DNA from: Lepidodermella squamata
Taxonomy: Eukaryota; Animalia; Gastrotricha
NCBI GenBank assembly: GCA_047495785.1
Contig: JBLDXI010000013.1
Coordinates: 186,001-250,000 of the forward strand
DNA length: 64,000 nt
Reading direction: 5' to 3'
Below the pieces are notes generated by a model, which was given only the letters and a program-made list of their open reading frames with translations, did not search any database and had not been told where the DNA came from. Positions 1 through 64,000 of this stretch are shown here, one piece after another; the stretch's first letter is position 1; every line of letters begins with the position of its first letter. Both the position numbers and the translations under genes were made by a program.

Positions 1-48
1 TTTCTTCTGTTTTCCAAGTTGCCAATGCTTATTAGAATTCTGTATTAG

Positions 49-917
49 AATGCAATATTGTTGCTGACGAGAAAAAGCCGGGTCAGCAAGTTACAGGAGG
101 TGTCAAGAAGCCAGCTCCTAACCGGCGCCAAAATACTGTTACAAATGCCAACAACACCAACAATGGCTCTGCCGCTTCGGATTCAGTCGCGTCTAACGCC
201 ACCCTTCAACGGAATGCCAGTGCACCTGCTGACGGGACGACTAATCTGAAACGTGTAGCTGCGTCAACGGCCAAGTCGATACAACCACCAGCTAAAAAGC
301 TGGCTGCCACGACGAATGCGACCCAGAAACCTGCTGTAGTGGCCAAGCCGAAGCTAGCAACAATTGCGAAAAAGCAGACCGTCGCAGTCACTATGACTAA
401 GTCTGTTGCGACTGAGAAATCTCAAATTACAGCAATCTCAGATGAGAAGAAACCTGTTACTTCCGATTTGCTCATGTGTGGTCAGTGTCGTTCTGTGTTT
501 TACGACGTAACCTCGTTCCAACGGCACAAGGATTCGGCTTGTGAGAAAGTGCCCGAGATTCTGACATGTTTCTCGTGTTCTCAACAATTCACCAGTCCAT
601 GGCTGCTACTGCTTCACGCGCAAAATGATCACAGCTATCAAATGTTCAAAACAGAAGCAACGAATGGCAACCACATCGATGGGGATATCGATGCCTCGCA
701 AGAGGAAGAGCGCGCCAGTGATAAATTCAATCGCCACTCACGGAGTGACGATGAGTCGAGTTCAACTGGCGACAAGGCAGACTCGTGCAATAACGAATCG
801 ATCAACGACGATGCAAGCAATGCAGCTGCTCAAGCGACTACAACCGCGTCGAATGACGCTGTTGACGACGAGGAGGCGTTGCTTGCCGGCGGAAATGACA
901 CCAGTGATGTCGAGTAG
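49..917 (+). CDS. BCL11-like zinc-finger protein, last exon (5' part lies outside the window)
   Basis: The frame is open from an acceptor (tattag, ending 48) to TAG at 917. It contains DLLMCGQC..F..HKDSAC (BCL11 C2HC ZF0-like) and LTCFSCSQQFTSPWLLLLHAQNDH (BCL11 ZF1-like), followed by an acidic tail. Confidence 0.65.
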
Positions 918-1306
918 TTGTCTTTATTCATGTCTTCATTATTTCTTGTCTAGTGTATCATGGGCTGCCTTTTCCATAAATTTGATTAGACTTTTTTCTC
1001 TTGATCAGGCAAGATTCAAGGCATAATCGCCTTTCATTTTTTCTGATGTGTTTGGGACAAATCAAAGGTGGACACACGACTTTTTGTCATCTTCATTCGA
1101 TCTACCTGGTTGAGACATATATCTTTTTTCGTGTTATTCTGTTCACGTTGCGCCCTACCAAATATGATGTAAATAAATTGCCGGACGGGCGCACTTGTTG
1201 CGATTTTTCATTTCTAATGCTTGATGTCTATGCAATGCGGACACTAAATTAACATAAGACATGTAATTGATCTATGTTTTGTTGTATTTAGTAGATTTTA
1301 TATGTC

Positions 1307-3613
1307 ATGGATAAGGGCAATATATTCCTGAGTATGCAATCAGACCACGATGCCGGTGGCGACATGTTTTTGAGAATGCCAAATGGCGGCGGAAATCAAC
1401 CGCCTGGTGCCCCACCTCGAAAACCCGCTAACAAGCGGCCGCCGAAAAAATCTAGCAGTGGAGGAGCGAATGCGAAATTAAAAGAAGAGGAAATAGGTCA
1501 TCCAACGGACGACATGGATGTGCCACCGGCGAAAAAACTGGCCACCGGTGGGGCAAAGGCGGCCAAGTCAGGCTCATCTAGTAAGAAGAAAAAAGTACCA
1601 CAATCGAAACAGTCCAATGCCCAGCAGTCTGGAATTGCGTCTGCGAATGAACCAGGTGGTGGTTCGAATTCTCAATTTGGCCGTTGGAAGCCCGAGGACG
1701 ACTATGCTCTCATTACAGCCGTTCAGCAAACCTGCGATCTCACCGCTGTATACCTCGGTATTAGATTTTCTGCGAAGTTTTCGCTGAGAGAAATTCAAGA
1801 GCGATGGTACACGCTGTTGTACGACCCAATCGTGTCGACACTAGCCAAGTCGGCGATACAAAACTTGCCAATCGAAGTCATGTGTCGCATAGAGCGTGAA
1901 ACCTTGTTTAGCCGTGCGGAGGAGGCGGTAATCAGCACTGTGCCATCGAATAACCAGTTGGCACCGCCGAACGAAGTGTTCGATCAGTTGATACGTTCGC
2001 ACCCTGGCGTTTTCCACCCCAGTCGTTCAGCATACATGTTGTTACGGCACTGGCAGCGTTTGCGCCGATATCACATGCTGACAGAACAACAGAATCTTCC
2101 GAATCACGAAGTAGATTTACCCGAGCCGTTTTCGGATGTCGAGGACGAGCTGCTTTCAGCTGGACAGGCTGCAGGGCCAGCGGCTAGTAAGTCCGAAGAT
2201 GCGCTGATGCCGTACTCAGCGCTGGCTATTTCTCATCAAAGGCGGCAGATCAGACGGCTCGAAACCGAAGTGAGTGCCTTGAATGCGGTCGCTGAACCGA
2301 TTGTCGGCATAAGCCCGACCGATTTCCACCAACCTCAGACTTTGGCTGTACTTCGCGGCCGAGCCGTTCGGTTCTTGATGCGCACGCCTGAAATAACGAT
2401 CGGACGTAATTCGACATCGCCAACTGCAAAAGCGCCTGATGTACATGTCGATCTATCGCTGGAAGGTCCAGCGTGGCGAGTTTCAAGGCGTCAAGCTGTT
2501 GTCACCATGAAATCGGCTGGGGAATTTTATATCGAAAACGTCGGCCGGACGTCGTTCATGGTCGACGGCAAGCCAGTTTTACCAGGCGCAGGCCAAGTGC
2601 GGCTGCAGAACAACGCTGTTCTTGAAATCGGTGGCTGTCTGCATTTCAACTTCTTGATTAATCCGGATTTGTCAAACCAACCGCCTCAACAGCAGCAGCA
2701 GCAACAACAACAACAACAACAGCAACAGCAACAGCAGCAGCAGCAGTCTCACATGCAACAGTTTCAGCAGCAATCGCAGTTGCAACAACCCCAGCAACAG
2801 CAGCAAACTCCTTCGCAGCAACAGCTACCTCAGCAAGGTCCTCAGATGACCAACCCTGTTCTACATTCAACCGCTCCCTCGAACCAAATGCCACATATGC
2901 AGATGGGTGCTAACGAAAATCCGGTTAGTTGTTTCCAATATACCCCCGCTATTGTAGTAGTTGGACTGTTTTCACCGGAATTGTTGAATTTAAAATCTGT
3001 CAAGCCATTAAATTATTTATTCATTCTGCTTTGATATTCCATGTTGACTCAATAATCTAAATTTTAATATTTCGGATTCCAGCAATATGGCGGGCCGGTT
3101 GGAGTGGTAATGCATGGACAAGCGCCTTATGGCATCAACGCCGTGGTTCAAAGCCCATCGTCGAGTCAAACTGTTATGCAAGCTAACGTGACTGCGATGG
3201 CGAACCCGGCATTTGTACCCCAGCAACTCCAGCAACAACAACAACAACGCCCCGTCTACTTGCAACAGCAGCAACAACACCCGGCTGCTCAACAACAAGC
3301 GCCTCAGCCGTCTCAGCAGCAGCTGCAAGGCATGCAGTCAGGGCCGCACCAGCAATACATGGTCGCTCAGCCGCAACCAGGACAGCAGCAATTCGCGCCT
3401 CAGCATGTGGGTCACCATTTCTCGCCGCCGGTCGGTTCTCCAACAATGACCATGCCGCCGACAAGTTCTCCGCATTTTATTCCGCCAGGTTACCGGCTAG
3501 CGGGGCCCCCTCAGCCGCAGCAGCCCATGCAGCAATATCAGCAGCATGCTGTAAATATGCCGCCGCATCAAATGCTTATGCAAGCTCCTCAAGGGCAGCA
3601 ACACCCGCATTGA
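1307..3613 (+). CDS. MCRS1: Microspherule protein 1 (MCRS1/MSP58): MCRS_N domain, FHA domain and Q/P-rich tail
   Basis: Motifs GRWKPEDDYALITAV...ERWYTLLYDP and FHA region LAVLRGRAVRFLM..ITIGR..VDLSLEGPAWRVSRRQA. An intron at 2924-3082 joins in frame to ORF 3104..3613. Confidence 0.93.
2687..2746 (+). repeat. CAG/CAA trinucleotide tract encoding Q20 in MCRS1
   Basis: Twenty consecutive CAA/CAG codons. Confidence 0.95.
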
Positions 3614-3910
3614 TCGCCGTGTCGCTAATTTTATAGATACTTCACAATTGGCCCTTTGGCTTTTGTGTTTGAGTGTTCAGTCGTGATTGTTGTCCTGTGT
3701 AGGATAAAGCCGGAAATACGATATCTGCTCAATTTTTTCACTCCTCTCCATGGCCTCTAAATTGATCCGAGGCCTCGCATTCAGCCAATTTTACTACTAT
3801 CGATTACTTATACTATCAAAAGACGGCGACAACAATAAAAATGAAGATTTTTTCAATTTCATATTCATGCTTGAGCTCATTCAATTTGAAATAGTTGGTT
3901 GCTTGAATTT

Positions 3911-6900
3911 ATGGAGAACCATGTCCCTAAAGCAACAAAAAGCAGTCGACCAGCGAAACCGGTGGCGTCGGTCGATTTGGTATGAAAACTAGATTATTTG
4001 CATTTTTCATGCAATAGCCAACCGTTGTGTAGAACAAGGCAGCATGGGACACGAATTTGATCACTGGAGGTGGCAATGGTAAAGGCACGGGCGATAAGAC
4101 AGAAGGTCACGAAAAAGCTTCGTCTAGCCTTGGACGACTAGCTATGTTTAAGAAGTTGGCTGAGGCAGCTGCGTTGAAGGAGGGTGAATCTATTCCTACC
4201 CGTGTTGCAGCAAGCCAATTTGCGCGAGGTAAATTCATGGGACCCACTGAGCCGCCTTCGAAAACCTCCTCTGACGAGCCGCTAAAAGAAAGCGGACCAT
4301 TGGCGGAGAAGAATGAGGCTGAGATCCCGTCGATCAATAACATCGATTCAATTCTTGCCGTTTCACAGCCAGTGAAAGCGGAACTAGTTAAACCTGAATC
4401 AGAGACGCCAGAGACCCAACAGGTCATGCCGGTTACTGAGGAAAGTATAGCTGCTAGTGCCTCATCACAGCCAAATCCTCGCCGAAGGCCCTTTTCTGCG
4501 ACTACGACGGACGAATCAGAGCCGAAACATTATCGTGAAATGAATAAAGCCATGTCTGCCTTGTTAGGCGCTCTTTCAAAAGTAGAGCCGGATGTAGAAT
4601 CGCCACCTCGAAAATCGCGCCGTCGCATGGACGATGAAGCATCCGCCATGGATTCAAGCGATTCGGAAGGTGAAAACGATGATACGAGTACTGCTAAAGA
4701 ACCACGTGAGGTGCCCGAAGAGGACGGCCCCATGTCCGGCGAAGCAGACAGTTACGGAGCACAAGGCAAGTGGGCTAACAAGGGAGGGTTCAATAAGGGC
4801 GGAAAGAGTTTCGGAAAGAGGAAGAAAAATTTTGACAAGCCGAATTATCAGCGAATTAATATGCGTAAGAAGTGTTTCACCAAATTTGGTGCGGCGCAAA
4901 CGAATCGGAAAAAGAAAATGCTCAAGTTCCGGAAGCGCTCCAACCGGGCGTCGGCACGCCGCGAATTGGCAGAAGCTGCTGAATGGGGTCTGGATGGCGA
5001 CACGGCGCCGACTCGGGAGGGCGAGAATGCTTCCCCGAACGCTGGTAAGGAGGACCCTTCACAACCCGGCCCATCTACCTCGAAGCAACATCAAGCTGAC
5101 ATTGTCCCACCAGAGTTCAGCATCGCAGTGTTGCCGTCAGAAGCTGACGGGAACGTGAACACTGCTGCATTCAAGGATCGGCTATTCAGTGATCTTAATC
5201 TCTCTGAGCGCCAGCAGAGTGTTGTGGAAGGATTGGCTCAGGGTAAATTATACATATTATTGTTACTTCCGAATTCTCGTTGGTAAAACTAACGCCCTAC
5301 ATTTCTTTTAGGACAAGTTGCTTTCCACCAGCTTACCCCGCCGCCTAATTATAGCGGCTATGAGGGCTGGTTCAACTTGAACGCGCCCTGGTCTAGAATG
5401 GTCGCGGGCTGCGTTGAAATTCACCGCCACACCGCAATGTTCCAATCACAAGGAGCCTCAAGTGAAAGCGGCGCGGTTATTGGCATTGTCGTTCTCTGTG
5501 ATCCACTGTGCCCTCTACCTCTGCCATCGCTGGCTAAAAGCCGGAAGGCCAGCGAAAAGAATGCTGCTTTGTCCTATAATCGTGGTGGCGCCGTAATCAG
5601 TGGTGACATGAGCTCCGATGAAAGGCAAGAGGTGGTCACCAAAGCGAGATGCTGCGAGGTGATTGTTTTAAATCTAAGCTTGATTCGATTGCAACTCTTT
5701 AACTTTTCAGATTAGCTACATCATTTGCCGGCCTGAAATGCTGCTCTCAAGTGACTGGTTTAAACGATCAGGATTGCCGCCAGTTGCTTGTATTTGCCTC
5801 CTCTTTGCCGAGCGAGTCCTACCTGCTCCATGGCTGTCAAACGCTTGTAGCATCTATACGAGCGGTAAAAATAACTTCAGCAACATTCGCGCGGAAACGG
5901 CCGGACTAGTCTGCCGCCTTTATAGCCTCTTCGGCATTGGCACTGAAGGCCAGAGCCTCGCTACGGCCCGTTTACCCCTCCTAGTCGCGTCTACTGTTCC
6001 CGTTGATATTGCTAGCACTGGTTTACTGGGCAAACCGGCTGAGCTGAAATGCGACGAAGACAAAATCTCGTCCAGAAAACAGGTTGCAGTATATTCAGTT
6101 GCGAACAAATTGGCGGCTTGTGGTAAGCTGCTGCTAGCCCTCGTCGAAAAACACTGTCCGTATTCCGCTGTAACTTTCATTTGTGAATCCCCTAACGCGG
6201 CTATGCGGCTCGAGCAACTGCTGCGCCAAGACGGCAACGTCGCCGTATTTTTGAGCTTCGGATGCGGAACAGCAACGAAAAAAACCGCATCCAGCGCGGG
6301 GCCTGGTTCAATTGAACTGACCAGGGTTGCTACTCAGGACGATGTTGTCCAGCTAGCTCTGCAGAACTCGAAAACTTCTAAATCTGATCAATCGGGGGTG
6401 TCAGGACTAAGCGTATATGTGACGTGCATTGAAGTTCTGCCGCACGTTTACTTGTACAAAAACCGAACGCTTTCAACCTTGGAAAAAACTTTTTCGATCT
6501 TTGTGGGATTGCCGCCTTCTAGCGCTCACTTTTCAATTGTCAGTCTGTTCTCAGACGACCGGTGTTGCGCTCTCGTTGATTCCTCAGCTTCGGTTGAGAT
6601 GAATTCATCGCTGCGGTCGCTCTACACCATTTCAGGCAATTTATTTGTGTTGAAACAACTGGTCGAAAGTCTGTTGACTGCGCCTCATGTGCCGCAATCA
6701 TCGACTCGCGACGAATCTCAGCCATTCTGGAAGGCGGTCGATATCAACGCGTTGTCGCAGAAATTCGACTGCCATCCCAGCTTGGTCGTCGGCATAATTA
6801 TGCAGCTATTCAAACGACGAATAGTTGTCGATGTGGCGGGGTCTCGCCAAGACACGTGTTCCGTCCGGCTGTATGGGTCAGATTTCGCTTCAGTCGCGCT

Positions 6901-7687
6901 GTTTGAGGACAACCCGTTGTTGGTTGCGGCGAGACGCGTCGAAGAGGGTGATGCGACTGGTGCTCGAGGCGGCAAAAACACGACTGTGAAAAGCAACCAG
7001 CGATCACTGACGTTTTCCATGTGCGCCGTTGCCAATGAGATGGACCAGCACCCGGACGCCATTCGTCGCCATTTATACCAATTACGCCCTGTCAGTTCTC
7101 ACAGCCAAGCTACGAAAAACTTCTCCAATCGATCGCCTCTAGTCATAACTTTTGCACCCCAGTGGTCCATCCTCTTCAAAGTGGACACGGCTACCCTTAA
7201 AGAAATTGATAGTCTAGTTATGACTGTCGTCAACGAATTCATGCAACAGGAGAAAATTGTTAAAGCCAACAAAGTCGCACTGGCCAGTGCAATTTTGAAG
7301 GCAGGCCAGCCGTTTTCTACCGCTAACAAGCAGCAAGTCGGTTTGCATTTCACCGAAGTTGATTTCAGTGCACGCGACATTGATGATGCTTTCGAGGACC
7401 AAACTCCGAACAGCGAGGCTGAGCTTGAGTCAGCTCGTTTTGCGATTGAAGATCTGATTGAGTCGGGCAATTCTACCTTTGAGCTGACCGGTCGCAAGCC
7501 GTCGCCTTGGTCGATTGCACGGTCCTTACATGCAATAACGATGCCGGGTTTCAGTACCGGCATGGCACAGCGTGCCGACTGGCTGCCAACAATGCGAATA
7601 GCTTCCAGCGATTTTTCGCAAAACATTCATCTGCGCGTTCCGTTTTTAAAACTTGTTGATCTCGCGAGGCAGGCCCTCATTTCGTGA
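3911..7687 (+). CDS. RECQL4: RECQL4-like protein with degenerate helicase motifs
   Basis: Exons 3911-3979, 4033-5242, 5312-5658 and 5711-7687 join in frame. NYQRINMRKK, ISGDMSSDERQEVVTKAR, YIICRPEML, LPPVACIC and C-terminal IARSLHAITMP...HLRVPFLKLVDLA resemble RECQL4 segments in the correct order. Confidence 0.75.
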
Positions 7688-7797
7688 TTTTCTTCCGTCA
7701 TCTTCTCACCTCTTTCTGGTTTTAATTTTCAATGAAAATTTCAAATTTCAATTGTATTTCCTCGGACTAATTTTATAGTTTTTTGTTTTGCATTGTA

Positions 7798-8905
7798 ATG
7801 GAGTTCTCTTTCACCGATGCCGAGTTGCGTATGTGCCAGGATTTTATCATCGGCGTGTCTCTTGAAGCTGGAAAAGTAAGTCTCCGCGATTTGTTTTCGC
7901 AACTAAGCTTAAGGTTGTATTTTTAGATAACAAGTGCTGCCTTTTCCCAAGAGCGGAAATCATTCGCTGAAAAATCGTCTCAATATGACTTGGTTACCGA
8001 AACAGATGCTGCTGTGGAGAAGTTTGTCATATCTGCAATAGCCGAGAAATTTCCGGGTCATCGATTTATTGGCGAGGAGGCCACAGCTAATCAAAACGAC
8101 CCTCTGGCTCGCTTGACAGACGAACCGACTTGGATGATCGATCCCATCGACGGAACGCTGAACTTTGTCCATTGTCACCCAAACATTTGCTTGAGCATTG
8201 GATTTATCGTAAAAAAGCAGGTATAGCCATTTTTATGCCTCTCATGTCTGTTATTAAGTTTACTTTGTAATGTCTAGCCCATCATTGGCGTGATTTATAA
8301 CCCGGTGAAAAATGAGCTTTACACGGCCCGTCTAGGCGGGGGTGCGTATTTCAACGGAAAACCGATTCACGTAACCGATGCAAAAGGTCATACTTCAGAT
8401 AATGGCTTCAGCTTACTTGAACTTTTACTTCTCACAGAAATGCAAAAGAGCTTGTTGATGACTGAATTCGGCACTAATTCAGACTTTATGGGGGAAAAGC
8501 ACACTACTCTTGCGAAAATATGCCCCAAACTGCATGGCATCCGTGCTACAGGTTCTGCGGCTCTGAATATGGCTCTTGTGGCGGCCGGCGCTGCTGACGT
8601 CAACTACGAATTCGGGCTTCATTGTTGGGACATGGTAAATAACTTTTTCATAGTTTGCTTGAGTTTCATGTTTGTTTAATCGAAGGCTGCTGGAGCTATA
8701 ATAGTCCGAGAAGGTGAGTCCATTGCGCATCTGCTTGTTTCAGTTTTTACGGTTAATTTACCCAGCCGGCGGCGTTGTTATGGACACAACCGGTGGTGAC
8801 CTAGACTTGATGAACCGACGCGTGTTGTGCGCTTCGACTCCGGAATTGGCCCATCAGCTGGCTGCACAAATCGACAGCAGCGTCTTCAAGTTTCCTCGAG
8901 ACTGA
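7798..8905 (+). CDS. IMPA: Inositol monophosphatase, tandem copy 1 (5 introns)
   Basis: Motifs [21 protein letters not shown] and HCWDMAAG. Introns 7876-7926, 8221-8277, 8387-8437, 8635-8685 and 8714-8765. Confidence 0.95.
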
Positions 8906-9099
8906 TCTTCTGATGCCGAAATCACCTGTCGCCAATTTCACTCGATATTCCGACTCGCGTTTTAGACATGATATAAATTATGCACAGTGCTTTTTAAGTG
9001 CTATTTAACAACGAATTCTTAGCTTTTATAGAGATGAACTCAAAATAAAAGTATTGCTTCTAACTCTGGAATTACGTGTTTATTAGTGCATTTTGAATA

Positions 9100-10374
9100 A
9101 TGGATTTGTCCTTCACCGATAATGAGCTACGATTGTGCCAAGACTTTATCGTGAGACTGGCTCTCGATGCGGGTCAGGTGCGTGGCTTAAGCCTTTACAA
9201 GGGTTATCAGTTTATTGTGTAAATCCACAGATAATGCGAGCTGGATTTTCGGTCGAGAGAAAAAGCTTCGCCGAAAAATCCTCATCTCACGACCTGGTAC
9301 GGCCACTTGGGACTATATCACACTTGAATTGTTCACATTAAACATTCCACACAAGGTAACCGAAACGGATGCTTCGATTGAGAGATTCCTCATTTCTTCG
9401 ATATGTGAGAAGTTTCCGACTCATAGGTAGCTTTGTTTGTCGTGATGAGTTTCGCAAACATATTGGTGTGTAGATTCATTGGGGAGGAAACGTCGCAGCT
9501 GTCAAAAGATCCATTGGCTAGACTAACGAATGAGCCGACGTGGATGATAGACCCTATCGACGGGACAATGAATTTCATACACCGCAATCAAAATGTTGCC
9601 ATCTCCATCGGTTTAGTTGTTGAGAAAAAGGTTCTTCAGTAACATTTTTTGTTATTTTTTATCTCTCATCAACCGGTTTACAGCCCATCTTGGGTGTTAT
9701 TTACAACCCCATCGCCAATGAGATGTACACAGCTAGACTTGGCGGAGGTGCTTACTTGAACGGCCGCCCGATTCAGGTTTCTGAAACCACAGGTTCAGCT
9801 GAAATGAATCGATGAAGTGATGGGTGAAAAAAATACTTCTAATTCATACAGACTTGAAATTCAGCCTGCTGGCGACTGACTTCGGCTGTATTATCAATCA
9901 CATGCCTGAGCGCCTTGCAACTGCAGGGAAAATCGTGCAGCAAGTCCATGGGTTCTTGCTTCTTGATAATTAAATAATGATGTATTAAAGCTGGCTTGAA
10001 TAGATTACGGGCCATTGGCTCCTCGGCACTTCACATGGCTATGGTTGCTCGTGGCGCAGTTGACTGCATGTATGAATTCGGACTTCATTGTTGGGATATG
10101 GTACGCTTTCAAGATTTGAGTATTTCTAAATAACCATACGCGCAACCTATTGATTAAGGCTGCTGGTACGATTATCGTTCGAGAGGGTATGAATTCGAGA
10201 GTTTATAGCCTTGCAATTGAATTGCTTTTATTAGCGGGAGGGGTAGTAATCGCCCCATCAGGCAACGAATTGGACCTGATGTCTCGACAAGTTTTGTGCG
10301 CTTCAACCACTCACTTAGCCTTGCAGCTTGTAAATGCGATTGACCCAACTGTATTCAAATTTGCTCGTGATTAA
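9100..10374 (+). CDS. IMPA: Inositol monophosphatase, tandem copy 2 (8 introns)
   Basis: Same motifs. Introns 9178-9230, 9297-9355, 9427-9473, 9631-9683, 9793-9851, 9952-10003, 10101-10158 and 10187-10234 give an intact frame. Confidence 0.93.
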
Positions 10375-10448
10375 TAACAGTCATGCTTGAGTACCATGAT
10401 CAGTAAGAAATCACTGCCTTGCCACATTATTTTTCTGATATAGTTATA

Positions 10449-11701
10449 ATGAATGACATCGATCTTCGGAAGTGTCAAGATTTCATCTCGCAGTTGGCTA
10501 TAGATGCCAGTCATGTATGTACTAATATTTCTTACCTCGGCATTCGGGAATATCCTATACTTGTAGATCACAAGCAAAGCATTTTCGGATCGGAGAAAGT
10601 CTTATTCAGAGAAATCGTCTCGGCACGACCTGTTAACCGAAACAGATGCAGCTGTTGAAAATTATTTGATTTCTCACATTTATGAGAAATTTCCGCTTCA
10701 CAGGTGACTATTAATTGGGGAATGCCATCCCTGCTTTGTTTTACTAATAATGCACTATCAGATTTATTGGCGAAGAGACTTCTTCCTCACATCGACAACC
10801 GCTGACTGACGAACCTACTTGGATGATTGACCCCATCGATGGAACAATGAATTTCATTCACGGGAACCCATCATTCGTACGTTTTAGCTGCCTAATTGTA
10901 ACCTGTCGATTTTATACAGTTTAACTTTAGTGTCTTAGTATTGGTTTGCTGGTTAACAAACTGGTATCGGACATACTTATCATTTTTGACTGCTCAGCCG
11001 TTAGTTTTTTTTAGCCGGTGCTTGGAGTTATTTATAATCCAAACACTAACGAACTGTTTTCCGCCCGACTTGGAGGTGGCGCCTACGCAAATGGCGAACC
11101 TATTCGAGTTTCCAGCGCACAAGGTATTGTGCTGAGTTCTATTGAAGTCTGTCATTGGAGACTTGATTTATATTTTTTGAAGATTTGGGCCACAGTTTGT
11201 TATTGACCGGGTTCGGCAAAGAGTATCTCTCTGAAAAATACGCGCTGATGACTGACATTGTGATGAAGACTCACGGGTTATTATCACTCGTTTTATCATG
11301 AAAATCAATGAATTGGCTTTTCATCCAGCGTCAGAACGATCGGCTCGGTTGCTCTGCATATGGCTATGATTGCGTCAGGCGCTGCCGATTGTACATACGA
11401 CTTCGGCCTACATTGCTGGGATATGGTAAGTCGAAGGCCTTAAGTCATGTTCAAGTTCCATACCATTTTGTTTCTTCAGGCTGCGGGTATTATTATCGTT
11501 CGCGAAGGTGAGATTTCATGATTGGCAAAGGGAATGTGTCAACTATGAATGGTATTTTTAGCCGGTGGCGTCGTGCTCGACACAAAAGGTGGTGATCTCG
11601 ACATAATGTCTCGAAGAATGATATGTGCTGCTAATCCGGTGGTCGCTAGGCAATTGGTGCAGCACTTGGAAAATGTTGATTTGACGTACAAACGTGATTG
11701 A
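10449..11701 (+). CDS. IMPA: Inositol monophosphatase, tandem copy 3 (8 introns)
   Basis: Motifs [16 protein letters not shown] and HCWDMAAG. Introns 10515-10566, 10704-10761, 10877-10930, 10964-11014, 11124-11182, 11277-11328, 11426-11479 and 11508-11561. Confidence 0.93.
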
Positions 11702-12777
11702 GAGAATAAAAAATGACTTTGCCATCTCCGCTAAAAGCTCGTTTCTGGTGGGTATAATAAATGAGCAGCTGAAGTTGTTTCACCTTTTTCGCTGATTTGG
11801 TCGCCACGACATTATGCTTCATTGTCACGTGTTTACTCAATTGGACGAAAAAAGAATGTAATGAACGAGTTAAATCACTTTCTTTACTTAAATATTTGCC
11901 GAATTATTTCCAATGCGAAACATAATAATAATAATAATAATGTTGTACTTATCATCGACATCATCATTACTGGTTTTGCTCGACGAATCAAGCGCACGGC
12001 GAAATGAAAAAGCTCCATATCAAGGAGACCCCGGAGCCTATTAGCCGTTGTTTTAACAGCACACGCAACAACAACCGTAAAATCCTGTGACAGCAAGTCG
12101 AGAAGAGAGACAGAGAGAAGAGATAGTTGGGAGCAGGTTTATTCCACCAAATAAATACGATTAATGAACGCGATAGAGACGATTATAGCTTGCATGATCA
12201 ACAGTATATTAATACTTATCGTGAATATTGTTTCAGTTGGGTACACTTCTTCACATCTACTGGTAGTTTTCAGCTCGAGAAGAGGTCGGTCACGGAGCCG
12301 TTAGGAGGCAAGGAAACAAGCAAATTCGTTCGGGGCTGAGTTAACAAAACAATGGTATGTATCGGTAGTAAAAAAGCTTGTCCCGCCATGTGGCACGTCG
12401 ACTTGGGCCGACTTCGTTGTTAGAACAAAGCGACACAATTGATTAATCAAATGTTACATTGTCATATATAATATAATTGTAAAGTGTCACTGAGTAGAAA
12501 TCATCGCTAGTCAGTCAATCATTTGTTAGAAATCAGTAACATGATAATGATATGCGGACACAGAAAGAGAACGCGCGAACAGAACCGTACGCATTAGTAG
12601 TAAAAATAGGTGTTTGCCAGCGGCGGAATGATAAAGAATCGCGAGTCTTGCTGTAAATTTTCTCTATAACATTGCAGACAGATGGTTTGCAACTCGGATT
12701 TGCGTGAAAGGCAAACGTAGCTAATCGGGTGTGTTAGGTATTTTTCACATGAGACACGCAAACACTTGCTAGTGACC

Positions 12778-15700
12778 TTAACCGGTCGGCGGTGGATTGC
12801 CACCGTCGCGATTGGCAGCGTTCTGCCGGCGCATCGTCTCTGCCAGAACCGCCAGTGACTCCGACAACTGCCCAGCCACTTGAGCGAGCTGGTTCAAGAC
12901 TGCGCCAAGCTCAGGCGAACCTTGCAGTGTCGGAGCAGCCGGCCGATCGCCAGATTGCTGCGGGGGTGGCTGCTGCTGGTACTGGAATGATGCTCCTGAT
13001 TGGTAGGGCACGCCGTGACGCAGCAAGTGTTCTTCGACATCGGCAACACGCCGCGCCAGAAAAAACGTGAACAGTAGTAGGATTCCAACGCAGAACAGCA
13101 AAGTTCGTACGGCGAGATGGGGATTGCCGAGAAATATCTGGTCCAACCTTGCTGCTGGGGCTGCGGCTATATAATCTCGCTGTTGCACATTAGCCGCATG
13201 AGGAGCGTAAGGAGTTGCCAGCGGGGTGCTTTGCTGCAATGGCTGGACTACATCGTCGACATCGGGGGGATGGTGCACGGTCGGGGCGGGCCTTGCCGCC
13301 GGAGCCGATGCGACCGAGCTGGCCACAGCGCCTGCAACCGCTCGGGTGTCCTCAGCTGTAGCAGGACGAAGTGTACCCGCCGATGCCGTCGAGCGAGCTT
13401 GCCGCGCCGCCGGAGTTTCCGGCAGGGCAGCGTTAGCAGCCAGTGTTGATGCCACTGCAGCAGCGTTGGCACTTGCGGCGTACTTCTGCGCCTCTTCTGA
13501 CAGAACCGCGCGAAGAAGGGTCATAAAAGTGTCGATACCGGTTTGAGCATTCCGCTCGATCATGCCTTGGAAAGCTCGCCAGATCGATTTCCTGAAACAG
13601 CCATAGTCATAAGTACATTATAAAAAAAATAGAACATTCATTAATTACCTGTAGCGGACTTCGCCAGTAACTGTCATTTGGCTGCGAACAATTTTGTCCC
13701 CAGGGTGACGAGCAGGCAATCTCCGGATGCAGTAGCGCCACAGAGTGTAGAAGTCTTGGCCGTACGGCATGCCAGGTGCTGACGTTTCGCGTTCCATGAC
13801 GTAGTAGACGCCGGGTCGTGACTCGGGGTACATTGTGTGCTTTTCGATAATATTGGCGTAGCGGGGACCGACAGCCCAGCCTAGCTGCAGGCAGTAGCTA
13901 CCGCTTTTAGTTGAAGTCACCCCGATGGGTGGCGGCAGCTCTCCCCTCTGCATGGCTGCAGCGTCTGGTTTCGGTATCGCCGGTTCCCAGGGCGGGTAGT
14001 CGACCTGCGATGCGCCATAACGCACCCACAACGCATCCCACGACTCACCGGGGCCGAAAATCAGCGCCGCAAGCAGCTCGGGCGGAAGGGGCACCTCTTC
14101 GTCAAATGCGGTTCGTTTTAGATGCTGATGCTGCCGGCAAGGAACAAAATCAGCGGCTGGAAATGTTGCTGAATTGATGAATATCGATGCCACCGGTTCC
14201 GCCACGGTCGGCACAGTCGGCGAAGGACTGGGCGTGGGTGTCGGAGTTGGCTCATGAGTGGTCCCTTTCTTCACCGGCGCATCCGAAGCTACCAGTCGCA
14301 CGGGGCTGATGTTGCGATCACCACTTGTCGACCTGCTACGGCATCGGACGAGTTTGGAATGAGCGGCGCTCTCACCAGAAACACCTTGCACAGACTCGCT
14401 GTGATGCACTGAGCCAACAAAATAGCAATCAAAGTCAAATTTTTGTGTTCAGGTATCAGTGGCTTACATTGAGGCTTCGTTTCCCGACCGCGTCTTCTCA
14501 GTTGCTGCGGGGAACCTGATCCGTCGGGCATTGCAAACGCAGTGGCCGGGTTCGATGCACGAACCATCGCCTCAGTCGCACTTTTGCTGCTTTTCACCGG
14601 TGCTGCAGCGGACGCATCTGCGAACACATAAACATCGAGCATTAGTAGAACATTTTATCGAAGCTGAAATTTCATAACGAAGATGATCTGACGTTACAAA
14701 CGGCTTACGACGCTTTTACTGCTATAAGCGCATAGTCACCAGAGGGAGACACGCGCCATATTTTGCACACCACCGCCATTTGGCACGCGCCGCACACGCC
14801 CTATTTCGCGCTCAGTTGGAGCCAAAAAACTTTTTCACAATGCGTGTGCGCTGCTAAAATAATTCTGCGCCTTTACTTCTGCGTCCTATTCAATTTATCA
14901 ACTTATTTTTTTCATGAGATGCAAGTGATAATTAGTTAAATGGACATGGAAGCTACCGGCATGATAAAGTAAAATTCAAGGCCAATCCAGCAAGATATTG
15001 CTTCATTTTCCGCCGTCTAAAAGTGGGTTATTTTCGGCTTTACTTTATTACTTTATAATTTCGGCTCGGATCTTCGATGGGTAATTAAAATACTTCTTGA
15101 CTTTTGCTATTCGACTACTTTAGCGCTCTAAACTCACCGTAAAAAGTGTCGCCACCAGGCTTTAGTGTATTTTCTTGACGGGACGGACTGTTCCCTCCGT
15201 GAGATGCAGCGGTTACATTGACGTGATTCAAGTCTCGCTCGGCAACATTTTCGTTGTCGTCATCGAGGCCAGTGCTGTTTATACTGGAATTCGATGTCGA
15301 TTCAGCGTTGAATGCAATGCCCCCGACTTCGCTCGATATCGCACTTCCGGCGTTAGACGGCAGCGAACTGCTGGGCGGCACGAAGTCAACTTCATCCTCG
15401 CCAGCATTTGCACGAAAGCGAATGTCAAGCGTTACCGCCGAAGGCGATGGCACAACGGCCGGGGTGCCATATAGCTGCCGCACCTTTTGGTCGAGTTGCC
15501 CGCTAGATAGAACCTGTATAAAAAATGGCAGAGTGTCAGATGATTAAGCAACAAGCTCGTCGTATCAATAGCGTGTTAATACATCAGCTTTCAAGCAAAA
15601 AATGCGAGAGGTGGTGCCATCAACGCGTAAGACACGCATAAATAGTGAATAGCACATATACGTATTAATTGCATGACAGGTTATGAAAAAGCCGTGACTT

Positions 15701-17240
15701 ACAATGCCACTGCGCGAGTTTTGCCACAGCTCGAACATGACTGAGAAAAGCAAATCGCGGTTCGACACATGGATAAAAGTCGTACGGTCACCGTCCTCTT
15801 TCACAACCTGATAGAAAGACTCTACATCAGGCAAATCGCAAAGATCTATCCTAGTCCGCACCTCGATTGCAGTTGGCATCATTCGTAATACCTTCTCTTT
15901 TCGCAGTTTTACCACTTCGCTGACAGGTATCACAATTGTTAGCGTTTTAAACACGCCAGAATAAAAACAAATATATCGTTGAGATACATATATTCTGCCC
16001 GAATACAACAATTCCCGATTAACTGCCCCAGGTGTGACTGAAAAAAAGAAGTCGATGTAAAACTCATTAGTTGAAATTGAAACAATTCTAACCATAAACC
16101 AGACGGTCAAGAGGTGGATCAACCGCAGCAGTTTCGAATAATCTATGGAACTCGGCATCTTGGTCGGCATATGTAGGAGCCAAGTATGATTGAATCGCCT
16201 TAAACGCACCCTCCATGGAGCGCTTTTTCACTGGCATAGCGACCGGGGTGCTTGTCGGCGTTGTAGGGCTACCAGGTTCCTCAGGGGTCACTGCCTGTGG
16301 CACTAAGAAACTTGGCAACGAGGCAGTGCTTGCAGACGTAGGGACTGCATAAAAATGGTTATTGTTGCTATACTCGCTGCCTTCCTGCGAACTGGATCCT
16401 TGGTTCAGCAGCAATTGCTGGGCCGACGATGCAGAGCAAAGTGAGGCCGTCGATGAACTATTGGTGATGCCACCTTCACCGATGTCGCCCTCGGAAATTT
16501 TTTGGGATGCGTTCTCCCCAATCTCATTAGATACAGATGACTGCAGGGGAACCGCTTTTTTCCCTCGACGAAAGCTGCCCTGTTGTCAAACAAATAACAA
16601 TTTATCCCTGGAAAGCATTAAAGACTGTGGGTAGAACTCGCACTGTTATTTTTCAGGCTATATTTAATATTTAGTATGCAATAAAATCTGGGTCTAGGCG
16701 AATTAATACTCAAAAATTCAACATAAAAGGGCAGTATTTCACAACCGTCGAATCGACAGCTTTATGCGAGTATTTCTTTTACCAAAATGCACACTTGTGA
16801 TGTCTGAATCAGATTTTCAGGAAATTAAAAATTACAGCCTGATTATTTTCGTGCGATTTCAAGCGAGTGTTAATAGTTAGACAGCTGTTGCTGGACTTAA
16901 TGAACGCTGGTAAAATCATTAGTTCGCCGTTCATCTGACTATTACTTACACCAAGACCAGGATCACTCGCAGTTTCCCACTAAAATGTACGACAAAGTCA
17001 CAGTTTGAACGGAATACAGCGGAATTCAATATATTCATCCGATTGCAACTGTTATCATAAAATTAAGTTTCAACGGAAAACTTCATATGTTGGTTAAATG
17101 TGGTCAAAAAGGAAAGAGACTTCGGATTCTTCGCCTACTTTCAACGCAGCTTTCCCAACAGTGAGTCCAGTATCCCCAGCGGTCGCAACCGTCTCCAAAG
17201 TAGCACTTTGAGCGATATCACCACCAAAAGACTGTGGCAT
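12778..17240 (-). CDS. GRAMD1: GRAMD1/Aster-like sterol transfer protein (GRAM, VASt/StART-like and C-terminal TM)
   Basis: GRAM domain EFHRLF...LLYSGRIYVSQRYICFYS..LRKEK; VASt-like APGMPYGQDFYTLWRYCI; TM segment TLLFCVGILLLFTFFLA. Multi-exon. The start at 17240 is uncertain. Confidence 0.8.
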
Positions 17241-18607
17241 TTTGACAATGCACCGATTCGATTGATTACTTAATGAAACGGCATGATTTGCTTTCAAACT
17301 TATTACCTAAACAAAGAATGCGGACAATCAAAACTTGGACATAGACGTGATTAGTAGAACAAAAAAGGCTTTTCACAGGGACGTTAGACGTTATCAATTA
17401 TATTTTTCAATTACAGGGAACATCGAGCGGTATAGTGGTTTAGATGTGAGTTTGCACCAAGCACCAACTATAAAGACCGTGAAGTATATGTCCCGCTTTG
17501 TAATACTGTAATTTTACCAATGTACAAAGCATCGCACATGGACAATTATATATTTAAGCGTAATTAATGCTCGTGCCGACAAAAATTGAAGTCATGGGTA
17601 TGAAAGTTTGCTAGCAATGAAATATAGCTAGAGAAAGATCAAGAGGGAAGTTGAACACAGCAAATTAATAACACAGAATAGAGCAATAACTTGCGCGTGC
17701 CTTCTCAGTGGTTTCGCGAATCTGACTGCCACTTTTCCTTCAAGGCATTCTCATATGCCGCAATGAGGTAGCGCTATTTTTGCATGATTACAGCATATAG
17801 AATGCCATCGAAATCGAAAGAATAACGCATAACAAGACAGAAAAGTGCTTTTGAAGTTGGGTACATGTTATCGAGATAGGTAAACAGCTATGCCAAAAAC
17901 GTCTTCAACGGTGATCGAAATTCGATTGCTAATTGCAACTTAACTTGAAAGTTTCATATGCCAAGAACAGCTCGACCGGCTGCCGAGTGCCGATTGCCAA
18001 TTGCCATTTGCCAAGTTTAGTTACTTTTGGCATTTTCCCAGCTTTTCGTACCGAGGAAGTGCTGATTCATAAAAGAATAAAAGAATATGGTGCAAAATAT
18101 TGTTGACATTTATTAGTTTTATGAAATAATGATATTTATGAATTAATATGAGCTAATTTGCTTTTTGGTGAGCATTACATTATAGAAAATGCAAAATTTC
18201 ATAGCTTTTTTGAAGGTTGCCAATTTTGGCGGGTTTTTGCTTGTTTCGAAAAGTGGATTTGAGCCGTTCATCGGCATGGCTGCGCATCCTAGCTGTGTTC
18301 TGCGTATATCGATCACCGCCCAGCTATGCTTCTTATTGTCCGAAGAATTCGTAGGTACGAATAATATGTCCCTTGGATACGAGAAATGTTTTTCGATCAT
18401 CAAATATCAATTTGCTTTCTTCTTTTCTCACGCCTAATGCTGGGCGGCTGTTAAATTCGTCGATATTCGCAGTGAACAAAATGTACTCCTTCAATTCATC
18501 GTCAAAAAATGCTCGCCCTCCTTTTTGTTATATGTGGCATATTGCGGGCTCAGTTTAGAATTCAGGTTTTAGGTTTTATCAACTTGTAGAATTCTACTTC
18601 TGTGTCC

Positions 18608-19555
18608 ATGGTAATCTTTGGCCAGTTGGTAATTGGCGCCCCTGGTTCGGGGAAGACGACATACTGTCATGCAATGCAATCAATGTTTAAGCTGATCGGT
18701 AGGAAATGTGTGGTGATCAACCTAGATCCCGCGAACGAAGCTATTCCTTATAGATGTGACATTGATATTCGAAGCCTAGTATTTGTGGATGATGTAATGC
18801 AGCATTTAAAGCTTGGCCCGAATGGTGCCATAATGTACTGCCTTGAATATTTGGAGAAAAATCAATCATGGCTTCATCAAAGCATTTCAAAGGTAGGCAT
18901 TTCTGCTCTCAATTTGAAACTGAAGTAAGATGCGTCGATCCTGTTTAAGTTTCCAGATTCTTACTTCCTCATCGATTGCCCGGGTCAAATTGAGTTGTAT
19001 GTTCATAACAACGCCATGAGGAACGTAGTATCTCAGCTGCAAAATTCCAAAGGCTTGGACATGCGTTTAACGGCTGTCAATCTTGTTGATTCGCACCATT
19101 GCACAGATGCTGGAAAATACATATCAGTGTTGCTAACATCTTTATCGTCCATGCTTCACATGGCTTTGCCTCACATCAACGTGTTATCGAAAGTTGACGT
19201 CGTCGAGAAATTCGGTTCCTTATTATTTGGGCTTGAATTTTACACAGAAGTTCTCGACTTGTCCTATCTTATCGACAAGCTTAAGGTTGACTCTTTGCAT
19301 GGTATAATTCCTTGTAATAACATTATTTTGGTTTAGGATGACAAGGTTCTAGCAAAGTATGCTCGGTTGAATGAAGCGCTCGCTGGGGTTATTCAAGATT
19401 ACAATTTGGTATCCTTTTTCCCGCTCAATGTTGACAATAAAGAATTAATGGTGCGAGTATTAACGGCTTGCGATAAAGCCAACGGTTATGCCTTGAACGA
19501 TGAGTCTGAAACTGTCAGCGCTCTGTTGGCAGCATCAGTGAATGTTCAGAATTAG
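18608..19555 (+). CDS. GPN2: GPN-loop GTPase 2
   Basis: Motifs [36 protein letters not shown] and HINVLSKVD. Introns 18893-18949 and about 19286-19336. Confidence 0.93.
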
Positions 19556-19640
19556 ATTTTGTTACTGAAATCAACATTTTTAATGATTGCTATCTAGCTG
19601 ATTATTATTTTTTCTTTAGGTGAATTGTTAGTTCGTTTTT

Positions 19641-22600
19641 ATGGCGTCCTCATCATCCGGCATACCACGCTGTGTTGTGTTAGGATGTGACGGATTTTTC
19701 ATGACTTCCCAACCCGGCCCCTATTACTTGCTGCGCGGCCGAGATCACGATTTGTTGGTTGACTGGCTACGGGCTTGCCGATACTCAGAGCAGGACATCG
19801 AACGGCAAATCTCCGAGGCTAGTAGCAATGATGTCATTTGTGCATCTCATTTCATTGGAAGAAAATTCCGTGCCGATGTTGCCAATCAGCGCGTACCGAG
19901 CTTATTTCCTTGGTCACAATGCGGTTCAGACGAAAATAGTCGCGAAATGGAAACAGACACGTCAGAACCAGTCGGAACGTATGCAACCTCCGTGCCTCGT
20001 CAGATGATCACCATTTCATCGGCAAAGGCACATGATTTGCCTCAGAGGGCAACTCACCTTTCGGACACTGCACGTCGATTATCAGACTTGATCGCTACGA
20101 AGCGGGCGCTACTTGTAGATAGCGGAGAGTCGTCTTCGCTAACTACCAAGAAGGCTAAAACGATAACTGAACCTCCTCAAAAACCTGCGACTAACCGCTG
20201 CATTGTTCCCGACTGTGATGGCTATTTTCGTGGCGAAATAACAGCTGCAAGCTTTAAACCCAAGTATTTTACGTTGCCATTGAAAGATGAAAAGCTCATG
20301 CAAGAATGGCTTCTCGCAATCGGGCTCAACTCTAGGAGCGATTTGTCGGCTGGTAAGATATGCTGTACACATTTTAAAGACGGTGTCTTCAACAGTACGG
20401 ATCATCTTCATCGCATGCCGATTGTTTTCGCCCCTCGGTTGGCGTCAGGCACTGCGGCGCCTTCATCTGTCAAGCCTGCTAGTGTAGCTGGTGAGGAGCC
20501 GAGAAAGAGTGGATTGAAGCCGAACATGAGGCCCAGCTTTGTTCGCAAACCAGTGCCCGAGTCGGAAATGAAAGCAAAATCAGCAGTTGCATCTAAAGCG
20601 AGGAAAGAATTGAGTGATGGCGGTTCCTCGGACAGCCAAGAATCGTCTGACAGTGATGACGACGAATCTGGAACATCTTCCGATTCTTCATCTTCATCTG
20701 TTGAGGTAATTAGGCTTGTTGACTATTAGAATTGTCCATTTAAACATGATTGGCTTCTTCAGATTGTTAGTGCGATGCCTCAATTGCACTCAGCTGCTGT
20801 TGCGACGAGTTGGCGGGCTCCCCAATATAAAGTTATGATGCCGGAAGAGCTGTATACGATGATTTTGAACAATTACAGCGAGATACGTGGCCAACAGGGA
20901 GTAGAAAACGAAAGCTGGGAAGGTCTGGTTCAGAACGATGCACCGCCTGCGAAAATGTTTGGATTCGGTAATTTCCTGTCAACGCTCGGATTGAATTTGG
21001 TGCGCCGTCGTGTCTATCGAACCGCATTGGCTGCGTCTGCTCGCCAAGAGCGGCGCAAGCACGGTGGTATTGTGTTGCCGCCCGAGACAAAGGATGCTTT
21101 CACGAAGGCAGTCGAACACTTGGAGGGCGATTTACGCGTGCAGAAGTTTGACAATTTGGTGTCCAAGTCGGGCTCTCGAATAACTTGTAATCGGTGCACA
21201 TTTTCTTCCGAATCGCGCCTCGTCGTCGACTGGCATCGGCTGCAGCCACATTTCGACCGCACCAAACACGGCTACACCTTCTGCTGCATGTGCCCTTCCG
21301 AGCAGACGTCGATGAAAATCACGGCATACCGTGAGCACCTGCGATACCGTCACGGCTGCTCTTTCGTCGCCTTCGACCTTTTCTCGCAACCGTACCAATG
21401 CCACTACTGCACAGTGTGCTGCGCCACCTGGCAGGTCCTGCTATCGCACATGAACAACTGTCGGTTGACTTTCAACGTGAACGAGAATCTTCGCCCCGAG
21501 CCTAAACTCGACGCTACCCTCGCTGTTAACTTGTCGCGCTCACCGCAACACCTCGTCATTGATCGGCATTTACACTTCGAGAACATCATTTACCAGTAAG
21601 TTTCTCACATTCGGTTAGAATTGACCATTTAAAGCTGCTTAATGGGAGTTGCTCTGATTGACTCGATGCTATTTTTTATGAGCCAAGACAGAAATGCATG
21701 CTTAAAATCTGTCATTTTTCGACTGCTAATGCTGAGCTTTTACATTTTCACAGGGCTCTTTTTGATAAAGCGGTGAAGCTTGGCCTTCGCCGACCTATAG
21801 CAAAACCAGACGATGAATCGGCCAATTTTGTGGATCTGTCGCCCATTTACGGTACAGTACCGGTGAAAGACGGGCGGTCGGTCATTCCTTTGGGCTTTGA
21901 CGACAACAATCAAGAATTCGCGTCGTTTTTCGGGTTTTTGCGTCCTCCACTAGTTGAACCGCAAACAAGGACTACGATTCTGCAAGTGCCTCAGTCAACT
22001 GCGATAGTTCAGATAGTTCAGAAGGAGGTCGACCCTGCGCCGCCCCCGCCAACTTACATTCAACAGCCGATCGCACCGCCACTTGTTTTTCAGTCCCGCC
22101 CAGCCTGGCAGCCTCCGCCGCGGCCGGTTGCGCCCAGTGGTGCTCGCTTTTCATTCGCCCCTCCGTCTGAGCTCCCTTCCAGCTTCCGACCGATCCGTGT
22201 GGCTAAATTGCCCGAAATCACTATGGCCACGATCGCCGCTGCTACTGCCGCGTCGAGGCCTCCTCCCTCCCTGAACCCTCCTCCTGGCTCGGGACCTATC
22301 ATAAAATCAGGTTATGCCCAGCCCATGCAAGTTGGTGCAATTTCGATTCGAGAGGCGCCTTCCACCAGGTAATTTTCATCGCAGCGCAGCCGATAGTTGC
22401 TAATTATCGATTGTTGTCTTAGCGTTATCAAGCGTCCTGAACCGCCGTTCTCAGGTGGCAATTCTGTCATGCCGATGCCGAAACGCTTCCGACAAACCGA
22501 ATTCTGCCTTACTACTATGCAACGCCTGCTATTCTGTGAAATATGCCGCGGCATCGTACAGGAACGCGAGGCACTGCGCATTCACCTGTTTTGGGCTCAC

Positions 22601-23735
22601 CGGATCGGCCTGACTCCTAACGCTATGCTGACGGATGAATGGTACACCGCGACTTGCCCAGCGTGTGGCGTCGGTTTCTACACCCCTGACGGCATCGCTC
22701 AGCATCAACGTATCGGTTGTTACGTAAGTCTAAAAAATGGACGCAGTTTTTATCATTTTCCAGAATTTTCAATATAGAATGACATATTCGTTCCAACATT
22801 CTGCGTTGTTTGCCACAAATTCCTGTCAACATCATCGCTGCTGTGCGCCCACTTGGCTCGAGAGCATGGCCTCACGCCGCCGTCGATGATTCGCGCCCGT
22901 GTCTGCTTCATCTGCTCGAGCGCCTTCGACACCGAGGAGCACTGCGCCGACCACATGCGCCTCGGCCACCAGGTGACGACCGAGCCGAATGCAGAGCGCG
23001 AGGACTTCATCAACGTCATCTGGCAGGGCCAGCTAGTTGCGAGCGTCGACCCGGACGCGATCGGTGTCGAGGCCGCCGCTGCCATGGTTTCTCTCCAAGC
23101 CGCCGCCGCATTCGCCAGCCAGACCGATGACGGCTCTGTTCTCGTCGAACGCATGGATGACAGCCACGGAATGGGCCTGATGGGCGAGATGACTCCTGGC
23201 GTGTCATCGGCTAATCGCGCTCTCTTCTTCGCCGCTCGCGGCGGTGTCGCTGCTCCGTTCCGCCGTGGCCCAGGCAGACCGCCCCTTCGCGGACCTGGTA
23301 GACCACGCGGATCGCGTGCGCGAGGTCCTTACCGACCTAGAGGAACTCGAGGGCCATACCGGCCTCGCGGATCTCGAATTCCCGGTGCTCGCGGACCTGG
23401 CCGACCGCCACTGTCTGGTTCAGCTCAAAGACGATCAGCGCCAAAGTAAGTATTTCACATTTACAGCGATTCCTAATCGAAATGCTACTTTATTCTTTTT
23501 CAGACGCCGTGCCCCACGAGATCCAAGCGCTGCTGGCAAGGCACAGTGGTTCCACGAAGAATTTTCGTTGTCAGAGACGGACGAGGAGGACTATGAGGCT
23601 GGCGGTATGATGCTGGAGCCGGACGAGCCAGACATGGAGGCGTACGACGAAGGCGGTTACGGCGACGAGGACTACTACGAGGAGGACGACTACCAGTCGT
23701 CGCGGCAATCCCGTAAATCCAGCAAGTACTACTGA
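19641..23735 (+). CDS. Two THAP domains fused to a MEP-1-like multi-C2H2 zinc-finger protein, with GRP (AT-hook-like) repeats and an acidic tail
   Basis: THAP signatures CVVLGC..WL..ICASHF..VPSLF and CIVPDC..WL..ICCTHF..MPIVF. MEP-1-like segments CNRCTFSSESRLV..H..PH and FCEICRGIVQEREALRIHLFWAH. Introns 20706-20762, 21596-21753, 22369-22422, 22724-22777 and 23446-23503 keep one frame. Confidence 0.72.
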
Positions 23736-24036
23736 AAACCCGCCGCTTGTACATTCGTTGTTAATAGTCGTAGATGCCATAATTAGTCTCTGCAATGCCT
23801 CTTTCACTTTTCAACCGAATGGCCGGTTTTCGTTTTGTACGCTCATCAGACGGTCTTATTCCACTTTAATTCGATGATAATAAACTTTGCTTTCTAAATT
23901 TGTTTGAGTTGCAACTATAGATTACAGCGTTCCTATTCCATCCACATTTTATTTTTTCTTCAATCGACTAAGTGAAAAGTTAATCAGGCAGCATACAAAA
24001 AGGTCTTTAAATAGCAAAAGACTAACAAGCAATTAT

Positions 24037-25632
24037 TTAAGAGTGTTTATCGATGAAAGCAAAAATTTCGGAAGTGCCCTTTTCCGATGCAGCTGATGGT
24101 GTCATCAGGGTCAAATCGGGCATCAAAGGTTCCACATGAATAGCATTGGCTAGAAAGCTGAGCTTGACGGGCACACCGAGAGATCGCAATCGGTTGAAAT
24201 AAAGTAAACCTTCGTCCCTCAGATTGTCGAACTCACAGACTTGGATAAACGTCGGTGGCAGTTTGCTAACCTGGGAATCGTCTTCGTAGAACAACGGCCA
24301 TCCTCGGAAATCCAAAGCCAGCTTGGTAAGAGCGTCGATTCCTTCCGGCAGATGAGGTATTTCCTCGTCAAAAGCCCCAGCTTCGCTTATGTTAGCGGTA
24401 GTGTAGTCTGGAATCAAGTCCAGCAGATCTTGCGGCAGAGCTGCGACATCCCATCGATGCTTATTTCTAGCCTATAAACAGCATTGAAGTGAACAAAATT
24501 CACGGTGGAAAGTAGAAAAATACGTAGTCACGCCTAGTGACGTATCGCTCACGTCGAACAGCAGCCTATTTAAATATAGCGGAATCTTCTTGAGCCAAAA
24601 AAAATTAAAATTAAAACTTACATCCATTTCGTAGGTGAATTTTAACCCCGCGTACTTGACCATAACCCAATGGAGTGGAACTTGACGCAAGAAAACATAA
24701 TATCATGATTGCGACGACAATTTTCTCTGGCCTGCAAGTTGCTTACTGTTGTAATTTTCAGCATAAAGAACGTAAGACGGTAAAATAGCCATGCCGAATG
24801 ATACCAAGGCGGGATTGATAAGAATCTGGGACTTGAGTTGGTACTCATTAGATGCCGCCAAATCGAGCGCAACGGCTGCGGCGAGGGTTGCACCGGCACT
24901 GTCGCCCCCTATCGAGATTCTGTCCCGATCAATACCTAAAGATTTGGCAGTATCAAAAACGGCCTTTGTCACACGTATCGAATCATCGAGTGCAGCTGGA
25001 TAGGGATGAACGGGAGCCAATCTATAGTCCACTGATATAACTACCGAACCGGTTTCCTGAGCAAGTCGATGGGTCCACCGAAAATGAGTGATCGGACTTC
25101 CAATAATAAAAGCACCGCCGTGAAAGTAAATTATTGCTTTGTTTTGTTTCTCTGTTGTTTCCGGACTGAGAATAGTTTTCGAAATTAATTACCTAAAAAG
25201 GCGATTATGCTGCGACAAAATTTACCGAGAAATTATGACACCAACGCCAGCTATATCTGCTCTTTCATAATCGGCTCCTGCCGTGACAATAACCTCAGCA
25301 AAATTTTCAGCAAACCCGACCAGCTGCTGAAGGAAAAGGGCAGAGTCCCCTGTGAAATTGGATAACCACTATGAACATATCAAATTTATTGCTCTGATTT
25401 TACCAATTATGCCTTGTCGCTCGGCCCATATGGAGGCCCGCAGAACAGCGTTGCCGAAAGCCCCAGCGAATCGTCTTGGAAGCGAAATTTGCCCATATGC
25501 TGGTGGAAAAATAGGTGCTAATTCAAGAAATTGTCTTGCCAGTGCGCCAATGGTCATAAAAATCGCCAAGTTTTTCAAGTGAGAGTAACCATTTCGCACC
25601 TGAGACACCAGAATAATTATACGGCGCCACAT
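24037..25632 (-). CDS. AADAC/HSL-family (GDXG) carboxylesterase, copy A
   Basis: Motifs HGGA, DYRLAP, GDSAG, EFDNLRDEG and AIH. About 5 short introns. Start codon uncertain. Confidence 0.88.
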
Positions 25633-26038
25633 TTGAATAAACTAATTATCACCTTGGAGCCAGCAATTGTTGTCGCTCCCATTTCAAAATGAGGGCCTAT
25701 ATGATCTTAAAAATAGCTCAATAAAAAATCGAAAGCTATATAAGGTTGACATTATTTATATCTCGGCGTTCATGAAAAACTGTATAATGTAAACTAACTG
25801 TTAGCGACGAGTAATCGCTTCATAATATAGGGATCATGTCGTGACAAAATCAAGGAATCATTTTCTTAAGAAGGATGTAAAGAAAGATTAAGAGAGACTT
25901 GTTAACAGCATCACTTTATTTCCTCAATTTTTTTAAAGTAGACTCCCTGTATAGCTAACATGAAACAAAGTTTGAACCTTTATTGTACTTCAGAGCGATA
26001 ACAGATGTCTTATGTCCAGATACGGGTGGGAAACCAGT

Positions 26039-27078
26039 TCATTTAGGGTTCTGGTCAAAGTACAACCGCGGAAACCAGTATCCTACCTAGATGAACTTGG
26101 CATGTCATGTGAGCAAACGAATAACATTCATAAGAGACGCGCCGCACGAAAAGGCTCCTTATCCACAAGCCAGATAAGATTTCGGAAGCGTTGATCTAGC
26201 AGTTTCATGAGCGCATAGTTACCCCATGTGTTAGCAACACCTCAGACAATAGGTACGAAATAGATAAATGCCAGATAAATACCAACATCATTATGAAAAA
26301 TTAAGCAGAATATAATGCTGCAATCAAATATGACCTCAATTTTGGGGACTTCTAAAACTCGGCCAAAAAAAAAGTTCTTCAAAAATTGCTCTCGTTGCGC
26401 AACAATCTAAAAGTTTGGCTGCTGTGGTTCCTTTTATTTTAGTGTAATTTGTTCTGAGTAGTCCCCCATTTTTGATCGTAGCAATTAGGAAGGGCTACCC
26501 ACGACGAACTTTCTACAGCAGTCGTTGTAATCTTGAGTGGTCAACTAAATCTTGAGATTCGAATTTTAGATCACGTGATATTATTATGATCAGCGTACAA
26601 ATTAGTTGGCTCGAAAGAGGGGTTAATGATAGCTGCTGCCTATCTTTTCACGAGTTTGCAGAGATGAAGCTTATTTCGAGCATGGCTGTACTTTGGCGTG
26701 TCCTAAGTTACTGATTGTCTCCTCACAGTGGGAATGAAAGCCAGGTTTGAAAATTCGCAAGCAAGATGTTTCTTTTACCTCAAGCCGGGCTGTCCAAGGC
26801 GATGCGAGTTGAAATTTTACCGCAAACAGCCTAAATAACTAATAGTTGCGCACTCTTGCTGCACATAGTACGTCTATTCACGTGTGTTGATAACACGCAG
26901 CGGGTCCAAAGTCCACCGGGCATACTCGCGCACTCGGTATAATGCGAGAACAAAAACACAGCCTAATTATTGAGACATTTTCCTGATTCTCTTTTTCATA
27001 ATTTCGCAATTACCCATGAAATGAACTGGAATAAACAGACACTGCTTCACTATTTACATTCTTTATTTGAGAAGACAT
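26039..27078 (-). other. Candidate small-exon gene or pseudogene of unknown function
   Basis: ATG at 27078, then introns of typical size (27013-26963, 26881-26831, 26778-26722, 26691-26640) that keep one frame. The frame cannot be closed cleanly beyond about 26600. A possible last exon ends at TGA 26039 with AATAAA near 25980. Confidence 0.3.
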
Positions 27079-27180
27079 TCGAATGAGTAGCGAGTTTCAT
27101 CGGGAAAATAATTTGCTATAGCACAATATCAACGCAATAAATTAATCAAAAATAATTTCATCATGTCCTAACAAATCGAA

Positions 27181-28729
27181 CTACAACGTTTCGACAATGA
27201 AATTGGCTATGTCAATTGCTCCTTTCTCCGAGGCCGTTGAAGGGTATGCACCGGCCGTATCCGGCATCAGCGGCTCCACGTGGAGCGCATTCGGTAAAAA
27301 ACTAAGCTTGGCGTGAACGCCCAACAAACGAAGTCGATTGTAATAGAGAAGGCCCTCGTCTCTCAGTGAATCAAACTCGGCCACTTGCATAAGGATAGGC
27401 GGCAGTGTTTTCAGTTTCTCGTTGTCCTCGATAAGCATAGGCCATGCTCGCTCGTCAGTAACCAGCTTTCGTGCTGCCTCAACTTCTTTAGGGGATTCTT
27501 CCGGGGAGAAGCCACGGAAAATTTCCGTCTTGGCGGTCTTATGATCAGGGATCAAAGCAAGCACCTCTTCCGGTAAGGTGGAAATATTTAGCATCGGTGC
27601 GATTTTCACCTATTAAGAGAACATGATCAGTTACGAATGTGGCAAAGATAATCCATAATGCAGATACCATATCGCTTTTCAGAACATGTTTCCCAACTTT
27701 CATTGCCAACTGTAATAATTACATAAATAATTCTAAAACTTATTAAGAATGGTTCTTTTACTTACATCGACTACAGGTGTGAACCTGAGCCCGGCGTATT
27801 TAACTATATACCAATGGTGGTAAGCTGGAAAATCATCACGAAATATAGATTGCGAAGATTTAAGAACTGAGTGAATTACCATCGTAAACCTTGCCGTAAT
27901 GATAGTAAGACGGCAGCATTTGCACACCAGCAGCTATAACAATTGGTGAAATCAAAATCTGCGCCTTCAATTTGTATCGAGCTGAACCCGCCAACTCAAT
28001 GGCAACTATGGCAGCGAGATTGCCACCGGCGCTGTCACCAGCAACTGCGATTCGGGTCGGATCGATGCCTAATGACTCCGCAGAGTCGAAAATAGCCTTC
28101 GTTACTTTTATACAGTCTTCGAGGCCGGCGGGGAAAGGATGGGCCGGGGCCAAGCGGTAGTCGATAGAAATGAATACGGCATTCGTCATTGTAGCTAGTC
28201 TTTGGGTCCAGACAGAATGCGTTGATGGGCTTCCGAAAACAAAACCTCCGCCGTGAAAATAAATAACCGCCTTGCGCGCCGGCTTCTCAGCTGTCGTCGG
28301 CCTTTGATACAATTATCATTGGGAACAATTTTAAATTATTCTTGAAACTAACCGAAAAATTATGGAGTCGATTCCCGCTATCGAAATCTGTTCAATTTCA
28401 AGTCCATTAACTGAAGTCGGCTCTTTTGCTCCAAATTCGACAACTTTTTGAATTATGACCGCTGAATTATCTGCGAAACAAATGACATTCAAGATATATA
28501 ACATAATAATTTTGCCTTTATAACCGATAATTCCAGACCGCTCAGCGAAGATGACACCGTTGAACGCCGCAGTCGCTAATGCGCCAAGGAGTTTCCTCAC
28601 AACAGTGACATTTTCATGGCCATCCGGAAAGTTAGGAACATGATTATGCAACTGAAATGCGATCAGGCCAACAGTTGCGGCGATGATGAGTGTCCAGCGA
28701 ATGTTCGGCAATTTTAAATATTTGAACAT
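27181..28729 (-). CDS. AADAC/HSL-family esterase, copy B
   Basis: N-terminal hydrophobic anchor, then HGGG, DYRLAP, GDSAGG, EFDSLRDEG and ALH. Confidence 0.92.
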
Positions 28730-28835
28730 GGGTGGATTTAAGGCACTAAAGCAAGAAATAAATCGATGGTATTGCAAATTTGGATGAATGGCACAATCGG
28801 ATTTTTATTAAGAATCTTCTTGTATTGAGCCGACG

Positions 28836-29796
28836 CTACAGAACAGGGCAGTTGAGCGAATAAAACGTGAGATCGCCATCGGGTGCGACTACTGCGATCT
28901 TGATCGCAACCTCAAATTCATCGATTTTTTGAGACCGGCAATTATCTCGGAGTGACTCCAGTTCGCTGACAGATGGAAACTCAGCCGTCCACGGCCGAAT
29001 ACCCGCGACTCGAAAGCTAGGCGCGGGTGGCGACGTCTTGCTGAAATCAGGTGATGGCATGTGGGCATCGTAAATTCGACTCCCGTCACTGGCTTTCTCG
29101 ATGAGAACCTTGTAGCCAGCCCTCGTCAAATGGGCGTAAACAATGTAATGCGACAACGTGACCGAAGATTCGTCGAGTAATCTCGCGTAAGCCTCTTGAA
29201 CGGAGTCGATATATGGACCTTGTAAAGGTTCCTCTTTAGAACTGGGTTCATTCAAATACACTATTAATCTACCCTGGAATAAAGATTCAAAACTACAAAA
29301 AAAGTGGAGACTAAAAGACTTACACTTTCAACAAGGAATATTGACTCTTCGGGGTGTAAAAAATGGATACCGCCGGTCCCAGGTGGCACAAATCCCATAT
29401 GCGCTCCCATTTTCCCCTATAACAAATATAGCGTTTTATAAAATCGAATAAAAATTATAACCTCTTACTTGGAACTGCACAATTTTAACGAGACGAGAAA
29501 CTGAATCATACACACCCGTCATCAATGAGCCCCTCAATAAAAGCAAATGATTAGATATTCGAACATGTCGACAGAAATGTTTACTTGGACAGAACAACTT
29601 CGGGTGGGAAGTCGGTTATACCCGGCATCGGTTGACCGCCGTCTTTCAAGAACTTGGCAGTTGGACCTTTGAAAGAGCCTTTGCAAGCCAGCCGATTTCG
29701 AGGCTTCTTCCGCTTTGTTTGAAATTCCTCTCCTCCATCAGCGTTCGTTCGTTTACTGTTTGGCGACTCATCTTTCTTGGTAACATTTTCAGCCAT
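28836..29796 (-). CDS. TSEN54: tRNA-splicing endonuclease subunit SEN54 (compact, about 268 aa)
   Basis: Exons 29796-29585, 29532-29469, 29416-29324 and 29273-28836 total 807 nt. Motifs HMG, FLHPEESIFLVESG, SVQEAY, YIVYAHLTRAGYKV and IAVV..G.LTFYSL. Confidence 0.82.
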
Positions 29797-29981
29797 TCTC
29801 TAGAAAAACTTTGCAATTTAATTGCCAACGTTGACAATCGACAATAGACGAGTTAATTGGCAGAAGGTGATCGGAATTCACGAAAAATCATGCTTCAACA
29901 ATAAAATACTAACAGACCATGATATCACAGCCCGCACAAATCGGAAACTGAATCAGAAGCAAACGAAACGTGTAACAAAAT

Positions 29982-31397
29982 TTAAAGTATTTCGTTAATA
30001 TAGTCGATAATATCAGCGGATCCTTTCAGCGAAGCTGTCGAAGGTATTGCTCCAGTCAAGTCTCGGAACAAGGGCTCACCGTGAATTGCTTTTGGCAGGA
30101 AACTGAGCTTAGCGGGCACACCGAGTTGCCGCAATCGGTTGAAATAAAGCAGACCTTCGTCGCGAAGTGGGTCGAACTCGCAAACTTGAACAAGAACGGG
30201 CGGAAGCTTCTTTAAACGACTGTCATCTTCGTTTATCAGGGGCCAAGCTCTTTGTTCCAGCGCCAATTTTCCAATGGCTTCGACTTCCTTCGGCCTGGTC
30301 GCCATTTCTTCATCACTCGCGCCAGATTCGCGGGTGATAGCCGAAGTTCGGTCGGGAATTAGGGCCAAAAGGTCGTCGGGAAGGGACTGGATGTCAAGTC
30401 GATGGCGAATTTTGTCCAGTTGGCTCTTAGAAACGTGATGCTCAGAGCGAATAGCCGACTGAATAACAACATGCATAATTTGCAATATAATAGTTGAGCT
30501 TTCAAATATTAACCTGAATTGCCGAAGTAAATGGGAGGCCCGCATACTTCACAATAAACCAGTCCAAATGAACTAAAAAAGCATGGAAATCGTATTTTAT
30601 CATGAAACTAATGAAAAATTGCTTACTCATGAACAAATCACCGTAGTGAGCATACGATGGAAGCGAAGAAACACCGGCGGCCACCAGAACGGGGAAAATT
30701 AGAACCTGTGTCTTTATTTTGTATTTATCAGATGTTGCCAACTCGACTGCAACTGCAGCTGCGAAATTGCCACCCGCACTTTCGCCGGCTACAGCAATTC
30801 TAGTTTTGTCTATGCCAAGCTGTTCAGCCGAGTCGAACACAGCCTTTGTCACCCGAACGCAATCATCAAGAGCGGCTGGGTAAGGATGCAGTGGGGCTAG
30901 GCGATAGTCGACGGATATCAGCACGGAGTTCGTTGCATTCGCCAGGCGAAGTGTCCAGCTAAAGTGAGTACTTGGGCTTCCGATGACGAAACCGCCTCCG
31001 TGAAAGTAGATGATTGTTTTGCTGTTTTTCCCAACAGTTTCTGGTCTAAAAATCACCACCTTTGTACCGGCGATTTCAGTACGTTCGATGGTCACACCAA
31101 CGGGTGGTGGCGGCTCGACCACGCGCGCTGCAAATGCGTTTTGAATCAGGACGGCTGAATCATCTGAGGACGCAAAAATACTTGATTTAGCTGCAAATGA
31201 TCAACTAGTATCATACCAATTAAGCCTAGACGTTCCGCCCATATTGCAGCCTTGAAAATGGCATGTAATACGCCTGCGGAAATCTTTCGTTTTACAGTCA
31301 CGTTTTCATGGCCATCAGGGTAATTCGGAACTAATTTGTACGCTTCGTATGCCAAAACCCCAACGATAACAGCGAAAATTACCCGTTTAAAAGCCAT
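29982..31397 (-). CDS. AADAC/HSL-family esterase, copy C
   Basis: Motifs HGGG, DYRLAP, GESAGG, EFDPLRDEG and AIHG. Three short introns. Confidence 0.92.
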
Positions 31398-31451
31398 CTA
31401 CACAAATAAATCTGGCCTTGTAACAATATTTTTGCAACAATATTTGCAAAT

Positions 31452-31521
31452 TCTTGAACTGACAGTTTACCTGCATTTGTCGGTCTTCCCATAGCATAAG
31501 TCAGTGCGGCTTCTACATGCA
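31452..31521 (-). pseudogene. Fragment of a D/E-type esterase last exon
   Basis: Matches 35361-35430 (copy E) and 31835-31905 (copy D) in alternating patches. Confidence 0.75.
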
Positions 31522-31797
31522 ATAATAATAACAGCGTGATAATACCAGCGAATCATGGAATATGTTATGGAAGACGAGGAAATAACACTAATCACCCAAG
31601 AGTATTAATAGTTGCGCTGCGTCTCAGGGAATACAGCAAATATTACATAATTAGGCTATCAATGTGCGGCAGCATTATCGAAGAAATAAAACTTTCAATT
31701 TCAATTTCAATCTCAAACACAATCACAACAGTTCAAAATATGTCGATGGAAAAATAAAGTTTTCACTAATGAAGTCACCGGCTGAATTGTCACATAT

Positions 31798-34700
31798 TTA
31801 GTTTCCAGCTTTTTTAACAATGAACTGTGATACTTCTTGAATTGACAGTTTAGCAGCATTTGTCGGTCTGTCCATAGCGTAAGTCATCAAGGCTTCTACA
31901 TGCAGCGAGTCTTTGATTAAACTAGCCTGCACATCAACGCCCAGCGAACGTAGACGATAAGCAAATAAGATTTCTTCATCACGCAACGGATCAAATTGAT
32001 TGTACTGAATGAGAACCGGGCTTTTTGCAAGCTGCTAAAAAATAAAACAGCATTGGGTAAGTGTTGATTCAATCTCCAGCGACTACCTTTTTAAGTGTTT
32101 CATCGTCAGCCAAAAACGGCCAAGCTCGCTTATTCATGGAAATAGATCTGACCGCAACGCTGTCAGCATCGTTTTCATCGAACTCCACTGCTGGCTCAAC
32201 AGGAAAAGCCGTGTCTTGATAGACGATCTGATCGTTGATCCTTAACTCCTCGGGTAGCTTAGAAATTCCGAAATATTTAGCCATCTGCTTTTGAAACTCT
32301 ACAGGAACATGGCTGTTCGACTCGATCAATTTTTGTACTTTGGCCGAATATTTTTCAACGCCTACAAGAAGCATAAATATGAATACCGTATATATCGGAA
32401 TATAAATAACTCTCTACTATTTTTTCAAACAGTCCGAAAACCCCTCTCGCTAGCGTTTCGGTATAACTCTCCATTTGACGGTAAATATTTTACCGCAGCA
32501 CGCAAACAAGGTCACATCAATGCCTGTGCGGTATAACGAACGCCGCCGCTTTTATAAATTTTTACCGCACGCGGCGTCAGTTTTACCGCAGAAGCACTTG
32601 CGGCAGTTACTATTTAACGTAAGCTTTTGTCTTTCCACTTACCGTAAGGCTTTTACACAGCTAGTGAAGAAGCATGCTGCATATGAGCCATGGAGGAATC
32701 CCGCGCGCATCACCATGGTAACGCGTCATTTTATAACACCCTAAACCACCAGTCAATTTTTCTGTCATCCTCATGCTCAGCGGTTGCGTAACACGCTCTA
32801 TTGTAAGAACGCGAGCCAAGACTCGCGAGCAGTTCCGACTCCATTATTTCTATTCCTCCATAATATGAGCTGAATTTACCGCAGAAACATTTATTTTACC
32901 GCGCGCGAGTATTTGTATGCTTCAGAGTCGAGGTAGTGCCGTTTACGGTAAATTGTTTACCGCAAGTAGAGAACAATGGCGAGATGGAGTTACCGTCAAA
33001 TGGAGAGTTATACCGAAACGCTAACGCCTCTCTTCAATTCAGGGCCTCTTTTATTTAGAGCCTCCCTATTATTTTTTCTTCGTTCCGAACAAACCTTAGG
33101 TATCACATAAAATGATGTAAAATTATTTATCTGCGGGAGAAAAAATATTTGACCGCAGTTCTGGGGGTTTTCGAAGGCCCTGATCACGATTATAAAATCC
33201 GTTTGTCTTTATATATCACCGTTAAGGCTGTACGAAAACTGGCCAATGTCGTCCTATCCGCCCAGCTGATTTCAGGCGATTTTTCGAGCACCCTAATTTA
33301 CTTATCAGGTGCTTTCAGCTTTGGAATTTTAGATTCTAAATGACTCCCATGAATGTCCCCAAGATTCTTCCTCACTTATATCACCGGAAAATTAAGTTTA
33401 AAAAACTTTTAGCGGCTCAGCATTCAGATCAGAACTCAGCTTTTCCAGTTTTTCCTCGCGGCAGTTTTCGCAGCACAAAAATCACGCACTCCGCCTGTAT
33501 AAGTCTGGGCGGATAGGACGAATTCGGTCGGTTTAATTGAATTCCAATAGCGTTGTCATTTTTAATTTCCAACTCGAACAAATTGACACAGAGGTCAATG
33601 GGACTATGGCGGACACGGTGGTATTTTTTGTAGGATCAAAAAATAGTCAGAAATTTCAAGCAGAAAAAATCGAAATTTCAATCTCAGGTTGACTATTTTC
33701 AAATTGCTAGTATGTCCTGACCATGCAATATAACGGTGCCCTAGTCTCGAAACCTTGTAGCTAACATCGAAAAGCAATATTCCTCAAAATGGCGATCAAG
33801 AACTCATGAAATTAAATTTTCTGCAAATTTTCAAAGTCGAAATTCCGAGATCGTCCTTCCCGCCGTGAAAGGGTTGAGGTGAACATCTAATTTGTACCCG
33901 TGCACGCATTTCAGGGTGGCGTCAAAAGTGTTGGTAGCAAACCCTCTCTAAAATTTAGGTCCTACATTCAATTATTTCAAATGCCGCGTAACCCTCTCTA
34001 CTGAATAGGTCCTCACTTATAATCCGGTATATCCGGAAGTTGGAATTGGTAAAGTATGCTATCCTATTAAAACTCAGCTTACCGGCATAGTTCGCCAGGA
34101 ACCATTCCAACGTTATTGGAAAGTTTTTGTTGTAGTGCTGATAGCTCGGAAGCTGCAAGTTGACCATCTGAAGCCAGGGCGAAGTCAGTACAACTCCCTT
34201 CAACGTGAAGCGCTGCGGTAGTTCTAGAGCAGTTTCCAAGGCCAAATTGCCACCTGCGCTATCTCCAGCGATGAACAGTTTCGTTTTATCAACCCCATAC
34301 TTTTCTGCCCGCTCGAATATTGCGATTGAGGCCTTCAAGGTATCTTCAATCGCGCTCGGAAAGGGGTGCTTGGGAGCCAAACGGTAGTCAATAGAGAAAA
34401 TTGTCGCATTTGATTGGAGAGCTATAGCTTCTGTTAGCTTAAAATGAAATTGCACGCTGCCCACAACGAAGCCTCCGCCATGTATGTATATTACGCCACT
34501 TGACATTTTCTGAGCTGTCTTCGGCTTAATGATTAAAACAGGGACGTCATTAAAAACCTCAGTAAGAACTTCAACGTTGTCATTGGAATCCGGCTCTTTT
34601 GGTTTCCCTAGAATGCTTTGAAGAACGTAGGCTGAAGCTGGGGTCAGACCAAGACGATGCAAACCAATCAAAATTCCAAGTTGCATCTGTGTCACTCCAT

Positions 34701-34815
34701 CCACAAAGCCTCGAAAGAACCTATCTTCGAGAGTATCAGGGTGATGGACCATGATTTTCCACGTCCCCATCGCCAAAAGAGCTGCGACAATCGAGAGTTT
34801 GATCGCAATACCCAT
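31798..34815 (-). CDS. AADAC/HSL-family esterase, copy D (intron 1 expanded by a ~1.65 kb transposon insertion)
   Basis: Exon 1 has HGGG and GDSAGG. Downstream exons at about 32362-32088 and 32034-31798 have FDPLRDE and LH. Close paralog of copies E and H. Confidence 0.9.
32386..34036. mobile_element. Non-autonomous DNA transposon with pogo/Tc2-like CCGTA ends, inside intron 1 of esterase D
   Basis: Left end CCGTATATATCGGAATATAA versus reverse-complemented right end CCGGATATACCGGATTATAA (17/20 identical), preceded by TA. The flanks rejoin into the short intron seen in paralogs E and H. Confidence 0.75.
32451..33023. mobile_element. MITE with perfect 34-bp terminal inverted repeats, nested in the larger element
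   Basis: TAGCGTTTCGGTATAACTCTCCATTTGACGGTAA at 32451-32484 and its exact reverse complement at 32990-33023. The outer TA may be the target-site duplication. TTTACCGC recurs internally. Confidence 0.9.
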
Positions 34816-34973
34816 TTCGACCAAAATAACAAATCAAATAAGCCTACAAAAGGAGAATGTAATATGTTATTTGCAGACAAGTCATTACATTCAAAGAATT
34901 AGGCCACTGTTCGTTGAACACTAGAAACTATAGCAGTGGCGCGTCACACCAACAGTTGCAATTAGTGCGCACC

Positions 34974-35300
34974 CCGAGAAAAGAGCCTAATTTCTTCTTC
35001 GGTCGGGCCAAATTCGCGAATGGCTAGTACGCCTGCGGAAATTGTTTTTACTGTAACTATTTCACGGCCATCAGGGCAATTCGGAACTAATTTGTATGCC
35101 AAAACCCCAACGAAAACAGCGAAAATTACCCGTTTAAAAGCAAGCTGGTTTTTTCAGATTGAACCATCTGACTGACAAGATACTATTATAATTTATGATT
35201 GTACGTAAAAAAATTTAACAGCATCTTTCTTCCGCGACGAAGCAGTAGGAGATGAGCCAACAATCACATTGACGACCGGTTCGATATGCTCGCGTGAGAG
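34974..35300 (-). pseudogene. Chimeric esterase debris: C-type exon 1 fragment plus F-type 3' end
   Basis: 35030-35141 resembles 31268-31394, and 35141-35290 resembles 37106-37265. Both carry deletions. Confidence 0.75.
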
Positions 35301-35323
35301 TCACGGGCTGAATTGTCACATAT

Positions 35324-36705
35324 TTAGTTTTCACCTTTTTTTGAGATGAACTGCGCAATTTCTTGAATTGACAGTTTACCTGCATTAGTCGGTCGATGCA
35401 GAGCAAAAGTCAGTGCGGCTTCTACATGCAGCGAGTCTCTGATTAAATTAGCGTGAACATCAACGCCAAGCGAACGTAGACGGTGAGCAAATAAAATGTC
35501 CTCATCACGCAACGGATCAAATTGATTGTACTGAATGAAAACCGGGCTTTTAGCAACCTGTAAAAAAAGAAACGGCATTGGGTAAGTGTTGATTCAATCT
35601 CCAGCGACTACCTTTTTAAGTGTTTCATCATCAGCCAAAAACGGCCAAGCTCGCTTGTTCATGGCATTAGATCTGACCGCAACGCTGTCGGGATCGTTTT
35701 CATCGAACTCCACTGCTGGCTCAACAGGAAAAGCCGTGTCTTGATAGACGATCTGATCGTTGATTCTGAACTCCTCAGGTAGTTGGAAAATTCCGAAACG
35801 TTTTGCCATCTGCTTTTGGAACTCGACAGGAACATGGCTGTTCGACTCGATCAATTTTTGTACTTTGGCCGAATATTTTTCAACGCCTACGAGGAACATA
35901 AATATTAACAGTTGGAATTAGTAAATTATGTATCAGCTCATATGCAGCTCAGCTTACCAGCATAGTTCGCCAGGAACCATTCCAACTTCATCGGAAAATC
36001 TTTGTAGTAGTGCTGATAGCTCGGAAGCTGCAAGTTGACCATCTGAAGCCAAGGCGAAGTCAGTACAACTCCCTTCAATGTGAAGCGTTGCGGTAGTTCT
36101 AGAGCTGTTTCCAAGGCCAAATTGCCACCTGCGCTATCTCCAGCGATGAATAATTTCGTCTTATCAACCCCATACTTTTCTGCACGCTCGAATATTGCGA
36201 TTGAGGCCTTCAAGGTATCTTCAATCGCGCTCGGAAAGGGGTGCTTGGGAGCCAAACGGTAGTCAATAGAGAAAATTGTCGCATTCGATTGGAGAGCTAT
36301 TGCTTTCGTTAGCATAAAATGAGATTGCACGCTGCCTATAGCGAAGCCTCCGCCGTGTATGTATATTATGCCGCTTGACATTTTCCGATCTGACTTCGGC
36401 TTAATGATTACAACTGGGACTTCATTAAAAACGTCGGTAAGCACTTCAATGTTATCATTTAGTTCAAAAAATGGCGCTAATGTTTTCTCTAGAAATCCGA
36501 AGCTGCTCTGAAATACGTAGGCTGTAGGTGGGGTCAGCCCAAGACGCTCCAATCCAATCAAAAATCCAAGTTGCATCTGTATCACTCCATCAATAAAACC
36601 TCGAAAGAACCTATCTTCGAGAGTATCAGGGTGCTTGACCATGACTTTCCACGTCCCCATCGCCAAAAGTGCTGCAACTATCGAAAATTTGATCGCAATG
36701 CCCAT
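35324..36705 (-). CDS. AADAC/HSL-family esterase, copy E
   Basis: Motifs HGGG, GDSAGG, FDPLRDE and SLH. Two introns. Confidence 0.92.
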
Positions 36706-36879
36706 TTCGACCAAAATAACTAAATAAATAATCCTACGGAAGTAGAAATAATATTTTATTTACAGACAGCTCATTACATTCAAAGAATTAACACTAGAAA
36801 CTATAGTGGCGCGTCACACCAACAGTCGCAATTACAGTGCAACCCCTTTACGTTTTTGCGTCAGTATATAAGACGCACG

Positions 36880-37105
36880 CCGAGAAAGGGGCCACATTTC
36901 TCCATCGCTTGCGCCAGATTCGCGAATAGAATGTAGTACGCCTGCAGAAATCTTTCTTTTCACTGCAACGTTTTCATGGCCATCAGCGTAATTTTTAGGC
37001 TTCGTATGCCAAACCCCCAACGATAACAGCGAAAATTACCCGTTTACACACAAATAAATCTGGCCTTTTAACAAAATTTCTACAGCAAAATCGTCAAATT
37101 TTGGC
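36880..37105 (-). pseudogene. Truncated C-type esterase exon 1 with the start codon deleted
   Basis: DGHENVAVKRKISAGVLH matches copy C. The upstream cacaaataaatctggcc matches 31401-31417, but the ATG-containing bases are missing. Confidence 0.8.
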
Positions 37106-37159
37106 AGCAAGCTGGCTGCTTCAAATTAAATCATCTGACTAGCAAGAAGTTGTTATAAT

Positions 37160-38655
37160 TTATAATTGTTCGTTAATAAATTTAACAACATCTTCATATC
37201 CCTTCCGCGACGCAGCAGTAGGGGATTGTCCAAGAATCACATTCAGCACCGGCTCAATATGCTCGCCAGTTGGCAAATAGCTCATGGTGACAGACACGCC
37301 TAGCGCTCTCAATCGTGCGTAATAAAGCAGACCTTCGTCCCGGCGCATGTCGTAGCCGCAAACCGACAAAAATATCGGAGCTACTTTACGCAACTTGTTG
37401 TCGTCAGTCGTCAACAGTGGCCAACATTTCTCGTCCAAGGCTAATTTATTTATTGCTTTCAGTTCGTTTGGCAAAGCAGCAACAACGGATGACTCGATTC
37501 CAGAATCGCTGATATCGATATTGGTCCAAGATTTGTCAGTGGAGACGAGTGAAGCGACATCACTCGGCATGGAGGATACTTTTAGAAAATCGAAAATTCG
37601 TTTCTATGCAAGAAAATTTGCTATCCTCAACAGTTATAGCTGATAATCCAAGTCAAATCTAACCGTGTCTTGCTTTGAAACAAACTTCCTAGCAAGAATC
37701 GCCGATTCGACAGCGCTAGAATACGGCTGCCCGGCATATTTTGCAAAATACCAGTCAGAGTTTACTATGTATTTAAAGAACTCATAAAACTCTCATTGAA
37801 AGAAGTGAGGCTTGAACCTACTTGGGTACAGTTTGCTGCATAGCCGTTTAAAGACATATTGAGATAACAATTCCAATGATGACGCGGAATATAATTAAAT
37901 AACCTGTAAGGCGAATAGCTTGGCATCGGTATAACGCCAACTGGTACGATAACAGCTGAGAACAAAGCTTGAGCTTTTAGTTTGTAACGATCGCTAGCAC
38001 CTAATTCAATAGCCACCACAGCAGCGAGATTCGCCCCAGCAGAGTCGCCAGCCACGGCGATTCTATTTTTGTCGATTCCAAGCTGTTCAGCCGATTCGAA
38101 AACTGCTTTGGTTACGTTCAAGCAATCTTCCACGGCGGCAGGATATGTGTGCTCAGGGGAGCGCCGGTAGTCTACTGAAATCACGACAGAATCTGTAGCG
38201 TCGGCTAGTTTTGCAGTCCAGGGTGCGTAAAAGCGAGCACTTCCCAGAGCGAACCCGCCGCCATGAAAATAAATAATTGCTTTTTGATTTTTAGACGCGT
38301 GATCTTTTCTGAAAATCAGCACTGGAACACCAGCAAGCGACGCTTCCACTCCTTGAACTTCCAGCAGCCTGTCGCGATTTGAATTTTCAGCCAGGCCCAT
38401 CACGTACCGAATCGGCGTGGCAGAGTCATCTTTAATGTTAGTTTATAGGCAACCATGCGGTAATTGTTAAACCTTACCAATTAATCCAAGCCTTTCAGCC
38501 GTTACTGAGAGCCGAAAGATAACTCTCATAACTGTTTCGAATGTCTTTCTAACGTTGTCGATTTCCATATTTTCCGGATAACTGGGGCACACATTATAGG
38601 CGATTTGGTAAGCCAAGACTGCTAGTGCCCCGGCGAAAATGATGCTTTTAATCAT
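37160..38655 (-). CDS. AADAC/HSL-family esterase, copy F
   Basis: Motifs HGGG, DYRRSP, GDSAG, YDMRRDEG and GEH. Confidence 0.9.
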
Positions 38656-38753
38656 GAGATCTAGAATCGATTGTCATGTTTTATAAATTAAATCCAATCA
38701 ATCATAAAGTTGAGGACTAGCAGTTAGGTCAGTAAATTCACTGGCAGTTGAGT

Positions 38754-40347
38754 TCACAGGTAATCCTTGATAAACTTTAGAATATCTTCGAGACCTTTTT
38801 TAGACGCGCGAGTTTCAGTAGAGTTCATCATCGCAACAACGGAGGGCTCACTATGTGTGGCGCTGTACAAAAAGCTGAGATGAGAGTCCCTTCCAAGACG
38901 GCGAAGACGATCGTGAAAAAGCAAGGCTTCGTCTCGCATCGCATCATATTCGGCTACAGTAATTAACGTAGGAGCCAAAGCTGCAAGCTTTGAATTGGTG
39001 GACAGCATCGGCCAAGCCTGCTCACTGATCGCTAATTCACGAATTTTGGCAAGGTGTTCCTTTGGCTGGTGATCTGAGTCTAATTTTAAATGGCTGATGT
39101 CGCTGTAAGATTGATCGCGGATCAGCGATTTGATATCATCGCTCAAGGTTGATACGTCGAGCAATTTCCTGTATCGATCCTAGCATTACATTTACATGTT
39201 AAGAACAAAAACCTGATGATGACCCGCTTTCATACCAAATCGCTCTGAGTCACATACAGGTTCTTTAGAAGATCCGCCTCGATGGAGCGAGAGTAGGCAG
39301 AAGCAGCATACTTAGCGAGTAAAAAGTGAACAGGCACTAAATCAATAAAATGAGCCATAACTCCATTTGATTTGAATGATATACATACTTAGAAACATAG
39401 GACCGTAGAGCTTATGCGATGGAATAGAGTACATGTCAACCGTTTGCAACATCGGTGAAAGCAGGATGATTCCTTTGAGTTTCGGCAAGTTATTTGTATT
39501 AGCCAGCTCAACGCCGACTACGGCAGCTAAATTTCCACCCGCACTGTCTCCGCCAACCTGGAAATCATCAATGCGTTATCAATCTTAAAAAAGCTTGAGT
39601 TTAAGAGCAACCATAATTCGATTCGGGTCAATGTTAAGCGAGTCAGCTTTCGCGAAGACATCCTTCGCAACCTGCTCCGATTAAACGTAAAATGTTGGGC
39701 AAGTTTTCAGATTATCATCCAACTTGCCCTAATAACATCTTCATTCGCCGCGGGAAACGGGAACTCAGGCGCTAGGCGGTAGTCTGCTGATATAACAACA
39801 ACTCCAGCCTCTTCAGCTAAACGTTGAGTCCATAAATACGAGTCAGAAGCTCGATTAAAGATGAAACCGCCGCCGTGAAACCAAATTAATGCTGGAGCTT
39901 TTTGATTGGCCAGCTTGGATTGCCTGTATGAAAATAGTCATTAAAGGTGTCAAAAAGCACTGGTCAGCTGACCTGAATATCCATGTTGTCATTCCGCCTA
40001 AAATCGTCGAGTTATCAACGATCATATTAGGAGAGCGGAGACCCTCGAAATCTCGTCTGCCAAAGAGCTTCCGCATTACGTCACGCTGAGTGACCGCCGA
40101 GTCGTCTAAGAATAATGCCATCAGGTTATTTGATGAGAACACTACGGAATTACTCACCTAAGTAGTTGTATTCTTCGGCAATGACGATCAGCCTGAATAT
40201 TGCACCAAAAGCGCCCATACCCAAACGTCTTCCCAACGTCATGTTTTCTATGCCATCGGGAAAGTCAGGTGTTATACGATAGAGTCCAACGGCAAGCAAG
40301 CCAATGGCTACGCTGACGTAAAATAGGCTTTTTCGTAAAAATGCCAT
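38754..40347 (-). CDS. AADAC/HSL-family esterase, copy G (intron-rich, one GC-AG intron)
   Basis: Motifs WFHGGG, DYRLAPEFPFP, GGDSAGG, EYDAMRDE and ATH. Introns include 39972-39924, 39727-39672 (GC-AG) and 39611-39558. Confidence 0.88.
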
Positions 40348-40697
40348 TAAAGAATGTGTACCTAAGGTCTACGCGCAAAAAGTCAGCATTTATTGGCAAT
40401 AAATAATCATTTTTACTATTTTCAATCTCCGACAAGCTCGTTCATGTACTTAGCATTATAACGGATGATGATAAAATCAGCGAGAAACTAAAGGCGTGCA
40501 TTGCGAAAGCAGGCAGCTGTTTTGGCGCGATGAGTAAATTGCGCACCGGAAATCATCATGTCTCACTGGCCATCGGGAAGAGAAATAAAACTTTCTATTT
40601 CAATTTCAATCTCAATCTCAAACACAACAGTTCAAAAGATGTCGATGGAAAAATAGTGCTCTAGCGCATAAAAGTCACCGGTTAAATAGTCGCATAT

Positions 40698-42065
40698 TTA
40701 GTTTTTAGCTTTTTCAACAATGAACTGTACAACTCCTTCAATTGATTGTTTAGCGGCACTTGTCCCTCTGCCCATACCGTCCGTCATGGCTTCTACATGC
40801 ATCGAGTCTTTGATAAAACTGGCCTGAACATCAACGCCCAGCGAACGTAGACGATGAGCAAATAAGATCTCTTCATCACGCAGCGGATCAAATTGACTGT
40901 ACTGAATGAGAACCGGGCTTTTAGCAAGCTGCAAAAAAATGAAACGGCATTGGGTAAGTGTTGATTCAATCTCCAGCGACTACCTTTTTAAGTGTTTCAT
41001 CGTCAGCCAAAAACGGCCAAGCTCGCTTATTCATGGAAATAGATCTGACCGCAACGCTGTCAGGATCGTTTTCATCGAACTCCACTGCTGGCTTAACAGG
41101 AAAAGCTGTGTCTTTATAGACGATGTGATCGCTGATCCTGAATTCCTCGGGTAGCTGAGAAATTGCGTAATGTTTTGCCATCTGCTTTTGAAACTCGACG
41201 GGAACATGGCTGTTCGATTCGATCAATTTTTGTACTTTGGCCGAATATGTTTCAACGCCTATAAGAAACAGTATGAATGGTTGGAATTAATAAAGTATGC
41301 TATCCTATTAACGATCAGCTTACCAGCATAGTTAGCCAGGAACACTTCTAGCCTTATCGGAAAATTTTTGTAGAAGTGCTGATAGCTCGGAAGCCGCAAG
41401 TTGACGACCTGAAGCCAAGGCGAAATCAGTACAATTCCCTTCAATGTGAAACGTTGCGGTAGTTCTAGAGCAGTTAGCACAACTAGATTGCCACCTGCAC
41501 TATCTCCAGCGATGAACAACTTCGTTTTATCGACTCCATACTTTTCTGCACGCTCAAATATCGCGATGGATGCCTTCAATGTATCTTCAATCCCGCTCGG
41601 AAAGGGGTGCTTGGGCGCCAAACGGTAGTCGATAGAGAAAATTGTCGCATTTGTTTTGAGAGCTATTGCTTCCGTGAGCTTAAAATGAGTGTGCACACTG
41701 CATAGAGCGAAGGCTCCGCCGTGTATGTATATTATGCCACTTGACATTTTCTCAGCTGTCTTCGGCTTAATGATTAAAACTGGGACTTCATTAATAACCT
41801 CAGTATGAACTTCGACGTTCTCATTCGAATATTGCTCATCTGTTTTCTCTAGATAGGAGAAGATGTTTTGAAATACGTTGGCTATAGGTGGGGCCAGCCC
41901 AAGACGCTGCAAGCCAACCAATAATCCAAATTGTATCTGTACCACTCCGTCCATGAAGCCTCGAAAGAACCTATCTTCGAGAGTATCAGGGTGCTTGATC
42001 ATGATTTGCCACGTTCCGATCGCCAAAAGAGCTGCAACAATTGAAAGTTTGATGGCAATGCCCAT
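40698..42065 (-). CDS. AADAC/HSL-family esterase, copy H
   Basis: Motifs HGGA, GDSAGG, FDPLRDE and SMH. Two introns. Close paralog of D and E. Confidence 0.92.
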
Positions 42066-42453
42066 TTCGGCCAAAATAATTGGACAAATAATCCTACGAA
42101 AGAAGAATATTGTATTTGCAGACAGCTTCAAAGAATTTGGCTACTGTTCGTTTCACACTAGAAACTATAGTGGCGCTTCACCCCAGCAGTTGCAATTAAA
42201 GCGCAACCCCGAAAAGTTTCGTGCTCACGAAAATTTTGCACTAGTATATAGTATATAAGATGCACGCCGAGAAAGGGGCCATATTTCTCATGCCATAGAA
42301 TAAAAAAGGTGAGTTGCGTAATAACAAAGAAAAGCCAGCGGTTTTTTATATAATGCTTAAGTAATACGCTTCGGCCCTTTTCTTGGTATGTCTTTCTTCT
42401 ATAACTTCTATGTATAAAAGATATTGTTCACCGTGATAGGTAATTCATGCCCC

Positions 42454-42841
42454 CTTGCACTTCGTTATTTAGGTATCAAGCTCAGCTCAAGGTACGCTCA
42501 GCGTATTCACACCTTAGCTTAGCGTACAAGCTCAGCGAGCTAACCTTATCAGCTCAGCTTACTAGCGAGCAAGATAAGCTTAGCTGACAAGCTGAGCGTA
42601 GTGGAATATTGAGTTCGAGTATATTGGCTGTAGTTGAACACGCTGAGTTTGTACGCTGGGCTTGTCTCCGATCAGCTTGTCAGCCAAGCTTATTAATGAC
42701 ATTATAAGCTAAGCTGTCAAGCTGAGATGAGCTGGCTATTTATTAAGCTGAGCTGGCTTGGCTGAGCTTGTTCATGGTTTAGCTGAGCAAGCTTCAAGCT
42801 GAGCTGACTATGAGCTTATTACCTAAATAACGAAGTGCAAG
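42454..42841. mobile_element. MITE-like element with 22-bp perfect terminal inverted repeats and an AGCT/GCTCAGC-rich interior
   Basis: CTTGCACTTCGTTATTTAGGTA at 42454-42475 and its reverse complement at 42820-42841. The interior is built of AAGCT, GCTGAGC and GCTCAGC units. Confidence 0.85.
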
Positions 42842-43053
42842 ACGGCTAATGCATCGAGGTTTGAAGACTTTATAGTATGTCCTGAAATTATCTTTCTAAA
42901 ATATACTGACATTCAACCCAGTAACCAATGTTAACTGAGGAACGATAAGAAAAGAGGTCAAAAAAGATGTACGGCTAAAAAGGTATATTTTTGACCCCTA
43001 CCCCGCTAATGTTACACTTGTCGAACCCACTCCTTTGCGGTGACTTTGCACAG

Positions 43054-43388
43054 TGGGGTGACTTTGACATATCAAAAATCGAAGGCGGACAGGTAACGAC
43101 CTCATATGAAAGGGGTACCGTAGGATAGCTCAAAAAGGGCCAGTCTGGATAGGTACAATGCACATCAACGCAACCTATTTCGGGACAACAAATTAAAGGT
43201 AAGGTTAATATTGTCGAAATTTTTCATTTTCAATAGAACGTCCGTCGCTGCTCTACCGAATCTGCCTCATATAAATTGAAATTATATGCCATTTTCGGAG
43301 AACCCGTCTTTCAGGCTATCCAACGGTACCCAACTCTTGGGGTCTTTACCTTTTCATCTTCGATTTTTGATATGCCAAAGTCACCCCA
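43054..43388. mobile_element. Fold-back or MITE-like element
   Basis: A 31-bp inverted repeat with one mismatch (43054-43084 and 43358-43388), plus inner inverted blocks GGGTACCGTAGGATAGC and GCTATCCAACGGTACCC. Confidence 0.75.
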
Positions 43389-44508
43389 TTTTGGATTGCT
43401 AATGTCACCCCGCTGTTACAAAGTCTCCCAAATTACGGTACATCAGTTTTCGCTTATTTTTCATTCAATTTTGCATAGGCAGTATGACATTGCTCCTCTC
43501 GCCCTATAATGCAACTTTTCCCCTTTTACCCACCCATTTTCTGCTGAGAACGAGTTTTTGCCTCATATCTTATTGTGTTATCGCGGCGCGGCGCAGTAGT
43601 TTTATAAATACCTCATGGTTATGAAGTTATTGGAAAATGCGAGGCAAGAAGTTATTACGCATACTTCAGCATATTTCAACTCGAATGGTCGTCTATTCTT
43701 CTTTTTTCTATTCGATTGACCTAATTCGCTCGATTATGAATTTTCAGTGTTGTGGTACCTAGTAAGCGAGAAAATCAAGCGTATAGCAGCTGAAATTTTC
43801 CACTTCCACTCTAATTCTTGTGTTAATCATGTGCGAGCAGGATAACGAAAGTTGTGAGTAGGCTTATTGCGATCTATGGTTTCATTATGTTAGATATCAT
43901 CCTTAGCAATTATGTTATGTTGATTTTAGCAGCAGTTTATTATATTATTATTACGTGCACTGGAACTGGCTGGCCAAGTTTCCATGTCAGTGTCCATAAC
44001 CTGGGCCAACCTGGGCTCGTTATCTGCGGCCATCTACCGTTAATATTTTCATATTTTAGATATCACTAACAAAACAAAAACAACATGGGGAAAAATATCG
44101 TTGTTTCTTTAATGACACATCTCTTTGCCAGTTTCATCAGATACAATAGACAACAAAACGATAATAGACTCAAAGTATAATCATGTAATCAGCTCCATCG
44201 ACGGAGAAGAAAATCGGTGAATCACAACCCTATAACACGAAAGTGCCCGCAATAAATTAAACTATTCATTAAATGAAGATATGTAGAAAACTGAAATTAC
44301 GAGAAGCGGTGTGGAGTCTCTGATTATCTTAAAACGGAGTTTGCTTCATTTCTACTATCCGTCGAAATTGAACATAATATCATAATAACACGGAATGCAA
44401 GCTGTAATGCACAATTCCTTCATTGCGGTGATTTTTAATCGAGAGTAAAACGTTAATACAAATAAGTGTTGGCCACGTTCCAAGTTAGAAAATAGATAAC
44501 AATTCATG

Positions 44509-47500
44509 TTACTGAGCTTTACTGCTCACTGTGGTAGGCGAGCAAATCGGACATAGAATGACATCTGCTTTCTCAGTTCCTGTCTGCTTTTTGGTAGCTT
44601 GCGATGTAGACATCGAACGCGAAGAATTTGTTCGAGTTACCGCTGCTTTGTCGCCAGAGGCGGCAGGCGCCGCTGCAGAGGAGGTACTGGTGCAACATGC
44701 AGGGTGCGCGATGTGATCGCAGCTATTACAAACGAGTGAAATTACATGAACACCTAAATGAAACAAAAATAAAATTCTTACCAGAAAATGAGAACTTGAT
44801 CGTCGTCTGGCGTTCTTTTGCATATAACACACCGCAGTGCGTTTACATTTAAGCGGATGCCCCGAGACCCGACAATGCGGAACTGGCGGAAGGCACTCGA
44901 AAGCTCATCTGCGTAAATACCACGCATAGACGAGAATAAGTTGACTTCGTCGTCACTCAGAGAAAAAACAGTTGACAACAGGCGCCGTATGGAACCAAGA
45001 CACGCGGGAGGCCGATTGGCTGCCGAGTTGTCGGACGGGGCGCGCAGGACTGCTTCGATAATAACCGCCGGGCTGAAAACGGAACACAGTGCGCTGACTA
45101 CGGATGAAAGACGCGGGGAGGCCGCTGATTCGGTTTCGAGAACGCAAAACAAATCGGCCAAAAGTTGCGACGGCACACTTGGGCTGAAATCGGCGCTGAC
45201 CGACTTGGCTTTCGCTGATATTCTCAACAAGCGGCGCATAGCCACGTCAAGTTTATGAGCCGCCCAAACTGATGCGGTTTCCGTAATCGCCAAATTTAGC
45301 CACCGCTTTATACCTCGTAGCGCCATCAGAATTGCATCGTTACTGTGCCCGTCCTCGACAAGTAACAGGGCTTCGGCGAAGGAGCCGTCGATTGCTTTGT
45401 CGGGGCCACGGACTGAAGAGCTAGCTTTCGATCGTTTTTGGGAAGCTATTCTTAGACAATCGCTGATCATTTGAGGTGGAATAGCTCGAACACATGCTTC
45501 GATTTGCTCATCGTCCTCCTCTATATCGTCCTCGGTATTTTCCATTTCTTTGAATGCTGCGTCTGGATCAGCGAGGTGAGCAGCTAATTGCTCACACTCA
45601 ATCTGAGCCGCTAAAGTAACTCGCTCGGCTAACAATTTAGGCTCGAGCTGCCGGCGTATCTTGATCAGTATTGTGTAGAGCAAACGAGGACTTGAATGGC
45701 GAAGCTGATCGAGGAAAGCCTCGCGCCGGCGGTCGTCGTCCCACAGGAAGTCGGAGACAAAACGGGCGGCTCGCACGCTGTCCGCTGCGACCAGTTGCTT
45801 CGCGAACGAACAGCAAACGTCCAGAAGAGCAGCCCGGTCGTTACTGGCCAAGTTGACACCCTGCGGGGAGGGAGTCGGCAAAGAAGCCTCCAAATTAGCA
45901 GCCTGGCCGAGGCTTTCAATCAAAAAGTCGAAAACTCGAGGCAACCAGGCTGGTACCGAGAAGAAGTAGCGCAGCATTATCGCTCGCCAGCCATGGCGCA
46001 TGCAGATAGCGGCGGCGAAATCGTAAAAAGATGCCTGTTCGGCCAACGCCAATAACTCGGCATCGGAACAGTAACCTTCGAGCATATTAGCACGAAATAA
46101 GACAAACAACGCTGCTTCGGCACGAGGATCGCCGTAAACGCTAAACAATCCACGAACAAGGTTAGAGAACCCATCGCCGAACAGCTTCGCTTGGCGTCCT
46201 GCAGAAACCGTCAACTCTTGCACGGCGAATGTATAACAGGCAATCCGAACATTGTTCATTCCATCTTTAAACGAAATAAATTCAAAACTTGTTGACTTTT
46301 AAATAATACCTATACAAACCATTCTTTTGAGCAGATAGTAAGCTGTCGTGCATAGAGATAGGCTCGGTTGGTGTTTTAAGGTTGTTGTTGGCTGCTCCTG
46401 TACCAATCGAGTCCAAAATCTCGAAAATAATGTCAACTAAAAGTTGTCTCCGCGAGTTCCATGCAGCGCCGATATCAGGCGATTCCGAAGAACCGGCAGC
46501 TGAATCTAGGACAGCAGATAGAAGTGACAGCAGCCGATCTGGCGCTGCGATCAGCAGAGCTTTGAGGTAGGCGTAGGTTGAAGGCGACGTCAAACTGGTG
46601 TCTTTGCCATTAGCGATCGGAAATTCGGCAGAAACAGCTGACGAAGGCAGGCGTGAGCACAATACGTCGAATGCATCTAAGCGATCTTGCTCAGTCAATG
46701 TTGGGCACGGCTGCCGCGATGGGTAATAAAGACGAGCGAGTAAGCAGTCGATAAAATCGAGTAACACAGCAATAGCCGCGTGAGGCTCGGCAGTGTTCGG
46801 AGAGAACGAACTGGGTGAAAATGACGAAGCGTGACTAGCCAGAGAAATGGAAGATTTCCGAGTCGACTCCGAGTATGGCTTTTGATTTGGATTAGCCGCA
46901 GCTTTAAATTGCGCCACGACAACACAGTCTAACAGGGCAGTTAGTGGTGTTTTCCAGTCAACTAGAGCCTCCAAGTACAACCTAATGTACGGCATGTAAA
47001 GCGCATTTTTCAACGTGAATCTAATGGCTCTGTCCAAATCCAGCGAGGTAACATGAACGAAGCATAAAAACTGCGACAGGTCTTCAAACCGCGACCGATT
47101 CGCTGCCAAAGTGTCGAAAACCAGCTGGACAACCTGAGGTGGCAGCCAGTTATTGGCGAGTGACTGCTGGTCCGTAAGTTGCGTTTTGACGAAAGAAAGC
47201 AGATTGTCCACGAACATGGATCGAACTTCAGGAGCCTGTATGGATGATGCTATCGAAGATATCACATCGGGCATAGCCACCAATTTCTCCATACATATTG
47301 ACAAGAGCTCCGAGATAGACTTCAATTCGTTAGGACTCAATTCGCTCTGATGGCTCGCAGCGAAATCGCCGAGTAATTCTATCATTTTGTCGTCCAGCCA
47401 TGTGGGGCGTACGGCGGCTGGACCCTTGTAAGAATTCAGCAAAATTTGAACCGCGGCTTGACGGTCACCAAGCTCACAGAGCTGTTTTACACGATCGGCC

Positions 47501-49094
47501 AAAGCTCGAGGAGTGAGGACATGCACTCCCGTAGTCCCGAGAATAAAAAGCTGCCCATTTGAGCAAGCAAGTGAAGAATAACAAGCTCGCTCGCCGACAG
47601 CCGCCATTGCGCGACTGACAGAACTTCCAGTAGCGGTAGCTTTGAAGAACGATCCAGATGCATAAATTATGCCTACACCTGAAAGGTCAATTGAATGCAT
47701 TCGTGTTGGGATTGAGGAGGAATCCGTTAGAGTTGCCGTGGAAAGCACGTGCAATCGCTCGTCGGCGTCAAGTGCTAACTGAAAATCTGTCTTTGGCCAA
47801 CACATCCATAAAATATCAGCCGGAAGCTGCAGGGCAGTACGGGAGGTATCTGGCAGAAATTCAGCAAAACATCATCTAGTTATTTCAATTTATTAGAAGA
47901 AAACATACCGGCCCACTGGCTAACTGAAAGACGTGCTGTCGCTTTGGAGCCAGACAACAGGAAATACTTCAGCAGAGATCCCCGCACAACGCAAAGACGG
48001 AAGACAAAAGAGGAGTCACTTCGCTTAGACGCAACTTGGCTAGTTTGCTGGGCAAGGTTCGGACTCAGCGATGGACACCAACAAGATACTGGCGGAGCAG
48101 TCAAATCTCCAGGTGGCATGTCGACGCGCATCAGCTTAGCTATGCTGCCCGCCGAAGGTGAAAATGCAGAGACGATCACACTAGCCACAGTTACTATGAC
48201 GACTACCACCGAATCAACAAACGGAAGGCGCTTGGTACAGTGCTGCAAATTCGCGCAACTGAGAACATCGAAGTATAGGGCTTCTCCTCGAGCACCAGAA
48301 AAGAGAAGCCTTGACAGGCAGGATGAAGATGAAGTTGAACTACTACCGCCGAATGAAAGAGCAAATACGCTTCCTGAAGCATCGCTAACAACAGCAATGG
48401 GTAGCAGCGGCGTGAAGCGAGCGTGGAGGATGGGGCAGTCAGGGAGGTGAAAGTCATTAGCTGAGACTAATAAGCGTGCCGATACCACATCCCATAATGC
48501 AACCTGAAATAGCAGCAAAAAGAATATTGCAAAATAATAAAGAACAAGTAACAAACATGTCCCCGCGCATGTCCGGCCAGTAACCTGTCTCCGGTAGCCG
48601 AGAAAGTTAGGCAAGAAACCGCACCGTAATCGTTCAAGCGCCTATCAGCTAAGCAGCACTTGAGCACTTGCTTTGAATCAAAGATCAAAACAACGCTAGT
48701 ACTAGTACCGACTGCTAGGTAAGACGAAACGGTGATAGCAGTTGGGCGCCCTAGAGAAGTGCGGTCTCGCAGCCGCTCCAGTTGTGATGATACAGCGTGA
48801 AGTATGACGTGTCTCAAAAGCGGGCTTCGTTCAGGGGGCAGGTTAGTATTCGAAGATGAATATTCATTATTTTCCTCAAATTCATCACAGCTTAAAAACC
48901 AGTGAAAAATGTAAAGAACCTTGAAGCGGCAATCAAATTATACCTACCTTTGATTTCCCAGATCCGATCCTAGATCGGAAGTGCTGTCGGATGCTATGGC
49001 AATTTTTGCGGACACCGCGAAATTCGACTAACAAAATGTGCGCATATGAGGACACAAAATTATCTCAACTTCAAGCCTACCTTCTTGCCACCAT
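44509..49094 (-). CDS. VPS8: Vacuolar protein sorting 8 (CORVET subunit)
   Basis: Beta-propeller start LRHVILHAVSSQL..GRPTAITVSSYLAVGTS; FFKATATGSSVSRAM; helical LDLD..I region; C-terminal RING-like CVIC..CDH..H..C..CPIC. Multi-exon. The start at 49094 is tentative. Confidence 0.88.
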
Positions 49095-49976
49095 CGTAAA
49101 CCAATGTCGAGTCGTTGATTGAATCGGTTGAATCGTCCATTTACTGTTTTCCCATTCAAAACATCTCGGCAATACGGAAAAATCCGCTAAAAATCGTGAT
49201 TTATAATTAAACAAATTAAACAGTATACTAGATCCAAAGTTGATAAATAGATGTATGCTAGCCCTTGCATATGCAACCGCAAAAAATAGCACACCTATAC
49301 ATTTAACAGTGCCCTATCCGGCTCTAATACAATAGTATACTACTGTATCTTTATATCAATATTCAGGGACGGTGCCAGGGTTCTGCGAGCAGAGAACGAA
49401 CGCGAACGAAGCGTTTCTAAGCATAATATATCAAGGCTAGCTTGGGAACGCTTCAATTTAGGCCCTCTTCCCCATACATACATCTGGGACCGCTATTGAC
49501 AACAGGTATGTATTATGGCCGGACTTTTTGGCGACTGAAATCTGAAACGCATTTATTGGTGGACTAAACAGCCCATTCGCCAGTTTCCCGACGATATACT
49601 TGGGCTTCAAGTAAAAGTTATAACTCAGATTCTACTCAAAGGTGCTGTTTGGCACAGGCTATGTGGCAAAATCAATACAACAGCTTTACTTCGACCTCTG
49701 ACATATTGATAAAGGTGTTACTTCGCCGAAAACAATCGACAATCCAATTTCAAAAAATTGATAGCGAAATTGATAGCACTGTTCCAGGTATTTATGTCAC
49801 GATGTAGATAAGTACTTTAGGTGGTGCTGTTGATGTGATACACATTTCACAGGTAGACCTTCTCGGGCCATCTGACATCTGACATGTTTCCTCAGACCTT
49901 CGACGAAATTGCGAGCCATTCAATTTAAGAGCAATTCGACCACTTTCAAGTGGGCTGGAGGCAGTATGAGGATTTA

Positions 49977-50010
49977 TGGTTGAGGTTAGGGTTAGGCTCA
50001 GGGCTAGGGG
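49977..50010 (+). repeat. Short degenerate GGTTAG/TTAGGG-like tract, probably within a decayed repeat element
   Basis: Sequence ggttgaggttagggttaggctcagggctagggg, with nearby inverted TGGCCCGC and GCGGGCCA at about 50024 and 50268. Confidence 0.45.
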
Positions 50011-50452
50011 TCGGGATAAAAAATGGCCCGCTTTCGCATGTCCCGCCAACTTTAAATACGTTTTCCTTCGCTCTTCACTGTTTCTCATATCGAGAAGTCA
50101 GCTACAAGTAGGACAGGGGCTTTGCCGTGCAGATCTGCCTGAATGCCTGAGTAGCTTGAAGTTTTGCACTGTTCTTCAACTTCCACCAAGCAAAATCCAA
50201 TGACTTTCGACAAACAGATCGCGGCCGGCCACTATATTTATTTTTGAGGTTTTGCGATGGACAAAATGCGGGCCACTCACTTTCGCGGGTAAACTTATGA
50301 CACAAATTAGTTTAAATGTAGCAAAAATAAGTTATAATTATATTTACAAATAATTTGACATGTTTGACTTTTCTTTTGACATGATTCATGAAAATGGAGG
50401 GTGGGTAAGGCAAACTCTGAAAGGGCTCTTCTCATTGGTCGGATTTGTTAGC

Positions 50453-50461
50453 TGATGCAAT
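50453..50461 (+). promoter_or_regulatory. C/EBP-ATF (CARE/AARE) consensus upstream of the ATF4-like gene
   Basis: Exact TGATGCAAT, with an inverted CCAAT (ATTGG) at 50434-50438. Confidence 0.4.
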
Positions 50462-50819
50462 TTTTTGTCAACCCTATGATTCACCGCTCACCTTTGGTAG
50501 TGGTAATGCTGTTGCGTATTTAGTCAGTGCGTTTTTCAATATTTCGTCATTCGCGATAGTTTTTTGAGCGCTAACTCTTAAATCATTTCAATACGCCGAG
50601 TGAAGAAAAAAGTATTGTGGTATTCGAGAGTCAATATTGAGCTGTCACTCGTCTATATTCTTTATTGCTTTGTTTATTGATCTGAAGTCTGAAGTATTCT
50701 GCTATTGATTCAATCATATTATAAAACCTCTTACAACCTCAAACTTGCTGTACTATTGTTGTTTCGATGAAATTGTTCAACTGTTAACTGTTTCTTATTT
50801 TAATCAGCTTAATTTATTA

Positions 50820-50834
50820 ATGATGGTTTACTAA
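50820..50834 (+). promoter_or_regulatory. uORF1 of the ATF4-like mRNA, (M)MVY*
   Basis: ATG ATG GTT TAC TAA, just after an acceptor ending at 50807. Confidence 0.75.
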
Positions 50835-50935
50835 AACTTGCCTTGCAAAGTTAAGACTTTGCCGCCAGACACCACCAAGGTATGGAAATTATCTCTATCA
50901 TGGAGCATTAGCTGTCATTTCTTGTTTGCGTTAAG

Positions 50936-51049
50936 ATGTATTTGGAAATGACTGTTTGCGCAATCAACCATGGAGGACACCGACTGTATTCTCAACGAGT
51001 TTTTCGGTGGGGTCGAGAACCCTACCGGTTGCAACATGTGGACGGATGA
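50936..51049 (+). promoter_or_regulatory. uORF2 (37 codons) overlapping the ATF4-like CDS out of frame
   Basis: ATG at 50936 directly follows 5'UTR intron 50880-50935. It starts 34 nt upstream of the main ATG and ends at TGA 51047-51049. Confidence 0.8.
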
Positions 51050-51671
51050 GGCAGCACCTCTAGCTCCACTCGGATATTTGGAAAATCGGGAATTTGTTCC
51101 ACAATTTCAAGAAAATTTCTTCCAAGCCCCGGATGAGAAAGACCTCTTAGGTACTTGTGAATGTGAAACGATTTTCGAGTCTCTTTACAAGTTTTCTTTG
51201 TATTATCGCTTAGACTTCTTTGCTGACGAAGACTTTTTCGGAGGGCAACCGACTGCATCACCGTCAGAAGGAAATGTTAATGCCAATACCGAATTTATCC
51301 CAGCTTATTCAGCACCGAACGATGCAAGCTATAATGATACATCTAATGATGATGTTGAATCTGGTACTGCGTCGTCGCCCGCATCATCTGAGGGCAGCAC
51401 TTCAATTGCATCAGGCTTTGTTTCACGGATCGATTCTAAGAAGAAGCGTCAAAATCGTGAAGCTGCACGGCGATATCGAATGAAGAAGAAGACAGTTCAG
51501 CGTTGCGTGATGGAAGAAGAGAAGCAATTAGAAGAAGCCAATGCCTTACTGCGACAGAAAATTGATCGGTTGGAGGCGAAGTTGGCTGTTATAAAGGATA
51601 TCTTGCGTCATCAGTACGGCTTTCCAGCCGATCAAGATATTGTATTAGTTCAAATAGCTTATAAGCAATAA
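50970..51671 (+). CDS. ATF4: ATF4/ATF5-like bZIP transcription factor
   Basis: Basic region KKKRQNREAARRYRMKKK plus leucine zipper; acidic N-terminus; degron-like ESGTASSP; two-uORF leader; in-frame intron 51151-51213. Confidence 0.82.
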   Translation: MEDTDCILNEFFGGVENPTGCNMWTDEAAPLAPLGYLENREFVPQFQENFFQAPDEKDLLGTCECETIFESLYKFSLYYRLDFFADEDFFGGQPTASPSEGNVNANTEFIPAYSAPNDASYNDTSNDDVESGTASSPASSEGSTSIASGFVSRIDSKKKRQNREAARRYRMKKKTVQRCVMEEEKQLEEANALLRQKIDRLEAKLAVIKDILRHQYGFPADQDIVLVQIAYKQ

Positions 51672-52529
51672 ATGTCGATGAAAGTGTTACTATACCTAAA
51701 ATGATATGTGAGCTTCTCGTGTTAGTTTGTGAAATTATTTTCACCGTAGAATTTATGAATCCTTTATCTTAAAGTAGTAACTTCAATAAAATTATACATT
51801 ACTTATTAGTTTCTTGCGCTCCTTTTCACTTTTTTCACTTGAAATTGCATCGTTTGACTCGTCAGAATTTAAACTTTGTAACCTCATTTCAAATATCAGC
51901 TTAATCGATTGCTATGGACAAGTCAGGTCCCAAAAATTTGATGTTTCATACACCTTTCTGTTACCTAAGAAAATAAATTGTTTTATGTTTATGATGTTTG
52001 TCTTGTTATTCGACGTTGCCGAATCGGATGATAGTACGCACCCTCACTGCGTTTAGTTACCATGCAAGTTTATGACCATACAAGTAGCGATACTTGAAAT
52101 GTGCAACACAATAATTGTTTCCTGATAGCTGCGGCGCTGCCGAATTCATGAGTCAATCTAATTATTTCAAGCTACATCAGCAGAATTCAGGAACGCAAGA
52201 GATAATAGTAAGGATCAATGCCAATAAATAGGTACCTATACTTTGTTTTCTATGTGGCGCAGGTAAATAAAACTGCTATCAAAATCTTACCGAGCATGTT
52301 GCGCCGCCGCTTAGTTTCCAATGTGCGCACTCATTTATCCCCCTCATGCCGTAAGTATCGAATTATGCTTAACATAGAAGCAGCCTGAGCAGGTTGCAAA
52401 CCATTATTATTGAGGAGATATCATAATCATTTTCTATGGAATTCTCCTTTAACTGAATTACTGATTGTTAGCTGCAGGCCAAATCGATTTTGTCTTTTGT
52501 GAAATGTCGACGTTCTTCACCTTCAGGCA

Positions 52530-55485
52530 ATGAAAACAGAAGTCTTTATTGTGCTGTTAACCGCGATTTCAACGCCATGTAACGCCATTTCGCTAGCTCA
52601 GTGGGATAGTGGTAAGAAAATATGTTTAGTTTATGGAGAAAGTATAATCTTTGACGTTAATTCAGCGTGTCATCCATTTTCTGAATTCGGACACAAACTG
52701 ACAACGAGTTTTTTAAGCGCTAGTAGGTCATCAATTTTGATATCATCGCCCGGCCAAGGTCAATCGTATTCTTCCAATGTTACTTGCTCGAGGTGATATT
52801 TCAAATTAATAAAAGTTGAAAAATCATTCACTGTAAAATGGTTTGTTTTCAGGCGCATTTTCGCCCCAGCCGGTCATCAAATCAAATTCGAGTTCGTAAA
52901 TTCATCATACGACATCGAAACTTCTCTGTACGCTACTTGTAAATACGACATGCTGGAGTTGAGAGATGGCGCTTACCCTTATTCGCCCATAATGGGCCGA
53001 TTTTGCTCGCGAACTGCAAATGCCGATTCAATGCTATCGCGTTCGAATGCTGTATTTATGCGTTTCTCGAGCGATTCGTCGATTGAGGGTGCAGGTTTTC
53101 AAATACGATTGACCATGTTGAAAATAGCATCTCAATCAATCAGTCAAGTAACTAATGTTTGCCGCCACGCCCTCACCTCCGAGGATGGCACTTTAAATGT
53201 CACAGATTCCCCTTTCAGCAGGTATAGTTTACGGAATACTGCTTTTGATTGAACGGTCACAAGTTCTTTTTCAGAATCGCTCTGAGCCAAGTAGGAGATT
53301 CGGCCTATGGCGCATCAGCAATAACAGATGAGCTGATCGAATGCAACATAGATATTGATCCCGCGCTGGACGATGTCGGCTATATATTAGTAAAAATGGA
53401 TTTTCAATCCAGCAATCCTAATTCGGTGTTGCCTGGGGTATCGTGCCAAATGCACCGGTTTGAGTTTTACGACCTTGGAAACATGTATGCAGGAAAGCCA
53501 GCTCAGCAATTGGCACTGGAACCGGACGCCATTCGAACAGTCTGCTCGCCAATTAAAGATGCCATAATCATTTCGAAAACATGCCAATTTACAATACGAA
53601 TTGTCATTCTCTCGTCACTTCTAACGGGAAGCAGCTCCAGCGAACAACCCTTTAAAATTAACCTGCAATACTCGGTCCTGGCGCCACCAGAGCGATGCCT
53701 CCTGTTGCCTCCTCCGAATAATACTGAAGTGATTTCAACCACAACGCCGACTATCAAGCCTAATAAACGGCTCGTTCCAACCGAAAGTTCTGCTTCAAAT
53801 AGCACTAACAATGGGCAAATGGGGACATGGTGCTCTCTAACACAACTAGCCCCCGGTAACATTCTATTATAGGAATTATGAACTACTGAAATAACCATCT
53901 CGATTAGATTCTGTAAATTTACTATGTTTACACCCGATTCTAAGATGCAACGGCCGGAACAACTGCCCTACGATTTCTGCGACAAGTGTCGACGAAGCAA
54001 ACTGTTTGGCATCCGAGGGTAACGTTGCCAATGTGCAGCTGTACGACGACGAAGACCTTATATCACTGCCGCTTTCACTTCGGTTGACGAGGGAGCAAGT
54101 TGTTAGGTTTGTTCTCTGGGGTTCGATTGGCTTGGTAACAATCGTCGTCGTCGTCGGCGTGGTAATTTTTCATTCCATCCGTAAGATCCATTAAAGTTAA
54201 GCTTTTACGCAATTGCTTGCAGAGCATATTGGCAATTCGGAAAGTGATGAAGACTGTTGCAAAAGTTAACTGTGGCAAAGATAAGTCGGTCGATCCTGAG
54301 GCAAAACATAATCCTGAGGCAGTCTGTTGCTGCTGTCGAACAAAAACCACGGAGAAACCCGTCAAGCCGAGCGTTACCAGGAAGCTACCTAAACTAGCCA
54401 TTGTTCACCCTGCGATCCGAATGACCAGCATTTATCGCAACCAGCACATGTCCCCAGCGTTTAAGACGTGCAAACCGGCGACGAAAATAGGAATAAAACC
54501 GCCGGTTGACGTCAGTACAACAGACGAAAGTTTACCTTTAGGCCGAAAGCTACATCGGAGTAGTTTTAACCCGGCCGTGACCGCCCGCAAGAATCCAGCG
54601 CAAAACCTCATCTCGCATTCACCATCTTCTAGTTCGATTCAGCTAACCCCTGTACTTGGCAATAAGACTAGGCCTAAAAAATGCAGTGCCAAAGCCAAGT
54701 CGAGGAAACAAACTGCTACTTTCAAGTCGACCCACCAACTACTAAGTCAACTTCTGTGCGAATCCGAGGTTGGGAAATCAAAAACCTATGCACGATTGGT
54801 AAAGAGCGGCCCAAACATGGCTACTACGTCGTGGCTCACCGCCGAACATACGCAAATTAACGGCGGACGAGGCAACAAAGCCATTGCAACTCAGCGAGAA
54901 ACACGGGTGTTCATTCCTCCGGATGGCGTTAATAATTCTTCGAAACCTGTTATGCTGCCATCGATTGTTACTCTGAAGCAGTTGAGTGTTGGGACGTACG
55001 GTAATAATATCCTGCACGATGAAGATGTGATGAACATTCGAGCATCGCCGCCGACTCCATTCAAAAACGAAGCGGCGATTAACTGCGCCGATCTACAGTC
55101 CAACCTGGTTAGCCTAGCCGAACTGGCTCATCACGATATGACAAGGTCGTTTCCACCGCCGGTAAGCCTATATGAACGTAGCTTTCAATAATTTCTTCCG
55201 TTCTGCTCTTCCTTAATCCTTGGTTTTATGTCTATTTCGTTGTCTTTCGGTGCATGAATGTTATCGTTTGTTCTTTTCTTTCAGCGAGCCGATAGGAAGT
55301 CGAAGAAAGCAACCAGCAGCTTCCCAGCGTCAATCATGTCATCCAGCATGCATCACCAGCCGTGTCAGCTTCGGCGCAAAACTTCGATCGACAGTGTTGA
55401 TTCTTTAACTCAGCAGCCGACATTGCCTGTCGAGCAAAGCAGTTATGACTATTTGGAAGGCGATGTCAAGTGCTCAAGCGTTTAG
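52530..55485 (+). CDS. NETO/SOL-2-like type I membrane protein (signal peptide, CUB, CUB-like, LDLa, TM, long tail)
   Basis: CUB motif CKYDMLELRDGAYPYSPIMGRFC..FMRFSSDSSIEGAGF. LDLa motif CLHPILRCNGRNNC..DEANC after intron 53856-53907. TM segment FVLWGSIGLVTIVVVVGVVIF. The spliced last exon 55285-55485 ends in -SSV. Confidence 0.75.
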
Positions 55486-56529
55486 TGCATTGGCACTTCG
55501 CCAGTAACCTTATAACAGCATGGTAACACGCACGAAACCAAGTAAAAACACTGCTGTATCATGTTTAATTATTATTTATTTGTCTTTTGCCTCTTGGCTG
55601 ATCATCAAACATCACTGTGGCGCGATGAGTCCATCAAATATAAAATACTATTCCGATCGTTACAGTCAGTATACGTTACAGGTTACTATAATAAAGACGT
55701 TAATTACATGTAGCAATCAAAACAGAGAGACTATTTTTGTGATGTAAGGAGATTCAACAACAAAATTCTGCGTATCATTTAAATTAAAAATTAATAAAAT
55801 TGAATAATCCGAGTCAGAAAAATGTACACAATGATAGCATGTCAATCAATGGCCCAGCATAAGTTTCATTTTCAAGGGGATGTTGCGGAGCTAGCTTAAG
55901 GTAGCGACTTGGTAGGTGGCCGAAAGCGACCGAAATTCGAATAATGCTGTGTCACGAAGCATTCTGTGATCAAACCAACGATTTTGCTCAGTATCACCTT
56001 AATCCTTAGTGAAAAATTGGTCGGAATTTCCCGCTTATCAGTAACAGATCGACCGATGATAAAAGTGGATAATTATTTTGGAGAAATATGGCTGTCTCTA
56101 ATAACTTGATAACGAAACAAGACCTGTGCTAATTAAGCTTCGGACCTTTTGTTATTCTAAAATGGTAGGTAGTTGACGGCATTTCGTATGAGATATGAAG
56201 AGGACAGTGTAACAGGGCCATTCTTTCTGATACAAAAATAGTTTCAATACGGTTTGCATTAATGGCGAAAGTTGAGACGCAAAAGCAATACGACCAATAC
56301 GACATTCATGTGACAAAGGCACGTCGGAATAGCTCCTCCTTAATCGTTTGCTGACAGAATTGAAATTCCAACTTTACACATATCGAAGGTTTCTCCGGTC
56401 TGCATAGAAAATGCTGTTTAATTAAGGAGATTGGCGTTTAAGTCTGTGAAATTATAATTATTTGATTTTCACTCTCCTACGTAAAATATTATATTAGAAT
56501 TAGTACTATTTTGATGACTGGTTAGCGTA

Positions 56530-58138
56530 TTATATGACACAAATAAGGCCATCAGTGTCTTGCTGTATATCGATATCCACGTCGTCGTGGCTGCTGTGAC
56601 GATGGCCGTTTGTAAAGCCGTCGTAGCCGCCGTCATAAGGTGGGGGCGGAGGAGGTGTCGCTGTGTCTGATACTCGGCTCTGTTTTTGTAGAGTTCCTGG
56701 CCGACGGGCGACAGGCGGCGGCTCGTTTTTCTCGCCCGCTTGACTGGTAATGACATCAGGAAGGTGATGGCAAAGAAGATCGCTCTCAATGCTGATCGAA
56801 CTCTTGTTAGGAAGCTGCGATGTTGACGTATTTTCGTCGCCGTAAAAGCCGCTTGACGTCGACGTGTTGTCTAGCGTGCTTTGCCGGTTTGTTGGAACGC
56901 TTCCCGTTTTCGAACCGGGTCGACCATACATTAAATGGCTGAATGCGCCCGCGGCCGGCTGACGGGTACCGCTGCCTGAGCGCAGAAGTGAAGTCGACGC
57001 GGATAGTGCAGGTAAGTCGAGTTCGGCGGTAGCGTCATTGTGTGGCGGCAACAGCGTCACGTTGGGACAACTCGGCGTCTGCGGTGTGTCATAGTGAACA
57101 TGGTGGTGTCGCGGCTTTGGCGTCACGTGCTGGCTGGCGCATGCTTTGCTGGTAAAATGGGCAAGAGGAGGTCGGGTCTGCTTTCCACGGGTCGCAACCG
57201 CCGCCAGCAAAATGGGCTGGCGTACAGGCTCGTCACTGCAGAAACCACTTTCGTCATCGTCATTGCGCGCAATCGGCGCCAAAGCGGCGCCGTCCGAGCG
57301 TTCAACGATACGCCTGTTGTGCGCAGCGCCGATCGAAGTGTTCGAGCCGGCGTATGGCGCTGGGGTGTACGCAGGCGGCATGTGCGCGAGCCGCTCTTTC
57401 TCGTTACCGGCAGGAGAAAACGGTGGAATTTGTTTCGCCATGGTCGATGTCGTTTGTTGCGGCCCGGCGGCGACTAAAACGACCGGGGTCTCGTAATCTG
57501 CGGGAGACGCGGCGAGGCGCAGATTTCTGTGGTTTCGCGCTTGCATGCGCCGGCGATGCACGACCACCGCCGCAAGTATGAGCACCATAATGACGAGAAG
57601 ACCCATGAGACCAAGAACCAACCATGCTATTACATCAGGTGGAGGTTTCGTCTCCAACTCGACGCATTTCTTCATGCTATCGCCAAATCTTGGGAAAAGA
57701 TGAGTCAAAGGTTAGTCGCAAAGATGTTACCAATGTTATCTGTCAACTTACTTGGCCCAATATTCGATAGAGGAAGGATAGGCAGATACACAGACGCTGT
57801 ATCGCGTCGCTGGACTCAGCCGAGCTATGCTGTAATCGCGGACATTCGACGACAAGAATTCACTGACGTACTCCTGCTCGGGATATGACGGATTGTTGAA
57901 AGGGGTCGGGGGTGTTGTTGAAAGACTGTTGGCAGTTTGCGATTCGATTAGCTCACTGTATCTCACCTGTAACAAACACAGAAGATGAGTAAAAGATCCG
58001 CCTTTTTATAATTGAAAGCTAGACCTTGTAAGCCGCAATGTGTGGAGACAATTTCGGATTCGGTTTCCAAGATACGCTGATACAATCGGGCGAGGTTGAG
58101 AAGGCGTCGACGCTGTCTAGTAATGTGAAGCGAGCCAT
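56530..58138 (-). CDS. Fibronectin type III plus single-pass TM protein (LRR-FN3 receptor-like juxtamembrane region); probably 5'-incomplete
   Basis: FN3 motif ISVSWKP..YKVRYSE..YSIARLSPATRYSVCVSA. TM segment VIAWLVLGLMGLLVIMVLILAAVVV followed by HRRR. No signal peptide is visible in the window. Confidence 0.7.
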
Positions 58139-60853
58139 TTCTAAGAGAAAAATTCAGACGTTTTTAATAAAAAAAATAACAATTCAAATTTGAGCAGTGA
58201 AAATAACAATTGTTGAAAAGTGCCGTATAACTGGTTAAGAGAAGAGCCGACTAGTAATATTGATATTTTATTAATTTACACGAGTAAATCGCGACGGCCA
58301 ACTTGTTTGCGCTCAGCAACGACGACGAGACGCCGGTGGAGCGAAAAACTTGCACGGCTTCGGAAATGCCAGTGATTTCTATTTGCACACCCTCGTTGTG
58401 TACGCGCGAGCGATAACTATCAATCACAACATAATACTATGTGAAGCGAACCACAGAGTAAAAAACAATCGTCGCTTCAGCAAGAAATAGCAGCTCAATT
58501 TGTTGTTTTATCAAGAGCCATCGATCGGCGCCATAGCGATACGGCTATTAGGGCAGATTGACGAACAATTACCTGCGCGAGAGAAAATAGTTCCGCCACG
58601 AGAGTGCAGCGACCAATAAGAAGTATACTGAGGTGTGGTCAGTGCGAAGTAAAAATAGTAACTGTAATAGCTAATCCGAAAAGACAGCAAGGTTTTGCCA
58701 ACTTGAAACTTGCATCAAGAAGTTGCACGCCCAATTTTCGCAAGCTTTACCCGCATGCTAGCCGAATAATTAGCTAGTCGTGTTCGGGCGACTTGGGCGA
58801 GTTTGAAAACAAATGTTACACCAAAATAGTTTGATCTGTAAATTATCAGCGTACAATAATTGTTGTGTTGTCGCGGTGTAGCCGACATGCAGCAATAAAG
58901 GAACGCTTCAACAGCGTGGTCCGGGTTGGGCAGCTGTATAGCACGACGCCACGGATGCAATAAATAATATGCAAGTAGAGTCGCTATTAACGGCCAGTCA
59001 ACTGGCTAATAGCCGCGTGCCGATCGCACGTCATACATCCGGCTGAGTTCTGCGTTTATTTCGAGCAAATACATACAATAGGTATTGCCGTGCGTTGTCA
59101 TTCTTCCATGCCGAATGTGACAATAAACACGCATCTTCTCAGGGCGAATGTTTATAGATATCTAAGAAATACAAGCGCGCGGGAGTAGTGGAGGGACTAA
59201 AGTACAATGCGAGTGGACAGTGTCGTTCCGCTGTGGCTATGTGAGCGCGAGAGTCAAGGACGTGGCAAAAAAGCAGAACAACTTTTCACGCGCCAAGCGC
59301 GACAATACGCGCCTACACATGATTTAAGGCAGACGTTCGTTTAAATTATTCTCAGCTAAAAACATGATAGAAAATAGAGCCAACTCACCACCAACACTAT
59401 CGGCCATCTTGTTGAATTCTTCTATAGACATGACTTTTATGTTGCAATTTTTGCTGAGAGGCGTTTTGTTAATAACAGTCGTTGCCATTGTCGAGGTGAC
59501 AAAATCACCTAGAGGCGATGCCGAAGTCATCTAAATGCCGGCGAGCGAGACTCGGTCAGCAGCCCTTTAGATTTTCGATGTAGAAATTCGCCACCATATT
59601 GAGATGCTTGTCCGATAGATTCTTTTTTATAATTTCAGCTAAATATTTTGGGGGAAAAAATAGAAAATGAATATTTTATAGTGCACTTTAGAAAATATGT
59701 GTTCAATATTTCTAGCTAATCTCTACGAGCAAGTTAGAAGTATAAAGTATGAATGATCTTTTGGCCGTAAGTGTTACTCCACGACTTCATATTGCGCGAA
59801 TACCAGCAAAATAACAGAATTGGCCACTTGGCGAGCACGGTTCAAAAACGAAATATATATGGTACATATTTTTCAGGTGGTAAACACGCCTATTTTGCGC
59901 CCATCACGTAGCTTTTTAATTGTTTTTCAACACCAAGCGCGTGATGCGGCAAGAGAGTTTTTTTGCGAAAAAGAGCACAAAACCTGAGGAGCGCAAGCGC
60001 GCATCAGCAGCTAGCCGGCATGACCTTGTCTCCGGCAGTCCAAGGGCGAGACACTTGGCGTTGTAATTATTATTTCGCACTGACGCTGCGGTTTAGAAAG
60101 CATTGACTTTGGTAACAAGAGCTGTCGCTTCGTGACAGCAGCGCAGAAGGCAGATGAAGGCGCAGTGACAGCGGCCATTTATTAACCATGAACTTTGGCT
60201 AACTGTTGTTAAGTTAAACTCTACCACTAGCGCCCTCAGTCAATTAAAGGCGAGACAAGCTAAATCTGATGTTCGACACAGTGCGCTACTGGTTCATTTA
60301 AATGCAGCGCGCACGCGTTGTTGGGTGCGTTTATCATTTTCGGTCTTTATCACAACTCAGCGCTCTTGCGTCGAGTGTTTTTAAACACGGCCCATTCAAT
60401 GCGGCATTCACCTGAACTTTTTGCGGGTAGAGGCGTCAAAAACGCGCACTTGAAAAAGCGCAACGATTAAGACGCTGATGATGAGATTTAAGGGCAGAAC
60501 GTGTCAGACATTTGACGACGACAAATCGCACTAGTTTTAACGATGACGAAGAGCCTCGCCTGTCAAACGCCGCGCCGCTCTGACTGCAAGCAAGCGGCAA
60601 ATAATCGCGTTATCAGCACGATTAATAAATAGTACATCCGAGCCTGGGACACTACAAAATCCAGGGCAGTGGTGGCAGTTGCAGTTGTCGTTGGCATTGA
60701 AAACGCGGCTTGTTGTTTTCCGGGTAATCTTATAAGCGCTGATTCACCATGTAAGTATACTGCAACGCGTTGTTTGCGGTGACTTGCTTGGCATTTTACT
60801 GGCAGCGCCTTTTAATATTCGACGATAGATGATAATAACTTTTGTACATCGCC

Positions 60854-60893
60854 GTGGTGGTGGTGGTGGTGGTGCTAGTGGTAGTGGTAGCAG
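60854..60893 (+). repeat. (GTG)n/(GTA) microsatellite
   Basis: Direct inspection of the sequence. Confidence 0.8.
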
Positions 60894-63800
60894 TAGAGAA
60901 TGATGTGTACTCATTAGGGCTAGTCGATAGCTACTTGTTGCCGTTGTTGACTCATCCCAGGCCCGGCCCCGTTGTCACATCGATTCGTCAAATGGACAGC
61001 GAACGCGTGTGAAATACCATCACTGGGCAACCTCATTGGCCCAGCAGATGCGCTATATGACTTACAATTCGATATTAATACAGGCAAATAATAACAAAAA
61101 TAAATAAATAAAAACAACGGCTCATAGTAATGAAATCTGTGGTCAACAAAGTTATTAAAAAATCTTGTTTGCATCAGATTAAGTATGATTATGATAATGA
61201 TGATGGCGACGACGATGATGAGATGATGGCGAACGCGAGCCGGCGCTTTTTCATACACTACCAATAGCTTTCTCGCGGCGTGTAGGTGTTTAACTAAGCT
61301 TACTGTAATTCCATTAAAAAAATAATGTCACGATATTCATGCGAGACGTATATTTCTCCTTGAAAAGTTTTAATTGAAAAGAGAATTAAAATTCGAAAGG
61401 ACGCCGAAATCCGGAAGCAAACAACGCATCAAGACAGTTTCAAAGACAAAACAATATACTTGGTCGAAAAACAACATGTTTGAAGCTCGTGCACGCAGAC
61501 GCGGCAGGCTGCAATAAAAGACGCGCCCACACCATTGCATTCGACTATAGCGTTTCGTACAATCTTATCAAATTTGTCGCTAACAACTCACGGAAGCCGA
61601 AGGGAAGTCAATTCGACGGATTTGTAACAAGTCGTGTGCATTTTGCATGAGCGTTTTCTACTGGCCGTACTATTTAAAAATTGATAGCGGCAACTCGGCA
61701 ACATAGCGGCGTCACGTTTCGCCTAGGGCTAAGCGGTACATGCTGCATAGGTAACTGGGTTTTAGTTATAGGTAATATAAGAACGCGCTTATTAGGGAGT
61801 AAGGTATGGCACAGAGTTTTTGTAATTATTATATTTAATAGAAAGCGGAGAATTTAACTTGATAGGCACTTGCACCGCGATCTATAATAAGACACCTGTT
61901 TTCTAATTAACTCTCGAGAAACAAAACGAAGCAAAACATTTTCGCCTTGAACAAATAGGATCGGGCATTGATCCTGGCACTTGGAACAACAGCGAAGTTA
62001 TATAGTACGGGGGCGAACTAGCAAAAAATGATTTGTGCCTAATTAATCTGCGTGCGTTTTCGGCTACGCTAATGGCGAGTGGAAAAAAAACTGCGAGACT
62101 CGGCACACTGCTATTTACTCGCGCGCGTTAGAACAAAGCCTGAAGATGCGTGTTTGAAACCGCTCGACGAACAATAATCCAAGCAACCGGCTGCAGCTTC
62201 TGTTTCTGCGCCCTATTCACCTGCGCGTTTTTGCGCGGATGTCCGAATACTATATTAGCTATTTATTTAGGAGACATGCTATACAGATAACAGGTAGAAC
62301 CTTTATCCATAACACATGGCACCTGTGTTGAACGTACAGGTGCAACATGCGCCTATTCTTAGTAAAAGTCTACGTTTATTTATATTAAGCAAAAAAGTAG
62401 ACTAAGCGATGACCAGTGCAAATAGCCCACGGGGGAAATCGGCAACTATTCTTGTCCCTAAGAATAACGATAATTCTAGACAGATACAAATTTGAGATTT
62501 TGCTTTATAACGCAAGTTTTTAGCTATATGTTCAATTGATCTTCATGTCTCAATTGATCGCAGTCCTTTCGAAAGCTCTTTCGAACATAAGATATGCGTT
62601 GCTGTGCATATCACAGCTAAGCAGTAGGCCGAAGTTCAGTTCGGTGATGTAAATGTTGACGAGTTATCGGTGATCTTCGCCCTCGTCATCACGTATATCC
62701 TTACTTTCAACGAGAGTAAAGAAATAAGTCATAAGTCATAAGAGTATCATCTTAACAGATACGGTAGCAAACTCGGTTCGGATAAAATCCAATGCTTGGA
62801 CTGTAAATGGATGGCCTTGTAGCATGCTGATATGGCGGTCACGGTGTGGCCAAGTATGGCAATAATCCGACAGCGAGAACAACGAAAAAGGCTAATAAAT
62901 AGACGGATAATGGAGCAGCCAGGAGTACCGCAACAGCAGAAATTGCAACGTGATGCAATAACGGTCGGTCGCTTCCCTTCGGCCTATTATACCAGGCGGT
63001 CATATTGTTGTCAATGGCGCGGCAATAAAGAAATAATGTTGCCATGTGGGTTCATGTTTTCGCGCGGCGCCTGAATTCCCCGCTTCTTGCGTTGGCGCTA
63101 GACTAGAAGCGGATGTATCCAAATAACGGTATCGAGGCTACTCCGCGACGGTACTCCTTATATCAATGATATGACCAGTCAACAGACTGTTTATGAACGC
63201 GCACCTAAACACCAGCAGCAGCAGCAATTAGGCAGCGATACTGTTTTTGCGCAAGTATTTGCCAGCCATCGGCGCACGTGTCTCTTCGTCTCAGACTCTC
63301 CGACGACGCGCACCTTAACGACGTGACACCACAAACGCGCGAGTCCAACTTTTCATCGGCACGCACCATATTATCATATTGACAATACAAATAAATAACT
63401 AAAGGTATATGCAGGCGCTGTGAGTTATAATTAGCGGCGAAAAATTGATTCGAGGCGAGACGTGGCTAAAAAAGTGAAGTGAGCAAGGGCGCGAAAGGGC
63501 GCGCGCATTCAAGTGCGCATCTCAGCGCAGGCATAATCCGCGCCATGCGCCACGCGGACGATTACTGACATGGCACGCGCTCGTGGCGCGCAATTCTTGA
63601 ACGAATTTCATCGCAAATAGCAATAGCGATCACAATATTTCTATACATTTGGCGATTAATTGCGTTACATTCAAGGCCACACAGCGATTATCATCTCCAA
63701 TAAATCACATTGCGCGAGAGAATTCGGAGGTCATAAGTAAAGATATAAGATATTAGAACAATTATAAGCAGCAAGCAAATAATAACAATAGCAGCAGGCA

Positions 63801-64000
63801 CTAATCACCGTAGTATCTCTGGTCATTATTGTCGTTTGCGGATAAATTTATCGTTGGCAACCAAAAATTCTCGTTAGTAGCCTCGGATCACGCAAAGCGC
63901 GTGTGCCATCCTATTGCCCACAGTGAGAGCTGGTGCCTCTGCGTTTATGAAGCGCGAAATCGCCTATAGTTTGTCGAGGCCAAGACATATGAAGGCGCAT

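Follow-up and report, generated by a model that had tools for sequence, protein, structure and literature searches.

A predicted ATPase-dead RecQ4-like pseudo-helicase retained in the gastrotrich Lepidodermella squamata

Can an animal keep a RecQ4 helicase at full length once the residues that handle ATP have gone? The question is raised by a gene at positions 3911-7687 of the window, a 64-kb stretch of DNA from Lepidodermella squamata. A sequence-only reading had described its product as a catalytically dead RecQ4 kept at full length. It is debated whether RECQL4 needs its ATPase in vivo, and the answer matters for Rothmund-Thomson syndrome, for the mouse K525A result and for recent work on the part played by MCM10 and RECQL4 in CMG activation. 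Full-text literature searches found no paper on a natural RecQ4 pseudo-helicase.

The gene lies on the plus strand, as do all of the features given below, and consists of four exons and three GT..AG introns. It encodes 1200 aa in a coding sequence of 3603 nt that holds a single frame from the ATG at 3911 to the TGA stop at 7685-7687, which bears out the earlier claim of one long intact frame. Exon 1 (3911-3979) contributes 23 codons from the ATG, and exon 2 (4033-5242) encodes mostly a low-complexity N-terminal region that is apparently disordered and in which no Pfam family was found. Exon 3 (5312-5658) holds the first half of a degenerate RecA-like HD1, while exon 4 (5711-7687) holds the remainder of HD1, HD2, an R4ZBD-like domain, a C-terminal domain and the stop codon. 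The contigs of the RNA-like run X2 omit exactly intron 1 (3980-4032, 53 nt) and intron 3 (5659-5710, 52 nt), so that the joint of exons 1 and 2 is seen directly, and bridging covers those two introns. X2 depth is zero at variant sites within introns 2 and 3, including position 5260 in intron 2 (5243-5311, 69 nt), which is covered in run X1. The intron 2 junction is supported by the open reading frame of an ortholog, P0001, encoded on metagenome contig L001, which is unbroken and in register over the positions of introns 2 and 3. The peptide QQSVVEGLAQ/G/QVAFHQLTPPPNYSG spans intron 2 of the window gene, and LPPVACICLLFAER is located in exon 4. An Rfam scan of the window matched no family. The gene is expressed and correctly spliced.

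P0001 is about 46-50% identical to the window protein and its gene has neither intron 2 nor intron 3. The gene order is conserved, with both loci flanked by an MCRS1-like gene and an inositol monophosphatase gene. Identity to P0001 is 40% in exon 2 and 61% in exon 3, the highest of any exon. The N-terminal motifs NKAAWD ... SSLGRLAMFKKLAEAA ... RGKF (4033-4233) are also conserved, as they recur by tblastn (E 4e-8) in two upstream exons of L001 (4410-4541 and 4601-4705). P0001 served as a contiguous stand-in for the four exons of the window gene in protein searches and folding. Further relatives were sought with little return: a word-index protein search with exon 4 matched P0001 alone, phmmer, run exhaustively with P0001 over 1.84 billion protein representatives, matched only P0001 itself, and a scan of JGI metagenome contigs for further orthologs gave 141 pattern matches, of which 0 were confirmed.

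Several methods place the protein with RECQL4. Human RECQL4 (5LST) is the best PDB match by sequence (E 0.007, in two collinear stretches), and it is also ranked first by Foldseek, with an E of 1.8e-9 over 695 columns against 3.5e-3 for the runner-up, using a model whose pLDDT is below 50 in the RecA-like part. Foldseek on the window's own exon 4 again put 5LST first (E 0.011), and a fold search of the ESM Atlas ranked an arthropod RecQ4-type cluster first. The language-model neighbours of the protein are RecQ4-type clusters with DEAD, Helicase_C and zf-CCHC or Drc1-Sld2 annotations (score 0.93-0.96), one of them named helicase Q4, and exon 4 alone has Helicase_C/RecQ clusters as its neighbours. 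The AlphaFold2 models, built from alignments of 2-3 sequences, have mean pLDDT values of 39.7 and 32.0 and are usable in the R4ZBD only; since both are poor, the model behind the RecA-like domains is one of low confidence.

To ordinary sequence searches the relationship is almost invisible. Pfam DEAD and Helicase_C fall below threshold for the HD1/HD2 region, and no Pfam family was found in any exon or in P0001. The sole Pfam match, a Helicase_C fragment with an E of 0.05, was dismissed as chance and lies in the wrong domain. Searches of the PDB with exon 4 by phmmer, with residues 540-780 of P0001 and with profiles from alignments A1 and A2 gave no match. An hhalign comparison with E. coli RecQ covers 36 columns in the right place and is not significant (E 0.23). 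The global pairwise alignment to E. coli RecQ is unreliable and was used as a guide only; in it the P0001 segment IFACES falls on IIYCNS, which would place a motif IV-like strand, VTFICES (6170-6190), at the start of HD2.

The part of the models that can be trusted is the R4ZBD-like double winged-helix domain with its bridging helix (6620-7267; residues 707-906 of P0001), the domain limits being taken from PMC5490261. VIA-align superposes this part on residues 832-1068 of RECQL4 with a Z of 12.5 and an rmsd of 3.5 A over 181 residues, and the next-best match has a Z of 6.0-7.7. The value of 12.5 was obtained twice, in a re-look at the Foldseek result and in an unbiased search of 48,161 chains, in which the R4ZBD was the sole match with a Z of at least 8. 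RECQL4 thus comes out on top by PDB sequence search, Foldseek and VIA-align, contrary to the refuting outcome named beforehand, a lack of any RecQ fold. An unrelated lineage-specific protein, or another SF2/RecQ relative with a chance resemblance to RECQL4, would be in keeping with marginal sequence E-values such as the 0.007 against the PDB and with low-confidence structural models, but the independent methods each pick RECQL4 among 177,000-350,000 chains, the matching segments are collinear over the whole protein and the confident part of the model matches a domain unique to RecQ4. We consider such an origin very unlikely. The gene product is probably a highly diverged ortholog or descendant of Sld2-RecQ4 (RECQL4) in which the ATP-handling residues have been replaced.

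The replacement concerns three motifs. At the former P-loop, where the Walker A sequence PTGxGKS (human K508) is expected, the window protein has TPPPNYS (5335-5355) and P0001 has EPPARYH, and neither has a Gly-Lys-Ser/Thr. At Walker B both orthologs have LFAE in place of DEAH, opposite D605-H608 of RECQL4; phmmer aligned the CRPEM...LFAE block to residues 546-605 of RECQL4 with D605 facing Leu, and the spacing of 24 residues from RPE to LFAE equals that from APE to DEAH in E. coli RecQ. At the motif VI site, FVGLPPS ... SLFSDDR (6500-6580), the arginines are absent. Walker A and motif VI were located by manual comparison with E. coli RecQ (VVMPTGGGKS, from L002, and DIPRNIESYYQETGRAGRDG, respectively). 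Regular-expression searches of every exon and of P0001 found no DExH/D, no R.GR or GR.G and no CCHC knuckle, and GK[ST] is absent from exons 3-4 and from the helicase region of P0001. The sole [AG]xxxxGK[ST] match, GFNKGGKS, lies in the G/K-rich disordered N-terminus and is absent from P0001. A six-frame scan of 3600-7800, introns included, found no other Walker A or DExH, and the RNA-like contigs follow the modelled splices, so that GKS and DEAH are not recovered through another exon or reading frame. The loss of Walker A and Walker B and the unrecognisable motif VI, all three of which had been asserted from the DNA at first sight, were therefore confirmed.

With Tyr, set in a proline-rich loop, where the P-loop lysine was, with Leu-Phe where Walker B had Asp-Glu and with the arginines of motif VI gone, canonical ATP-driven helicase action would be impossible, and from these residues the protein is predicted to have no ATP-dependent 3'-5' DNA unwinding activity. 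A still-active ATPase or helicase that uses non-canonical residues could explain why the region of the former nucleotide cleft is the best conserved part, and intact RecQ4 is already a weak helicase (PMC5490261). We judge this highly improbable, as neither ortholog has the Gly-Lys-Ser/Thr of the P-loop, the Asp-Glu of Walker B or the arginines of motif VI, while in RECQL4 the D605A mutant is helicase-dead and either K508A or D605A alone already abolishes activity (PMC5490261).

At the N-terminus, the sequence-only reading had seen neither a Sld2-like feature nor a zinc knuckle. The second part stands: the pattern C..C....H....C has no match and exon 2 holds a single Cys. The zinc knuckle of human RECQL4 is itself degenerate (PMC4757822). 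Sld2 region I (PF11719) was likewise undetected, even at E up to 10, in the whole of exon 2 or its sub-fragments, and the conserved motifs at 4033-4233 show no resemblance to it. The first part was too strong, because a basic and aromatic segment, NYQRINM..KFRKR..AEAAEWGLD (4822-4995), is strongly conserved with P0001, and its core NYQRINM[RK]K..KFRKR is kept in both orthologs. Sld2 region II, which lies upstream of the RecQ4 knuckle, has a conserved Asn, positive and aromatic residues and nucleic-acid binding (PMC4757822). A region II-like segment thus appears to be retained, a likeness judged by eye. With Sld2 region I undetected, the protein may carry less than the full replication-initiation function.

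The C-terminal domain, GRKPSPWSIARSLH ... LKLVDLARQALIS (7490-7684), is conserved to the last residue, with 55-70% identity to P0001. The extreme C-terminus of vertebrate RecQL4 binds the winged helix of Mcm7 and adds DNA affinity (PMC5490261; bioRxiv 10.1101/2025.08.05.668837), and by analogy the C-terminal domain of the window protein may be equivalent to this Mcm7-binding region.

Selection on the gene was examined at two depths. Within the species, strain differences comprise 27 synonymous and 2 non-synonymous changes (pN/pS 0.023). Between the window gene and P0001, pN is 0.34-0.44 and pS is 0.79-0.87, which is saturated; dN/dS could not be computed for this pair because of the saturation and a difference in base composition, though pN is far below pS. 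The most conserved block runs from CRPEM (motif Ib, TPE-like) through LPPVACICL to LFAE at the Walker B site (5726-5812), with 75-90% identity to P0001 in windows of 20 aa. A ratio near 1, the sign of decay that had been named beforehand, was found at neither depth, and the gene is under strong purifying selection and is not decaying. Decay into a pseudogene, or an error of assembly in the gene model, would account for the missing catalytic motifs and for the lack of a Pfam domain, but 1200 codons are read here without a stop and more than 1040 in P0001, whose synonymous sites are saturated, pN/pS is 0.023 and spliced contigs are present in the RNA-like run, so that this is the least credible of the alternatives. 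The same substitutions in a second, synonymously saturated species, together with expression, splicing and purifying selection, indicate a stable pseudo-enzyme rather than a dying gene. The gene encodes a RecQ4 pseudo-helicase, predicted to be naturally ATPase-dead, that is real and long-lived; the reading of a catalytically dead RecQ4 kept at full length is supported, and none of the refutation tests named for it that were run went against it.

The analysis read a single 64-kb window of this genome. The pseudo-helicase could be a duplicate with a new non-enzymatic role, while an active RecQ4, perhaps together with a separate Sld2, lies elsewhere in the genome. Gaggioli et al. (PMC3926958) report repeated splitting of Sld2 and helicase, and one chytrid with two Sld2-like proteins; set against a duplicate are the conserved gene order in two distant species and the exhaustive search with P0001, which found no second relative in any assembly, though an active RecQ4 is too distant to score there. 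We think a duplicate unlikely. That the ATPase-dead RecQ4 is the animal's only RecQ4/Sld2-type gene is a tentative proposal, which we rate as somewhat less likely than not.

As to what the pseudo-helicase does, the protein would keep the RECQL4 body plan: a basic segment for nucleic-acid binding within a disordered N-terminus, then a pair of RecA-like domains, the double winged helix of the R4ZBD and the C-terminal domain. We infer a scaffold or DNA-binding role, in which the protein most likely performs the ATP-independent jobs of RECQL4. When replication is initiated, the basic segment of the N-terminus and the folded C-terminal body may dock the protein on DNA and on the CMG/MCM10 pre-activation complex, and the former nucleotide cleft may be kept as structural core or offer a new surface for binding. 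Brr2 provides a precedent, in that its C-terminal cassette has lost catalysis but still serves, with its RecA-pair helicase fold, as a platform for protein interactions; Brr2 differs in belonging to another SF2 family and in that the cassette is a tandem duplicate inside one protein.

Human RECQL4 (5LST; Kaiser et al. 2017, PMC5490261) is alike in length (1208 aa against 1200), in the order of its parts (disordered N-terminus with a basic segment, HD1, HD2, R4ZBD with bridging helix, C-terminal domain), in an LPPVA strand ahead of Walker B and in the R4ZBD superposed above. It differs in that identity is about 15-18% and the window protein has Walker A, Walker B and motif VI replaced and lacks a CCHC knuckle, a detectable Sld2 region I and any Pfam DEAD or Helicase_C match. 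Also comparable are the engineered helicase-dead RECQL4 alleles, mouse K525A (PMC6636780), Xenopus D856A (bioRxiv 10.1101/2025.08.05.668837) and human K508A/D605A, which are likewise full-length; the ATPase loss of the window protein is a predicted one. These laboratory alleles support development and much of replication initiation (PMC6636780; bioRxiv 10.1101/2025.08.05.668837): mice with Recql4 K525A have a normal phenotype, unlike those with truncations (PMC6636780), and the RecQL4 C-terminus binds Mcm7 and has a function separate from the ATPase (bioRxiv 10.1101/2025.08.05.668837). They are single-residue mutants, whereas the loss described here is natural, affects several motifs, is common to two species and is kept by selection. 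Yeast Hrq1 and its K318A allele (PMC13586618) again have a RecQ4-family helicase core, and the inactive form still acts through DNA binding; Hrq1 is naturally active and without a Sld2 part, and its inactive form is harmful and not selected for. The stand-alone Sld2/SLD-2 proteins of fungi and C. elegans (Gaggioli et al. 2014, PMC3926958) have likewise given up RecQ4 helicase activity, but there the helicase part was lost or separated in its entirety, whereas the window protein would keep the folded helicase body and R4ZBD with Sld2 region I undetected.

The window protein would supply a missing intermediate in the published account, in which the helicase part was repeatedly lost or split off, and evolution has made here the "helicase-dead" version of RECQL4 that is otherwise built on purpose in laboratories. 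As the ATP-handling motifs are all lost and yet the folded body is strongly selected, the catalytic and non-catalytic roles come apart here, and the non-catalytic role of the helicase, R4ZBD and C-terminal parts can be argued to be important enough for preservation on its own. Such a role should be sought on the surfaces that are conserved: the former motif Ib-II block, the extreme C-terminus and parts of the R4ZBD. If this is the sole RecQ4/Sld2-type gene of the animal, an entire lineage would long have run on a RecQ4 unable to hydrolyse ATP, and the HD1-HD2-R4ZBD-C-terminal body would have an essential and selectable non-catalytic job, for example CMG/Mcm7 or DNA docking in helicase activation. 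The protein would then represent, in a living animal, an intermediate step from the ancestral Sld2-RecQ4 fusion towards lineages that discarded the helicase, such as nematodes.

The RecQ4-like gene lies on the forward strand and is spliced from four exons (window 3911-3979, 4033-5242, 5312-5658 and 5711-7687), which join into the single long frame proposed in the sequence-only reading, with 1200 codons and a TGA stop at 7685-7687; the strings cited in that reading are present unchanged in the window. The three introns are 53, 69 and 52 nt long, each with GT..AG borders. The expression data are contigs of public sequencing runs. Contigs of one run, X2, lack precisely introns 1 and 3, and the X2 depth is zero at all nine intronic variant sites covered by a second run, X1; X2 behaves like RNA. 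Intron 2 is bridged by none of the contigs listed, and its junction is confirmed because the open reading frame of an ortholog on the ENA metagenome contig L001 is unbroken and in register there. The predicted splices are thus borne out, two by X2 and one by ortholog continuity. An AG (..aaatag|ttgg..) is found 17 nt 5' of the ATG (window 3880-3911), and the AATAAA of the upstream gene lies ~55 nt before this AG, a layout that would fit spliced-leader trans-splicing.

A word-index search with exon 4 returned one protein, P0001 (1040 aa, E 5e-167, 46% identity), so that two orthologs were available in the databases searched, and all searches used single exons or the contiguous P0001 as the query. 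The L001 frame encoding P0001 is uninterrupted at the sites of window introns 2 (5243-5311) and 3 (5659-5710), both of which are missing there, and is in register with the window exons; two additional L001 exons upstream of it bear the N-terminal motifs of the window protein. Additionally, an L001 intron at ~4542-4600 falls within a region that is continuous exon 2 in the window. The intron positions differ, and introns were therefore gained or lost after the split. The order MCRS1-like gene, RecQ4-like gene, inositol monophosphatase gene is common to the window and the distant L001: the flanking genes are an MCRS1-like FHA/poly-Q gene at 1307-3613 and an inositol monophosphatase gene at 7801-8900 in the window, and a poly-Q gene at 1863-4056 and an inositol monophosphatase gene at 7831-8325 on L001. 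The monophosphatase ATG in the window is 113 nt past the RecQ4-like stop, which gives the pair an operon-like look.

Pfam identified no families in either protein, and an exhaustive phmmer search of P0001 against 1.84 billion representatives returned P0001 alone. The top PDB match of P0001 in phmmer was human RECQL4 (5LST, E 0.007), in two collinear stretches (383-441 on chain 123-182 and 814-901 on chain 555-640). Its language-model neighbors, with scores of 0.93-0.96, were clusters with the RecQ4 signature (DEAD and Helicase_C plus zf-CCHC or Drc1-Sld2) and included one cluster named ATP-dependent DNA helicase Q4; those of window exon 4 alone were Helicase_C/RecQ clusters (0.92). An AlphaFold2 model of P0001 275-1040, in which the other alignment rows were the window exons, was poor (pLDDT 39.7) because only two orthologs were in the databases searched. 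In Foldseek this model matched 5LST with an E of 1.8e-9 over 695 columns, the second match being at 3.5e-3, and a still poorer model of window exon 4 also placed 5LST first (E 0.011, next 0.44). The only confidently modeled part of the P0001 model, model residues 440-625, superposes on RECQL4 832-1068 with a Z of 12.5 and an rmsd of 3.5 Å over 181 residues. This Z was obtained twice, once on re-examination of the Foldseek matches and once when 48,161 chains were searched independently, RECQL4 then being the only match with Z >= 8. The matched region comprises a bridging helix and the RecQ4-specific double winged-helix domain (R4ZBD, RECQL4 836-1045), which has been described as unique to RecQ4 (PMC5490261). 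A fold search of the ESM Atlas put an arthropod RecQ4-type cluster first. The RecQ4 homology claimed from sequence is upheld by the structure comparison, and descent of the gene from RecQ4 is very probable. The nearest Atlas feature cluster to P0001 (1217-aa representative, 68 members) has Helicase_C in every member and DEAD common in none; it could be a further RecQ4-like group with a degenerate first RecA domain.

The ATPase motifs reported as erased are indeed missing. The phmmer alignment has the Asp of ..AFACID at position 182 of the 5LST chain, which is 693 residues long; since the construct spans residues 427-1116 plus three extra, this Asp is D605 of Walker B, and its mutation to Ala (D605A) leaves RECQL4 helicase-dead (PMC5490261). 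It lies opposite Leu441 of P0001, equivalent to Leu31 of window exon 4, and the Walker B DEAH is therefore LFAE in both species. RPE (motif Ib) and LFAE are 24 residues apart, as are APE and DEAH in the annotated E. coli K-12 RecQ, which is an independent check on the site. A hand alignment places HQLTPPPNYS (window) and CQLEPPARYH (P0001) opposite VVMPTGGGKS, which follows the first strand of E. coli RecQ, so that the former Walker A is a proline-rich loop with Tyr replacing the lysine. Past the conserved GLPPS/GCPPS, the motif VI site, likewise placed by hand, reads ..VSLFSDDR.. and ..NSQFTNDS.. respectively, versus QETGRAGRDG in RecQ. A pattern search found no GK[ST], DExH/D or GRxGR in either helicase region, and none in the other frames and introns of window 3600-7800, leaving no other exon or frame there that would bring back GKS or DEAH. 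Other landmarks are kept in order: motif Ib RPE, an LPPVA strand, IRPET/IRAET, motif III (LITAT in P0001, VAST in the window), a motif IV-like strand (IFACES/TFICES) and GLPPS. By architecture the protein fits the RecQ4 helicases, clearly in R4ZBD and probably in the two RecA-like domains; by catalytic residues it does not. The single string GFNKGGKS (window 4786-4809) fits the Walker A consensus and is liable to mislead motif scanners, and was rejected as a true Walker A because of its place in a disordered N-terminus rich in Gly and Lys and its lack of conservation, P0001 reading GVKGKGGKK.

A decaying pseudogene would have a dN/dS near 1. Comparison of the window with the two runs holding the gene gave 27 synonymous, 2 non-synonymous and 11 non-coding differences, with a pN/pS of 0.023, indicating strong purifying selection, and all 12 differences within the helicase-like core leave the protein sequence unchanged. 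Eight of the 11 non-coding differences sit in the 52-nt intron 3 (5659-5710); against X1 this intron has eight differences, and the 3.6-kb coding sequence has only 29 listed. Between the window gene and L001, pS is saturated (0.79-0.87) and pN lower (0.34-0.44), and the motif losses are therefore older than this deep divergence and have persisted stably since. Identity to P0001 is 75-90% in the former motif Ib-II block, 61% in exon 3 (half of the first RecA-like domain, with the dead P-loop), 65-80% in parts of R4ZBD and 55-70% in the last 65 C-terminal residues, and falls to 10-30% in the linkers.

The sequence-only reading had recognized no Sld2-like helical motif or zinc knuckle in the N-terminus. 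Sld2 region I and a CCHC zinc knuckle were not found, in agreement with that reading, but window 4822-4995 encodes a strongly conserved basic/aromatic stretch (NYQRINMRKK ... KFRKR ... AEAAEWGLD). By eye rather than by any statistic, this stretch fits what has been published on the second Sld2-homology region and may correspond to it, and the human RECQL4 sequence seems to agree. Two more short motifs conserved with L001 have no known counterpart. In the second Sld2-homology region, just upstream of the RecQ4 knuckle, a predicted strand that contains a conserved Asn (Asn356 in human) precedes a basic/aromatic helix, and this helix makes nucleic-acid binding much stronger (PMC4757822).

The data show a full-length, expressed protein of RecQ4 descent that is under purifying selection and lacks the canonical residues for ATP binding and hydrolysis. 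We infer that it may carry out the ATP-independent functions of RecQ4, which is plausible because of the RECQL4 literature. Mouse Recql4 K525A is normal, and truncations lacking the helicase and C-terminal parts have effects as severe as those of a null allele (PMC6636780). The RecQL4 C-terminus has a role separate from that of the ATPase; its extreme end binds the Mcm7 winged helix, and RecQL4 is required in the absence of Mcm10 (bioRxiv 10.1101/2025.08.05.668837); CMG activation is a joint action of MCM10 and SLD-2/RECQL4 (PMC13728148).

Gaggioli et al. determined that the Sld2-RecQ4 fusion is ancestral, with repeated loss or separation of its helicase part among fungi, nematodes, placozoans and euglenozoans, C. 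elegans being without a RecQ4 helicase (PMC3926958). In those lineages the helicase part was lost or split off, whereas here the domain is retained and its chemistry lost, which is a different outcome. Full-text literature searches turned up no account of a RecQ4 pseudo-helicase occurring in nature. Given the homology, there is perhaps an even chance that the protein would dock on the CMG pre-activation complex and on DNA or serve there as a scaffold, other factors being responsible for unwinding.
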